From the UHGV virus genome UHGV-0058404: a stretch of 43,055 nucleotides of DNA; one strand, written 5' to 3'. This document shows, in pieces, positions 1 to 43,055 of this stretch; positions within the stretch are counted from its first letter, which is position 1; the number at the start of each line of letters is the position of its first letter. The notes beneath the pieces are model-generated. The model made no database searches. It was not told where the DNA came from and saw nothing but the letters and a program-made list of their open reading frames with translations. Both the position numbers and the translations under genes were made by a program. The stretch comes from a virus.

Positions 1-334
1 ATTTGTAGTTTGTTTAACGTTGGTTAGCCTAATCGGTTGCAAAGGTCAAGCAAGACAAAGTTTTGTTGGAAATAACACTATACATCTTGATGAAAAAGAT
101 AACATTAAAGGCTTAGTAGTTTATACAAACAAAGAAATCGTTGACCTACAAATAGCATATGGAGAAGTTGAAAAGCAATATTTTCTTGATACTAGATATT
201 TAGGAAGTTCAAAAATTGATGAGTTTGACATCTTCATTTACTATCGTGGAGAAACTTGTAGTGTTTTAGTAGAAACAAACGACCAAGAGTTTTATATTTT
301 CAACGCAACAATAGTAGTTAAGAAAGGGAAGTAA
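1..334 (+). CDS. Lipoprotein, 3' part; gene starts at 43021 and wraps across the window end
   Basis: Joining 43021-43055 to base 1 gives in-frame MRMRTFKRLVAIFVVCLTLVSLIGC..., a basic N-region, hydrophobic core and LIGC lipobox. Confidence 0.8.
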   Translation, partial: FVVCLTLVSLIGCKGQARQSFVGNNTIHLDEKDNIKGLVVYTNKEIVDLQIAYGEVEKQYFLDTRYLGSSKIDEFDIFIYYRGETCSVLVETNDQEFYIFNATIVVKKGK

Positions 335-336
335 TT

Positions 337-2046
337 ATGAAATTAAAACGAATTGAAATTGAAAACTTTAATAGATGGAAGTCCTTTGCTATGGACTTTA
401 GTGATGTAGAAAAAATACAAGCACCCACAGGTATGGGAAAAACAAGCATTTACCAAGCATTCCTATATGCTATGGGTCTTGATGTTAAAGGTTTTACACC
501 TAAAAACGACTATGAGCCTTTAGATGTAGAAACAAAAGTTAAAATAGTAATTGATGTAGATGGTTTAGAACATGTATTTGAACGCACAAGCAAACCGACT
601 TATATTTGTGATGGAGTTAAGGAAAAGAAGAAAGAAAATTATATTGCAAACATTTGTGGCTTAGTAGGAATTAACCAAAACGACCTTGAAATGGTATGTA
701 ATACAAACCTATTCAATTTAGATACAAATAAGTGGGGTTGGAAAGAACGTTTTAATACGCTAAATAAGTATTTACAATTTTCAACAATTACAGCACCTTT
801 AGCAACGCGACCTGAATACAACGCGATTGCGAAATATATTCAACTAGGAAAAACACCTATTGAAATTGAAAGTGCGTTAAGAATTGAAAAGAAAAATCTA
901 GAAACTGAACTAGCAACAACAAACGCATTAATTACTGACAAGGAAAAAGCCTTAATTGGAACTTGTCGACCAATTGAAGAAATTGATAACGAGATAAAGC
1001 AAAAGAACGCTGAAATCAACGAATTACAAATCAAGCTTGCTGAAATTAAGAGCAAATCTCCTATTACTATCTTAAATGAAGAACTTGAAAAGGTTGAAAA
1101 TGAACGCGTATTATTGGTTTCTAAATTAGATAGCAAACAAGCCAAGAACAACGCTACTATTCAACAAATAAATGCTGAAATAAACCAAAAGCAAGCCGAA
1201 ATTAAGCGTTTAGATAAAGAATTGGAAGAATATAAGGAACACCTAGAAAACCTCGAAAATGATGCCGTTTTTTGCCTTTATTGTGGTTATCCCCTTACTG
1301 AAGAAAAAAAGGAAGAGCAAGAAATTACCCTTAAATCTTCTATTCAGAATACCCTTGATAAACTTGATGTTTTAGTATGCGAACTTAAGCAATTACAAGA
1401 TAAATTAAGTCTTATTCCTACTGCTTATGATTGTGCTGAAATTATAATGCTTGAAAATAAGCGTGATAGAATTAAAAAGCAAATCGAAACAACAACTGAT
1501 ACAATTGATACCGCTGAAATCGAACTAGATCTTGACTATACCGAAAGTTTACTACAAGACCTTTATATGGAAAAAAGCAATTACTTCGTTTTAACTAAAA
1601 CTAAACAAGAACTTGAAACGTTAAAATCTAAACGTGCTGAAATCTCACAACAAATACTTGGCAATGCGACAGGTAAGGAACAACTTACGATTTATTTCAA
1701 GGAAGTTCAAGAAATCTACAACCAAGCCGTTAAACAAGTCTTTGGCAACGAAATATCATTTAAGTTCTTTAGTGTTAAACAAAACGGAGATTATAACCAA
1801 GAGTGTGTAGTTAAACGAACAATACGCGACTTACCAACTACCTATTATGAAATGAGTTTTGGAGAACGTGTTAAAACTGATATACTTACAACTCTAGGTT
1901 TCCAAAAACTACTACATGTTAACCTACCTATTTGGGCTGACAACATTAACGGTCTTACCGATGACCTACCAAAAACGGAAAATCAAATAATCTACCTTGA
2001 AACTAGCAAGGAAAACAACATTTTAGATAAAGGAGTGCAACTATAA
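337..2046 (+). CDS. Rad50/SbcC-like (SMC-type) ATPase
   Basis: N-terminal Walker A APTGMGKTS, long coiled coil with central CLYC zinc hook, ABC signature MSFGE, Walker B-like IWADN. Confidence 0.85.
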   Translation: MKLKRIEIENFNRWKSFAMDFSDVEKIQAPTGMGKTSIYQAFLYAMGLDVKGFTPKNDYEPLDVETKVKIVIDVDGLEHVFERTSKPTYICDGVKEKKKENYIANICGLVGINQNDLEMVCNTNLFNLDTNKWGWKERFNTLNKYLQFSTITAPLATRPEYNAIAKYIQLGKTPIEIESALRIEKKNLETELATTNALITDKEKALIGTCRPIEEIDNEIKQKNAEINELQIKLAEIKSKSPITILNEELEKVENERVLLVSKLDSKQAKNNATIQQINAEINQKQAEIKRLDKELEEYKEHLENLENDAVFCLYCGYPLTEEKKEEQEITLKSSIQNTLDKLDVLVCELKQLQDKLSLIPTAYDCAEIIMLENKRDRIKKQIETTTDTIDTAEIELDLDYTESLLQDLYMEKSNYFVLTKTKQELETLKSKRAEISQQILGNATGKEQLTIYFKEVQEIYNQAVKQVFGNEISFKFFSVKQNGDYNQECVVKRTIRDLPTTYYEMSFGERVKTDILTTLGFQKLLHVNLPIWADNINGLTDDLPKTENQIIYLETSKENNILDKGVQL

Positions 2047-2047
2047 T

Positions 2048-3247
2048 ATGGCTGAAAATAAATTACAAACAATAAATGATAAATTAGGGCTACAAACAAC
2101 CGAAATTGAAAACTTCGTGCAACCCTTATATGAACGTTTTAAAGAACTTTACCCTGATACAACAAACATTGATACTTATCGCATTGGAATGAACTTTGCT
2201 AAAGCGTTAAGTGAAGTTAAGGTTCCTGTTCCTAATCAAACAGTGCTACAATACTTTGACAAATCTAGTATTTCCGAAGTCTTTGATACCGTGTGCCGTT
2301 GGGGACTTGATCTATCTTGCAAACAAGCAATTATCGTTCCGCGTAAAAACGTGCTAACCTTACAATACGAATACTTTGGTTGGGTTAAAATCGTTAAAAC
2401 TATTTACCCTAACGCTGAAATTACTGCGAACGTTGTCTACGAGGGAGAAAAGTTTAACATTGAGCGTAGACCTAATGGCAAGTTCAAGTTTAATCACGAA
2501 CCTAATGCGAATGCAAGAATACGTGGGGTAATCGTTGGTGCATACTTTGAATGCTTCCTTAAGACTCCAGGTAAACGTGTTGAAAAAACTACTTACCCCG
2601 ATGGTCGCATTACTGAAACAACTACTGAAACTTTCAACTATGAATGCATTGGAACTGAATACATGACTATGGCTGAAATTAGGGCATCATGGAACCAAAG
2701 TGCTAATGGTCCTAAAGTTCACAACGCTTTCCCTCATGAAATGGCTAAAAAGACCGTTATTAATCGTGGCTGTAAGCATATAGTTAACACCTACTCAGCA
2801 TTTACAAGTCTATCAAGCCTAAGCAGTGTAGCAAGCAATTGGAACGATGAAGATGAAGTTGCTGAAGAAAAAGCACCTATCATTGAATACAATTATGTCG
2901 TTGAAACCCCTGAAAATTATAACGAAAAAACCGAAGAAAATACATCGGAAAAAATTGTTAAACAACCTGAGGAAAAAATCGTTGAAACAACTCCTACAAG
3001 CACTGATTATCACGTTGAAAATGGTATGGCTTACTACCCTGGTTGTGAAATGAAACAAGAAATACCAGCTGACAACGAACCTATCTCACAGCCTGTCAAC
3101 GATGACTATTTTGAAATCTCCTATCGTGAATATGCCGACCACAAGAACGAATACGAACCTGATAGAAACTGCAACATACCTGGCTATTCAAAAAGTGGGT
3201 ATAACGCATCAACCAAAATGATTAGAGTTAAGAAACTTACAAAATAA
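2048..3247 (+). CDS. recT: RecT-family single-strand annealing recombinase with acidic C-terminal extension
   Basis: Motifs YFGW, VVYEGEKF, IVGAY, W..S, FPHEMAKKTVINRGCK typical of RecT. Confidence 0.85.
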   Translation: MAENKLQTINDKLGLQTTEIENFVQPLYERFKELYPDTTNIDTYRIGMNFAKALSEVKVPVPNQTVLQYFDKSSISEVFDTVCRWGLDLSCKQAIIVPRKNVLTLQYEYFGWVKIVKTIYPNAEITANVVYEGEKFNIERRPNGKFKFNHEPNANARIRGVIVGAYFECFLKTPGKRVEKTTYPDGRITETTTETFNYECIGTEYMTMAEIRASWNQSANGPKVHNAFPHEMAKKTVINRGCKHIVNTYSAFTSLSSLSSVASNWNDEDEVAEEKAPIIEYNYVVETPENYNEKTEENTSEKIVKQPEEKIVETTPTSTDYHVENGMAYYPGCEMKQEIPADNEPISQPVNDDYFEISYREYADHKNEYEPDRNCNIPGYSKSGYNASTKMIRVKKLTK

Positions 3248-3254
3248 GATAAAC

Positions 3255-3355
3255 CGAAAAACACACCAAAAATCGATTTTTGCCCCCTTGCTTGAGTAAT
3301 TACAAAGGGTAGGGGGGTAAAGATTTAAAAATGCCCCTTAAATGGGGTTGAAAAC
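3255..3355. repeat. Dispersed phased A-tract/G-run element, copy A
   Basis: Core GTAATTACAAAGGGTAGGGGGGTAAA resembles 32232-32257 and the reverse complement of 34212-34236; A/T tracts recur at ~10-11 bp. Confidence 0.6.
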
Positions 3356-3371
3356 AGAAAGGAAGAATGAA

Positions 3372-3821
3372 ATGAATACAATATTTAGAGAATTAAAAGA
3401 AAATCATGGACTTAAAAACATAGAGTTAGCAAAAAAGCTAGGTGTTAGCAAATCGACAATACACCGACTAGACACGGGTGCTAAGAACTTTTCAGTTGAG
3501 TTCCTAGAAACTGCATTGAAAGAAATCTACGGGATTAACATTGATATCTTCGATTTAATCGAAAGCACGATAAAGTATGAAACTTACCAAGCACCTGGAA
3601 AAGTGCAAGAACTAGAAGAAGAAATTGATACGTTGAAACAAGACATAGACAAGCTGAACGAAGAACGCAAGACCTTTGATGACAGCGTTGAACTTTACTC
3701 AAAGATTATCAACGATCTACGCAACGAGAACGGCTTTCAAAAAGTCGAAATTAAGAACCTACAAGACAAAAACAAGGAATTAACTGACCGAATTATGAAG
3801 TTAGTTGACAAAATTGCATAG
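3372..3821 (+). CDS. XRE-family HTH regulator with C-terminal coiled coil
   Basis: LKNIELAKKLGVSKSTIHRLD HTH; start moved to ATG 3372 after the GAAAGGAAG RBS. Confidence 0.8.
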   Translation: MNTIFRELKENHGLKNIELAKKLGVSKSTIHRLDTGAKNFSVEFLETALKEIYGINIDIFDLIESTIKYETYQAPGKVQELEEEIDTLKQDIDKLNEERKTFDDSVELYSKIINDLRNENGFQKVEIKNLQDKNKELTDRIMKLVDKIA

Positions 3822-3828
3822 ATTTTAC

Positions 3829-3857
3829 TTGACAAAAGACACCTTTTGTGATATACT
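3829..3857 (+). promoter_or_regulatory. Sigma70/SigA promoter for the replication operon
   Basis: TTGACA (3829-3834), 17-nt spacer, extended -10 TGaTATACT (hexamer 3852-3857). Confidence 0.8.
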
Positions 3858-4016
3858 TTAAATAGCCAAGAAGATAGAATATTGTTCGAGAATAGAACAT
3901 CTTGAAGAGTGCATTACCTACTATACCTATCTTTCCGAACAATTCTTGGCTGTTTGTTTGTTTCTTGGTAGTGCATTCCTTAAGGTGTTTTATTTTTTGC
4001 AGAAAGGAAGAAAAAA

Positions 4017-4955
4017 ATGGCATTTTACGACAATACAAAGTTCTTCTATCTTCAACTAAAGGAAGATTTCTTTGAAGAAGACACAATCAATTGGTTGGAA
4101 GAACAACCTAACGGAAAAGAATATTCTCTGTTCTACTTGAAACTTTGCCTTAAGAGTTTGAGTATGAATGGAGTGCTAATACGCAAAGTGGGGGACTTAT
4201 TGATACCCTACGACCACATAAAACTTGGAGAAATAACGAACACATCCCCTGATACAGTGCTTGTTGCAACCGACTTGCTTGTAAAAATTGGACTTATCAA
4301 AATGCTTGACAATGGTGCTTTATACCTTACACAAGTCGAAAATATGATAGGTTCACAAAGCAAAAGTGCGTTCAAAAAGCAGCAACAAAGAGAACGAAAA
4401 TTGGGGGGGGTGGACAAATGTCCACCTAAGTGTCCACCAAATATAAATCTAAATCTAAAGTTAAAAACTAAAAGTATAGAAGATAAATCTTCTTGTCTTG
4501 CTGAACCAAGACTCATAGAAACGTTTGATGACTTCCCTAGTGCAGAAGAAGTTGAAAAAGAACCTAAACAACGTGTTCCTTTTGCTGAGATTATCGACTA
4601 CCTAAACGAGAAAACGGGTAAATCGTTTAAAAGCACAAGTAGAAAAACACAAGGTTTTATACGTGCAAGGTGGAATGAGGGCTTTAGATTAGAAGATTTC
4701 AAAAAGGTTATAGACAACAAATGCTCTACATGGCTTAGAGATACACGAATGAGTCAATACCTAAGGCCTGAAACTTTGTTTAGTGGCAAGTTTGATAGAT
4801 ACCTAAACGAGAAACCTGGGTCAAACGAACCTGAGTGGCTTAACGAACACTTAAACGCTCTAGATGAACGAATAACCAAAAATACGGGTAGTAGTGAACC
4901 TATTACCGAAGAAAACATACAAGAACTAGAAGATTTTTTCAAAGGAGGAAAGTAA
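4017..4955 (+). CDS. Phage replisome organizer / replication initiator
   Basis: N-terminal FYLQLKEDFFE..I.WLE...NG..Y.LFYLKL (Phage_rep_org_N-like); C-terminal IIDYLNEKTGK...YLRPETLF.GKFD.YLN domain. Confidence 0.85.
   Translation: MAFYDNTKFFYLQLKEDFFEEDTINWLEEQPNGKEYSLFYLKLCLKSLSMNGVLIRKVGDLLIPYDHIKLGEITNTSPDTVLVATDLLVKIGLIKMLDNGALYLTQVENMIGSQSKSAFKKQQQRERKLGGVDKCPPKCPPNINLNLKLKTKSIEDKSSCLAEPRLIETFDDFPSAEEVEKEPKQRVPFAEIIDYLNEKTGKSFKSTSRKTQGFIRARWNEGFRLEDFKKVIDNKCSTWLRDTRMSQYLRPETLFSGKFDRYLNEKPGSNEPEWLNEHLNALDERITKNTGSSEPITEENIQELEDFFKGGK
4403..4480. other. Putative replication origin inside the initiator gene
   Basis: GGTGGACA-aa-TGTCCACC inverted pair (4409-4426), a third TGTCCACC (4431-4438), then an AT-rich tract. 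Confidence 0.5.
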
Positions 4956-5176
4956 TGGAAAGCAAAAAAGTTTACGAACGAAAACAAGAATTAACTGAAG
5001 AAGATGTTAAAAAAATTAGAATTTGGATGATTGAAAAAGACTTAAAGTCAAAAGATTTCGCACAAATACTAGGTGTTAAACCAAGTTCACTTTATTCAGC
5101 ATTAACTTTAAAACGTAATAATCACGCGTTAGCACAATTTTATCGTTGGGTCATTTTAGGTTGGAACAAACAATAA
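4955..5176 (+). CDS. Small HTH DNA-binding protein
   Basis: KSKDFAQILGVKPSSLYSAL HTH-like segment; coupled to the upstream stop. Confidence 0.6.
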   Translation: MESKKVYERKQELTEEDVKKIRIWMIEKDLKSKDFAQILGVKPSSLYSALTLKRNNHALAQFYRWVILGWNKQ

Positions 5177-5355
5177 TGCCTGCTTGGTTAACTTTAGTAA
5201 TCACAATAATTTCTATCATAGTGCTACCAATTGCCTTGCTAGAGTTAGTTAAATTACTCGAAGAAGACCCCTTGAAAGAACGCAAGAAAAAAAAGGAAGA
5301 AAAAAAACGCAAGAAATTAGAGGAAGAAAGGAAAAATGAAGACCAATGGTATTAA
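5176..5355 (+). CDS. Small single-TM protein with Lys/Glu-rich tail
   Basis: Hydrophobic N-terminus WLTLVITIISIIVLPIALL; TAATG coupling at 5176. Confidence 0.55.
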   Translation: MPAWLTLVITIISIIVLPIALLELVKLLEEDPLKERKKKKEEKKRKKLEEERKNEDQWY

Positions 5356-6077
5356 CGTGTATAGGCACGGGGAGTAAAGGAAATTCCTATGTGCTAAGAA
5401 ACAGCAAACATGAGGTTTTGCTAATCGAATTAGGTTGTAAACCAAGCACAATTTTTTACGAATTAAACAAACTTGGTGTTACGATAAGTGATATTTCAGG
5501 AGCAATTTATACGCATTGCCATGGAGACCACAATTACAAGGTCGCTAAGAACCTAAAGTGTAGTGATTATTTCAGGAGTTTGGGAATAAAAGTGCAAGAT
5601 CCTGAGAGTTTAGAACTAGGAAAATCGTTCAATTATGGGGACTTTAAGATAACCCCTTTGCCTGCGGAACACGATGTTTATTGCGTAAGTTATCTGATAG
5701 AATGTGATAACGAAAAAGTGTTATTTGCGACTGACACAAATGCGTTGGTAAAGGTAGGAAATATTCGCATAGGAACATTCATAGTTGAAGTGAATTATGT
5801 GTTGGAAATGATGAATAGACTGTTAGAAGAACAAAAAGGTTTTTCAGAGTTAGACATACAAGCAATGCAAGTAGCAAAAAGGCACTTGTCGTTGGAAAGC
5901 CTATGCACCTATTTTGACAACCTAGGTTATGAACCTAAACAAATATTAACAATTCACGCAAGTTCACGTAGGTGGTTTTCAAGTAGTCTAGTTATGGAAA
6001 GGCTAGCACAATACGTTGAAGATAGCACGTGTTTAAAAGTCGTGAAAAATGGAGGAAGTTATGGTATTATTAATTGA
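5346..6077 (+). CDS. Metallo-beta-lactamase-fold hydrolase (YycJ-like nuclease)
   Basis: GTGSKGNSY, THCHGDH, EHD, FATDT, EVNY and HLS motifs. Confidence 0.85.
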   Translation: MVLTCIGTGSKGNSYVLRNSKHEVLLIELGCKPSTIFYELNKLGVTISDISGAIYTHCHGDHNYKVAKNLKCSDYFRSLGIKVQDPESLELGKSFNYGDFKITPLPAEHDVYCVSYLIECDNEKVLFATDTNALVKVGNIRIGTFIVEVNYVLEMMNRLLEEQKGFSELDIQAMQVAKRHLSLESLCTYFDNLGYEPKQILTIHASSRRWFSSSLVMERLAQYVEDSTCLKVVKNGGSYGIIN

Positions 6078-6792
6078 GAGAGCATTGTTGACAACTTACA
6101 AATATGTTGAAGATGCAAAAGACAAAAACGGAAAAAGATATGTAAAGTTTTCTTGCTTTGTAAAAACCCCGAGTTTTAAAAATGAACTAGGAATTAAAAA
6201 TAATGCTCTAATGATGAGTGTTAAGATTTACGGAACTGACAAAAACTTAGATGATTTACTAGAAAGGTATAACAAAGCGTTTGAAGAAAACGCAAAACTG
6301 CCTGAAGATAAGCAAAAGAAACTACTATTAAAATTCTATACCGATGTATATCTATGTTTTAACGTAATGAACCGCAGTTTAATACGTTGGGCTGTTGTGC
6401 CAAACTTTAAATATTACCCTACTCTTGGAGTATATGTGAGAGGGGAAATAGGAGAAGAAAAATATAGAGAAGAAAAGGTTGCTAGACTTGAAAAGAAAGT
6501 AGAAGAGTTAGAAAAGACAATAGGAAATGTTGTCATAACTGAAAAGAGAGAGAAGAAAGCACCAATTATTAACTTAAAAACTAGGAAGATAAAAAAAGGG
6601 AATGCAAATCTTACGACTGAAGTAGAAGATGATGAAGTAGATATAGCAGAAGAAATAGGGCAAGAAGTTTTAAAAGAAACAAACCCTACTGAAACCCTTG
6701 TAGAAACGGCTGAAATTGAAGAAGTCGATGAAATACCCGTTGAAACTCCTACAACTAACTATATCGATGATCTATTCAAGGACTTAGAATAA
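6061..6792 (+). CDS. Hypothetical protein; possible divergent OB-fold/SSB-like N-terminus with acidic tail
   Basis: GGAGG RBS at 6051; G..YVKFS and SVKIYG strands; very acidic C-terminus ending IDDLFKDLE. Confidence 0.5.
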   Translation: MVLLIERALLTTYKYVEDAKDKNGKRYVKFSCFVKTPSFKNELGIKNNALMMSVKIYGTDKNLDDLLERYNKAFEENAKLPEDKQKKLLLKFYTDVYLCFNVMNRSLIRWAVVPNFKYYPTLGVYVRGEIGEEKYREEKVARLEKKVEELEKTIGNVVITEKREKKAPIINLKTRKIKKGNANLTTEVEDDEVDIAEEIGQEVLKETNPTETLVETAEIEEVDEIPVETPTTNYIDDLFKDLE

Positions 6793-7268
6793 TGCAAAGA
6801 ATAATTATTCAAGATACGCGAGAAAAAGTTGGTAAAAAAGACCATATAGAGGGTTGGTTCAAAGACAACGGCATACCTGTAGTGCGTAGGAAATGCGACT
6901 ATGGAGATTATATGTTATATGGTAAAGAATACGTAAGCGTTGATATAAAACAAAACGTAATGGAAATTGTAGGAAACATCACAAAGCAACACGAGAGATT
7001 TAGGAGAGAGCTAGAGGGTGCAAAAATACATGGAATAAAACTTTACATACTGATAGAAGAACCTTTTTCAAACGTGTTTGCCTTGAAATATTGGAAAAGC
7101 CCTAAATGGCAGTGGGGCAAAAACAAAGGAAAACCCCTAACGCAAATGAAAGGGGAAAGTATTATGAAGATATTATTAACAATGCAAGAAAGGTATGGTT
7201 GCACGTTCCTGTTTTGTAGGAAAGAAGATAGTGCAAAAAAGATACTCGAATTGCTAGAAAAGGAGTAA
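6792..7268 (+). CDS. ERCC4-domain nuclease (putative resolvase)
   Basis: DTRE, GDY, V.IK and RFRREL...LYILIE motifs. Confidence 0.8.
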   Translation: MQRIIIQDTREKVGKKDHIEGWFKDNGIPVVRRKCDYGDYMLYGKEYVSVDIKQNVMEIVGNITKQHERFRRELEGAKIHGIKLYILIEEPFSNVFALKYWKSPKWQWGKNKGKPLTQMKGESIMKILLTMQERYGCTFLFCRKEDSAKKILELLEKE

Positions 7269-7271
7269 ACT

Positions 7272-7586
7272 ATGAGTGAAGAAAAGAAAGTGCTTACACC
7301 ACAAAGAGTAGTGCTTGTAACGTTGCTTAATTACTACTTAGCCCCTAACACACAAAAAACCTATATGTTTTCAGCAATAGAAGAAATGAAAGAAGAAGAT
7401 ATCGTATTTTGCGATACTGAAAGTGGCTTAGTTGTTGGTAGGGTTCTAAAAGTCTATGACACAGTGGCTGACTTGCTTGCTGACAAAACATTTATTAGGA
7501 AAGATATAAAGCCTTGTAGAAAATATGTTGGTTATTATTATCTTGATAACGAAAATGTGCCACTTAATGCTGACTTGCCTTTTTGA
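7272..7586 (+). CDS. Hypothetical protein ending in DLPF
   Basis: AAGGAG RBS; C-terminus NADLPF. Confidence 0.65.
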   Translation: MSEEKKVLTPQRVVLVTLLNYYLAPNTQKTYMFSAIEEMKEEDIVFCDTESGLVVGRVLKVYDTVADLLADKTFIRKDIKPCRKYVGYYYLDNENVPLNADLPF

Positions 7587-7603
7587 TTAGGAGGTAGTAA
7601 AAC

Positions 7604-8311
7604 ATGAAGATAGAAAATGGCTACCTAGTGTTTGACAAAGAACAAATAAAGTTGAAAAAAATAACAGGTCATAGGTTTCCACAATTGCTTGGAAAGAGTA
7701 GATTTACGACCAAAGGAGACTGCCTTGTTAAAATGTTTTTAGGAATTAAAGAAGAACCTATCGATCCGTTCTATATAAAACGAGGTGCAATAGGGGAGTT
7801 CCTAGTAGAACACGAGTTAACAAAAATGGGTGTAAAAGTAAATCACTATGACACAAAAGAAGAAAATTATGATATGTTTAAAGAAGACCCTAACTATGGC
7901 GGAGTAATAGATTTAGCAACTGATAACTTTGAAACTATCTATGAGTGCAAATCAAAACCCCTTAGTAAATACGAGTGGTATCAAGATAACGCAAACGAAG
8001 AAGAAGAATTGCAATGTGAATTATATGCATACTTAAAAGGGTCAACAAACGCAGTAATGAAATACATATTTTTTGATACTGAAAGTGAAAGTGCGATAAA
8101 GAATAGCAAGCCGTTTAACCTTAGTGGCATAACGATATATGATAAGTTGCTGACTTTTGATAGAATGGAACTATGCGAACTTATGGACTATGCACTAAAC
8201 TATCGCGATACTTGTTATGAAGAAAAACGCATTCCGCAAGCAGATATTAGTGCTGATATGTTATTATTATTGCAAAGAGATTATGGACTAGATATTGGAG
8301 GAAGAAGATAA
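7604..8311 (+). CDS. YqaJ/lambda-exonuclease-like PD-(D/E)XK nuclease
   Basis: KITG..F..LLG, RG..GE, GGVID, YECKS and Q..LY motifs. Confidence 0.75.
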   Translation: MKIENGYLVFDKEQIKLKKITGHRFPQLLGKSRFTTKGDCLVKMFLGIKEEPIDPFYIKRGAIGEFLVEHELTKMGVKVNHYDTKEENYDMFKEDPNYGGVIDLATDNFETIYECKSKPLSKYEWYQDNANEEEELQCELYAYLKGSTNAVMKYIFFDTESESAIKNSKPFNLSGITIYDKLLTFDRMELCELMDYALNYRDTCYEEKRIPQADISADMLLLLQRDYGLDIGGRR

Positions 8312-8315
8312 AGGT

Positions 8316-8624
8316 ATGAACCATATACAATTAGTTGGAAGAATTACAAAAGATGTTGAATTAAGAGAAAATCAAAAAGGAAACAAATACTGCTACCTTA
8401 CCTTGGCTGTAAGAAGAAATAGAGTAGCAAAACCCGAAGAACAAAACACCGATTTTATAGATTGTATGTGCTTTGGTAAAACGGCTGAACTTGTAGCAAA
8501 ACACAAGAAAAAAGGAGAAATGCTAGGTGTTGTTGGAACGCTAAATATCGACACCGTTAAAAAAGAAGATGGAAGTCAACGCACCTATGCAACAGTAGTC
8601 GTAAACACAATAGACCTAATTTAA
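8316..8624 (+). CDS. ssb: Single-stranded DNA-binding protein lacking an acidic C-terminal tail
   Basis: MNHIQLVGRITKDVELR...TLAVRR...TDFIDC..FGKTAE classical OB fold; ends right after the fold. Confidence 0.9.
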   Translation: MNHIQLVGRITKDVELRENQKGNKYCYLTLAVRRNRVAKPEEQNTDFIDCMCFGKTAELVAKHKKKGEMLGVVGTLNIDTVKKEDGSQRTYATVVVNTIDLI

Positions 8625-8731
8625 GGGGTAAAAATAAACAATTTCATAAGTCCCCTAACTAATTCCCTTTCACATTTAAAACATCCTAATTTACCCCTTA
8701 TTTTAGGCTGAAAGTGGGAAATTAACTAGGG
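8622..8731. repeat. Intergenic inverted-repeat / phased element, copy B
   Basis: TAAGGGGTAAA...TTTACCCCTTA and CCCTAACTAATTCCCTTTCA...TGAAAGTGGGAAATTAACTAGGG. Confidence 0.5.
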
Positions 8732-8765
8732 CAGACAATTGAAAAACAAGAAAGGAAGAAAGAAA

Positions 8766-8963
8766 ATGGCAAAAGCAAAAAAATCAAAGTTCCCTGAAAG
8801 CGAAACAAACATCTTCGTTTGTAGCAAATGCGGAAGTAGAAAAGAAATTTGCATAGGAGAGTTAGGTTCACAACTATGCTCTAAATGTATGAACCAAATG
8901 AATGTTGAAAATCAAAAGAACTATGAAAAGCCTTTTGAAGATGATTTAGGAGGAGCAAAATAA
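8766..8963 (+). CDS. Small zinc-ribbon protein
   Basis: CSKC...CSKC; AAAGGAAG RBS before ATG 8766. Confidence 0.6.
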   Translation: MAKAKKSKFPESETNIFVCSKCGSRKEICIGELGSQLCSKCMNQMNVENQKNYEKPFEDDLGGAK

Positions 8964-9445
8964 TGCAAGAAAATCAAAACCAACTAACCGAGAAAATAGA
9001 AGAAGTAATGAGTAAAGTTAAAATTCTTCCAATGAATATCGAGGGAGAAGATAAAGAAAATTACCTAAAAGTTAAAGCGTTTTTCATTGAAACAAGAGAA
9101 CGCATTAAAATGCAAATAGACCAATTAGACAGACAATTTAAGTTGGCATTTAAACCTGCAATTGAGATTTTAAAAATTGCTAAAAAACATACAAAAGATG
9201 AGGCACTTTTAAAGCATATTGCTGAAAAAGAAAAGTTCCACAAAGAACGTGGCTATGATGAAGAAACTTATAAAACTGAACGTGCAAAACGCGTTAGTTA
9301 TTTAGAAGAGTTTGAAAAACTATTTAACAAAATGTTTGTAGAAAAAATCGAGAACGGAGTAGCAATTGTTCCCATTGAAATAGTTAACTTTTGTAATTTC
9401 CAAGCAATGTATCTAAAACTTGATGAAAAATGGCAAGCAATGTAA
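8963..9445 (+). CDS. Hypothetical helical protein
   Basis: AGGAGG RBS, TAATG coupling. Confidence 0.6.
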   Translation: MQENQNQLTEKIEEVMSKVKILPMNIEGEDKENYLKVKAFFIETRERIKMQIDQLDRQFKLAFKPAIEILKIAKKHTKDEALLKHIAEKEKFHKERGYDEETYKTERAKRVSYLEEFEKLFNKMFVEKIENGVAIVPIEIVNFCNFQAMYLKLDEKWQAM

Positions 9446-10431
9446 ATCTTGACAGCATTAAAGAACTAGGTAAGAAAAGGGTAAGAATAACTTTTAAAAA
9501 CTTGCCCTATCTTATCATAATTGCATTTACTGTTATCTTAACGGGTTTAACTGAACTAATCAAACCTGATTTTACATGGGAAGTCTTTACAACATCCTCG
9601 TATTGGTTTAACGTAGTTCTAGTATCGGCAAGCGGACTATTAATGGCTATTGCAAGCACCTTACGTAGATCTAATATAATAATGTTGGAAGATAGTGATA
9701 ACAAGTTTAGTGAGTGCAACAAAGCCCTTGCTAAAATAAGCCCAAACATACAAGACAGCAGTTTAGACAAGTTTTTATATGAAACAAACAAGAAAAGAAA
9801 GCAAGATACATACCGAAGAAAAATTGAACGTAAACTTTACAAGTTGGAACAAAAGGCAAAGGCACAAGATATTTCAGCATATGTTGAGTTCAGCAAAAAA
9901 CATGTGTTTGATAAAAAGCCTACCGACTTTGAAACCGAAGAAGAATATTTCACACAATATTGTTTATTTATGCGTATGTCTTTAAAAGGACAAAACAAGT
10001 TTGTTAGAAAAAAGGTTGGTTATCTACTAGAAGTGCATCCTTTGAACCTTACTTATAACATAGACAAAATCAACATTAAGTATAGAAAAATCACACACAA
10101 ATTAATCACTGTTGGTTCACAAGGCAACGTAAATGATGATTTGCCTAACTCAAGCCTTAAGGTTTTGACAAACGGCTTACTACCTCGTTCATTGTTTACA
10201 TTCAGCGTATCAACTATGATGTTGTCATTCAGTTTTGATATTGCTAAGTTATCGTGGCTATGCTTAGTTCCAATACTTGTTAAGTTGTTGAGTTTAACAT
10301 CGAACTTTATATATGGTTATCAGTTTGCTCCCTCATACGTAGAGCAAGTGCCACTAGATGCCTTATATGTAAAAATACGTTGGTTAACGTTATTCAATGA
10401 GTGGAAAACAAAAAATAAAGACCCTGAGTAA
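9430..10431 (+). CDS. Four-TM membrane protein (2 TM, basic soluble loop, 2 TM)
   Basis: Hydrophobic segments near aa 25-45, 58-78, 250-270 and 275-297; last gene of the + operon. Confidence 0.7.
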   Translation: MASNVNLDSIKELGKKRVRITFKNLPYLIIIAFTVILTGLTELIKPDFTWEVFTTSSYWFNVVLVSASGLLMAIASTLRRSNIIMLEDSDNKFSECNKALAKISPNIQDSSLDKFLYETNKKRKQDTYRRKIERKLYKLEQKAKAQDISAYVEFSKKHVFDKKPTDFETEEEYFTQYCLFMRMSLKGQNKFVRKKVGYLLEVHPLNLTYNIDKINIKYRKITHKLITVGSQGNVNDDLPNSSLKVLTNGLLPRSLFTFSVSTMMLSFSFDIAKLSWLCLVPILVKLLSLTSNFIYGYQFAPSYVEQVPLDALYVKIRWLTLFNEWKTKNKDPE

Positions 10432-10452
10432 AATCAAGGTCTTTTTTAATTT
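10411..10452. terminator. Bidirectional intrinsic terminator between convergent arms
   Basis: AAAGACCCTGA-gtaaaa-TCAAGGTCTTT stem flanked by A and T runs. Confidence 0.7.
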
Positions 10453-10456
10453 TAAA

Positions 10457-10960
10457 TTATACTTGAGTTTGTTTTGTCTTTTGTTCTTCGTATTCTTTAA
10501 GAGTTGCAAGCATTTCTTGTTTAGCAACCCACTTTTCATCTTGTTTAAGACAATCTTTAAAATCTTCAAAGAAAAGATTACCAATTGTAAAACTCGACAA
10601 GATCGTTATGACAAAGAACTCTAGGTTGTCAATTGAACCTTTCATATTTTCAAGAACAATTATAATTACTATTGCAATAGCAAGGTTTCTAGAAAAGAGC
10701 AAAACCTTTCTTAAAATTGTGTTCTTAACATATTTATCAATGAGTTCCTTGGCACGACCGAAGAACTTAAATGCAATAACAACGAGTGCAAGTAGGCAAA
10801 ACATTGTTAGTTTTTTTGGAGTTGAAACTTCAGGTTTAAAGAACCCAAACTTAACTCCTACTATTAGAAACGGAACAAGATAAGTAAATAAAATGCTAAG
10901 TCCTAAAAAGAGTAATTTCTTCTTGTTAGAAACTTTATCGATTTTTACTTCACTACTCAT
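10457..10960 (-). CDS. Four-TM membrane protein (holin/lysis candidate)
   Basis: Four hydrophobic segments; end of the late arm. Confidence 0.65.
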   Translation of the reverse strand: MSSEVKIDKVSNKKKLLFLGLSILFTYLVPFLIVGVKFGFFKPEVSTPKKLTMFCLLALVVIAFKFFGRAKELIDKYVKNTILRKVLLFSRNLAIAIVIIIVLENMKGSIDNLEFFVITILSSFTIGNLFFEDFKDCLKQDEKWVAKQEMLATLKEYEEQKTKQTQV

Positions 10961-11474
10961 CTATGACTTCTGAAAGCAAGTTTTCAACAAGGCTGTCAAG
11001 TTGACCGCTTTCTTCCTTTTCAACACTTTCAGCAACTTCTTGTTCTACACTTTCTTTTATCTCGTTAACAACATCTTCAAGTTTTTCTTCTTGTTTAACA
11101 CTAGGTTCTCCCTTTCCAATTAACTCAATTGTCTTAAGGGCTAATTGCTTTGATTTAGGGTCAATTTTGGAGTTTTGTATAATTATCAATAAAGTAGCAA
11201 CAACTCCGTTTAAAATGCACGCACTACCCTTTAATTCGGTTGTAATCGCATTTATTTTGTTGCTTATATCTTCATTACTAAGGTTTATCTTTTCAGTAAG
11301 CACTTTGTTAGTTGCAACACTTGATATTTCCTTAAGTTTGCTTGATTTCAACTTGTTGCTTGCAATAAAATTATAAACGACTACGAAAACTCCTATTAAT
11401 GACTGAAAAATCATACTAAAGCCACTAGCGTTATACCAATCTACTATTTGTTTCCAAATCTCTCCAAAGTTCAT
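10953..11474 (-). CDS. Membrane-anchored protein (holin-like candidate)
   Basis: N-terminal TM, coiled region, second hydrophobic segment, acidic tail. Confidence 0.6.
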   Translation of the reverse strand: MNFGEIWKQIVDWYNASGFSMIFQSLIGVFVVVYNFIASNKLKSSKLKEISSVATNKVLTEKINLSNEDISNKINAITTELKGSACILNGVVATLLIIIQNSKIDPKSKQLALKTIELIGKGEPSVKQEEKLEDVVNEIKESVEQEVAESVEKEESGQLDSLVENLLSEVIDE

Positions 11475-11476
11475 AT

Positions 11477-11770
11477 TTAGATAATTCCTTTCTCTCTAGT
11501 TTCTTCCTTTAAAGCGTTTATTGCTTTTGCTAAAGTTTGTATCTTTTTGTCGGTTTGTTCCTTGTAGGTTTCAAACTCTTTTTTTAACGTTTCGTTTTCA
11601 ACACGCAACTTTTCAAGGAGTTCCCCTAGAGTAATTAATTTTTTTGTTTCAGTATCTTGCAAAATAACTTCCGTTAAATCTTCTTCAACTTGTCTATTGC
11701 GTATATCTAGCAACATTACCTTTTGATATCTAACGTTATTATTCGCACCTTTATATATAACGTATTTCAT
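11477..11770 (-). CDS. Small coiled-coil protein
   Basis: AAGGAG RBS; heptad-rich C-terminal half. Confidence 0.65.
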   Translation of the reverse strand: MKYVIYKGANNNVRYQKVMLLDIRNRQVEEDLTEVILQDTETKKLITLGELLEKLRVENETLKKEFETYKEQTDKKIQTLAKAINALKEETREKGII

Positions 11771-11787
11771 TAGTTTACTCCTTTTTT

Positions 11788-11862
11788 CCTAACCCCTCTC
11801 ACAAAAGATGAGTAAGACAATTACCCACCTTTTTTATTTCAAACGCTGTGAGAAAGGTTGCT
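11788..11862 (-). repeat. Dispersed phased element, copy E
   Basis: Minus strand CTCACAGCGTTTGAAATAAAAAAGGTGGGTAATT matches CCCACAGCGTTTGAAAATTAAAAGAGCGTATAATT at 35733-35767. Confidence 0.6.
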
Positions 11863-11893
11863 TATTTTAATCAATTTTCAACACACACCCTAG

Positions 11894-11922
11894 ATTATAC
11901 AACCTTGGCTTTCCTTTGTCAA
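11894..11922 (-). promoter_or_regulatory. Consensus sigma70/SigA promoter for the 11770-10457 membrane-protein cassette
   Basis: Minus strand TTGACA-17 nt-TATAAT. Confidence 0.8.
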
Positions 11923-11924
11923 GA

Positions 11925-12107
11925 TTATAGGAATATATTGAAAAATAACACGATATTCAATAACACTATTACCGAGAACACTTGACCGAGTATCGTTCTA
12001 AACTTTATCTTGCGACCATCGACAAAGTCCAACAGCAAGTCGATTAACTCTGCCAACATATAACCCGAATAACTTAATATACATATAACTTCTATGATTA
12101 TTAACAT
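11925..12107 (-). CDS. Small two-TM protein
   Basis: 60 aa with two hydrophobic segments; AGGAAAG upstream. Confidence 0.5.
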   Translation of the reverse strand: MLIIIEVICILSYSGYMLAELIDLLLDFVDGRKIKFRTILGQVFSVIVLLNIVLFFNIFL

Positions 12108-12206
12108 ATTTCTTTCCTACTTGTATTTGTTCTATGATTAATCATTAATTTACAATATTATAATATACAACAAAACATAATATAACTTTTTCTTATATTA
12201 ACTTTG

Positions 12207-12407
12207 CTATTTTTGTTCGTTTTCTTTGATTTCTTGAATTGATTTTTCTTCAAGTTCTTTTTTAATTTGTTCGGCTTCTTTTTTAGTTATTTGAATGTAA
12301 TTATCAGCACTGTCATATATACCTAAATAAATTACATTGTCATAGACTGCCGATTTATCTTTTAAGGCAAAGACATAACCTTTTTTACTTTCAATTTTAT
12401 TTATCAT
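12207..12407 (-). CDS. Small protein following the receptor-binding gene (possible fibre chaperone)
   Basis: GGAGGT RBS; IYLGIYDSADNY motif; position. Confidence 0.6.
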   Translation of the reverse strand: MINKIESKKGYVFALKDKSAVYDNVIYLGIYDSADNYIQITKKEAEQIKKELEEKSIQEIKENEQK

Positions 12408-12417
12408 ACTTTACCTC

Positions 12418-13050
12418 CTATGCTAAAGTCCAACCCTTATTAGTAGCTATTGCTTTATCTTCATCAGTAAGTTTTGCAAGATTAGTTGCGCCCATAGTTA
12501 ATGTTTGAGTAGTAGTTACTGTTGCTAGATTATTCAAAATTATTAATAGGTCAGCTCTTTCAAATTTGGTGCTTGCTGATATATCAAATTTGACTTTCAT
12601 TCCAGTCATTAAAATAGATTTAAGAGAAGAACAACCCGAAAATATACCATTCATGTTAGTGACATTACTAGTGTCTAATAAAGGTATAGAAGTTAATGAG
12701 TTACAATTATGAAACATATAATACATATCAGTAACATTACTAGTGTCTAATTGTGGTATTGTAGTTAAACTAGAACAATTATTAAACATATAAGACATAT
12801 TAGTAACATTACTTGTGTCATTAGGTTGAATTAAATCATCTACAGAAGTTCCTTTATAACTGATAAATAAATAACTAGCACTCTGTGTAGCATCTAATAA
12901 ATTCTTTAATGTATTTCCACCACCAGTTGGTATATTTAATATCTTAGCACTAAAATCTTGAGCGTTAATTGGTTGAGTTGCGCCTGTTTTGGTTCTTATA
13001 GCATTGGCTACATCTGTTAAGAAGTCTTGTAGATTATTATTTGTTGCCAT
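12418..13050 (-). CDS. BspA/DUF285-type leucine-rich-repeat protein, putative receptor-binding protein
   Basis: Three 24-aa repeats DTSNVT.M..MF..C.SL..IP.L; N-terminal LTDVANAIRTKTG..PINAQDF anchor. Confidence 0.75.
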   Translation of the reverse strand: MATNNNLQDFLTDVANAIRTKTGATQPINAQDFSAKILNIPTGGGNTLKNLLDATQSASYLFISYKGTSVDDLIQPNDTSNVTNMSYMFNNCSSLTTIPQLDTSNVTDMYYMFHNCNSLTSIPLLDTSNVTNMNGIFSGCSSLKSILMTGMKVKFDISASTKFERADLLIILNNLATVTTTQTLTMGATNLAKLTDEDKAIATNKGWTLA

Positions 13051-13053
13051 ATT

Positions 13054-16000
13054 TTAATAATCCCCCTGCAAACTACTTATAATTAAATTATCAACATATT
13101 CCTTAGTCGCGTAAGGTTTAGCACTATCATCGGAAGTAGTCCAATTGGTGTAGGAAGAAACCGATTTAGTCTTGCAACCTTGAGTTCGACCATCACTTTG
13201 CCATAACATAAGTAATTTATCGTTAGAGTCCCTAGAAATTGTGATAGGTGCCTCATTATTAACCATTTGAGAGTCATAGATGTCGATTTTTGCAACGGCA
13301 CTAGATAAGAAACCGTTTGTTCCTTCCTCAACGTAAACCTTAGAAAGAGGTGCTGTTTGACCGCTAGGAATTGTTAACGATAGGTTCGAGCAATTATCTT
13401 CAAGTGTAAAATTAGTTACGGCATTTCCATTACCTGAGAAAACGTTGTTAGCACAAGAAACACCAAAAGAGCAAGAACTCATAACGATATTTGATAGATA
13501 AATGTTAGAGCAATTTAGTTTGAACTTAACGTTTGTCATATACGAGTCGGACACTAAGAAATAGCAACCAATACCAACGTGTAAATGTCCTGACTCTCCT
13601 AAAAGCGTATTCTTTGTGAAATCTAAACCAATAATGTTATTAGTGCAATTATAACCATTAAATACGTTCTCATAGTTGTTTGCACCAATTGTATTGTATT
13701 GTGGTGGAAAATAATCGGCATTTTCAGGATCCATGTATAAGAACACTGTCTTGTTTAGAACTAAAGGTCCATAAGAATGGTCTGGTCCGTGATACTCTCC
13801 AATTTTATTTTCACAAGTATTGTTGTAGCCACCCTCATCATTTCCCCACTTGCTTTGTTCTACCGACATATCATACATTTTGGTTTCACTTGAAACGTAT
13901 GCACCAAAGGTATAAGTCCAAAGACTATCGGTGCTGTTAGTAGTAATAGAAGAGTTGCTAGTTGAGAATGTATATTTGCCAACAAGACCTGGAACGTTAG
14001 GACAAGCCGTAATCTTGTAAAGTTGGAACTGAATGTTCTTGAAGTCGTAAGGAGCCTCATTACCCCATTCATCGCGTAAGTAGTAAACAACACCCTTACC
14101 GGCATCGGTTGTATCAGCCCAATAGAAACGTGAACTATCGTTAGTCAAACAATATTTAAGAACCCAATTTTCAAGTTTGCAATTAGCAAAGTAAGTATCT
14201 CCGCTATGTAAAATCGCGTTTGCATTTTCATCTAAAGTATTTTCCGAAGTCGCACGAACGAGAATATCAAACTGATTATTTGCCTCTTTTGTATAAGGTT
14301 GACTTGTTGTAGCCGTGTAATCGGTAATTCGATATAATACACCTTTTTGAAGTTGTGAGTTGGTCTTTAATGAAACTAGGTTGGCATATGTCGTTGAAAC
14401 CATTAGTTCAGTTGAACCGCCACCGCCACTAGGAATTGAATAAACTACATCTCCAATTTGCACCTTTGTAAGATTTGCTGTGGCATCTCCTGTAGGGTTT
14501 GCAATTACAGGTATTACTTCTTGTGTCGTTAATACCCAAGTCTTTGCACTAATATTAATTGTAATGCACTTTGTCATATGCTTGCTGTTCTCTGCACCTA
14601 AATGAGAGAATGTTAAGTAGCCACTTACGTGTTGCATATCTTTTAATTCGTAAAGTTCTTTGTTGAACTCGATATACTTCGTGCCGTTTTGTAATGTGCT
14701 TATTTCATAATCAGTAAATGTGCCATTCGTTGCGTTCTCAGGTAAACCTGTGATTTTTACAACTTTTTGTATTATATGTAATGTATATGTTGTAGTTCCC
14801 GTGTAAGGAGTTCTAATCGACACTTCATATTCATTTTCATCGGCATCTCGTAATATTCCACCTGTAAAGGTTTGAGATTTGCTTTTTGATGTTCCCATTT
14901 CATTAGCATACAACTCAACTCCCTTAGTTTGAAATGCTTTGCCATTAATAGTTTGACTATTATTTACTTGTAAGTATATTTTCCTTGCAAGTTTAAAAGC
15001 AGCATCCTCAATACTTGTTAATTCAGTATTTGCTGAAATAATTGTATCAGGACAATTTAGTGCCAAAGTATACATATCATTTGCAAAAACCGCCCTATTT
15101 ATTGAAGAATCTGGAGCATATCTTATTCCACCTTTAAATATTTCGAATAACGATGATGGGCTAATATCATTAGTAGGAACATAAGTATTAGCTGTCATAT
15201 CTATTAAGTAAAATTTACCACTAATAGTAATCGCATCAGGATTGTAAAAACCAATATATGAGTATTTTTGATTATAAGTAGTTTCTCTAATAACAAACAA
15301 GTTCCAACAAGCCTTTCCTCCTTCTTTTATCGGAATTGAACTCATACAATACAAAGTATAGATAGCATAGGAGACACTAAAAGAGAAGGTAATTTCTTTA
15401 TATTTTTTTTCATAGCAAGAATTTAAAAAATTAGAAATTTTTTCACCATCCCAAGCAGTTAAGTCTGTAGGAACTTCATTAGTTACATCAATAAAACCAT
15501 TGTTATCTCCACTTCCAATTATCTTACTTGTTATTATATATGTTAAATTTTGTGTATCTATTTCTAGAGTATTAATAATAACATCTGTATCAGTTTTTTC
15601 AACATTAGAGAAATAAACAATGTTATCAATACTTACTGAGCCTGAACCAATAACTCTTCCACTTTGGAAAGAATAAAGTTTATTTCCTACTTGTATTTCA
15701 ACTAAACTTTTGCTACCAATAGCAGAAGTAATTTTACTAGCCTCATCGGAACTAATTATTCCTTGTTGTCCTGGTTCTGCACTAAAATTAATATCTATTA
15801 TGGTTTTAACTTCTCTTTCTTCGTGCCTTAAGTTAGTTTCAAAAAATGTAAGTTGAGTAGTTTTATCAGAGTTAACTAAAACTGTTATTGCTAAAGTTAT
15901 AGGATAATAATCATCACCATCTAAAAAAATATCGGGAATAACTGCTGTTGAGAAAATAAATGCTTGACTTTCACTGCCCAATGAAAACGAACCATTATAT

Positions 16001-18051
16001 GTAGCACAAACATCAGCAACACCATATGGAAATGAAAGACCTACTCTGTTTAAATTACCAACTTCAATAGCATTTAAAAATTTTTCTTTTTCACTATCAG
16101 TCCAAGATGGATTATCATTTGAATCAAGCGTTATTTCAATTGATATTGAATGATTTACTGTATCTCTAACATCACTTGGAACATCAAGCTTTATTGTTTG
16201 TCTAGTTATTGTATGAGGAGAACTTGAATCAATAGTTATCTCTTTTATGTATCCATCTGAAATAAATGATGTTGCTATGAACGCGTTGTTCGAACCTTCA
16301 AAACATCTATAACTTGTATTTATTCCTGCCTCACTTTCAACAATAGTTGTTCCATAAGGGTTTTGTTTATATAATGCATAATCACTATCGGAAAGAACAG
16401 TGTCGGTTGGTTGAATGTTGATAGTTGCAGTTAACTTGCCATTTACACCCTCTTTTACTTGATTAATAGAAGAATTGACAGTATTAAATTCACTTTCAAT
16501 ATTTTTATTGCCGTTTGCAGTATAGTAGTTTGATGCAGTATTAGCAACGATAGTGCCGTTAGTGATAAGCCCTTGTTGGAACTCAGCAAAAGTGGCAGTT
16601 GACACGTATTGACCGTGAGTAGTTTCTTTCCAAGTGTTATCATCACTGTCCCAAATATACATAACAAGTTCATTGTTGGTATTAACGAAAGCGTAATCTC
16701 CAGGTTCTCCAACAGGAACTGCTTGAACTAAAGCCTCATAACTGATAAAGTCGCCTTTGTAGTGATTAACACCTCCACCGCTACCAATTAACTCTTTAAG
16801 TTTAGAGAAAACAATTTTGTATGATACACCGCCACTATTAACGATAACGTAATCATTGTCGGCAATAGTATTTCCAATGGCAATATCTGAAAAGTCCTTG
16901 TTAAGTTTAGAACCTTGTAGGCTTGCAATATTATCAGCGTTTGCCATAACTGAACTGCCAATTTGATTTAAATAGTTGGTAAGGCTAATAATATCGTTTT
17001 CAGCAGTTGTAAGTCTTTGAGATAAAGAGCCAAGTTGGCTGTTTATACTTTCTATAGACTGATTAATTGTGCTTATTTGATTTTGGTTTTGTTCGACTAA
17101 CGAGCCAAGATCTAGAACATCGTTTTTTAGTTTTGTAATATCACTAACGTTTTGTAGAACCAAACTTGTTATAGTTGAGCCACTAGGTATTTGAGAGGTG
17201 TTTCCTAGTGCGTTTTTAATATTTTCAACATCAGTCATAAGAGAATTGATATATTCAATACCCCTTGCTATTTCCGCATAGCCACCTTTAACAGCACGAT
17301 AGATATTACCTTTATTTTGAGAGTAATTAACAAGTTCTTGCCAAGCACTATCTTTAAATCGGTAGTATTTTCCGTTAACTAAAATCGGTGTAGTTGTGCG
17401 TGTTTCTCCGTTCCATAAGTAAGCAACGTTAGGGTCAGGAGTTTCAGGTATTTCAGTAATTGCAGTGTATTTACCGTTTAATAGATAAACATAGCCGACA
17501 TTGTAATTATCATCGGTTTCATCTTCAACAACGCTAGGTAAGAATGCAACGCTAAACACCTTATCTTTATCACGATTTTTAAGTGTAGCCATTACTGAGG
17601 CTAATATTTGGTCTAAATCACTTTGGCTGACTTCTACTTCTTGACCGATAATAGAATACTGACATTTTACAACGATAGGTTCTGTGTTAAGAAGTGCAGG
17701 AGTAGATTTTCCATCACTGACATTAAAGTCAAAAGAAAGTGAATTGTCCCTTTGTTTTTCGGAAACGTTCGTAATGCTATTATTAATATTTAGCGTATAA
17801 ACGTTCCAATTATTGCCATCAACAACTTCAATTCCATCATAAGCCATAAGTTGCTGAGTAGTTTTAGTTCCATCGGCTTTTTGGAATGATGCATAAAGCA
17901 CGTTAGTTGGTGCAATAGGTGTAATAAGACTTAACTTGTAAACTGCATTAGACAATTTATAGATAGGTCTTAAAATGTTTTTAGAACCCTTGTTATATAG
18001 AGTTCCATCATAGTTTACATAAACTTTAAGATTTATTTCATATAAAGCCAT
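13054..18051 (-). CDS. Large tail fibre / baseplate adhesin
   Basis: 1665 aa, coiled coil near aa 270-385, GSGGG hinges, Asn/Cys-rich beta-helix-like C-terminal region, YATKEYVD motif. Confidence 0.75.
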   Translation of the reverse strand: MALYEINLKVYVNYDGTLYNKGSKNILRPIYKLSNAVYKLSLITPIAPTNVLYASFQKADGTKTTQQLMAYDGIEVVDGNNWNVYTLNINNSITNVSEKQRDNSLSFDFNVSDGKSTPALLNTEPIVVKCQYSIIGQEVEVSQSDLDQILASVMATLKNRDKDKVFSVAFLPSVVEDETDDNYNVGYVYLLNGKYTAITEIPETPDPNVAYLWNGETRTTTPILVNGKYYRFKDSAWQELVNYSQNKGNIYRAVKGGYAEIARGIEYINSLMTDVENIKNALGNTSQIPSGSTITSLVLQNVSDITKLKNDVLDLGSLVEQNQNQISTINQSIESINSQLGSLSQRLTTAENDIISLTNYLNQIGSSVMANADNIASLQGSKLNKDFSDIAIGNTIADNDYVIVNSGGVSYKIVFSKLKELIGSGGGVNHYKGDFISYEALVQAVPVGEPGDYAFVNTNNELVMYIWDSDDNTWKETTHGQYVSTATFAEFQQGLITNGTIVANTASNYYTANGNKNIESEFNTVNSSINQVKEGVNGKLTATINIQPTDTVLSDSDYALYKQNPYGTTIVESEAGINTSYRCFEGSNNAFIATSFISDGYIKEITIDSSSPHTITRQTIKLDVPSDVRDTVNHSISIEITLDSNDNPSWTDSEKEKFLNAIEVGNLNRVGLSFPYGVADVCATYNGSFSLGSESQAFIFSTAVIPDIFLDGDDYYPITLAITVLVNSDKTTQLTFFETNLRHEEREVKTIIDINFSAEPGQQGIISSDEASKITSAIGSKSLVEIQVGNKLYSFQSGRVIGSGSVSIDNIVYFSNVEKTDTDVIINTLEIDTQNLTYIITSKIIGSGDNNGFIDVTNEVPTDLTAWDGEKISNFLNSCYEKKYKEITFSFSVSYAIYTLYCMSSIPIKEGGKACWNLFVIRETTYNQKYSYIGFYNPDAITISGKFYLIDMTANTYVPTNDISPSSLFEIFKGGIRYAPDSSINRAVFANDMYTLALNCPDTIISANTELTSIEDAAFKLARKIYLQVNNSQTINGKAFQTKGVELYANEMGTSKSKSQTFTGGILRDADENEYEVSIRTPYTGTTTYTLHIIQKVVKITGLPENATNGTFTDYEISTLQNGTKYIEFNKELYELKDMQHVSGYLTFSHLGAENSKHMTKCITINISAKTWVLTTQEVIPVIANPTGDATANLTKVQIGDVVYSIPSGGGGSTELMVSTTYANLVSLKTNSQLQKGVLYRITDYTATTSQPYTKEANNQFDILVRATSENTLDENANAILHSGDTYFANCKLENWVLKYCLTNDSSRFYWADTTDAGKGVVYYLRDEWGNEAPYDFKNIQFQLYKITACPNVPGLVGKYTFSTSNSSITTNSTDSLWTYTFGAYVSSETKMYDMSVEQSKWGNDEGGYNNTCENKIGEYHGPDHSYGPLVLNKTVFLYMDPENADYFPPQYNTIGANNYENVFNGYNCTNNIIGLDFTKNTLLGESGHLHVGIGCYFLVSDSYMTNVKFKLNCSNIYLSNIVMSSCSFGVSCANNVFSGNGNAVTNFTLEDNCSNLSLTIPSGQTAPLSKVYVEEGTNGFLSSAVAKIDIYDSQMVNNEAPITISRDSNDKLLMLWQSDGRTQGCKTKSVSSYTNWTTSDDSAKPYATKEYVDNLIISSLQGDY

Positions 18052-18065
18052 TAGTTATCTCCTTT

Positions 18066-20930
18066 CTAATAATCGTAAACTAAATTATCTCTTGTTTTAG
18101 CAAGAACAAAGTTAATAGGTTGTTTCCAATTTTCCCCATTGATTTTAATATGATAAAGTATTTGTTGTTTATTATTTTCATTAGGTCTTGAAACAACGAT
18201 ATATTTATAAGTGTTAGGAAATTGTGTTAAATTGTTTTGAATTGCTTGTTTAGTATATTCATTAAATTGCACTGAAAAGTAATTGTCGGTAGTTCCCGTT
18301 GCATTGCCACCTACAACAAAAGGGTGCTTAGGTATAGGGTCTTGAGCTTTCCAATTAATCTCCTTGCAATTTGTAGTGTCTAAATAATTCTTAGCAAACT
18401 TACCTAAATTATCTTTGCATAGGTAAACTGCTATATCGGTATATGTTCCTGTAATCGCATAGTTATTTTCCGTGAACGCTAAACCAAGTGTTATATCTTC
18501 ATCAACTGATAGACAAGATATGCAATGATTAAACTTAAGTATTTCACTACTATCTTTAAGCACAAGTAAATTGCCACTCGTATAAACGGCTTGATTTGTT
18601 TTATCACTACTAACCTTTTTGACATCTAACGGCAACATTCGGTTAGGATCAGTCGATGTTGTTAACTCATAACCCCTATGTAAATTATACTTAATTGTTC
18701 GTAAGAAACCAATGCTAGTGCAAGAACCTAAATTATAGTCTTGAGGGTAGCAATAAGGTATCGGCTTTTTAAGTCGTTTTGTTAAAGGGTTTGAAATCTC
18801 ATATATTTTAGTGCCACAATAAATAGGGTCGGTAAAACCAAACTCAAATGTTATCGTATTTCCGCCACCTTTAGTAATTATTGGAAGAACCAAAATAGGA
18901 ACACCTGTTAAATCAAACTCACTCTTGTAATAATTGTTTAATTCCTTATTTGCCAAGTTATCATTAGGAAACTCTATAACAGCACATAAAACCTTTGAAT
19001 AATCAATATCTGTTGCAACTTCAGGTTCAGGTAGAGTAAACGTATAAGACATTAATTTACCTAAAACATAGTAATTGTTTGCGACTACATCGTTTGTTCG
19101 TGTATGATTAAAACCAACCTCTAAATAATGCTCGGTTTTGCATATGCGTTCATAGGTTTTGCTATCATTAGGCATTTGGAAACTTCTTATATCAGAGTTT
19201 ATACCTATAAATGAACTAATGCGGTTGTAATTCTTGTTGAACTTATACTTACCTATAATGTATTCACGATAGTAAATGTATTCAGCCTCAACGCACACAT
19301 AACCCTCGGTTGTATAATCTCCAACCCTAATTAAATCACTAAGTGCCTTGTGTTTGCACGTAACTTCAAGGTCAGCATTACCCGTTCTTTGAGAAGTCGA
19401 AAATATTGTGTTTGCAAAATTGGTAAATGATATTACACGATCTTGTTGTTGCATATTGGAAGTGCAATTTAAAGGTGTATCTTCTATATCTTCTTTTCTA
19501 GAGTTAATTCTTGTGTTTTGTTCGGTTGTAAAATCACAACGGAAACACATGTTTTTGATTAACTCACTAACTTTTCCACCTGTAGGTTCAACCATACCTG
19601 TGCCAAGAGCTACAGCCCAACTTACATTAGTTCCTGATGTTGAAGTATCTTCTAAATCGTTAAGCATTGTAATTGTGCCACTAATTCCTTGTGTTTTAGG
19701 GTCAGTAATCCAACCTTGACTAACGGCATAATTATAACTTGCCATTGCTAATACCCAGTCTATTGTGTTTAGCGTAAATAATACTGATGTAAAGGTGTCA
19801 TACATAATTATTTTATTGTCGTTAACAGCATATCTCCAATAGTAGCGTTTTTCTTCTAAACTCTTAGTTGCGTATTGGTCGTTAGCAAGTATTTGGCTCG
19901 CGACATCAAGTAAAAGTTTAAACTCGTGTTTTACTTGGTCTACTTCTATGCTGTAATAAACAGGAACGTAGAAATGTAGAATACTTTTAATAGGGTAAGG
20001 CAAAACAGCACAAAAATTGCTATCAGTAATATCATAGTCATTTTCACTACTTCTAATATAATCGTAGTTATCGTTATTAGGGTGTGAAACGCTAGATACA
20101 TTATAATTTTTTTCAACTATATTGTTTTGTGAAAAACTTTCTTGGTTGTTTGAATAACCCTCTATATTTTGTTCTAGTGTTCTATGATAAATAGGTCTAT
20201 TAAGGTTTATAAGGTTCTTCAGATAACCATAAAACTCAGCACCTAAAACATCTCGTAAGGTTTTTCCGTTAACTACCCTTGTATTAAGGTTTCCAACGGC
20301 ATTTACATATTTCAAAACACCATCTATTGCCTCCCTTAACGTAGGGTTGCTAAATACAAATTGTGGTGCTTCAATTTTTTGTAATTCGGTTTTAAGTTCA
20401 CTAGATATTTCATTTATAATTCTTCCTTGTGGAAGTGGAAACATACCATAATTGTAGATAGTTTGATATGCACCATTAATTAATTTTTCTAAATGTGAAC
20501 CATCAGTTTCTCCTAAAGGAATGATACGAATAATACGTTCTATGCAGTCTAAAAGTGTGTAATTACTCTTATCATTTTCTATTGGTTGAGTAAAGGTTAT
20601 TGTAGCATCTAAAAACTTTTCCGTTTTCTTGTATAGTTCTATAAGTTCAAGATTATGTGCGTAAACTTCACTTCTTTTGGAAACAGGTTTAACTTCATCA
20701 CGACCAACATAAAACTTCCTTGTAATCGTGTTAGTTCCATCACTCATAGTATATTCAATATAACTCATTATAGGTATTTGTTTAGAACTTTTGCTCCAAA
20801 AAATCATAAAGCCTGAGTCAAGTTCTTCTCCAAGCCTTGCAACATCAGAGTTTTCTTGAAAAGGTGGAAAAGTAAAGTTGACTAAACCATTCCCATTATT
20901 CATATCGATTTTAAATGTGTAATTAATCAT
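18066..20930 (-). CDS. Large tail hub/tip protein (putative)
   Basis: ~954 aa, beta-rich, between tail genes and fibre; ATG 20930 overlaps the upstream TGA. Confidence 0.55.
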   Translation of the reverse strand: MINYTFKIDMNNGNGLVNFTFPPFQENSDVARLGEELDSGFMIFWSKSSKQIPIMSYIEYTMSDGTNTITRKFYVGRDEVKPVSKRSEVYAHNLELIELYKKTEKFLDATITFTQPIENDKSNYTLLDCIERIIRIIPLGETDGSHLEKLINGAYQTIYNYGMFPLPQGRIINEISSELKTELQKIEAPQFVFSNPTLREAIDGVLKYVNAVGNLNTRVVNGKTLRDVLGAEFYGYLKNLINLNRPIYHRTLEQNIEGYSNNQESFSQNNIVEKNYNVSSVSHPNNDNYDYIRSSENDYDITDSNFCAVLPYPIKSILHFYVPVYYSIEVDQVKHEFKLLLDVASQILANDQYATKSLEEKRYYWRYAVNDNKIIMYDTFTSVLFTLNTIDWVLAMASYNYAVSQGWITDPKTQGISGTITMLNDLEDTSTSGTNVSWAVALGTGMVEPTGGKVSELIKNMCFRCDFTTEQNTRINSRKEDIEDTPLNCTSNMQQQDRVISFTNFANTIFSTSQRTGNADLEVTCKHKALSDLIRVGDYTTEGYVCVEAEYIYYREYIIGKYKFNKNYNRISSFIGINSDIRSFQMPNDSKTYERICKTEHYLEVGFNHTRTNDVVANNYYVLGKLMSYTFTLPEPEVATDIDYSKVLCAVIEFPNDNLANKELNNYYKSEFDLTGVPILVLPIITKGGGNTITFEFGFTDPIYCGTKIYEISNPLTKRLKKPIPYCYPQDYNLGSCTSIGFLRTIKYNLHRGYELTTSTDPNRMLPLDVKKVSSDKTNQAVYTSGNLLVLKDSSEILKFNHCISCLSVDEDITLGLAFTENNYAITGTYTDIAVYLCKDNLGKFAKNYLDTTNCKEINWKAQDPIPKHPFVVGGNATGTTDNYFSVQFNEYTKQAIQNNLTQFPNTYKYIVVSRPNENNKQQILYHIKINGENWKQPINFVLAKTRDNLVYDY

Positions 20931-21343
20931 TTGTTTTCCCCTCTCCACCTTGATCCACTAGTTGACATTTTGCCAACCAAAGAAGTTTTATAAGTAGTTT
21001 CTTGTTGTGTATTAATCATATTAGTCATATAACTAACAGTGCTTTCAATTGTATTGCCTGTAAGCATTGCAATACCCAACCCAGGGTTAATTGCACTTAC
21101 TGCAAGGGCTGTAGCAATTCCAATTCCTTGTCTAATGTTTTGTTGCTTAACTTTGTTTCCTGTGTATGCTCCAACTTGATTATTAACAACACTGACCGAT
21201 TTAGCAACGACTGCTATTGTGCCACGTATTGACCTATAATTATCTTCTGCTTGTTTTTGTTCTCTTGCCTTGCTGAACTTTGGTTTAGTTTCTCCACCAA
21301 TGTTATTTAAGTTTACAACAAACTCTGCATAATGACCTGCCAT
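20927..21343 (-). CDS. Small Ala/Gly-rich hydrophobic virion protein (possible miniature tape measure/ejection protein)
   Basis: 138 aa; GIGIATALAVSAINPGLGIAML segment; occupies the usual tape-measure position. Confidence 0.4.
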   Translation of the reverse strand: MAGHYAEFVVNLNNIGGETKPKFSKAREQKQAEDNYRSIRGTIAVVAKSVSVVNNQVGAYTGNKVKQQNIRQGIGIATALAVSAINPGLGIAMLTGNTIESTVSYMTNMINTQQETTYKTSLVGKMSTSGSRWRGENK

Positions 21344-21355
21344 AAAATCACTCCT

Positions 21356-21997
21356 TTACTCCTCATTTGTTCCTTGATAGATAACACCAGGACCATTTAC
21401 TATTCCAATAGGTGCTTCTCTTACTTCTTCATTAGTTACATCAAATATTTCTTGACCTTGCTCGAATAAATCTTTGCTAGGGTCAGTTAAATGTAGCATA
21501 GCATATTTCATACTTTGAGATAGTCTTTCTAACATACGTTCATTATGAACCATATACGTATCACTCAACTGTCTGGTTAACAATTTATGCTGTAGTTTAA
21601 GAAATAAAGGTGCAAAACGTTTGCTACGACCCTCACGCATTGGTTGAAATTGTAATTTTCCATATGAACAAACTGCGTTAAGGGCAACAAAGCATGCTCC
21701 TATTCCTCTATCAACAAACCCTTTATTTTGCTTAACTCTAATGCTGTTAGGGTATAGTTTATTCCTACCCTCGTTTACATCAGGCATATAAAACGCAAAT
21801 CTATCATCCCAAACGATTTTAAAGCCGTTAGGAGTATTTACAACATAAATGGCATTTTCACGCATATTACCCGTATCAACAGGACACCAAGATCTTGCCG
21901 ATGCAATAAGTGTGCGTTTAAGTTCATTCATTTTTTTAAAACCCCATTTAAATGTTTTAGTATAAGAAATAGTTTCTATAGTTTTTAAATCAAGCAT
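21356..21997 (-). CDS. HK97 gp10-like neck/tail-completion protein
   Basis: ARSWCPVDTGNMRENAI motif. Confidence 0.65.
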   Translation of the reverse strand: MLDLKTIETISYTKTFKWGFKKMNELKRTLIASARSWCPVDTGNMRENAIYVVNTPNGFKIVWDDRFAFYMPDVNEGRNKLYPNSIRVKQNKGFVDRGIGACFVALNAVCSYGKLQFQPMREGRSKRFAPLFLKLQHKLLTRQLSDTYMVHNERMLERLSQSMKYAMLHLTDPSKDLFEQGQEIFDVTNEEVREAPIGIVNGPGVIYQGTNEE

Positions 21998-22977
21998 TAA
22001 ATCACATCCGGAATTGAGGTATCTTTATCACGGAAAGCAAGAGTTAAGATAACGTAATCTCCATAGTTAGCCGAGCAAGAAATATTGGAAAGAATAACAT
22101 CTTTGATAATATCATCGATACCATTTGTAATGATTTTAAGTTTTAATCTATTTAAAGGGTCTTGTTGGTAAACTTGAACTCCGTTTTTCTTAATCTTTGT
22201 GTAATCACGCTCGTAAATAAATGGAATTAATTGACTTGATATACTTCTAGCGTTATTGTTTGATTTTTGCACGATAATTGATAGGTTAAGTGTCCAAACG
22301 CTGTCATCTTCTATTGCTCTTTGTTCGTAGCCACCTAAACGTTGGTCGCTACCAAAATTGAAAATACGTGTGTTTGTGTTCTCAGACTTTAAAAGTCTTT
22401 CAAATGTTGTGCCATTATCAATACTAAGTTCATATTCTAGTTCATTGCCATATTCTACGTTTTGCGTTATTACTCCGTTAAGTTGGAAAACAACGGCTTT
22501 CGCATTTTCCCCTTGCATAACCATAAAGTCATCAAAGTCAGGTAAATCCATAGAAAACGAGAATTGATATGTAGTTTCAACGTTATTGTAAATGGCTTGT
22601 ATGTTAAATACTTCCCCTATAGTTTGGTCGTTAAAATAAGTTAATGTAGCCTCAACTGAACTAAGGCTGTCAAGGTCAAATATTAACATTGCAATAGGAA
22701 TTGATACATCAGCAATATATGTGTTAGGTATTTCTCTACGTTCTCCCGTAATTGACTGAACGGCACAAGGAATATATTTGATAGCGTTATCGAATTGGTC
22801 TTTAATTATTCTACCCGTTGTAGGGTCATATTGTTTAAATAAATTACCTTCATAAACCCAATTTGTTTCAAACTTAAACATATCAATAGTGTCATTTGTA
22901 ACAGTCTTGTAGCACTCGTTCATTTTCACTTGTAGCCAATCACGAATTGCATTCTTAATTGTATTTGATATTACCAT
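21997..22977 (-). CDS. Tail structural protein (terminator/tube-like, putative)
   Basis: 326 aa, beta-rich, in the neck-tail block; no diagnostic motif. Confidence 0.45.
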   Translation of the reverse strand: MVISNTIKNAIRDWLQVKMNECYKTVTNDTIDMFKFETNWVYEGNLFKQYDPTTGRIIKDQFDNAIKYIPCAVQSITGERREIPNTYIADVSIPIAMLIFDLDSLSSVEATLTYFNDQTIGEVFNIQAIYNNVETTYQFSFSMDLPDFDDFMVMQGENAKAVVFQLNGVITQNVEYGNELEYELSIDNGTTFERLLKSENTNTRIFNFGSDQRLGGYEQRAIEDDSVWTLNLSIIVQKSNNNARSISSQLIPFIYERDYTKIKKNGVQVYQQDPLNRLKLKIITNGIDDIIKDVILSNISCSANYGDYVILTLAFRDKDTSIPDVI

Positions 22978-22989
22978 TATATCACACTC

Positions 22990-23418
22990 CTAACTTAAAT
23001 CCAATACTCTTGGTAAACTTTTTAACGAATTACCCTTAACAAAAGGTCTTTTTCCACTTAAACCCTTTAAATAAGCCGTTAAATACGTTACTTTTATAAT
23101 AGTAAATGTTTTTTCTTCTCCATCAATAATCATTTTGACTTTTCCATTAACTTTAAAATCTATTTGAGTATTACTTGTTTGTATTTTATACTTATATGAA
23201 CTAGTTTGATAAACACCGCCAAACTCTACTGAACTCGTTTCAAAACCCTTAAGACTTTGGAATACTGTTGCTCCTGACAATGAGGTTTCAGCATAGGAAA
23301 AAGTTTGTGGCATTGTGTCATATTCAAATACTTTTACTCCATTAACAACTTTAGTTCCGATTAGATCGTAATACGTGGCTTGATAGTTTTCAGCAAATGA
23401 TAAAGTTTCACCACGCAT
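22990..23418 (-). CDS. Putative head-closure (stopper) protein
   Basis: 142 aa, beta-rich; position after the adaptors. Confidence 0.45.
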   Translation of the reverse strand: MRGETLSFAENYQATYYDLIGTKVVNGVKVFEYDTMPQTFSYAETSLSGATVFQSLKGFETSSVEFGGVYQTSSYKYKIQTSNTQIDFKVNGKVKMIIDGEEKTFTIIKVTYLTAYLKGLSGKRPFVKGNSLKSLPRVLDLS

Positions 23419-23419
23419 A

Positions 23420-23923
23420 TTAGTAGTCCTTTCTATACAAACTATAGTCGAACTCGTTTGTTCCTGAAACTGATGTTAATAAGCCACCATAATATAGTTT
23501 TAGATAAGCCTTAGTTGCTATCATTAGTTCCCCACGTAGTTTAGAAATATCAAGGCTTTTATCGGCATTAAGATTTATTCCGTGTTGTAATTGAACTATA
23601 TCTCCGTTTGTAGTATTTGCATACTCGAATTGACTTAATAAAGCCTCAGCAAGTATTTCTCTAAACCATTGATTTTTCGCAAGTTCATATTCCATCTTGT
23701 CGTGTTCTTCAATACCCGTTTTGAACGAATAAATAAAGCAATAAATATTATCACTAAGTTGTCGAGTTAAAATGTCCCACTCGTTATCATCATACCCTGA
23801 AAGAGCGTCAGTTCCAAATCTATTACTTGCAAAGTCGCGATTAAGAACGTATTGATGTATATCTTCTAAATAAATTAATTTTTCATCGTTAAAAGGCACG
23901 TTATATTCAAATTTTCTAGGCAT
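23420..23923 (-). CDS. Putative head-tail connector protein
   Basis: Helical 167 aa, EALLSQFEY...AYLKLYYGGL; position. Confidence 0.5.
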   Translation of the reverse strand: MPRKFEYNVPFNDEKLIYLEDIHQYVLNRDFASNRFGTDALSGYDDNEWDILTRQLSDNIYCFIYSFKTGIEEHDKMEYELAKNQWFREILAEALLSQFEYANTTNGDIVQLQHGINLNADKSLDISKLRGELMIATKAYLKLYYGGLLTSVSGTNEFDYSLYRKDY

Positions 23924-24429
23924 TAATAAACCCCCTTTAATCTAATTGTTGATGTAAGTTTCATAAAAGGGTATAATTCTCTTCCGTAAGAAGTTTGTGC
24001 GTATTCATTACTAAAGTTGGCATAGGCATTTTTTACTTCCTTAGCACCTATGTTTCTATTCACTGTTGCACTAGGGTTTGCTGTGTCTAAGTTTGCACTA
24101 TTTCCAATGTTCTTAGTTCTATTAATCGCAACTTCTAAATGATGTGCCACATATAGAGCAACACAATAAAGTTGTAATTCTCCGTATGTTTCATAGTCAA
24201 AGGTCTTTAAGGCAAGTTGTTTATAAAACTGAAATAAGAATGTGTATCGCGTATTATCGGTTGTTAGTGTATTTTTGAACTCAGGAAATATACACACAAA
24301 AATTGAAATATCAAAATCTTCAAGCACTGTGAACTTGCCACTTAGTATCTTTTGACAAACGGGGTTTTCGTGTCCCAACTCTTTAAGTGTGTAAGGGTTT
24401 AATTGTTCTAAAACTTGTTCTACACTCAT
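23923..24429 (-). CDS. DUF4054-family head-tail adaptor
   Basis: FPEF, LYVAHHL and QTSYGRELY motifs. Confidence 0.7.
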   Translation of the reverse strand: MSVEQVLEQLNPYTLKELGHENPVCQKILSGKFTVLEDFDISIFVCIFPEFKNTLTTDNTRYTFLFQFYKQLALKTFDYETYGELQLYCVALYVAHHLEVAINRTKNIGNSANLDTANPSATVNRNIGAKEVKNAYANFSNEYAQTSYGRELYPFMKLTSTIRLKGVY

Positions 24430-24448
24430 TTTTTACCTCCTTATAGTT

Positions 24449-24480
24449 AAAAGGGGTAGGTGCATTATACACCCACCCTC
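24449..24480 (-). terminator. Intrinsic terminator downstream of the major capsid gene
   Basis: Minus-strand GC-rich stem GGGTGGGTGTA-taa-TGCACCTACCC followed by a T run. Confidence 0.7.
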
Positions 24481-24504
24481 AAAGTGTTGTTTGTATCTAA
24501 TTTA

Positions 24505-25551
24505 TTATGCTTTATTATCGTAGTAGATAATTGCACTAGGTTTAACAAATTGTGGTTCACCAACGAATGCTACATAACTTGTTAATGTTGCTTGTTTTTC
24601 TCCACTAAATACTGTTGCACCACGAGTTAAGTCCATACCCATAATACCACGGACAACTTCTTCGCTGTATCTATAAATTACAATACGACCTGTGCCGTTT
24701 GTTCCTTTGTTAGCAAGGTATTTGTTAGGCATAATTCTAACATAACCATTATCAGGGTCAAAGCCTGCAAGTCTTGTAGGTAAGTTTTTCATCATGTAAT
24801 CATAAAGTGAAACACCTGTAGTTGCAGTTGCATTGTTAGTTCCAGAGATAGACATTGGTTGTGCTAATTTTCCAAATAGACCTAAGTCTAGTAAAATTGT
24901 GTTAGGAGTTCCTTCAACATCATAATCACATTTGATAATAACTTTTAACATTAAGTCAACGATATTTTTGAAGAACTCAGCAGCAGTTTGGTCAGCAAAT
25001 TTATTTGTAGTCTCAACAACTGTTTCAACGTTAGGGTTATTAAATAGACCATAAGAGTCTGAAACACCAGGTAGACCGAAGAATGTAATATTATCAAGCA
25101 TTCTATTGTGTTGGTGCATAACACCACGTTCAAATTCATTTAAGATATCATAGCCAACTTCTTCAGCCTTCATTTGGTCGATTAAACCAATTTCAAGAAT
25201 ATAAGAGAAAGGTAAAACTCTAGTTTGTGTTTTTTCAAGTTGAGATTTAACAGTTACTAGAACGTTTGCACTACCACTTGTAACAGCGTTAGAGTTAGAT
25301 AAAGAATAGTTAGTTTTGAAGAAACTTGCATATTCCTTTGCTCCACCTGCCATAATGTAAGGCATTGCAGTATACCAAAAATATCTTGCGAATGGTTGGT
25401 GTAATTTAGTATCAATGTATTCTAGGGAGTTTGCTAGGAAACCATAATCTGCATCTCCTACATAACCACCTAAAAATCTCATACCATTAGGGTTTGCTAA
25501 TTTTTCAACTAATTGTTGATTTTGTATAAATGCATCTCTTGTAGAAATCAT
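24505..25551 (-). CDS. Major capsid protein (DUF2184 / encapsulin-like HK97 fold)
   Basis: LEYIDTKLHQP, DNITFFG, YGLFNNPNV, PNTILL and P.AIIYYD motifs; followed by a terminator. Confidence 0.85.
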   Translation of the reverse strand: MISTRDAFIQNQQLVEKLANPNGMRFLGGYVGDADYGFLANSLEYIDTKLHQPFARYFWYTAMPYIMAGGAKEYASFFKTNYSLSNSNAVTSGSANVLVTVKSQLEKTQTRVLPFSYILEIGLIDQMKAEEVGYDILNEFERGVMHQHNRMLDNITFFGLPGVSDSYGLFNNPNVETVVETTNKFADQTAAEFFKNIVDLMLKVIIKCDYDVEGTPNTILLDLGLFGKLAQPMSISGTNNATATTGVSLYDYMMKNLPTRLAGFDPDNGYVRIMPNKYLANKGTNGTGRIVIYRYSEEVVRGIMGMDLTRGATVFSGEKQATLTSYVAFVGEPQFVKPSAIIYYDNKA

Positions 25552-25567
25552 ATTTATTTCCTCCTAA

Positions 25568-26176
25568 TTAAATTAAATCTAAGTCAAGGTGGATTTCAGC
25601 AGTTTTGCCTGTTAAACCACCTGCAACAGTTGTGCCATCGTTTGTTCCACTTAGAGGGAAACCACTTTCGCCTGTAAACTTAACACCGGTCCAAGCAATT
25701 GTGTTAGTAGAGTCAGCAGCTGTTTCAATACCACCGATAGGTAAACTTGCGTTAGTAGAACTTGCTTTTACACGAACGTAAACTGTTCCACCTGCATTAA
25801 TAGTTCCTGAACTTTGAACAGGAACCCAAACAAAGCCTTTTTTCATAACTGAAACTGATTGACCTTTTGCGTAAGAATTAATAAATTGGTGTGCTTGTCT
25901 TGTGATAAGAACGTTTTGTCCTTTAACATCAGCAAGAGCAATACCTGTTAGTTTGTCAATAGTAGCATTAGCAACAATTGGCTTAGCATAACGACAGCCG
26001 ATACCTTGATCATCGGCATCTGGATGAACATTTACAACTGAACCGAATTCAATTGTATCTTCTGCAATAGCAGCGACAATTACTGTGTTAGGGTCATAAT
26101 GAGAGCCTTTTTGTCCTGGTAAAAATGCAGAATAATTTACGGAATCTTTAATAGCAGTGTAATTAAAAATACTCAT
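25568..26176 (-). CDS. Capsid decoration/cement protein
   Basis: IEFG..V, GIAL, VSVMKKGFVWV and GGTVYVR motifs; between protease and capsid genes. Confidence 0.75.
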   Translation of the reverse strand: MSIFNYTAIKDSVNYSAFLPGQKGSHYDPNTVIVAAIAEDTIEFGSVVNVHPDADDQGIGCRYAKPIVANATIDKLTGIALADVKGQNVLITRQAHQFINSYAKGQSVSVMKKGFVWVPVQSSGTINAGGTVYVRVKASSTNASLPIGGIETAADSTNTIAWTGVKFTGESGFPLSGTNDGTTVAGGLTGKTAEIHLDLDLI

Positions 26177-26243
26177 TTTAAAATAATCTCCTTTTTCTAA
26201 TTTTTAAAATTTATTGTGTGTGTGTTTTAAACGATTAAAACCA

Positions 26244-27368
26244 TTAGTGAGATTCTAGTTTTTCGCGTTGTGCTAATCGACTAAGATCTTCAGGGCAACA
26301 TAAAGAGTTAACTGATTTTCTATATTCAGCATAAGACTCGTAATTTCTAGGGTTAAACTTATCTAAGAAAATTTGCATTTTTTGTTCGTGAGTAATGGTA
26401 GGTTTTGTAGGTTCTTCCTCATCGATAACCATAGTAGGTTTAACTTCAGGTTCAATTGGTGCGGGCATTTCATCAATTGTAATAGAGTTTGCTTTCATTT
26501 CTTCAATAAGAGCTTTCTTTAAACTTTCTCTAATAGTAGTATCAGTAATTTTTTCGATTTCTAATTGTTTAGCAGTAAAGTAAGCAACATCTTTCACTAT
26601 CTTTTCCTCCTTATCTTCGTTTTCTTGTTTTGGTTCTTCGGCTTTAGGTTCTTCTTTAGGTTCATCAACTACGGGTTTTTCGCAACTATCATCAGTTGAT
26701 TTTCCACATCCATCATCAGTTGATTTGCTACAGCCATCATCAGTTGGTTTGCCACAGCCATCTTCAGCCTTAGGTTCTTTTTCTTCTTGCTCTTGGTTTT
26801 CATCAAGAACTTTGTTTTCATCTAATTCCATATCTAACTCCTCTCCATCATCTAAAATCATTGCATTGCCTGCCCTACCTTTTCTAACTAATGCTATATG
26901 ATTATAAATGATATCAATAAAACTATATGTATCTGTATCTTCATCGTATTTTAAAGTTTGTGAATAACCTAAACTTAACTCCTTTAGTTTTTTACTTTCA
27001 ACTAAATCAGCAGTTTCTCTATCAGTAATAGTAATATCTCCAACAAGATTATTTTCTTCTCTATGCACGTTGTTAACTGAGCCTTTAGATGTAACCTTGT
27101 AATTATCGATAGTAACGATTACGTGTCCTTTAGTTAGAGGGCGGCCCTCAAGGCTTTTCATACTATCTTCTTTGAAAACTTCCTCTTCGGGCCTTAAAAC
27201 TTCTACAACTTCATTAGAGTCAGCAATTCCTAACTCTTTTTTTAAATACTTTTGAAAGCCACTGCGACCTAATATCGCATTTTCACAAACTAAAAAATTG
27301 TTTTGATCTCGATACATGTGTTCGGTTAAATACGTTCTAAACTTATATTTTTTCTCATCAAATATCAC
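26244..27368 (-). CDS. DUF2213-family prohead protease/scaffold
   Basis: GRSGFQKY, RPEEEVF, ELSLGY and NHIALVRKGRAG motifs; acidic scaffold C-terminal half. Confidence 0.85.
   Translation of the reverse strand: MIFDEKKYKFRTYLTEHMYRDQNNFLVCENAILGRSGFQKYLKKELGIADSNEVVEVLRPEEEVFKEDSMKSLEGRPLTKGHVIVTIDNYKVTSKGSVNNVHREENNLVGDITITDRETADLVESKKLKELSLGYSQTLKYDEDTDTYSFIDIIYNHIALVRKGRAGNAMILDDGEELDMELDENKVLDENQEQEEKEPKAEDGCGKPTDDGCSKSTDDGCGKSTDDSCEKPVVDEPKEEPKAEEPKQENEDKEEKIVKDVAYFTAKQLEIEKITDTTIRESLKKALIEEMKANSITIDEMPAPIEPEVKPTMVIDEEEPTKPTITHEQKMQIFLDKFNPRNYESYAEYRKSVNSLCCPEDLSRLAQREKLESH
26670..26766 (-). repeat. Four 24-bp tandem repeats in the scaffold region
   Basis: EDGCGKPT/DDGCSKST/DDGCGKST/DDSCEKPV. 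Confidence 0.8.
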
Positions 27369-27379
27369 GTTAAATCACC

Positions 27380-28933
27380 TCATTTTTCATTTTTACCTCC
27401 AACTACGGGAACATTAGGAGTAGGTTTAGGCTCATTATTAATACCGCCGTTGTTTTCTTTTGCGACTTCGGTATTCTCGTTTTTATTGCCATTTAAGGCA
27501 TGTGATAATTCGATTTGTTCTTCAACATAAAGTTTATCTCCAAACTTCTTAATGAAGTCATCGGAGTAGTTAGAGAACATATCTCCTAAGTTTTGTGTAA
27601 TTTCACTTAATGCACTGACAAAAGTTTTCTTGTCCATTCCGTTGACCTTGTAAATATCAACTAAAGAACTTACAATCTTGTTAATAATATCTGCCATATC
27701 TTTATCACTAACTTCTCGAAGTTTAATAAATGAGATTTGGAATGTTGGTATATCTTCTCCAAATAATGAACGATAAATTATCTTGATTAACTTTTTGTAA
27801 ATCTTATCCATGAAAACATTTTGCACGGTCTTAATTTCAGCATAAGCGTTTTCCGTAGTTTGTTGGTCATTAATTCCATCATTAAATAGGTATGACATAG
27901 GAACACCCGAGCAAGTAGCAAGGTATCTTTCAGCGTTTTTAACTACCTCTCCAATTCCATTTAATGTAACGTTTTTGTAATCAAAACTATCATTTGCTCC
28001 TAAGAATAGCACGTTAGAATAATTTAACATACGTTTCATAAGTGCAAGTTTATTTTTCATAGCATCATATGCTCTTTGTGTTAATTGTGAAACATCGGTG
28101 TCAATTTCTTCCATTTTAACAACCCTTTGTGAACTAATCAAGGTCATATCGGAAGTTGCGTTGACAATTGTTTTATAAAGAACTAGAGGTCTATAAATAC
28201 GTTCAAGTAAACTAACTCCCCAATATTGTTCTATACGTTTTTCAATGTTAGGAAGAATACCTGTGTTGTAGAAAACAAGTCTACTTCTATGCACTGTATA
28301 TTCTCTAGTGTTTTGTCCTCCTATTCTAACCTTATAATATAGGGGTTCTCCAATTTCCATAGGGTCATCTATTCCTGTTTCTCCACCAATAGTATCAACA
28401 AGTTTAATAGTAGGAACACAACTGAACCAACGTTCAAGCGTTTTAAGACCTAGGAAATCTCCCTTTTTAATCGTTGAAAAATCTAAAGGTTCTTTTAGGT
28501 GTCGACCATTATCATCGGTTGTTTGTCCTTTAATGCAAATAAGACAAGCACTTCCACCAAAGCATTCTCCTTGATATATCATTTCATATAAAGGGTAGTA
28601 AAGTTTATCTAGTTCTATTTGTATTTGTTCTAGTTTTTCACTATCAATATTTTTGGAGTTAATATCAATACCTTTGAGTGGCATTGATGCCTTGTAATTC
28701 AATATTCTTCTAAATATCGGTTCGGCTCTTTCAATATTCATAATGTTTGTAACGTTCCAAGTAATGTTTCTTTCAGTTCTAAACTCCTCACTATTCATAG
28801 GATCGGTATAGACATTTTGATTTAACAAGCCACTAAAGAACTCATCACCAATAACGCTTTGCAATAGGTTTTTAATCTCGGCTTGTTGTTCGGGAGTAGC
28901 CATTACTACTTTGTTTTTTGCCATTTGTTCCAA
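27380..28933 (-). CDS. Portal protein (DUF1073 family)
   Basis: FGGS, GEPLYY, VHRSRL, YWGVSLLE and GVPMSYLF motifs; follows the terminase. Confidence 0.85.
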   Translation of the reverse strand: MEQMAKNKVVMATPEQQAEIKNLLQSVIGDEFFSGLLNQNVYTDPMNSEEFRTERNITWNVTNIMNIERAEPIFRRILNYKASMPLKGIDINSKNIDSEKLEQIQIELDKLYYPLYEMIYQGECFGGSACLICIKGQTTDDNGRHLKEPLDFSTIKKGDFLGLKTLERWFSCVPTIKLVDTIGGETGIDDPMEIGEPLYYKVRIGGQNTREYTVHRSRLVFYNTGILPNIEKRIEQYWGVSLLERIYRPLVLYKTIVNATSDMTLISSQRVVKMEEIDTDVSQLTQRAYDAMKNKLALMKRMLNYSNVLFLGANDSFDYKNVTLNGIGEVVKNAERYLATCSGVPMSYLFNDGINDQQTTENAYAEIKTVQNVFMDKIYKKLIKIIYRSLFGEDIPTFQISFIKLREVSDKDMADIINKIVSSLVDIYKVNGMDKKTFVSALSEITQNLGDMFSNYSDDFIKKFGDKLYVEEQIELSHALNGNKNENTEVAKENNGGINNEPKPTPNVPVVGGKNEK

Positions 28934-30681
28934 TTACCTCCGTTCTTAACAACAGTATTTACAAGATAACGCACACAGTCAGGGAAGTGGTCGTGTTCTT
29001 TTAAAGGTATTTCTTCTCCAAGTGCAAGTTTCTTAGGGTCAAAACTATATGAATAACATTCGTTAAGACCTTTTATACAACTATTGTGTATCTTAATCAT
29101 ATTTTTATCAAAGCCATCACGGACAAGCCAAATACCAACAATAGACTTATCGGTTTTCTTGTCAGGTTTTTCTTTTTCTCTACGTTTTCCAACATCGTTT
29201 TTAGCTTTTTTAACGTTTATACCCCTAATTTTCAACTCATTAATTAAAGGTGTAGCACTAGGGTCAACGATAACCGCAATATACTTGTCATTAAAGTGCT
29301 TGTTTCTACTATTTATCATTTCCTCTATCTTATCAGCGTAAAAAGATGTAGTCGGTGGCACATAGTTTCCACCTTTTTCTTGTTGTTCTCTTCCATCAAA
29401 GCGGTATTCTTGCCAAATCTTGCATTCATAATCTTCCTCAACATCGCAGTCGATAACTACAAATGCATTCATCATACCAAAGTCAACAACTAAATAACGC
29501 AAAAAGTTGCTATTTTCAGGAATTGGACCTCTTAATATGTTCTTATCTGTAAGAGTAGGCCATATAGCATTATCACTACTTGCACGAATACCCCTAATTT
29601 CTCTCTTATAAACAATACCCGTTTTGTCATAACTATCTTCTATTTTTTCTCTATCAATATCAGTCATTGACAAGTTATCATCGTGTGTAAAGTGAAAATA
29701 GCGGAAGTTTAAACCATTCTTAACTCCGTTAGGGTTTTCAAAGTAAGGCTCAAAGACAATGTAGTCGTGCCTATACTTTTCGTTGTATGCTTTTTGCATA
29801 ATAAAGTCAACTTCTCTAAGTGAGATAAGGTATTTCCTATATATACTTTGATTTTCAGCAATTTGTCCTGGACTTGTAAGATTAAACTTTTTCATATAAA
29901 CTTGTAAAATCTTTTTTCTACCATCTTCAATTGATTTAGCAAGTTCTCCTTTGTGCTTTGTATACTCTGCACTTAATTGAATTCGTTTTTCATAGACATC
30001 TTTCGCAATATCATCGGTTGCAATTAAAGGTTTTTCATATTTTGAATAATACTCAAACTCTCCTGCTAAAGGGTTTTGCGTATGTATGATTTTTCTCCAC
30101 TTACTAGCGTTAGTTCTTGAGGCACCCTCTTTAATCGTATTGTAATGTTGGTTGATAGCCTCGTTTGCATAATGACTTCCGTAAGATATACCACGGAACT
30201 TTTCACTATCGTTGCTTTCTCCACCACTGAAAAAATGAATTTCTTTGATAACTCCGTAAAAGTCCATAAACATAAAGACAACACGGTCATCGATTTTACG
30301 CTTTTCTCCATGTGGAAGTAAGTATCTAAGACCAAAGCCATCAGCCTCAAGTATGGTGTTAATTGCGTGGTTTATAGTTTGTCCTGTTGCTAAATGTAAT
30401 CTATTAGGACATAACATAAGGTAGTTAGCCCATGCATAAAGGGCATAAACATCTTTACCACCACGCTTACCACCCTCAACTGTTATGTGTGCTATATCAC
30501 GGCTCATTACAGCCTTGAATAATTTATCAGCCTTAGGGTTTTGAAACTTCTTCTTAGGGTCGTTAATAGGTCTATCAAAGGTTCCAGGAGAATATGGAAT
30601 GTTATAACCAATACCATATGTGCATAGAGCCTTATATTGTTCTTGTTTATCGGGAGTAAAGTCGTATCTATTTACAGCCAT
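28906..30681 (-). CDS. terL: Terminase large subunit (PBSX-like) with internal insertion
   Basis: EGGKRGGKD Walker A, FRGISYG, YANEA, TQNP, FHFTHDDN, VDFG, VDPSA and HDHFPDCVRY. Confidence 0.9.
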   Translation of the reverse strand: MAVNRYDFTPDKQEQYKALCTYGIGYNIPYSPGTFDRPINDPKKKFQNPKADKLFKAVMSRDIAHITVEGGKRGGKDVYALYAWANYLMLCPNRLHLATGQTINHAINTILEADGFGLRYLLPHGEKRKIDDRVVFMFMDFYGVIKEIHFFSGGESNDSEKFRGISYGSHYANEAINQHYNTIKEGASRTNASKWRKIIHTQNPLAGEFEYYSKYEKPLIATDDIAKDVYEKRIQLSAEYTKHKGELAKSIEDGRKKILQVYMKKFNLTSPGQIAENQSIYRKYLISLREVDFIMQKAYNEKYRHDYIVFEPYFENPNGVKNGLNFRYFHFTHDDNLSMTDIDREKIEDSYDKTGIVYKREIRGIRASSDNAIWPTLTDKNILRGPIPENSNFLRYLVVDFGMMNAFVVIDCDVEEDYECKIWQEYRFDGREQQEKGGNYVPPTTSFYADKIEEMINSRNKHFNDKYIAVIVDPSATPLINELKIRGINVKKAKNDVGKRREKEKPDKKTDKSIVGIWLVRDGFDKNMIKIHNSCIKGLNECYSYSFDPKKLALGEEIPLKEHDHFPDCVRYLVNTVVKNGGNWNKWQKTK

Positions 30682-31478
30682 TAATTTTCATCTTCCTCTA
30701 GATCTTCTTCTAAGGAAGTCGCAGTATTTATACCACTAAGAATAACGTTAAGTGTAGCATTTTGGTCTTTCTTTTCAATACCGAACCATTCTCCAAGCAA
30801 TTTGTTGGCTTTTAAACGAACTTCATCGTTCTTGGTATTTCTAACGATATCGATAGTTGACTTGATAACCTCTTGTTTAATTCCTGCATCATCGCCACAA
30901 AACGTTTCAACAATTCTAGAAAATGCTTGAATAACTTTAGGACTTCTACGAATAGCAAGAGCTTTTTTCTTAAGTGAAATATAGGCACTAATGCTCTTGA
31001 ATTGGAAGTTGCCAACTCTATTGTTAAAATCTTTATATACCTTATCAAAGCCACCATCTTCATCAACTGAGTTATCAATTTTACTAGGGTCTAAATATTC
31101 TCCGTAAATACTAAGTTCATCTTCAGGAACGTAAACTAGAAGATAGCAAGCCATTTCATTAAGGTAAGGGGACATTCCTAGTCTTTTATCAAAATAGTCA
31201 ATTGAATTGTAAAGTATGATAAATGCTTCTTGTTGAGGACTTAGACCTTCAAATATCTCAGCATAGTCAACTGTCTTTGAATTATCTTGTTTCATTAAAA
31301 TCTTACCTCCTGGTTTAATTAAAAATCTTGGATCATATCTACCTATAAACTTATGACCTACAGCAATTCCACGTATTAACAAGTCATCTAAAGTTTTAAT
31401 TTTCGACCCCAATTTAAGGGTGTATTGACCCGTTTCCAATTGCTTTTTAGTTTTCTCATTAAGGTAAATCGGTATCAT
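30681..31478 (-). CDS. Putative terminase small subunit
   Basis: LSPQQEAF HTH-like motif and RLKANKLLG motif; directly upstream of terL; start moved to ATG 31478 after a GGGGAG RBS. Confidence 0.65.
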   Translation of the reverse strand: MIPIYLNEKTKKQLETGQYTLKLGSKIKTLDDLLIRGIAVGHKFIGRYDPRFLIKPGGKILMKQDNSKTVDYAEIFEGLSPQQEAFIILYNSIDYFDKRLGMSPYLNEMACYLLVYVPEDELSIYGEYLDPSKIDNSVDEDGGFDKVYKDFNNRVGNFQFKSISAYISLKKKALAIRRSPKVIQAFSRIVETFCGDDAGIKQEVIKSTIDIVRNTKNDEVRLKANKLLGEWFGIEKKDQNATLNVILSGINTATSLEEDLEEDEN

Positions 31479-31500
31479 AACTAACTCCCCCTTTGCCGTA

Positions 31501-31529
31501 AGTATAACACACAAAAATTTCCTTGTCAA
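31501..31529 (-). promoter_or_regulatory. Sigma70/SigA promoter for the packaging/structural operon
   Basis: Minus strand TTGACA-17 nt-TATACT with extended -10 TG. Confidence 0.8.
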
Positions 31530-31599
31530 TACTTTTGCGAAAAAAAGGTAAAAACCCTTTCAAAAAATATGGAAAGTTAGAATTTTGCTTTTTCTATAT

Positions 31600-32032
31600 C
31601 TCCTATCCCCATAGGAAAAAATCGGTTGGTAAGTGAACCTATGCAATTACTAATGGTAGGTATCTATTTGAACCTTGTTGAATACCGGACAAGGGTTGTC
31701 CTGATAAGGTGGCAAATCTTAGATCTAAGTGTCTAAATTGTAAGCAGTCTAACTCTTACTGAATATCTATGATTGTTTTTTTGTGTTGTAGTTTTCGTTT
31801 CTTTTTGAATGCCTAACCAACTATTCATTGCTTAACTACTTGCCACCTTTTATAAACCACTCGTTGTCGTTTCTAAGGTGTATATAGCAATGTGTTCCAA
31901 AATATCTATGTGTTTCACTACAATTCTTAAAAGCCCTAATGGTATCGGTTGGCAATAGACTGAACGTTGTTAATTTCTCGTTGTGGTCTTTTCATTGCTT
32001 TAAAGTCTTACACCTACCTCTCTTTCATATCA
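31600..32032 (-). ncRNA. Candidate large structured ncRNA with two homologous ~143-nt units
   Basis: No ORF in the track; nested and long-range helices whose G-U pairs work on the minus strand; repeated AGGTG/AAGCAATGAA/CATAGATATT/CACCTTA; promoter-like sequence upstream. Confidence 0.55.
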
Positions 32033-32036
32033 CTAC

Positions 32037-32065
32037 ATATATAAGCATAAATATCAATATTGTCG
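32037..32065 (-). promoter_or_regulatory. Possible promoter for the candidate ncRNA
   Basis: Minus strand TCGACA-17 nt-TATATA. Confidence 0.4.
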
Positions 32066-32146
32066 AATGGCGATAAGGTAAAAGGGCTTAATTTTAGGTT
32101 GTGGACCTAGATATGGTCTTTTTCCAAAACTCCTATCCCCCATTTC

Positions 32147-32163
32147 ATACCCCCGGGGGGTGT
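32147..32163. other. GC palindrome, candidate packaging (pac/cos) or terminus signal
   Basis: ATACCCCCGGGGGGTGT in the non-coding gap between the divergent arms, upstream of terS. Confidence 0.4.
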
Positions 32164-32187
32164 TGTTGCGTTCTATTTTCAATTATG

Positions 32188-32290
32188 AGCCGTAAAACGG
32201 GGGTATTTTTAAAAGATAGAGTAAAATATGTGTAATTGCTAAGGGTAGGGCAGTAAAAGTGTAGAAATGGGGCGATTTTGGGGTTATTTG
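32188..32290. repeat. Dispersed phased element, copy C
   Basis: GTAATTGCTAAGGGTAGGGCAGTAAA core with phased A/T tracts. Confidence 0.6.
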
Positions 32291-33084
32291 GTTTTTGGTG
32301 TTTGACAGTTGAGCAGTTGCACTTGATCGCGTTGGTTGGTTGAGTTGGTGGACCTATTGAACTGATACATGATGCTTACTATTTGCTTGTTGCCTTGCAT
32401 CTCTTAAATGTTGTTAACTCTTGATTTGCTTTTCTTTCTTTTCTTTGGTTCTTTCTTTTCTTTCTTTTCGTGAACTGCAAAAAATCGGCAAACATTGAAC
32501 GGATCGGCCTTTTCTTTCTTTATTTAATTTCTTTCTTTTAGTAAAACAATAATTGTTAACTTTTAAATTGTTGTATAACTAAATTATTTTCTATCTTTCT
32601 TTTGGAACTTTTCTTTCTGTCTTTTAAAAATTCGGGGCAGTCGACAAACTGCAACTTTTTTTGATGGTGTTATTTCTTTTTCTTTTTTGGTTCTTTTTTC
32701 TTTTTCTTTGTTGAAAGCCAAAACCGACATAGCGGAACGTTTAACATACATAGCAAGCAACCGACAGCAACTTGTTTAAATCTCAAAGCCTGTTAGCATT
32801 TCATACCACACACCCCACCAACAACAACACCGTTAAAGCCTTGCATTTTCAAACAATTATTTCCTACTTTTGTTAAACATTTTTTTGCGTAAATCTTTTT
32901 CAAAACTCAACGCGTTTGATAACTTGTTTTTGTTTCTCGAACAGTTCAAAAAATCGGTTAAACTCTCGGTCCTCTTTCCTTAAGTTATATATACTATATG
33001 CGTTATATCATTTTGGATATACCACTATATCAGTTTTTGTATAACACTTTTTTAAAATTTTTTAAACTTTTTTAATCAAAACTA

Positions 33085-33113
33085 TTGACAAACGACAATA
33101 AATAGTGTATAAT
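33085..33113 (+). promoter_or_regulatory. Consensus early promoter with upstream A/T tracts
   Basis: TTGACA-17 nt-TATAAT. Confidence 0.9.
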
Positions 33114-33164
33114 ATTATTGTAATTAAGAGTTGCAAGAAAAAGCAACGGAAAGGAAACAAAAAT

Positions 33165-33341
33165 ATGAATAAAATTAATGACAAAAAACCAACTTATCGC
33201 GAAATGTATTTCGTATTTGATCCAATTTGGAAACGATTTGACTATGTTTCTAAAAGCAGACATCAAGCACTAGATAGCATGTATGCGCTTAACATTTTTA
33301 ATCAAAATAGTGCAGATTATCAAATAATGATTAATGCATAG
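33165..33341 (+). CDS. First early gene, hypothetical
   Basis: AAAGGA RBS before ATG 33165, downstream of the promoter. Confidence 0.55.
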   Translation: MNKINDKKPTYREMYFVFDPIWKRFDYVSKSRHQALDSMYALNIFNQNSADYQIMINA

Positions 33342-33390
33342 TATCTAATTACATTAGGTATCTAATCTGATTAGGTATCTAACGTCATTG
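33338..33390. repeat. Three 17-bp-period repeats (operator-like)
   Basis: GTATCTAA at 33341, 33358 and 33375; TTAG-GTAT-CTAA quasi-palindromes. Confidence 0.75.
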
Positions 33391-33455
33391 AGTATAATAA
33401 TATACTACTTAAACAAATTGCTTGCCCCCAGGCATTAGGGGAGAAAGAAAAAACA

Positions 33456-33716
33456 ATGGAAAAACAAAACCATGTAAACAATTTAGATGAGGCTATGAAA
33501 TGGCTAAACGCGTATGACTATCGCGTATGGGATGAGATCAGCAAAAGAACAGAGCGCACGGCTTACCGCCATGATGTCAAGTATTTTGATTTAGCAGAAG
33601 AATACGATTATATAATAATTGCTAGCGATAATGTGCTAGAGCTTGCAACTAACAGCGATGCTGATGTCATTCAATTTGTTAATGAAATGATTGATTGTTT
33701 CAACGAAATGAAATAA
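33456..33716 (+). CDS. Early hypothetical acidic protein
   Basis: 86-aa ORF with GGGGAG upstream. Confidence 0.6.
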   Translation: MEKQNHVNNLDEAMKWLNAYDYRVWDEISKRTERTAYRHDVKYFDLAEEYDYIIIASDNVLELATNSDADVIQFVNEMIDCFNEMK

Positions 33717-33721
33717 AATAA

Positions 33722-33777
33722 ATCCCCTGATGAGTATTTGAAAATTAATACGAAACCCCACGCGATGGGGTCGGGAT
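33722..33777 (+). ncRNA. Type I hammerhead ribozyme
   Basis: Stem I ATCCC/GGGAT, CTGATGA core, stem II GTATT/AATAC, GAAA, stem III ACCCCA/TGGGGT, GTC cleavage triplet. Confidence 0.93.
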
Positions 33778-33815
33778 GAAAATCTCAAAAAAATTAATAA
33801 AGGTAGGTATGAAAA

Positions 33816-34181
33816 ATGTTAAGAACAAACAACAAAAAAGTTAGAGAAAGTATCAAAAAGTGGATCGTAGACAACTACGACGGCGACAGTTACGGTCTAG
33901 AAACTAAAGATTTTAAAGAAATTTGCGAAAATATCAAAAGCATATTTGAAAAAGAAAAAAGCTCACGCCGTGCGTGTTGGTGCCTTGAAGATTTTAAGGA
34001 ATGGGGCGCGGGCCTTCCTTCAATACTAAATACATGGCCTTTGCTATGCGACGGTGTCGACATTTTAGGCGATATTTTAGAAGAAACAGAAGAAGAGCGA
34101 AGCAAATACGACGATTCCCAAGCCTGGGACCTTATGGCATATCTAATTTTTAGAGAAATTGATAAGGCCGCTCGAGCATAA
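33816..34181 (+). CDS. Early hypothetical protein
   Basis: 121-aa ORF, AGGTAGGT RBS. Confidence 0.7.
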   Translation: MLRTNNKKVRESIKKWIVDNYDGDSYGLETKDFKEICENIKSIFEKEKSSRRACWCLEDFKEWGAGLPSILNTWPLLCDGVDILGDILEETEEERSKYDDSQAWDLMAYLIFREIDKAARA

Positions 34182-34250
34182 AAAATCTTAAATTGGGGGT
34201 AAAATCGAAAGTTTGCCCCCACCCCCTTAGTAATTTATCAGCAAAAATGC
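34181..34250 (-). repeat. Dispersed phased element, copy D
   Basis: Minus strand AAATTACTAAGGGGGTGGGGGCAAAC...CGATTTT resembles copies A and C. Confidence 0.55.
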
Positions 34251-34491
34251 CAAACTGCGGAAATATGCCGTTTTTTTGGCTCATATTTGGAATTACAGAG
34301 GGAAACGCTGAGAGATTTTCTCATTTTAGAGAGATTTTTTCGGCGCGCCTCCAGGAAAGAGGAGGAGAAAAAGAGAGAGAAGAGGAGAGAACTCCCACCA
34401 TGATAGAGAGAAAAAACAAGAGGGAAAACCTCCCCCAATAAGAGAGGTAGAAACAGTCTATGGACTTAAAGAGAGAAAAGGAGAGGAAACG

Positions 34492-34863
34492 ATGAGAAAG
34501 AACGGCGAATTTTACAACGCAGGAGAAAATGCATTCCATAGATGGGGTAAAAAAGCAAGGGAAAAACTAGAAAACTATTTAAAGCCAAACGACAAAGGCT
34601 ATTACGTTTTGCCTGTAGATGGAGGCAAGTATTGGACCATTGGAACAAGCACGGGACAATATGGAGAGTTTGCAAAATACAAAGAAACTTATTTTAGTGT
34701 TAATAGTTGGGGTTTTATTTACGCAAAAGAGGGAACAGAGAAAGCAGAGGTTTTACTAACTATGATTAAATCGTTGATAGAACAAATGAAAAAATATCAA
34801 GAAGACTTAGAAGAAGAACACGAGAGATCGAGAAGTGAAGAGGAGGAAGAAGAAACATGTTAG
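34492..34863 (+). CDS. Early hypothetical protein with acidic tail
   Basis: 123-aa ORF, AAGGAGAGG RBS. Confidence 0.7.
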   Translation: MRKNGEFYNAGENAFHRWGKKAREKLENYLKPNDKGYYVLPVDGGKYWTIGTSTGQYGEFAKYKETYFSVNSWGFIYAKEGTEKAEVLLTMIKSLIEQMKKYQEDLEEEHERSRSEEEEEETC

Positions 34864-35159
34864 AATACCAATACAAACCACTTGCAAAAGACATTGCATA
34901 TAGAATACTTCGCGTAAGTTTGCAAAAAAGCAAAGACAATGAATATATATTTACAATGGCCGATTATAATAAATATAAAATAATACCTGTAGATTTAGAC
35001 AAACGTATGCTAGAGGCAATACTTGAAGAGATTTCTACAACTTATAGAAATGAAGTTGTTTGTCTTTTTTACGATATTGAAAATGTTAATAATTTTTGGG
35101 TTCATATTACTTTCAGTGAAAATTGCACTGCTGAAGATTTAAGAAATGCACGTTATTAA
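34857..35159 (+). CDS. Hypothetical protein
   Basis: 100-aa ORF overlapping the upstream stop. Confidence 0.6.
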   Translation: MLEYQYKPLAKDIAYRILRVSLQKSKDNEYIFTMADYNKYKIIPVDLDKRMLEAILEEISTTYRNEVVCLFYDIENVNNFWVHITFSENCTAEDLRNARY

Positions 35160-35174
35160 GGAGGAAAAAAGTCG

Positions 35175-35492
35175 ATGAGTAAAAGAATTGAAAAGGGCAG
35201 TTTTTATGAAGAAGTTTTAGTGTGTGGATTAATGGTAAAAATTACTAAAGAATTATTTAAAACCGATAAAGAATATGTTATAAATGAGAAAGACTTAAAC
35301 GCAGTGTTTCCAAATGTTGCTGAAGAAGACAAAGAAAGAATAATAAGAATTGTTGCAAAGAAAATACGAGCAGGATTTGATCCTATTAATGTAACTTTCC
35401 TTGTCTCAACCAAGGCAAAAACAAATAAAGATGGAACATTTAGTAGAAAAACATGTAAACTAACTATATGGACCAAAGAAACAAAGGAGTAA
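35175..35492 (+). CDS. Hypothetical basic protein
   Basis: AAGGAGG RBS. Confidence 0.65.
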   Translation: MSKRIEKGSFYEEVLVCGLMVKITKELFKTDKEYVINEKDLNAVFPNVAEEDKERIIRIVAKKIRAGFDPINVTFLVSTKAKTNKDGTFSRKTCKLTIWTKETKE

Positions 35493-35497
35493 ACAAC

Positions 35498-35653
35498 ATG
35501 ATAAACAATATTAGAGAACTTCAAGAAAAATTAGGTAGAAAAGTTGATATCGCATTTTGGAATATCGACAGCAAACATGTTAAAGTAAACAATGTAGCAA
35601 TAACGCTACCTATCAATGAATGGGACTTATTTAGACAAGTTCTATCAAAATAA
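35498..35653 (+). CDS. Small hypothetical protein
   Basis: AAGGAG RBS before ATG 35498. Confidence 0.55.
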   Translation: MINNIRELQEKLGRKVDIAFWNIDSKHVKVNNVAITLPINEWDLFRQVLSK

Positions 35654-35721
35654 ATTAGGTTCAAGCCTGGAATGGTGGGGCATTTCGGGTAAGAATAAAT
35701 AACGCAAATAGGGGGGGACAA

Positions 35722-35800
35722 CCAAAACCCCTCCCACAGCGTTTGAAAATTAAAAGAGCGTATAATTATGCGTTCAGTTTCTCACAGCACGATTTTAAGG
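35722..35800 (+). repeat. Dispersed phased element, copy F
   Basis: CACAGCGTTTGAAA shared exactly with the minus strand at 11837-11850; TAATT centre. Confidence 0.6.
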
Positions 35801-35812
35801 AGGTAAAGAAAA

Positions 35813-36079
35813 ATGAGTGTTATTTTTAATTTAGAAAAAGGGAAAGAGATTAACGAGAAAAAAGACAAGATTATTAATGAGATCTTGGAACTAAAAAAGA
35901 TGTATCATGAGTATGCGGAAGAGTTAGGGAGCAACGCTCTTGAACTTCCTAGCAAATTATTTCATTCAAACATAGGGGCTGAAATTGACAACACATTATC
36001 TGCTATCGATGACAATTTAGTAAGTTTAGAACACATACAAACTATTCTAGAAGATTTTATGCCAATGGAGGAAAAATAA
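35813..36079 (+). CDS. Hypothetical helical protein
   Basis: AAGGAGGT RBS. Confidence 0.65.
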   Translation: MSVIFNLEKGKEINEKKDKIINEILELKKMYHEYAEELGSNALELPSKLFHSNIGAEIDNTLSAIDDNLVSLEHIQTILEDFMPMEEK

Positions 36080-36085
36080 ACAAAT

Positions 36086-36280
36086 ATGGTGCTAAGATGT
36101 GAAAAAATCACACGAGAAGAGTATGAAAGCAGTAAATTCCTTGCATCTCATATCGTAATTGAAAACCCAAAGAATGAAAGTTATGTAGTATCTTACGTAG
36201 ACTACGAGAAAAACAAAAGAATTGATACAGTGTTTAAACACTTGGGAGATGAATATACAAAGGAGGTAATCGAACGATGA
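36086..36280 (+). CDS. Hypothetical protein
   Basis: GGAGG upstream; tightly packed. Confidence 0.55.
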   Translation: MVLRCEKITREEYESSKFLASHIVIENPKNESYVVSYVDYEKNKRIDTVFKHLGDEYTKEVIER

Positions 36281-36465
36281 AAATTATTAGACACGCAAAA
36301 GGCGTAAATCTATTATTTGAACTTACAAAAGAGGAAACGCAAACTTTAGAAACTAAAGGTGTATTAATCAAAGGTAATTACGTTATCGTAAGGGAAGAAA
36401 GTAAAAAATACACTGTTGCTGAAATCTTGAATGAACCTTGGAAGATACAAGAGGACTTCGACTAA
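36277..36465 (+). CDS. Hypothetical protein
   Basis: AAGGAGGT RBS, ATGA overlap. Confidence 0.6.
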   Translation: MKIIRHAKGVNLLFELTKEETQTLETKGVLIKGNYVIVREESKKYTVAEILNEPWKIQEDFD

Positions 36466-36785
36466 TGAAACATGTTGATTTAGTAAACAAGATCATTGAA
36501 TTAGGCTTATGCGATAATCTATCTCTGCTTTGGAGGCTTAGCAAGGAAAAACTTGAGGAAATTATAGAACATAACGAAAAGTTCCCCAACGACTCATTCA
36601 ATGTTAAACCTATAATTACTCCTGCTATGTGTTTTGAAATCAAAGGGGAAACGTATGTTAAAGTTGGAAAACACTACGCTAAGATAGAAAAGGTTGGACT
36701 TTTTGAAAATGTTGAGCCTGAAGAGATAGAAAAAGTGTATAACAACAAAGGGCATTTAATTTTTGTAAGGGAGAATAAAAAATGA
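36465..36785 (+). CDS. Hypothetical protein
   Basis: TAATG coupling at 36465. Confidence 0.6.
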   Translation: MKHVDLVNKIIELGLCDNLSLLWRLSKEKLEEIIEHNEKFPNDSFNVKPIITPAMCFEIKGETYVKVGKHYAKIEKVGLFENVEPEEIEKVYNNKGHLIFVRENKK

Positions 36786-36955
36786 CACAAGTTCAAATCG
36801 CGATTTTATCAGGTGCAATTGGTCTAGTCGTTGCCACTATCACACTTGTTATCGTTAAATTAGTGCAAGAAATCAAACGACTAAAAACTGAACTTTTGCT
36901 CGCAAAGGTTGTAATTATGTTGAAAAAGAAAAAAGAGAAAAAAGAGGAAAAATAA
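36782..36955 (+). CDS. Small single-TM protein (not in ORF track)
   Basis: MTQVQIAILSGAIGLVVATITLVIVKL...; GGGAG RBS, ATGA overlap. Confidence 0.6.
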   Translation: MTQVQIAILSGAIGLVVATITLVIVKLVQEIKRLKTELLLAKVVIMLKKKKEKKEEK

Positions 36956-37070
36956 ATATGAAAACAATTTTAAGAACTATGCTTTTATATGAAAAAATTG
37001 ATGATGAAGAATAGGAAATAATCACTTAGCAAAAATAGGAAATTATTGATTAGAAAGGAAATGATAAATA

Positions 37071-37334
37071 ATGAAAATTACTGTAAATATTAATTTAGAA
37101 TGGTGGATTGCTAGAGATGAAGATGGAGATCTTGGTTTATATGAATGTAAACCTGTAAAAAGTTATAGAAAAGGCTTTTGGGTTCCAACCGAAGGGGAAC
37201 ATTATAATTTTTTTGCATACGATTTTCCAGGTATTTTAACTTCTGCATTATATAGAAACTTTGATTTTTCCAAAGTAACGTGGGAGGATGATGAGCCAAA
37301 GCAATTAAAAGATATTTTAAAGGAGCAAAAATAA
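37071..37334 (+). CDS. Hypothetical protein, paralog 1 (W.ARD.D...WED.EP)
   Basis: Clear similarity to 37337-37627. Confidence 0.7.
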   Translation: MKITVNINLEWWIARDEDGDLGLYECKPVKSYRKGFWVPTEGEHYNFFAYDFPGILTSALYRNFDFSKVTWEDDEPKQLKDILKEQK

Positions 37335-37336
37335 AA

Positions 37337-37627
37337 ATGAAAATTAATTTAGAAATTAACTTAGATTTATGGGTTGCGAGAGATGTAGATGACAAACTTT
37401 TTATATATAAACACAAGCCTAAAAAACATGCAGAGTTAGGAGTAGAGTTTGGAGTTTGGGGGGGGTATGATGACCATTTTTGTGCTTTTGGTCTTGAATG
37501 CATAGACCTTGAGGCCTATCAATTTATAATCCCCAATATAGAAGATTATTTTGACTTCTCACAAGTTCAATGGGAAGATAGTGAACCAAAACAACTAAAG
37601 GACATAGTAAGGTCAAAAAATGAATAG
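37337..37627 (+). CDS. Hypothetical protein, paralog 2
   Basis: Shares W.ARD.D and FDFS.V.WED.EPKQLKDI with the upstream gene. Confidence 0.7.
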   Translation: MKINLEINLDLWVARDVDDKLFIYKHKPKKHAELGVEFGVWGGYDDHFCAFGLECIDLEAYQFIIPNIEDYFDFSQVQWEDSEPKQLKDIVRSKNE

Positions 37628-38864
37628 TTTATTTGATAATTTAGAAAATAGATTTAAACTTAACAAGCCTGTTCGACTTATTGAACTATTTGCGGGAATA
37701 GGAGCGCAAGCAAAAGCGTTGGAAAATCTAGGCATAGACTTCGAGCATTACCGAGTATGCGAAATTGACAAGTATGCGGTCGCAAGTTATAATGCTATTC
37801 ATGGGACTAATTTTGAAGTTAGTGATATCACAAAACTTTCAAGCAACGATCTTGGAATTGTTGACACAAACACATACATATATATACTAACCTATTCTTT
37901 TCCTTGTCAAGATTTATCATTAGCAGGAAAGCAACAAGGAATGAAGAAAGGGACACAAACTAGAAGTGGACTTTTATGGGAAGTTGAAAGACTTTTAAAA
38001 GGTTGTAAGGAACTCCCACAAGTATTGTTAATGGAAAATGTGCCACAAGTTCATTCTTCTAAAAATTATGAAGACTTCAAGGATTGGCAAAACTTTTTAT
38101 CAAACCTAGGTTATCAAAACACTTGGGCTGACTTAAACGCAAAAAATTATGGTATTCCACAAAATAGAAATAGAACGTTTATGGTTAGCATTTTAGGAAA
38201 TAGCCCTTATGAGTTCCCTGAGCCTTTCCCATTGAAGTTGAAATTAAAAGATTTGTTAGAAGATACTGTAGATGAAAAATATTATTTGAGTGAAAAACAA
38301 GTTAATGGCATAGTCAATAATTCTTTCGCACAAAAACGCAGTTCCATTCAAAATACTGAATGTTGTGGAACTCTACTTGCTAGAGACCGAAAAGACCCTA
38401 AATGTGTTGCGATTTCTAGTTCGATTCCAATAAAAGAAAATACAATTAAGGGCTATGCAATTGCATCATATGGAGATAGTGTTAATCTAGAACAACCAAA
38501 CTCAAAAACTAGAAGAGGAAGAGTAGGCTTTAAAGTGGCAAACACCTTAACAACAAATTGTAATCAAGGAGTTGTTGTTTTAGGCAATTATTCTCCAAGC
38601 AACCATAATGCTTCACGAATTGTTGATAGTAAAGGAATAGCACCTACAGTAATGGAAAACCATGGAACTATCACAGCAACAATTGTTGAGCCAAACCCAC
38701 GCATTCGTAAACTTACTCCCAAAGAATATTGGAGACTCATGGGCTTTAATGATGAAGATTTTGAAAAGGCAAGTAAAGTCAATTCAAATACACAATTATA
38801 TAAACAAGCAGGAAACAGTATAGTTGTAAACGTATTAATGGAAATATTTAGAAAGATGGGGTAA
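37620..38864 (+). CDS. DNA (cytosine-5) methyltransferase
   Basis: ELFAGIG, SFPCQDLS, ENV, PQNRNR and YKQAGNS motifs. Confidence 0.95.
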   Translation: MNSLFDNLENRFKLNKPVRLIELFAGIGAQAKALENLGIDFEHYRVCEIDKYAVASYNAIHGTNFEVSDITKLSSNDLGIVDTNTYIYILTYSFPCQDLSLAGKQQGMKKGTQTRSGLLWEVERLLKGCKELPQVLLMENVPQVHSSKNYEDFKDWQNFLSNLGYQNTWADLNAKNYGIPQNRNRTFMVSILGNSPYEFPEPFPLKLKLKDLLEDTVDEKYYLSEKQVNGIVNNSFAQKRSSIQNTECCGTLLARDRKDPKCVAISSSIPIKENTIKGYAIASYGDSVNLEQPNSKTRRGRVGFKVANTLTTNCNQGVVVLGNYSPSNHNASRIVDSKGIAPTVMENHGTITATIVEPNPRIRKLTPKEYWRLMGFNDEDFEKASKVNSNTQLYKQAGNSIVVNVLMEIFRKMG

Positions 38865-38866
38865 AA

Positions 38867-39100
38867 ATGAAAGTAAAATTAATCAAATTAAAAATCTATA
38901 TGGTATTATATATCATATTCGTAGGAATATTAGTGTTGTCTTCGTTGATAGGGTTATTTTTGGGTAGTTTATCAACCGACAGCAACCTATCGATAATATG
39001 TTTGTTTAGCACAATTATAAGTGCAATTGTTCTTCGATTAATTTATTGTAGAACGATAGACCTTGAGTTTGAAATTAAAAACGAATTAAGAGAAAAATAG
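38867..39100 (+). CDS. Small two-TM protein
   Basis: Two hydrophobic segments. Confidence 0.6.
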   Translation: MKVKLIKLKIYMVLYIIFVGILVLSSLIGLFLGSLSTDSNLSIICLFSTIISAIVLRLIYCRTIDLEFEIKNELREK

Positions 39101-39123
39101 AAAAAGAAAGAGGTATTAAAATT

Positions 39124-39354
39124 ATGAATGAAATTATTGAAAAATTAAGTGAGAAAGAATTAAATACGTTGAGAGAAATTGCAAACACCAAAGGCTTAGA
39201 TGAAGAAGCAAGTAAAAGTTTGTTGCATATTGCGTTATTAGATATTTCAGTGAAAAACGATGAATTTAGTTATGAGATGATAGACTATGCAATCAAGCAT
39301 TTTGCTAACGAATTATACGAAATGTTAAAGGAGAGCAGTAACAATATGAAGTGA
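39124..39354 (+). CDS. Hypothetical protein
   Basis: GAGGT RBS. Confidence 0.6.
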   Translation: MNEIIEKLSEKELNTLREIANTKGLDEEASKSLLHIALLDISVKNDEFSYEMIDYAIKHFANELYEMLKESSNNMK

Positions 39355-39417
39355 TTTGGAAACCGGTATATGAAGAATACCGAAAAATTAATTATAGATT
39401 AAAAAAGGAGTGAAAAA

Positions 39418-40074
39418 ATGAATTTTAAACAAGCAGTTGAAGAAATGAAAAAAGGAAAGAAAGTTAGAAGAAAAGGGTGGAAAGATGTGTGGTTTACCCT
39501 TGATAACGGCGGTGCTTTATTACGTAATGTTCCAGGGTCTTATAATAAAAAAGCAACAATTACTGGTCTTGAACCATTGACTTTGGAAAGTGTAGAAAAT
39601 GTTTATGCTAACGATTGGGAAGTAGTTGGAGAAAAAAAGAAATGGTGGGAACCTGAATTAGATGAAAAATATTATATCATTCGCCGCGATGGTGGCATAG
39701 ATTATTATTCCTATGAGGATGATGAAACTGATAAAAATTTAATGGCTATAGGCAATTGTTTTCACACCGAAGAGCAAGCAGATTTTATGGTTGAAAAATT
39801 AAAAGTCATCCACGAGCTAGAAAAGTTCGCGTTTGAGAACAATACTGAAGAAATAGATTGGGATGATATAAACCAAGCAAAATACCATTTAGTTGGAGTT
39901 TTTGGAGATAAAGGAAATAATTATATAAAAATATGTAGCACATTTATGCTTAAGGAACTTCCCTTTAATATTTACTTTATTAGTAAAGAAATTGCAAGGA
40001 AGGCTATCGAAACTATCGGTGAAGACCGTATCAAAAAATATTATTTTGGAGTTGATGAAAATGGAAGAAAATAA
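39418..40074 (+). CDS. DUF2829/Tad2-like N-terminal domain fused to a phage domain of unknown function
   Basis: MNFKQAVEEMKKGKKVRRKGW...ANDWEVV pattern; C-terminal IGNCFHTEEQA domain. Confidence 0.6.
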   Translation: MNFKQAVEEMKKGKKVRRKGWKDVWFTLDNGGALLRNVPGSYNKKATITGLEPLTLESVENVYANDWEVVGEKKKWWEPELDEKYYIIRRDGGIDYYSYEDDETDKNLMAIGNCFHTEEQADFMVEKLKVIHELEKFAFENNTEEIDWDDINQAKYHLVGVFGDKGNNYIKICSTFMLKELPFNIYFISKEIARKAIETIGEDRIKKYYFGVDENGRK

Positions 40075-40522
40075 AAACATTGAAAAAGAATTGCAAGAAT
40101 CCTTAGATTTTGGAAGCAAGGCTATATCACGTTCAATTGAGCGAAGAAGAACCATGGACTCTTTTCAAAAAATCAAAGATATTACGCAATATTTAGTAGA
40201 TTTGTCTTTTTTGCTTAGAATGAGCCACCTTATAGAAACTCATGGTGGAAAAGTAACATTTACATTTAACGATTATCGAGATGAAAAAGAAAAGTTTGAG
40301 AAAATGTATGGTGAGTATAGCAATATTAAACATAGTATAGCAATAGCAACTTTAGAAATAAAAGAAAAAAATTTGTCTGAACTCATGGAACTTGTTGATA
40401 TACTCGATTTCAACCAAAAGTATTCCATCTTTGATTTAATAAACGATCCTGGTATATTAAGTGATGAAAAAGAACGTAAATTGCTTGTCAAATATTTTGG
40501 TAAGGCAGTTTGGGAAAAATAA
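40061..40522 (+). CDS. Hypothetical protein
   Basis: GGAG before ATG 40061. Confidence 0.6.
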   Translation: MEENKNIEKELQESLDFGSKAISRSIERRRTMDSFQKIKDITQYLVDLSFLLRMSHLIETHGGKVTFTFNDYRDEKEKFEKMYGEYSNIKHSIAIATLEIKEKNLSELMELVDILDFNQKYSIFDLINDPGILSDEKERKLLVKYFGKAVWEK

Positions 40523-40536
40523 GGAGTTGAAAACGA

Positions 40537-40881
40537 ATGAACTATTCAAACGAATATTATGAACTAGAAGAAAACATTAAAACTTTAACGAGAGCCTTAG
40601 ATGATGCTTTACAAAGATTGAGAAAATTGGAAGAGAACATTTTACAAATAGATGAAAGTTTACCAAAATACGAAGAGGAATTACTACACGAACGAGATGA
40701 ACTTAGAAAATTAGTCTTAAGGGAAAAATGTGGAGAAAAAATAGCTTACGTTTTCTATAAACTACAATTTCATAGAATAGATTGTTTAAAAGGCTATATC
40801 AAAGCCTATAAGCTAGAAAAAAAAGATTGTCTCTCTGAACGGAAAACAATAATTCGTAAACTTTCTAAGCGTTTAAAATAA
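40537..40881 (+). CDS. Coiled-coil hypothetical protein
   Basis: AAGGAG RBS; heptad pattern. Confidence 0.6.
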   Translation: MNYSNEYYELEENIKTLTRALDDALQRLRKLEENILQIDESLPKYEEELLHERDELRKLVLREKCGEKIAYVFYKLQFHRIDCLKGYIKAYKLEKKDCLSERKTIIRKLSKRLK

Positions 40882-40893
40882 AGGAGGTAAAAC

Positions 40894-41073
40894 ATGTTAA
40901 CATTACAAATTATTGCAACGGTATTTTTGGGCTTAGGTATATTGAAATCTGTTATAAAGTGCTTATATGATTGTGAAGAAACTACATTAGGATACCTTAT
41001 TGGCTATTTTGTTGGTATTTTATTAGTTCAATTACCTAAAGTATTCATTATTGTCGTTATTTGGTTAAAGTGA
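40894..41073 (+). CDS. Small two-TM protein (not in ORF track)
   Basis: AAGGAGGT RBS; MLTLQIIATVFLGLGIL...IIVVIWLK. Confidence 0.6.
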   Translation: MLTLQIIATVFLGLGILKSVIKCLYDCEETTLGYLIGYFVGILLVQLPKVFIIVVIWLK

Positions 41074-41084
41074 GGGGGAAAATT

Positions 41085-41270
41085 ATGTGGCAATTGTTAA
41101 TAGGTAAAATTTATCTAACCTTGTTTAGTGGTTTTGTGCTTTATGCTGTTATAGAAATATTTTTTTTAGACGGTTATTTTAAAGTTCAAGATCTTTTAAT
41201 GAAGATATTAGTGATTATACTAACTATAACTTTTATTGCATTCCCTATTTGGGTTTGGGTGGCTCTATGA
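41085..41270 (+). CDS. Small two-TM protein
   Basis: GAGGGGG RBS before ATG 41085. Confidence 0.6.
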   Translation: MWQLLIGKIYLTLFSGFVLYAVIEIFFLDGYFKVQDLLMKILVIILTITFIAFPIWVWVAL

Positions 41271-41569
41271 AACAAGAAAAATTATTCGATGATAATGAGT
41301 TAGAACTTAACCCTAACTATGTTAGTCCTGGAGATAAAAGAAAATGGACTAATGCGTTTATTAGGTGGTGTGAAAGTGAATACAACCCCAACTGCAGTCC
41401 GTTTAATTGTGGTTGTATGAATATATGTAAATTATGCAAAATGAAAAAGGGCAGAGGTTTTGCTGATTGTGTAGAAACAATAAAAGAATGGTATAAGGAA
41501 AACAAAGATGAAATACCATATAAAAATTACAACTTTGAAGAATTGTTCCAAAAGACAGAGGAAATATAA
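41267..41569 (+). CDS. Cys-rich hypothetical protein
   Basis: C..FNCGCMNIC..C cluster; ATGA overlap. Confidence 0.55.
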   Translation: MKQEKLFDDNELELNPNYVSPGDKRKWTNAFIRWCESEYNPNCSPFNCGCMNICKLCKMKKGRGFADCVETIKEWYKENKDEIPYKNYNFEELFQKTEEI

Positions 41570-41594
41570 CATTAAATATAAAGGAGGAATAAAT

Positions 41595-41903
41595 ATGAGT
41601 GAAAAATATACTGAGATTTTAAGATTGAAAACTATGTTAGAAGAGGCAAAGATACCTTTTATATTTCATAATTTTCATGATGGGTATCAAATTGTTATAA
41701 CTCGAGGACATACAAAATTATGTGATGCCATAGAACATAGATATAGTTATGGTAGTGAAGAAAATCTATTAGAAATAATGGGAGCGTTAAAAGAAGAAGA
41801 GGGATCAAGTCAAGATGTTTGGGGTTATCTAACTGCTGAAGAAGTATTTAAAAGATTTAAGTATTGCAAAGAACACAATACATCAATTTATAAGGAGAAA
41901 TAA
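41595..41903 (+). CDS. Hypothetical protein, paralog of the N-terminus of the next gene
   Basis: EKYTEI.RLK.MLE...IPF...YG...NLLEI.G...GYLTAE.VF shared with 41907. Confidence 0.7.
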   Translation: MSEKYTEILRLKTMLEEAKIPFIFHNFHDGYQIVITRGHTKLCDAIEHRYSYGSEENLLEIMGALKEEEGSSQDVWGYLTAEEVFKRFKYCKEHNTSIYKEK

Positions 41904-41906
41904 ACT

Positions 41907-42533
41907 ATGAAAGAAAAATACACGGAAATATTTAGGTTAAAAGAGATGTTGGAAAGAGAAAATATACCCTTTGAGTTTGAAAAAACCGATGAATATATAA
42001 TTAGAATTCCAATAAATAAAAGTATAAGAAAGCAAGATAATAAAGAACCTTTGATGACTGTATATCAAGGGGAGCATACTTATGGTGGTAGCAAAAATCT
42101 TTTAGAGATATGTGGTGGAATGACTTTAGAAGAAAGAAAAGAACAAGGAGAAGAATATTTGGGGTATCTTACGGCTGAAAATGTTTTTGAACGTATCAAA
42201 TATTGCTATCTTAATCAAACAAGTAAATACATAAATAGATATGAATTTGAAAAAGCAATAAAGCAACGCGTTCCTGATTTAGAGCAAATAATTAAAGTTG
42301 GAACTCCTGAAAAGCAAATTATTGTGGCAATGGAAGAATTGTCGGAGTTAATTAAGGAACTTGCAAAATACATGCGTGGAAATGGAAATGAAGAAAATCT
42401 CCAAGAAGAAGTATGCGACTGCATTATTATGATAGACCAATTAAGGTTAATGTTTAAACTTGATGCATATGACATCGATGAAATAATCAATATGAAGATT
42501 AAACGCACACTTAAAAGGTTAGGTATCAAATAA
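41907..42533 (+). CDS. Fusion of a phage domain to a MazG-like NTP pyrophosphohydrolase
   Basis: C-terminal MEELSELIKEL...LQEEVCD..IMIDQL motif. Confidence 0.7.
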   Translation: MKEKYTEIFRLKEMLERENIPFEFEKTDEYIIRIPINKSIRKQDNKEPLMTVYQGEHTYGGSKNLLEICGGMTLEERKEQGEEYLGYLTAENVFERIKYCYLNQTSKYINRYEFEKAIKQRVPDLEQIIKVGTPEKQIIVAMEELSELIKELAKYMRGNGNEENLQEEVCDCIIMIDQLRLMFKLDAYDIDEIINMKIKRTLKRLGIK

Positions 42534-42664
42534 TGGACCTACTGTTAGTAATATCAAGTGCTGTGTTAGGAATGGCAATTTTGTTCGGCATTTTAATGTT
42601 GATAATTGCTAAAGATCGTTGGAAGAAGAAAGGAAATAAACATGAACGCGGAAAAGATAATTAA
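42533..42664 (+). CDS. Small single-TM protein (not in ORF track)
   Basis: TAATG coupling; MDLLLVISSAVLGMAILFGILMLIIAK. Confidence 0.5.
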   Translation: MDLLLVISSAVLGMAILFGILMLIIAKDRWKKKGNKHERGKDN

Positions 42665-43007
42665 AAAGGCAAAAATAGCAATAGTTAACAAATATTATGT
42701 TGGTTTTGATGATGTGGAACTAATTGAATATAAAAAACGATATACTTTTACACACGACCTTGCCTTTTACATTAAGAAATTAAACAAGTATATATTCGTA
42801 GATGTAAGTGAAGTGTCTACACAAATTGGAAACACGGAAGAGTTTGAAGATGAATTACATACTTATGCTTTTGAATTCAACGGGCTTGAAGAACTACAAG
42901 GGAAAACATATGAACTACTTAACAAAGTCTGTGAAAAGTGTATCTGTGATAGCGAATGTGAAGAACCTTGTGAACTTATACGTGAGTTAAAAAGATATTT
43001 ATGGTAA
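42642..43007 (+). CDS. Hypothetical protein with Cys-rich C-terminus
   Basis: AAAGGA RBS before ATG 42642; CEKCICDSECEEPC. Confidence 0.6.
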   Translation: MNAEKIIKKAKIAIVNKYYVGFDDVELIEYKKRYTFTHDLAFYIKKLNKYIFVDVSEVSTQIGNTEEFEDELHTYAFEFNGLEELQGKTYELLNKVCEKCICDSECEEPCELIRELKRYLW

Positions 43008-43020
43008 AGAAAGGAGGTGT

Positions 43021-43055
43021 ATGAGAATGAGAACATTTAAAAGATTAGTTGCGAT
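43021..43055 (+). CDS. Lipoprotein, 5' part (continues at base 1)
   Basis: AAGGAGGTG RBS, 11 codons plus AT completed by base 1, in frame with the 20..334 ORF. Confidence 0.8.
   Translation, partial: MRMRTFKRLVA

Follow-up and report, generated by a model that had tools for sequence, protein, structure and literature searches.

Accessory ("moron") cassettes are well known in tailed phages, and the c4 RNA of phage P1 and the CI RNA of phage P4 are familiar antisense leaders. Some large phage RNAs pose an open question as to their function; those described so far multimerize through loop contacts. ROOL and GOLLD, phage RNAs whose function is unknown, multimerize by kissing loops and palindromic loops and form nanocages, and many GOLLD members exceed 800 nt (PMC12286853, in the portions available). 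The pRNA of phi29 is described, in the available part of PMC5066667, as essential and as conserved in structure across phi29-like phages, which have ~20-kb genomes and terminal proteins.

The element we describe here lies on the minus strand of a 43,055-nucleotide stretch of tailed-phage DNA (the window), which represents nearly all of a complete 43,110-base virus record. It is gene-free, spans ~430 nt between a C/G-run motif and the terS promoter, and sits inside a 1.5-kb gap without any ORF of at least 60 aa that separates terS from divergent plus-strand genes (Table 1). Like ROOL and GOLLD it is phage-borne, several hundred nt long and non-coding, and its predicted loop-loop and palindromic contacts could give multimers. 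It is, however, shorter than they are, is built from an internal two-copy module with swappable halves, and has a narrow distribution; ROOL and GOLLD are often found near tRNA islands, whereas the 43-kb window contains no tRNA. By analogy the element could work like ROOL or GOLLD, but it is not a member, falling below the Rfam covariance-model thresholds for these RNAs and for OLE. With phi29 pRNA it shares complementary segments that could pair between molecules, and a position adjoining packaging genes. Unlike pRNA it belongs to a phage whose 43-kb genome encodes a two-subunit terminase together with a portal, a maturation protease and a major head protein, and its occurrence is patchy: it is missing from the related loci L019, L033, L021 and L022, and its core is replaced in the same-species run X19. 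It resembles a moron cassette in occupying a variable slot that holds small genes in L019 and L033 and is replaced between strains, but the allele in the window has no protein gene and its own promoter is weak. As in the c4 and CI leaders, the predicted transcript carries one loop together with two copies of a short target to which that loop is complementary; the differences are the lack of an Rfam match, the lack of a downstream antirepressor operon, and a terS gene with its own promoter.

The original prediction, made from sequence alone, was of an unrecognized large RNA, and a duplicated, motif-rich, gene-free element without an Rfam family is indeed what we find. Rfam gave 0 matches at the gathering score over the window, 3 unrelated matches (E 1.1-3.4) on 31500-33100, and one tRNA only across 14 terL loci. 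Self-cleaving ribozymes (hammerhead, hairpin, pistol, twister) had no Rfam match, and the words that we take to be their cores (CUGANGA, AGAAACA, GUAUAUUAC) are absent. No description of the element was found among the titles and abstracts listed in literature searches. A catalogue of candidate viral RNAs (PMC10690425) holds, in its accessible part, candidates of 29-151 nt, and six motif strings had no match in the searched part of its supplements.

Table 1. Coordinates of the two-copy element and of its neighborhood in the window, in minus-strand order.
Feature	Position	Strand	Remark
C-run/G-run motif CCCCCCGGGGG, upstream landmark of the variable slot	32150..32160	-	sequence
23-nt direct repeat (GGGGATAGGAG...GAAAAAG), upstream copy	32118..32140	-	brackets element
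Promoter-like TCGACA-17-TATATA	32038..32066	-	9/12 consensus, without final T of -10 box
Unit 1 (module copy 1), 142 nt	31874..32015	-	most conserved part in X1
Copy 1 5' half-module AGGUG-N10-AAGCAAUGAA	31991..32015	-	sequence, folding
Unit-1 interior CAGUCUA (31962-31956), CCAACCGAU (31952-31944), UUGUAGU (31923-31917)	31917..31962	-	
Copy 1 3' half-module CAUAGAUAUU...CAUUGCU...ACACCUUA	31874..31910	-	
Inter-unit linker and unit-2 5' strand	31838..31873	-	X1 hot spot
Unit 2 (module copy 2), with CACCUUA, 144 nt	31705..31848	-	
Unit-2 segments: loop AGUUGGUUAGGC; ACUACAA; CAUAGAUAUU; UAGACUG/UGCUUA	31822-31811; 31792-31786; 31771-31762; 31751-31741		
12-nt palindrome CTTAGATCTAAG	31718..31729	no strand	no listed X1 difference
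Hairpin GGACAA/UUGUCC	31687..31701	-	
3' tail: third, looser 3'-half copy (AUAGAUA...AUUGC...CUUACC)	31618..31669	-	
Terminal hairpin UCCUAU/AUAGGA	31588..31617	-	overlaps downstream 23-nt repeat copy
23-nt direct repeat, downstream copy	31610-31588		brackets element
Weak U-rich hairpin, -6.6 kcal/mol, just before terS promoter	31542..31561	-	possible 3' end
Separate promoter of terminase operon, TTGACA-17-TATACT, extended TG	31501..31529	-	downstream of element
Probable small terminase terS, 265 aa	30681..31478	-	position before terL

Direct reading of the minus strand recovered every motif of the original prediction at its coordinates, including two units that share the order AGGTG-N10-AAGCAATGAA...CATAGATATT...TGCT...CACCTTA, the 12-nt palindrome, and a second CCAACCGAT (31629-31621). 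All eight helices it had named pair completely in the window. The 3' tail also carries second copies of UACCAUUAG and CCAACCGAU, and both the 5' strand and the unit-2 loop could pair with it instead. The 8-mer GGGGATAG occurs in this genome only in the two copies of the 23-nt repeat. We rejected the idea that AGGUG recruits ribosomes to the AUG in AAGCAAUGAA, the spacing being 15 nt (28 in X1). Elsewhere in the genome (20859-20953), a 12-bp inverted repeat starting AAGGTGG encloses the start of a 960-aa gene and would mask its ribosome-binding site.

The duplication is real, and the two-copy architecture exceeds chance. A pair of colinear exact 10-mers shared by neighboring 160-nt segments arose in 17 of 20000 shuffles and is found at ~7 other sites of this genome, and the four direct repeats of at least 9 nt were reached in 8/2000 shuffles. 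The full pattern (X..Y..Y'..X' twice, with equal X-Y spacing), a test that was defined after the element was seen, arose in 0/3000 shuffles and in 2 of 427 genomic windows, which overlap and both lie at this site. Inverted repeats of at least 7 nt show no excess (11 against a mean of 7.7; 310/2000 shuffles), and the longest helix, 12 bp, was matched by 17 of 300 shuffles. Unit 2 is the sole strongly folding part (z of -3.5 on the minus and -3.1 on the plus strand); z for the whole region is -1.47 and -1.36, respectively, and because these values are similar on both strands, folding gives no strand choice.

How the two units are connected is a matter of prediction. The 5' half of copy 1 may pair either with the 3' half of its own copy (local fold) or with that of copy 2 (swapped fold). 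Folded without constraints, the window prefers the local fold, in which unit 2 has a 12-bp helix, and on 31690-32022 three closing helices have pair probabilities of 0.90-0.97. Constrained folding of 31700-32020 put the swapped core 3.3 kcal/mol above the optimum in the window and 0.5 above it in the close strain X1, and the local fold 2.9 above it in the window and 9.6 in X1; when one of the cross-pairs a/a', b/b' and c/c' was added to the swapped core, energies ranged from -46.7 to -53.7 (window) and from -49.8 to -51.1 (X1). The unit-1 interior segments CAGUCUA, CCAACCGAU and UUGUAGU are complementary to unit-2 segments, and in the swapped fold these three "kissing" pairs could each form as nested helices. 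Intermolecular duplex folding of the element was uninformative at this length.

Across the core a single relative, X1, is available, in a version reconstructed from tables of differences. The X1 contig spans 31659-32030 with 26 substitutions (20 listed) and 2 one-base gaps; the 6 unlisted substitutions are presumably near the contig ends, where the unit-1 5' strand is unreported. Six of the eight helices named earlier and the palindrome are without a listed change (the 5' strand of the first helix being unreported), as are P2 of both units, a/a', the b/b' core and the c/c' pairs; a change at 31813 breaks the b/b' extension. Unit 1 has 1 listed difference in 127 nt, compared with 46 in 529 nt of nearby non-coding DNA on another X1 contig, and divergence is far quicker in unit 2 and the tail than there. 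The linker 31838-31873 has 10 differences in 36 nt, with AGGUG reappearing 13 nt further upstream, and the hairpin 31687-31701 retains a 5-bp stem with its loop and closing pair changed. Eight changes fall in the 12-bp unit-2 closing helix, which loses 5 pairs and one base in register. Three changes in the unit-2 3' strand (31716, 31713 and 31712) remove a wobble and a bulge, so that over 9 nt this strand exactly complements the unit-1 5' strand of the window and could form an uninterrupted 9-bp helix with it (pair probability 0.95), and the new AGGUGU pairs with the unit-1 3' strand, re-forming the middle hairpin (pair probability 0.75). X1 shows one-sided changes and re-formed helices only; that no two-sided covariation is seen reflects the use of a single relative with its unit-1 5' strand unreported.

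These differences bear directly on the earlier model of two self-closed RNA domains, joined by kissing loops and forming multimers tied to packaging or late control, which we now consider quite unlikely. Its local fold is the minimum-energy fold of the window, its cross-complementary segments are without a listed X1 change and its palindrome is kept; such contacts are, moreover, used by ROOL, GOLLD and pRNA (available portions of PMC12286853 and PMC5066667). However, the closing helix of unit 2 is broken in X1, where the local fold costs 9.6 kcal/mol, and the swapped fold suits both strains. The kissing complementarities are near chance (two pairs of cross-complementary 7-mers, P 0.113, 2000 shuffles) and become ordinary nested helices in the swapped fold. 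The proposed 5'-3' helix GGUAGGUGU/AUACCUACC competes with the unit-1 closing helix and has three changes in X1. The element is also missing from each of the four relatives with upstream DNA, in a phage that has an ordinary two-subunit terminase, portal and protease.

In the window, the element contains no ATG ORF longer than 31 codons, and none of its 5 small ORFs that were checked is on record as a protein. Applying the X1 differences opens one ATG frame of 58 codons from 31828 to 31650, which keeps in play the idea that unit 2 and the tail are the remains of a small accessory gene and that the repeats are incidental. The fast divergence of these parts and the small ORFs that relatives carry in this slot would fit such a decayed gene. 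The frame depends, though, on both one-base gaps and on the change at 31758, and 59 codons were reached by 95 of 3000 shuffles on one strand and by 273 of 3000 on either. Within it the X1 changes, as read from the difference table, show no silent enrichment, and no ribosome-binding site lies at the usual distance. Pieces of the window had no protein record or Atlas match (a search of low power), and unit 1, the most conserved part, has no ATG ORF longer than 19 codons. We regard gene decay as very doubtful.

The promoter-like site of the original prediction is present but has 3 mismatches, and sites of this class occur at chance frequency genome-wide (133 found, 129 expected); it had no match in a strict promoter scan, and five other promoters of this genome have 0-1 mismatch each. 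Its position ~8 nt before the predicted 5' end fits a start near 32030 and is mildly favorable. The U-rich hairpin that might mark the 3' end had no match in a terminator scan. Parts of the region occur in two sequencing runs, one recorded as RNA and one guessed to be RNA, both as contigs. For run X19, recorded as RNA, there is one contig of 6014 nt; it passes at uniform depth through genes as well as through the divergent intergenic region and is therefore evidence of presence, not of transcription. Antisense targets elsewhere in the phage genome do not exceed chance (longest exact match, 12 nt). Upstream of the promoter-like site, repeated CCAAC words at 32331-32349 on the minus strand are complementary to GUUGG of the unit-2 loop.

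If the RNA acted in cis, its unit-2 loop and 5' strand might pair alternatively with unit 1 or with the 3' tail and so set read-through into the terminase operon. Consistent with such a leader switch, CCAACCGAU is present twice, the 5' strand has three possible partners, and a U-rich hairpin lies just before terS, a layout reminiscent of the c4 and CI systems. Yet a strong terS promoter lies downstream of the element, relatives retain this promoter without the element, and the switching segments do not overlap the U-rich hairpin, so that we judge cis control highly improbable.

The packaging genes of the phage are ordinary ones: on the minus strand, terL is accompanied by genes for a portal, a maturation protease and a major head protein. 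The gene that precedes terL (265 aa) is probably the small terminase, judging from its position and from a single Atlas match (Terminase_2 cluster, 0.91); it had no match in Pfam or PHROG. TerL (28906-30681) has 591 aa; PBSX-type relatives of 420-440 aa align over only ~43% of it, a distant TerL subgroup reaches 730 aa, and three homologues (P0027, P0034 and P0048) contain intein-type domains. Between the C/G-run, which may mark packaging start or a genome end as in other phages, and a divergent plus-strand promoter (33085-33113), A-tract-rich repeats (AAAGAAAAGAAA) with strong AT skew occupy 32400-32720 and are possibly bent DNA near the genome end. Further along the genome, a 210-aa protein with DUF285 and BspA-type leucine-rich repeats (12418-13050) closes the tail region, and a 218-aa protein (39418-40074) has an N-terminal Tad2-like (Thoeris anti-defence) domain. 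No endolysin family match was seen among the proteins scanned, a subset of the ORFs, which may hint at a wall-less host.

Relatives were drawn from a TerL alignment of 14 viral, 2 genome and 35 metagenome loci, duplicates included, in which L019, L033, L021 and L022 are distinct loci with TerL identity of 45-68% and sufficient upstream DNA. All four have a 266-268-aa gene before terL, and identical terS-promoter hexamers precede terS in L019 and L033. Motifs like the C/G-run were found in L019, L033 and L021 by script and in L022 by eye. None of the four has the element by blastn or by a single-sequence covariance model, the latter of low sensitivity. Small ORFs fill the slot in L019 and L033, and those of L019 have their own consensus promoters and terminators, as would be expected of an accessory slot. 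In both loci, ~550 nt before terS (2540-3110) lack ORFs of at least 60 aa, had no Rfam match, and carry several consensus promoters and terminators; they may encode small RNAs or peptides. The slot of L021 holds 4-5 GGGGATAAC-type repeats before terS (L021:2969-3135), and that of L022 holds TATAAGATATGGATAT repeats. The GGGGATAAC-type repeats resemble the GGGGATAG core of the window's 23-nt repeat, and possibly the two represent a conserved DNA site of this phage group; they are also similar to what we take to be the DnaA box consensus.

Variation extends into the species itself. In X19 the flanks match closely and 355 other letters replace 31728-32100, and in short X10 contigs matching also ends at 31728 and at 31949; run X20 has no cover of the core and is not counted as evidence. 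The variability of both slot and element argues against a core packaging RNA. The link to packaging suggested earlier is not supported: terS has its own near-consensus promoter, 4/4 relatives lack the element, and X19 has it replaced. We consider a core packaging role unlikely.

Broader searches, with tools that may pass over records very close to the window, returned no homologue. Five motif scans of viral contigs gave 17, 10, 73, 108 and 33 loci, none with other module features or extended similarity; blastn gave 4 short matches in phages and 0 in plasmids; and single-protein scans of viral contigs with TerL and capsid found no relatives. When unit 2 was made into a single-sequence covariance model and run on the window and 44 loci, nothing but itself scored below E 0.097; the model is weak, since not even unit 1 was detected. 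In distant relatives, terS genes share a 27-nt match with unit 1 that is likely chance, its E-value being per subject over 51 subjects.

Some observations count against the accessory RNA that we favor below: the promoter is at chance level, the whole-region z of only -1.47 is similar on the other strand, and inverted repeats are not in excess. It is conceivable, though in our estimate a minority prospect, that the element acts purely as DNA near the packaging start, its repeated words being protein sites or slippage debris and its inverted repeats having been perfected by template switching. The element follows directly on the C/G-run motif, is enclosed by the 23-nt direct repeat, and shows its excess in direct rather than inverted repeats, with a weak promoter and no strand preference; L021 and L022 also have repeats at this place, and among the phage's own proteins is a RecT-like annealing protein. 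The clustered multi-base changes of X1 resemble template switching, which between inverted repeats can homogenize arms without selection (PMC8604942, in the part available). Against this reading, every CACCU strand has an AGGUG partner in both strains, even though the partner is shifted by 13 nt in X1, and the paired arms are nested in order at distances of 110-300 nt. An essential terminase site would, moreover, poorly tolerate the replacement seen in the same-species relative.

The explanation we prefer, tentatively and with somewhat less than even confidence, is an accessory, allele-variable, pseudo-two-fold minus-strand ncRNA that is predicted to be strand-swapped and that may serve as a two-site protein scaffold or decoy. 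Starting from the observed architecture, patchy occurrence and strain differences, and from the predicted fold, we infer transcription, protein binding and multimers. Minus-strand transcription would give an accessory RNA of ~430 nt. Copy 1 would close with its 5' half on the 3' half of copy 2 and pair through its own 3' half with the 5' half of copy 2, so that one pseudo-two-fold molecule would show the conserved AUGAA / AUAGAUAUU junction twice, the "kissing" segments becoming nested stems between the two modules. Most plausibly this doubled junction would be bound by a protein, the RNA serving as a scaffold or decoy and not as a component of the packaging motor. Since one half can stand in for the other, swapping might also join separate molecules into dimers or chains. 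It is tempting, if speculative, to go further and propose a new RNA class with two interchangeable module copies, each half of which finds its partner in its own copy, in the other copy or in another molecule. Such RNAs might act as a topology switch or form RNA-only multimers, and would be exchanged as hypervariable alleles beside the terminase, as for a decoy against a host RNA-binding defence protein; we think this extended proposal unlikely.

In summary, there is a fair, though unproven, chance that the element is a new RNA, with an architecture revised from that first proposed. Should it consist only of DNA-level repeats near a genome end, it would be ordinary. Assemblies frequently contain this phage species (69 TerL and 49 TerS variants, one cluster each), which puts a covariation alignment within reach, and a 430-nt transcript would be easy to probe. 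If the RNA reading is true, the two strains would offer a snapshot of the evolution of a duplicated RNA domain, and homologous modules that exchange strands, with strains favoring different topologies, would represent a new assembly principle.
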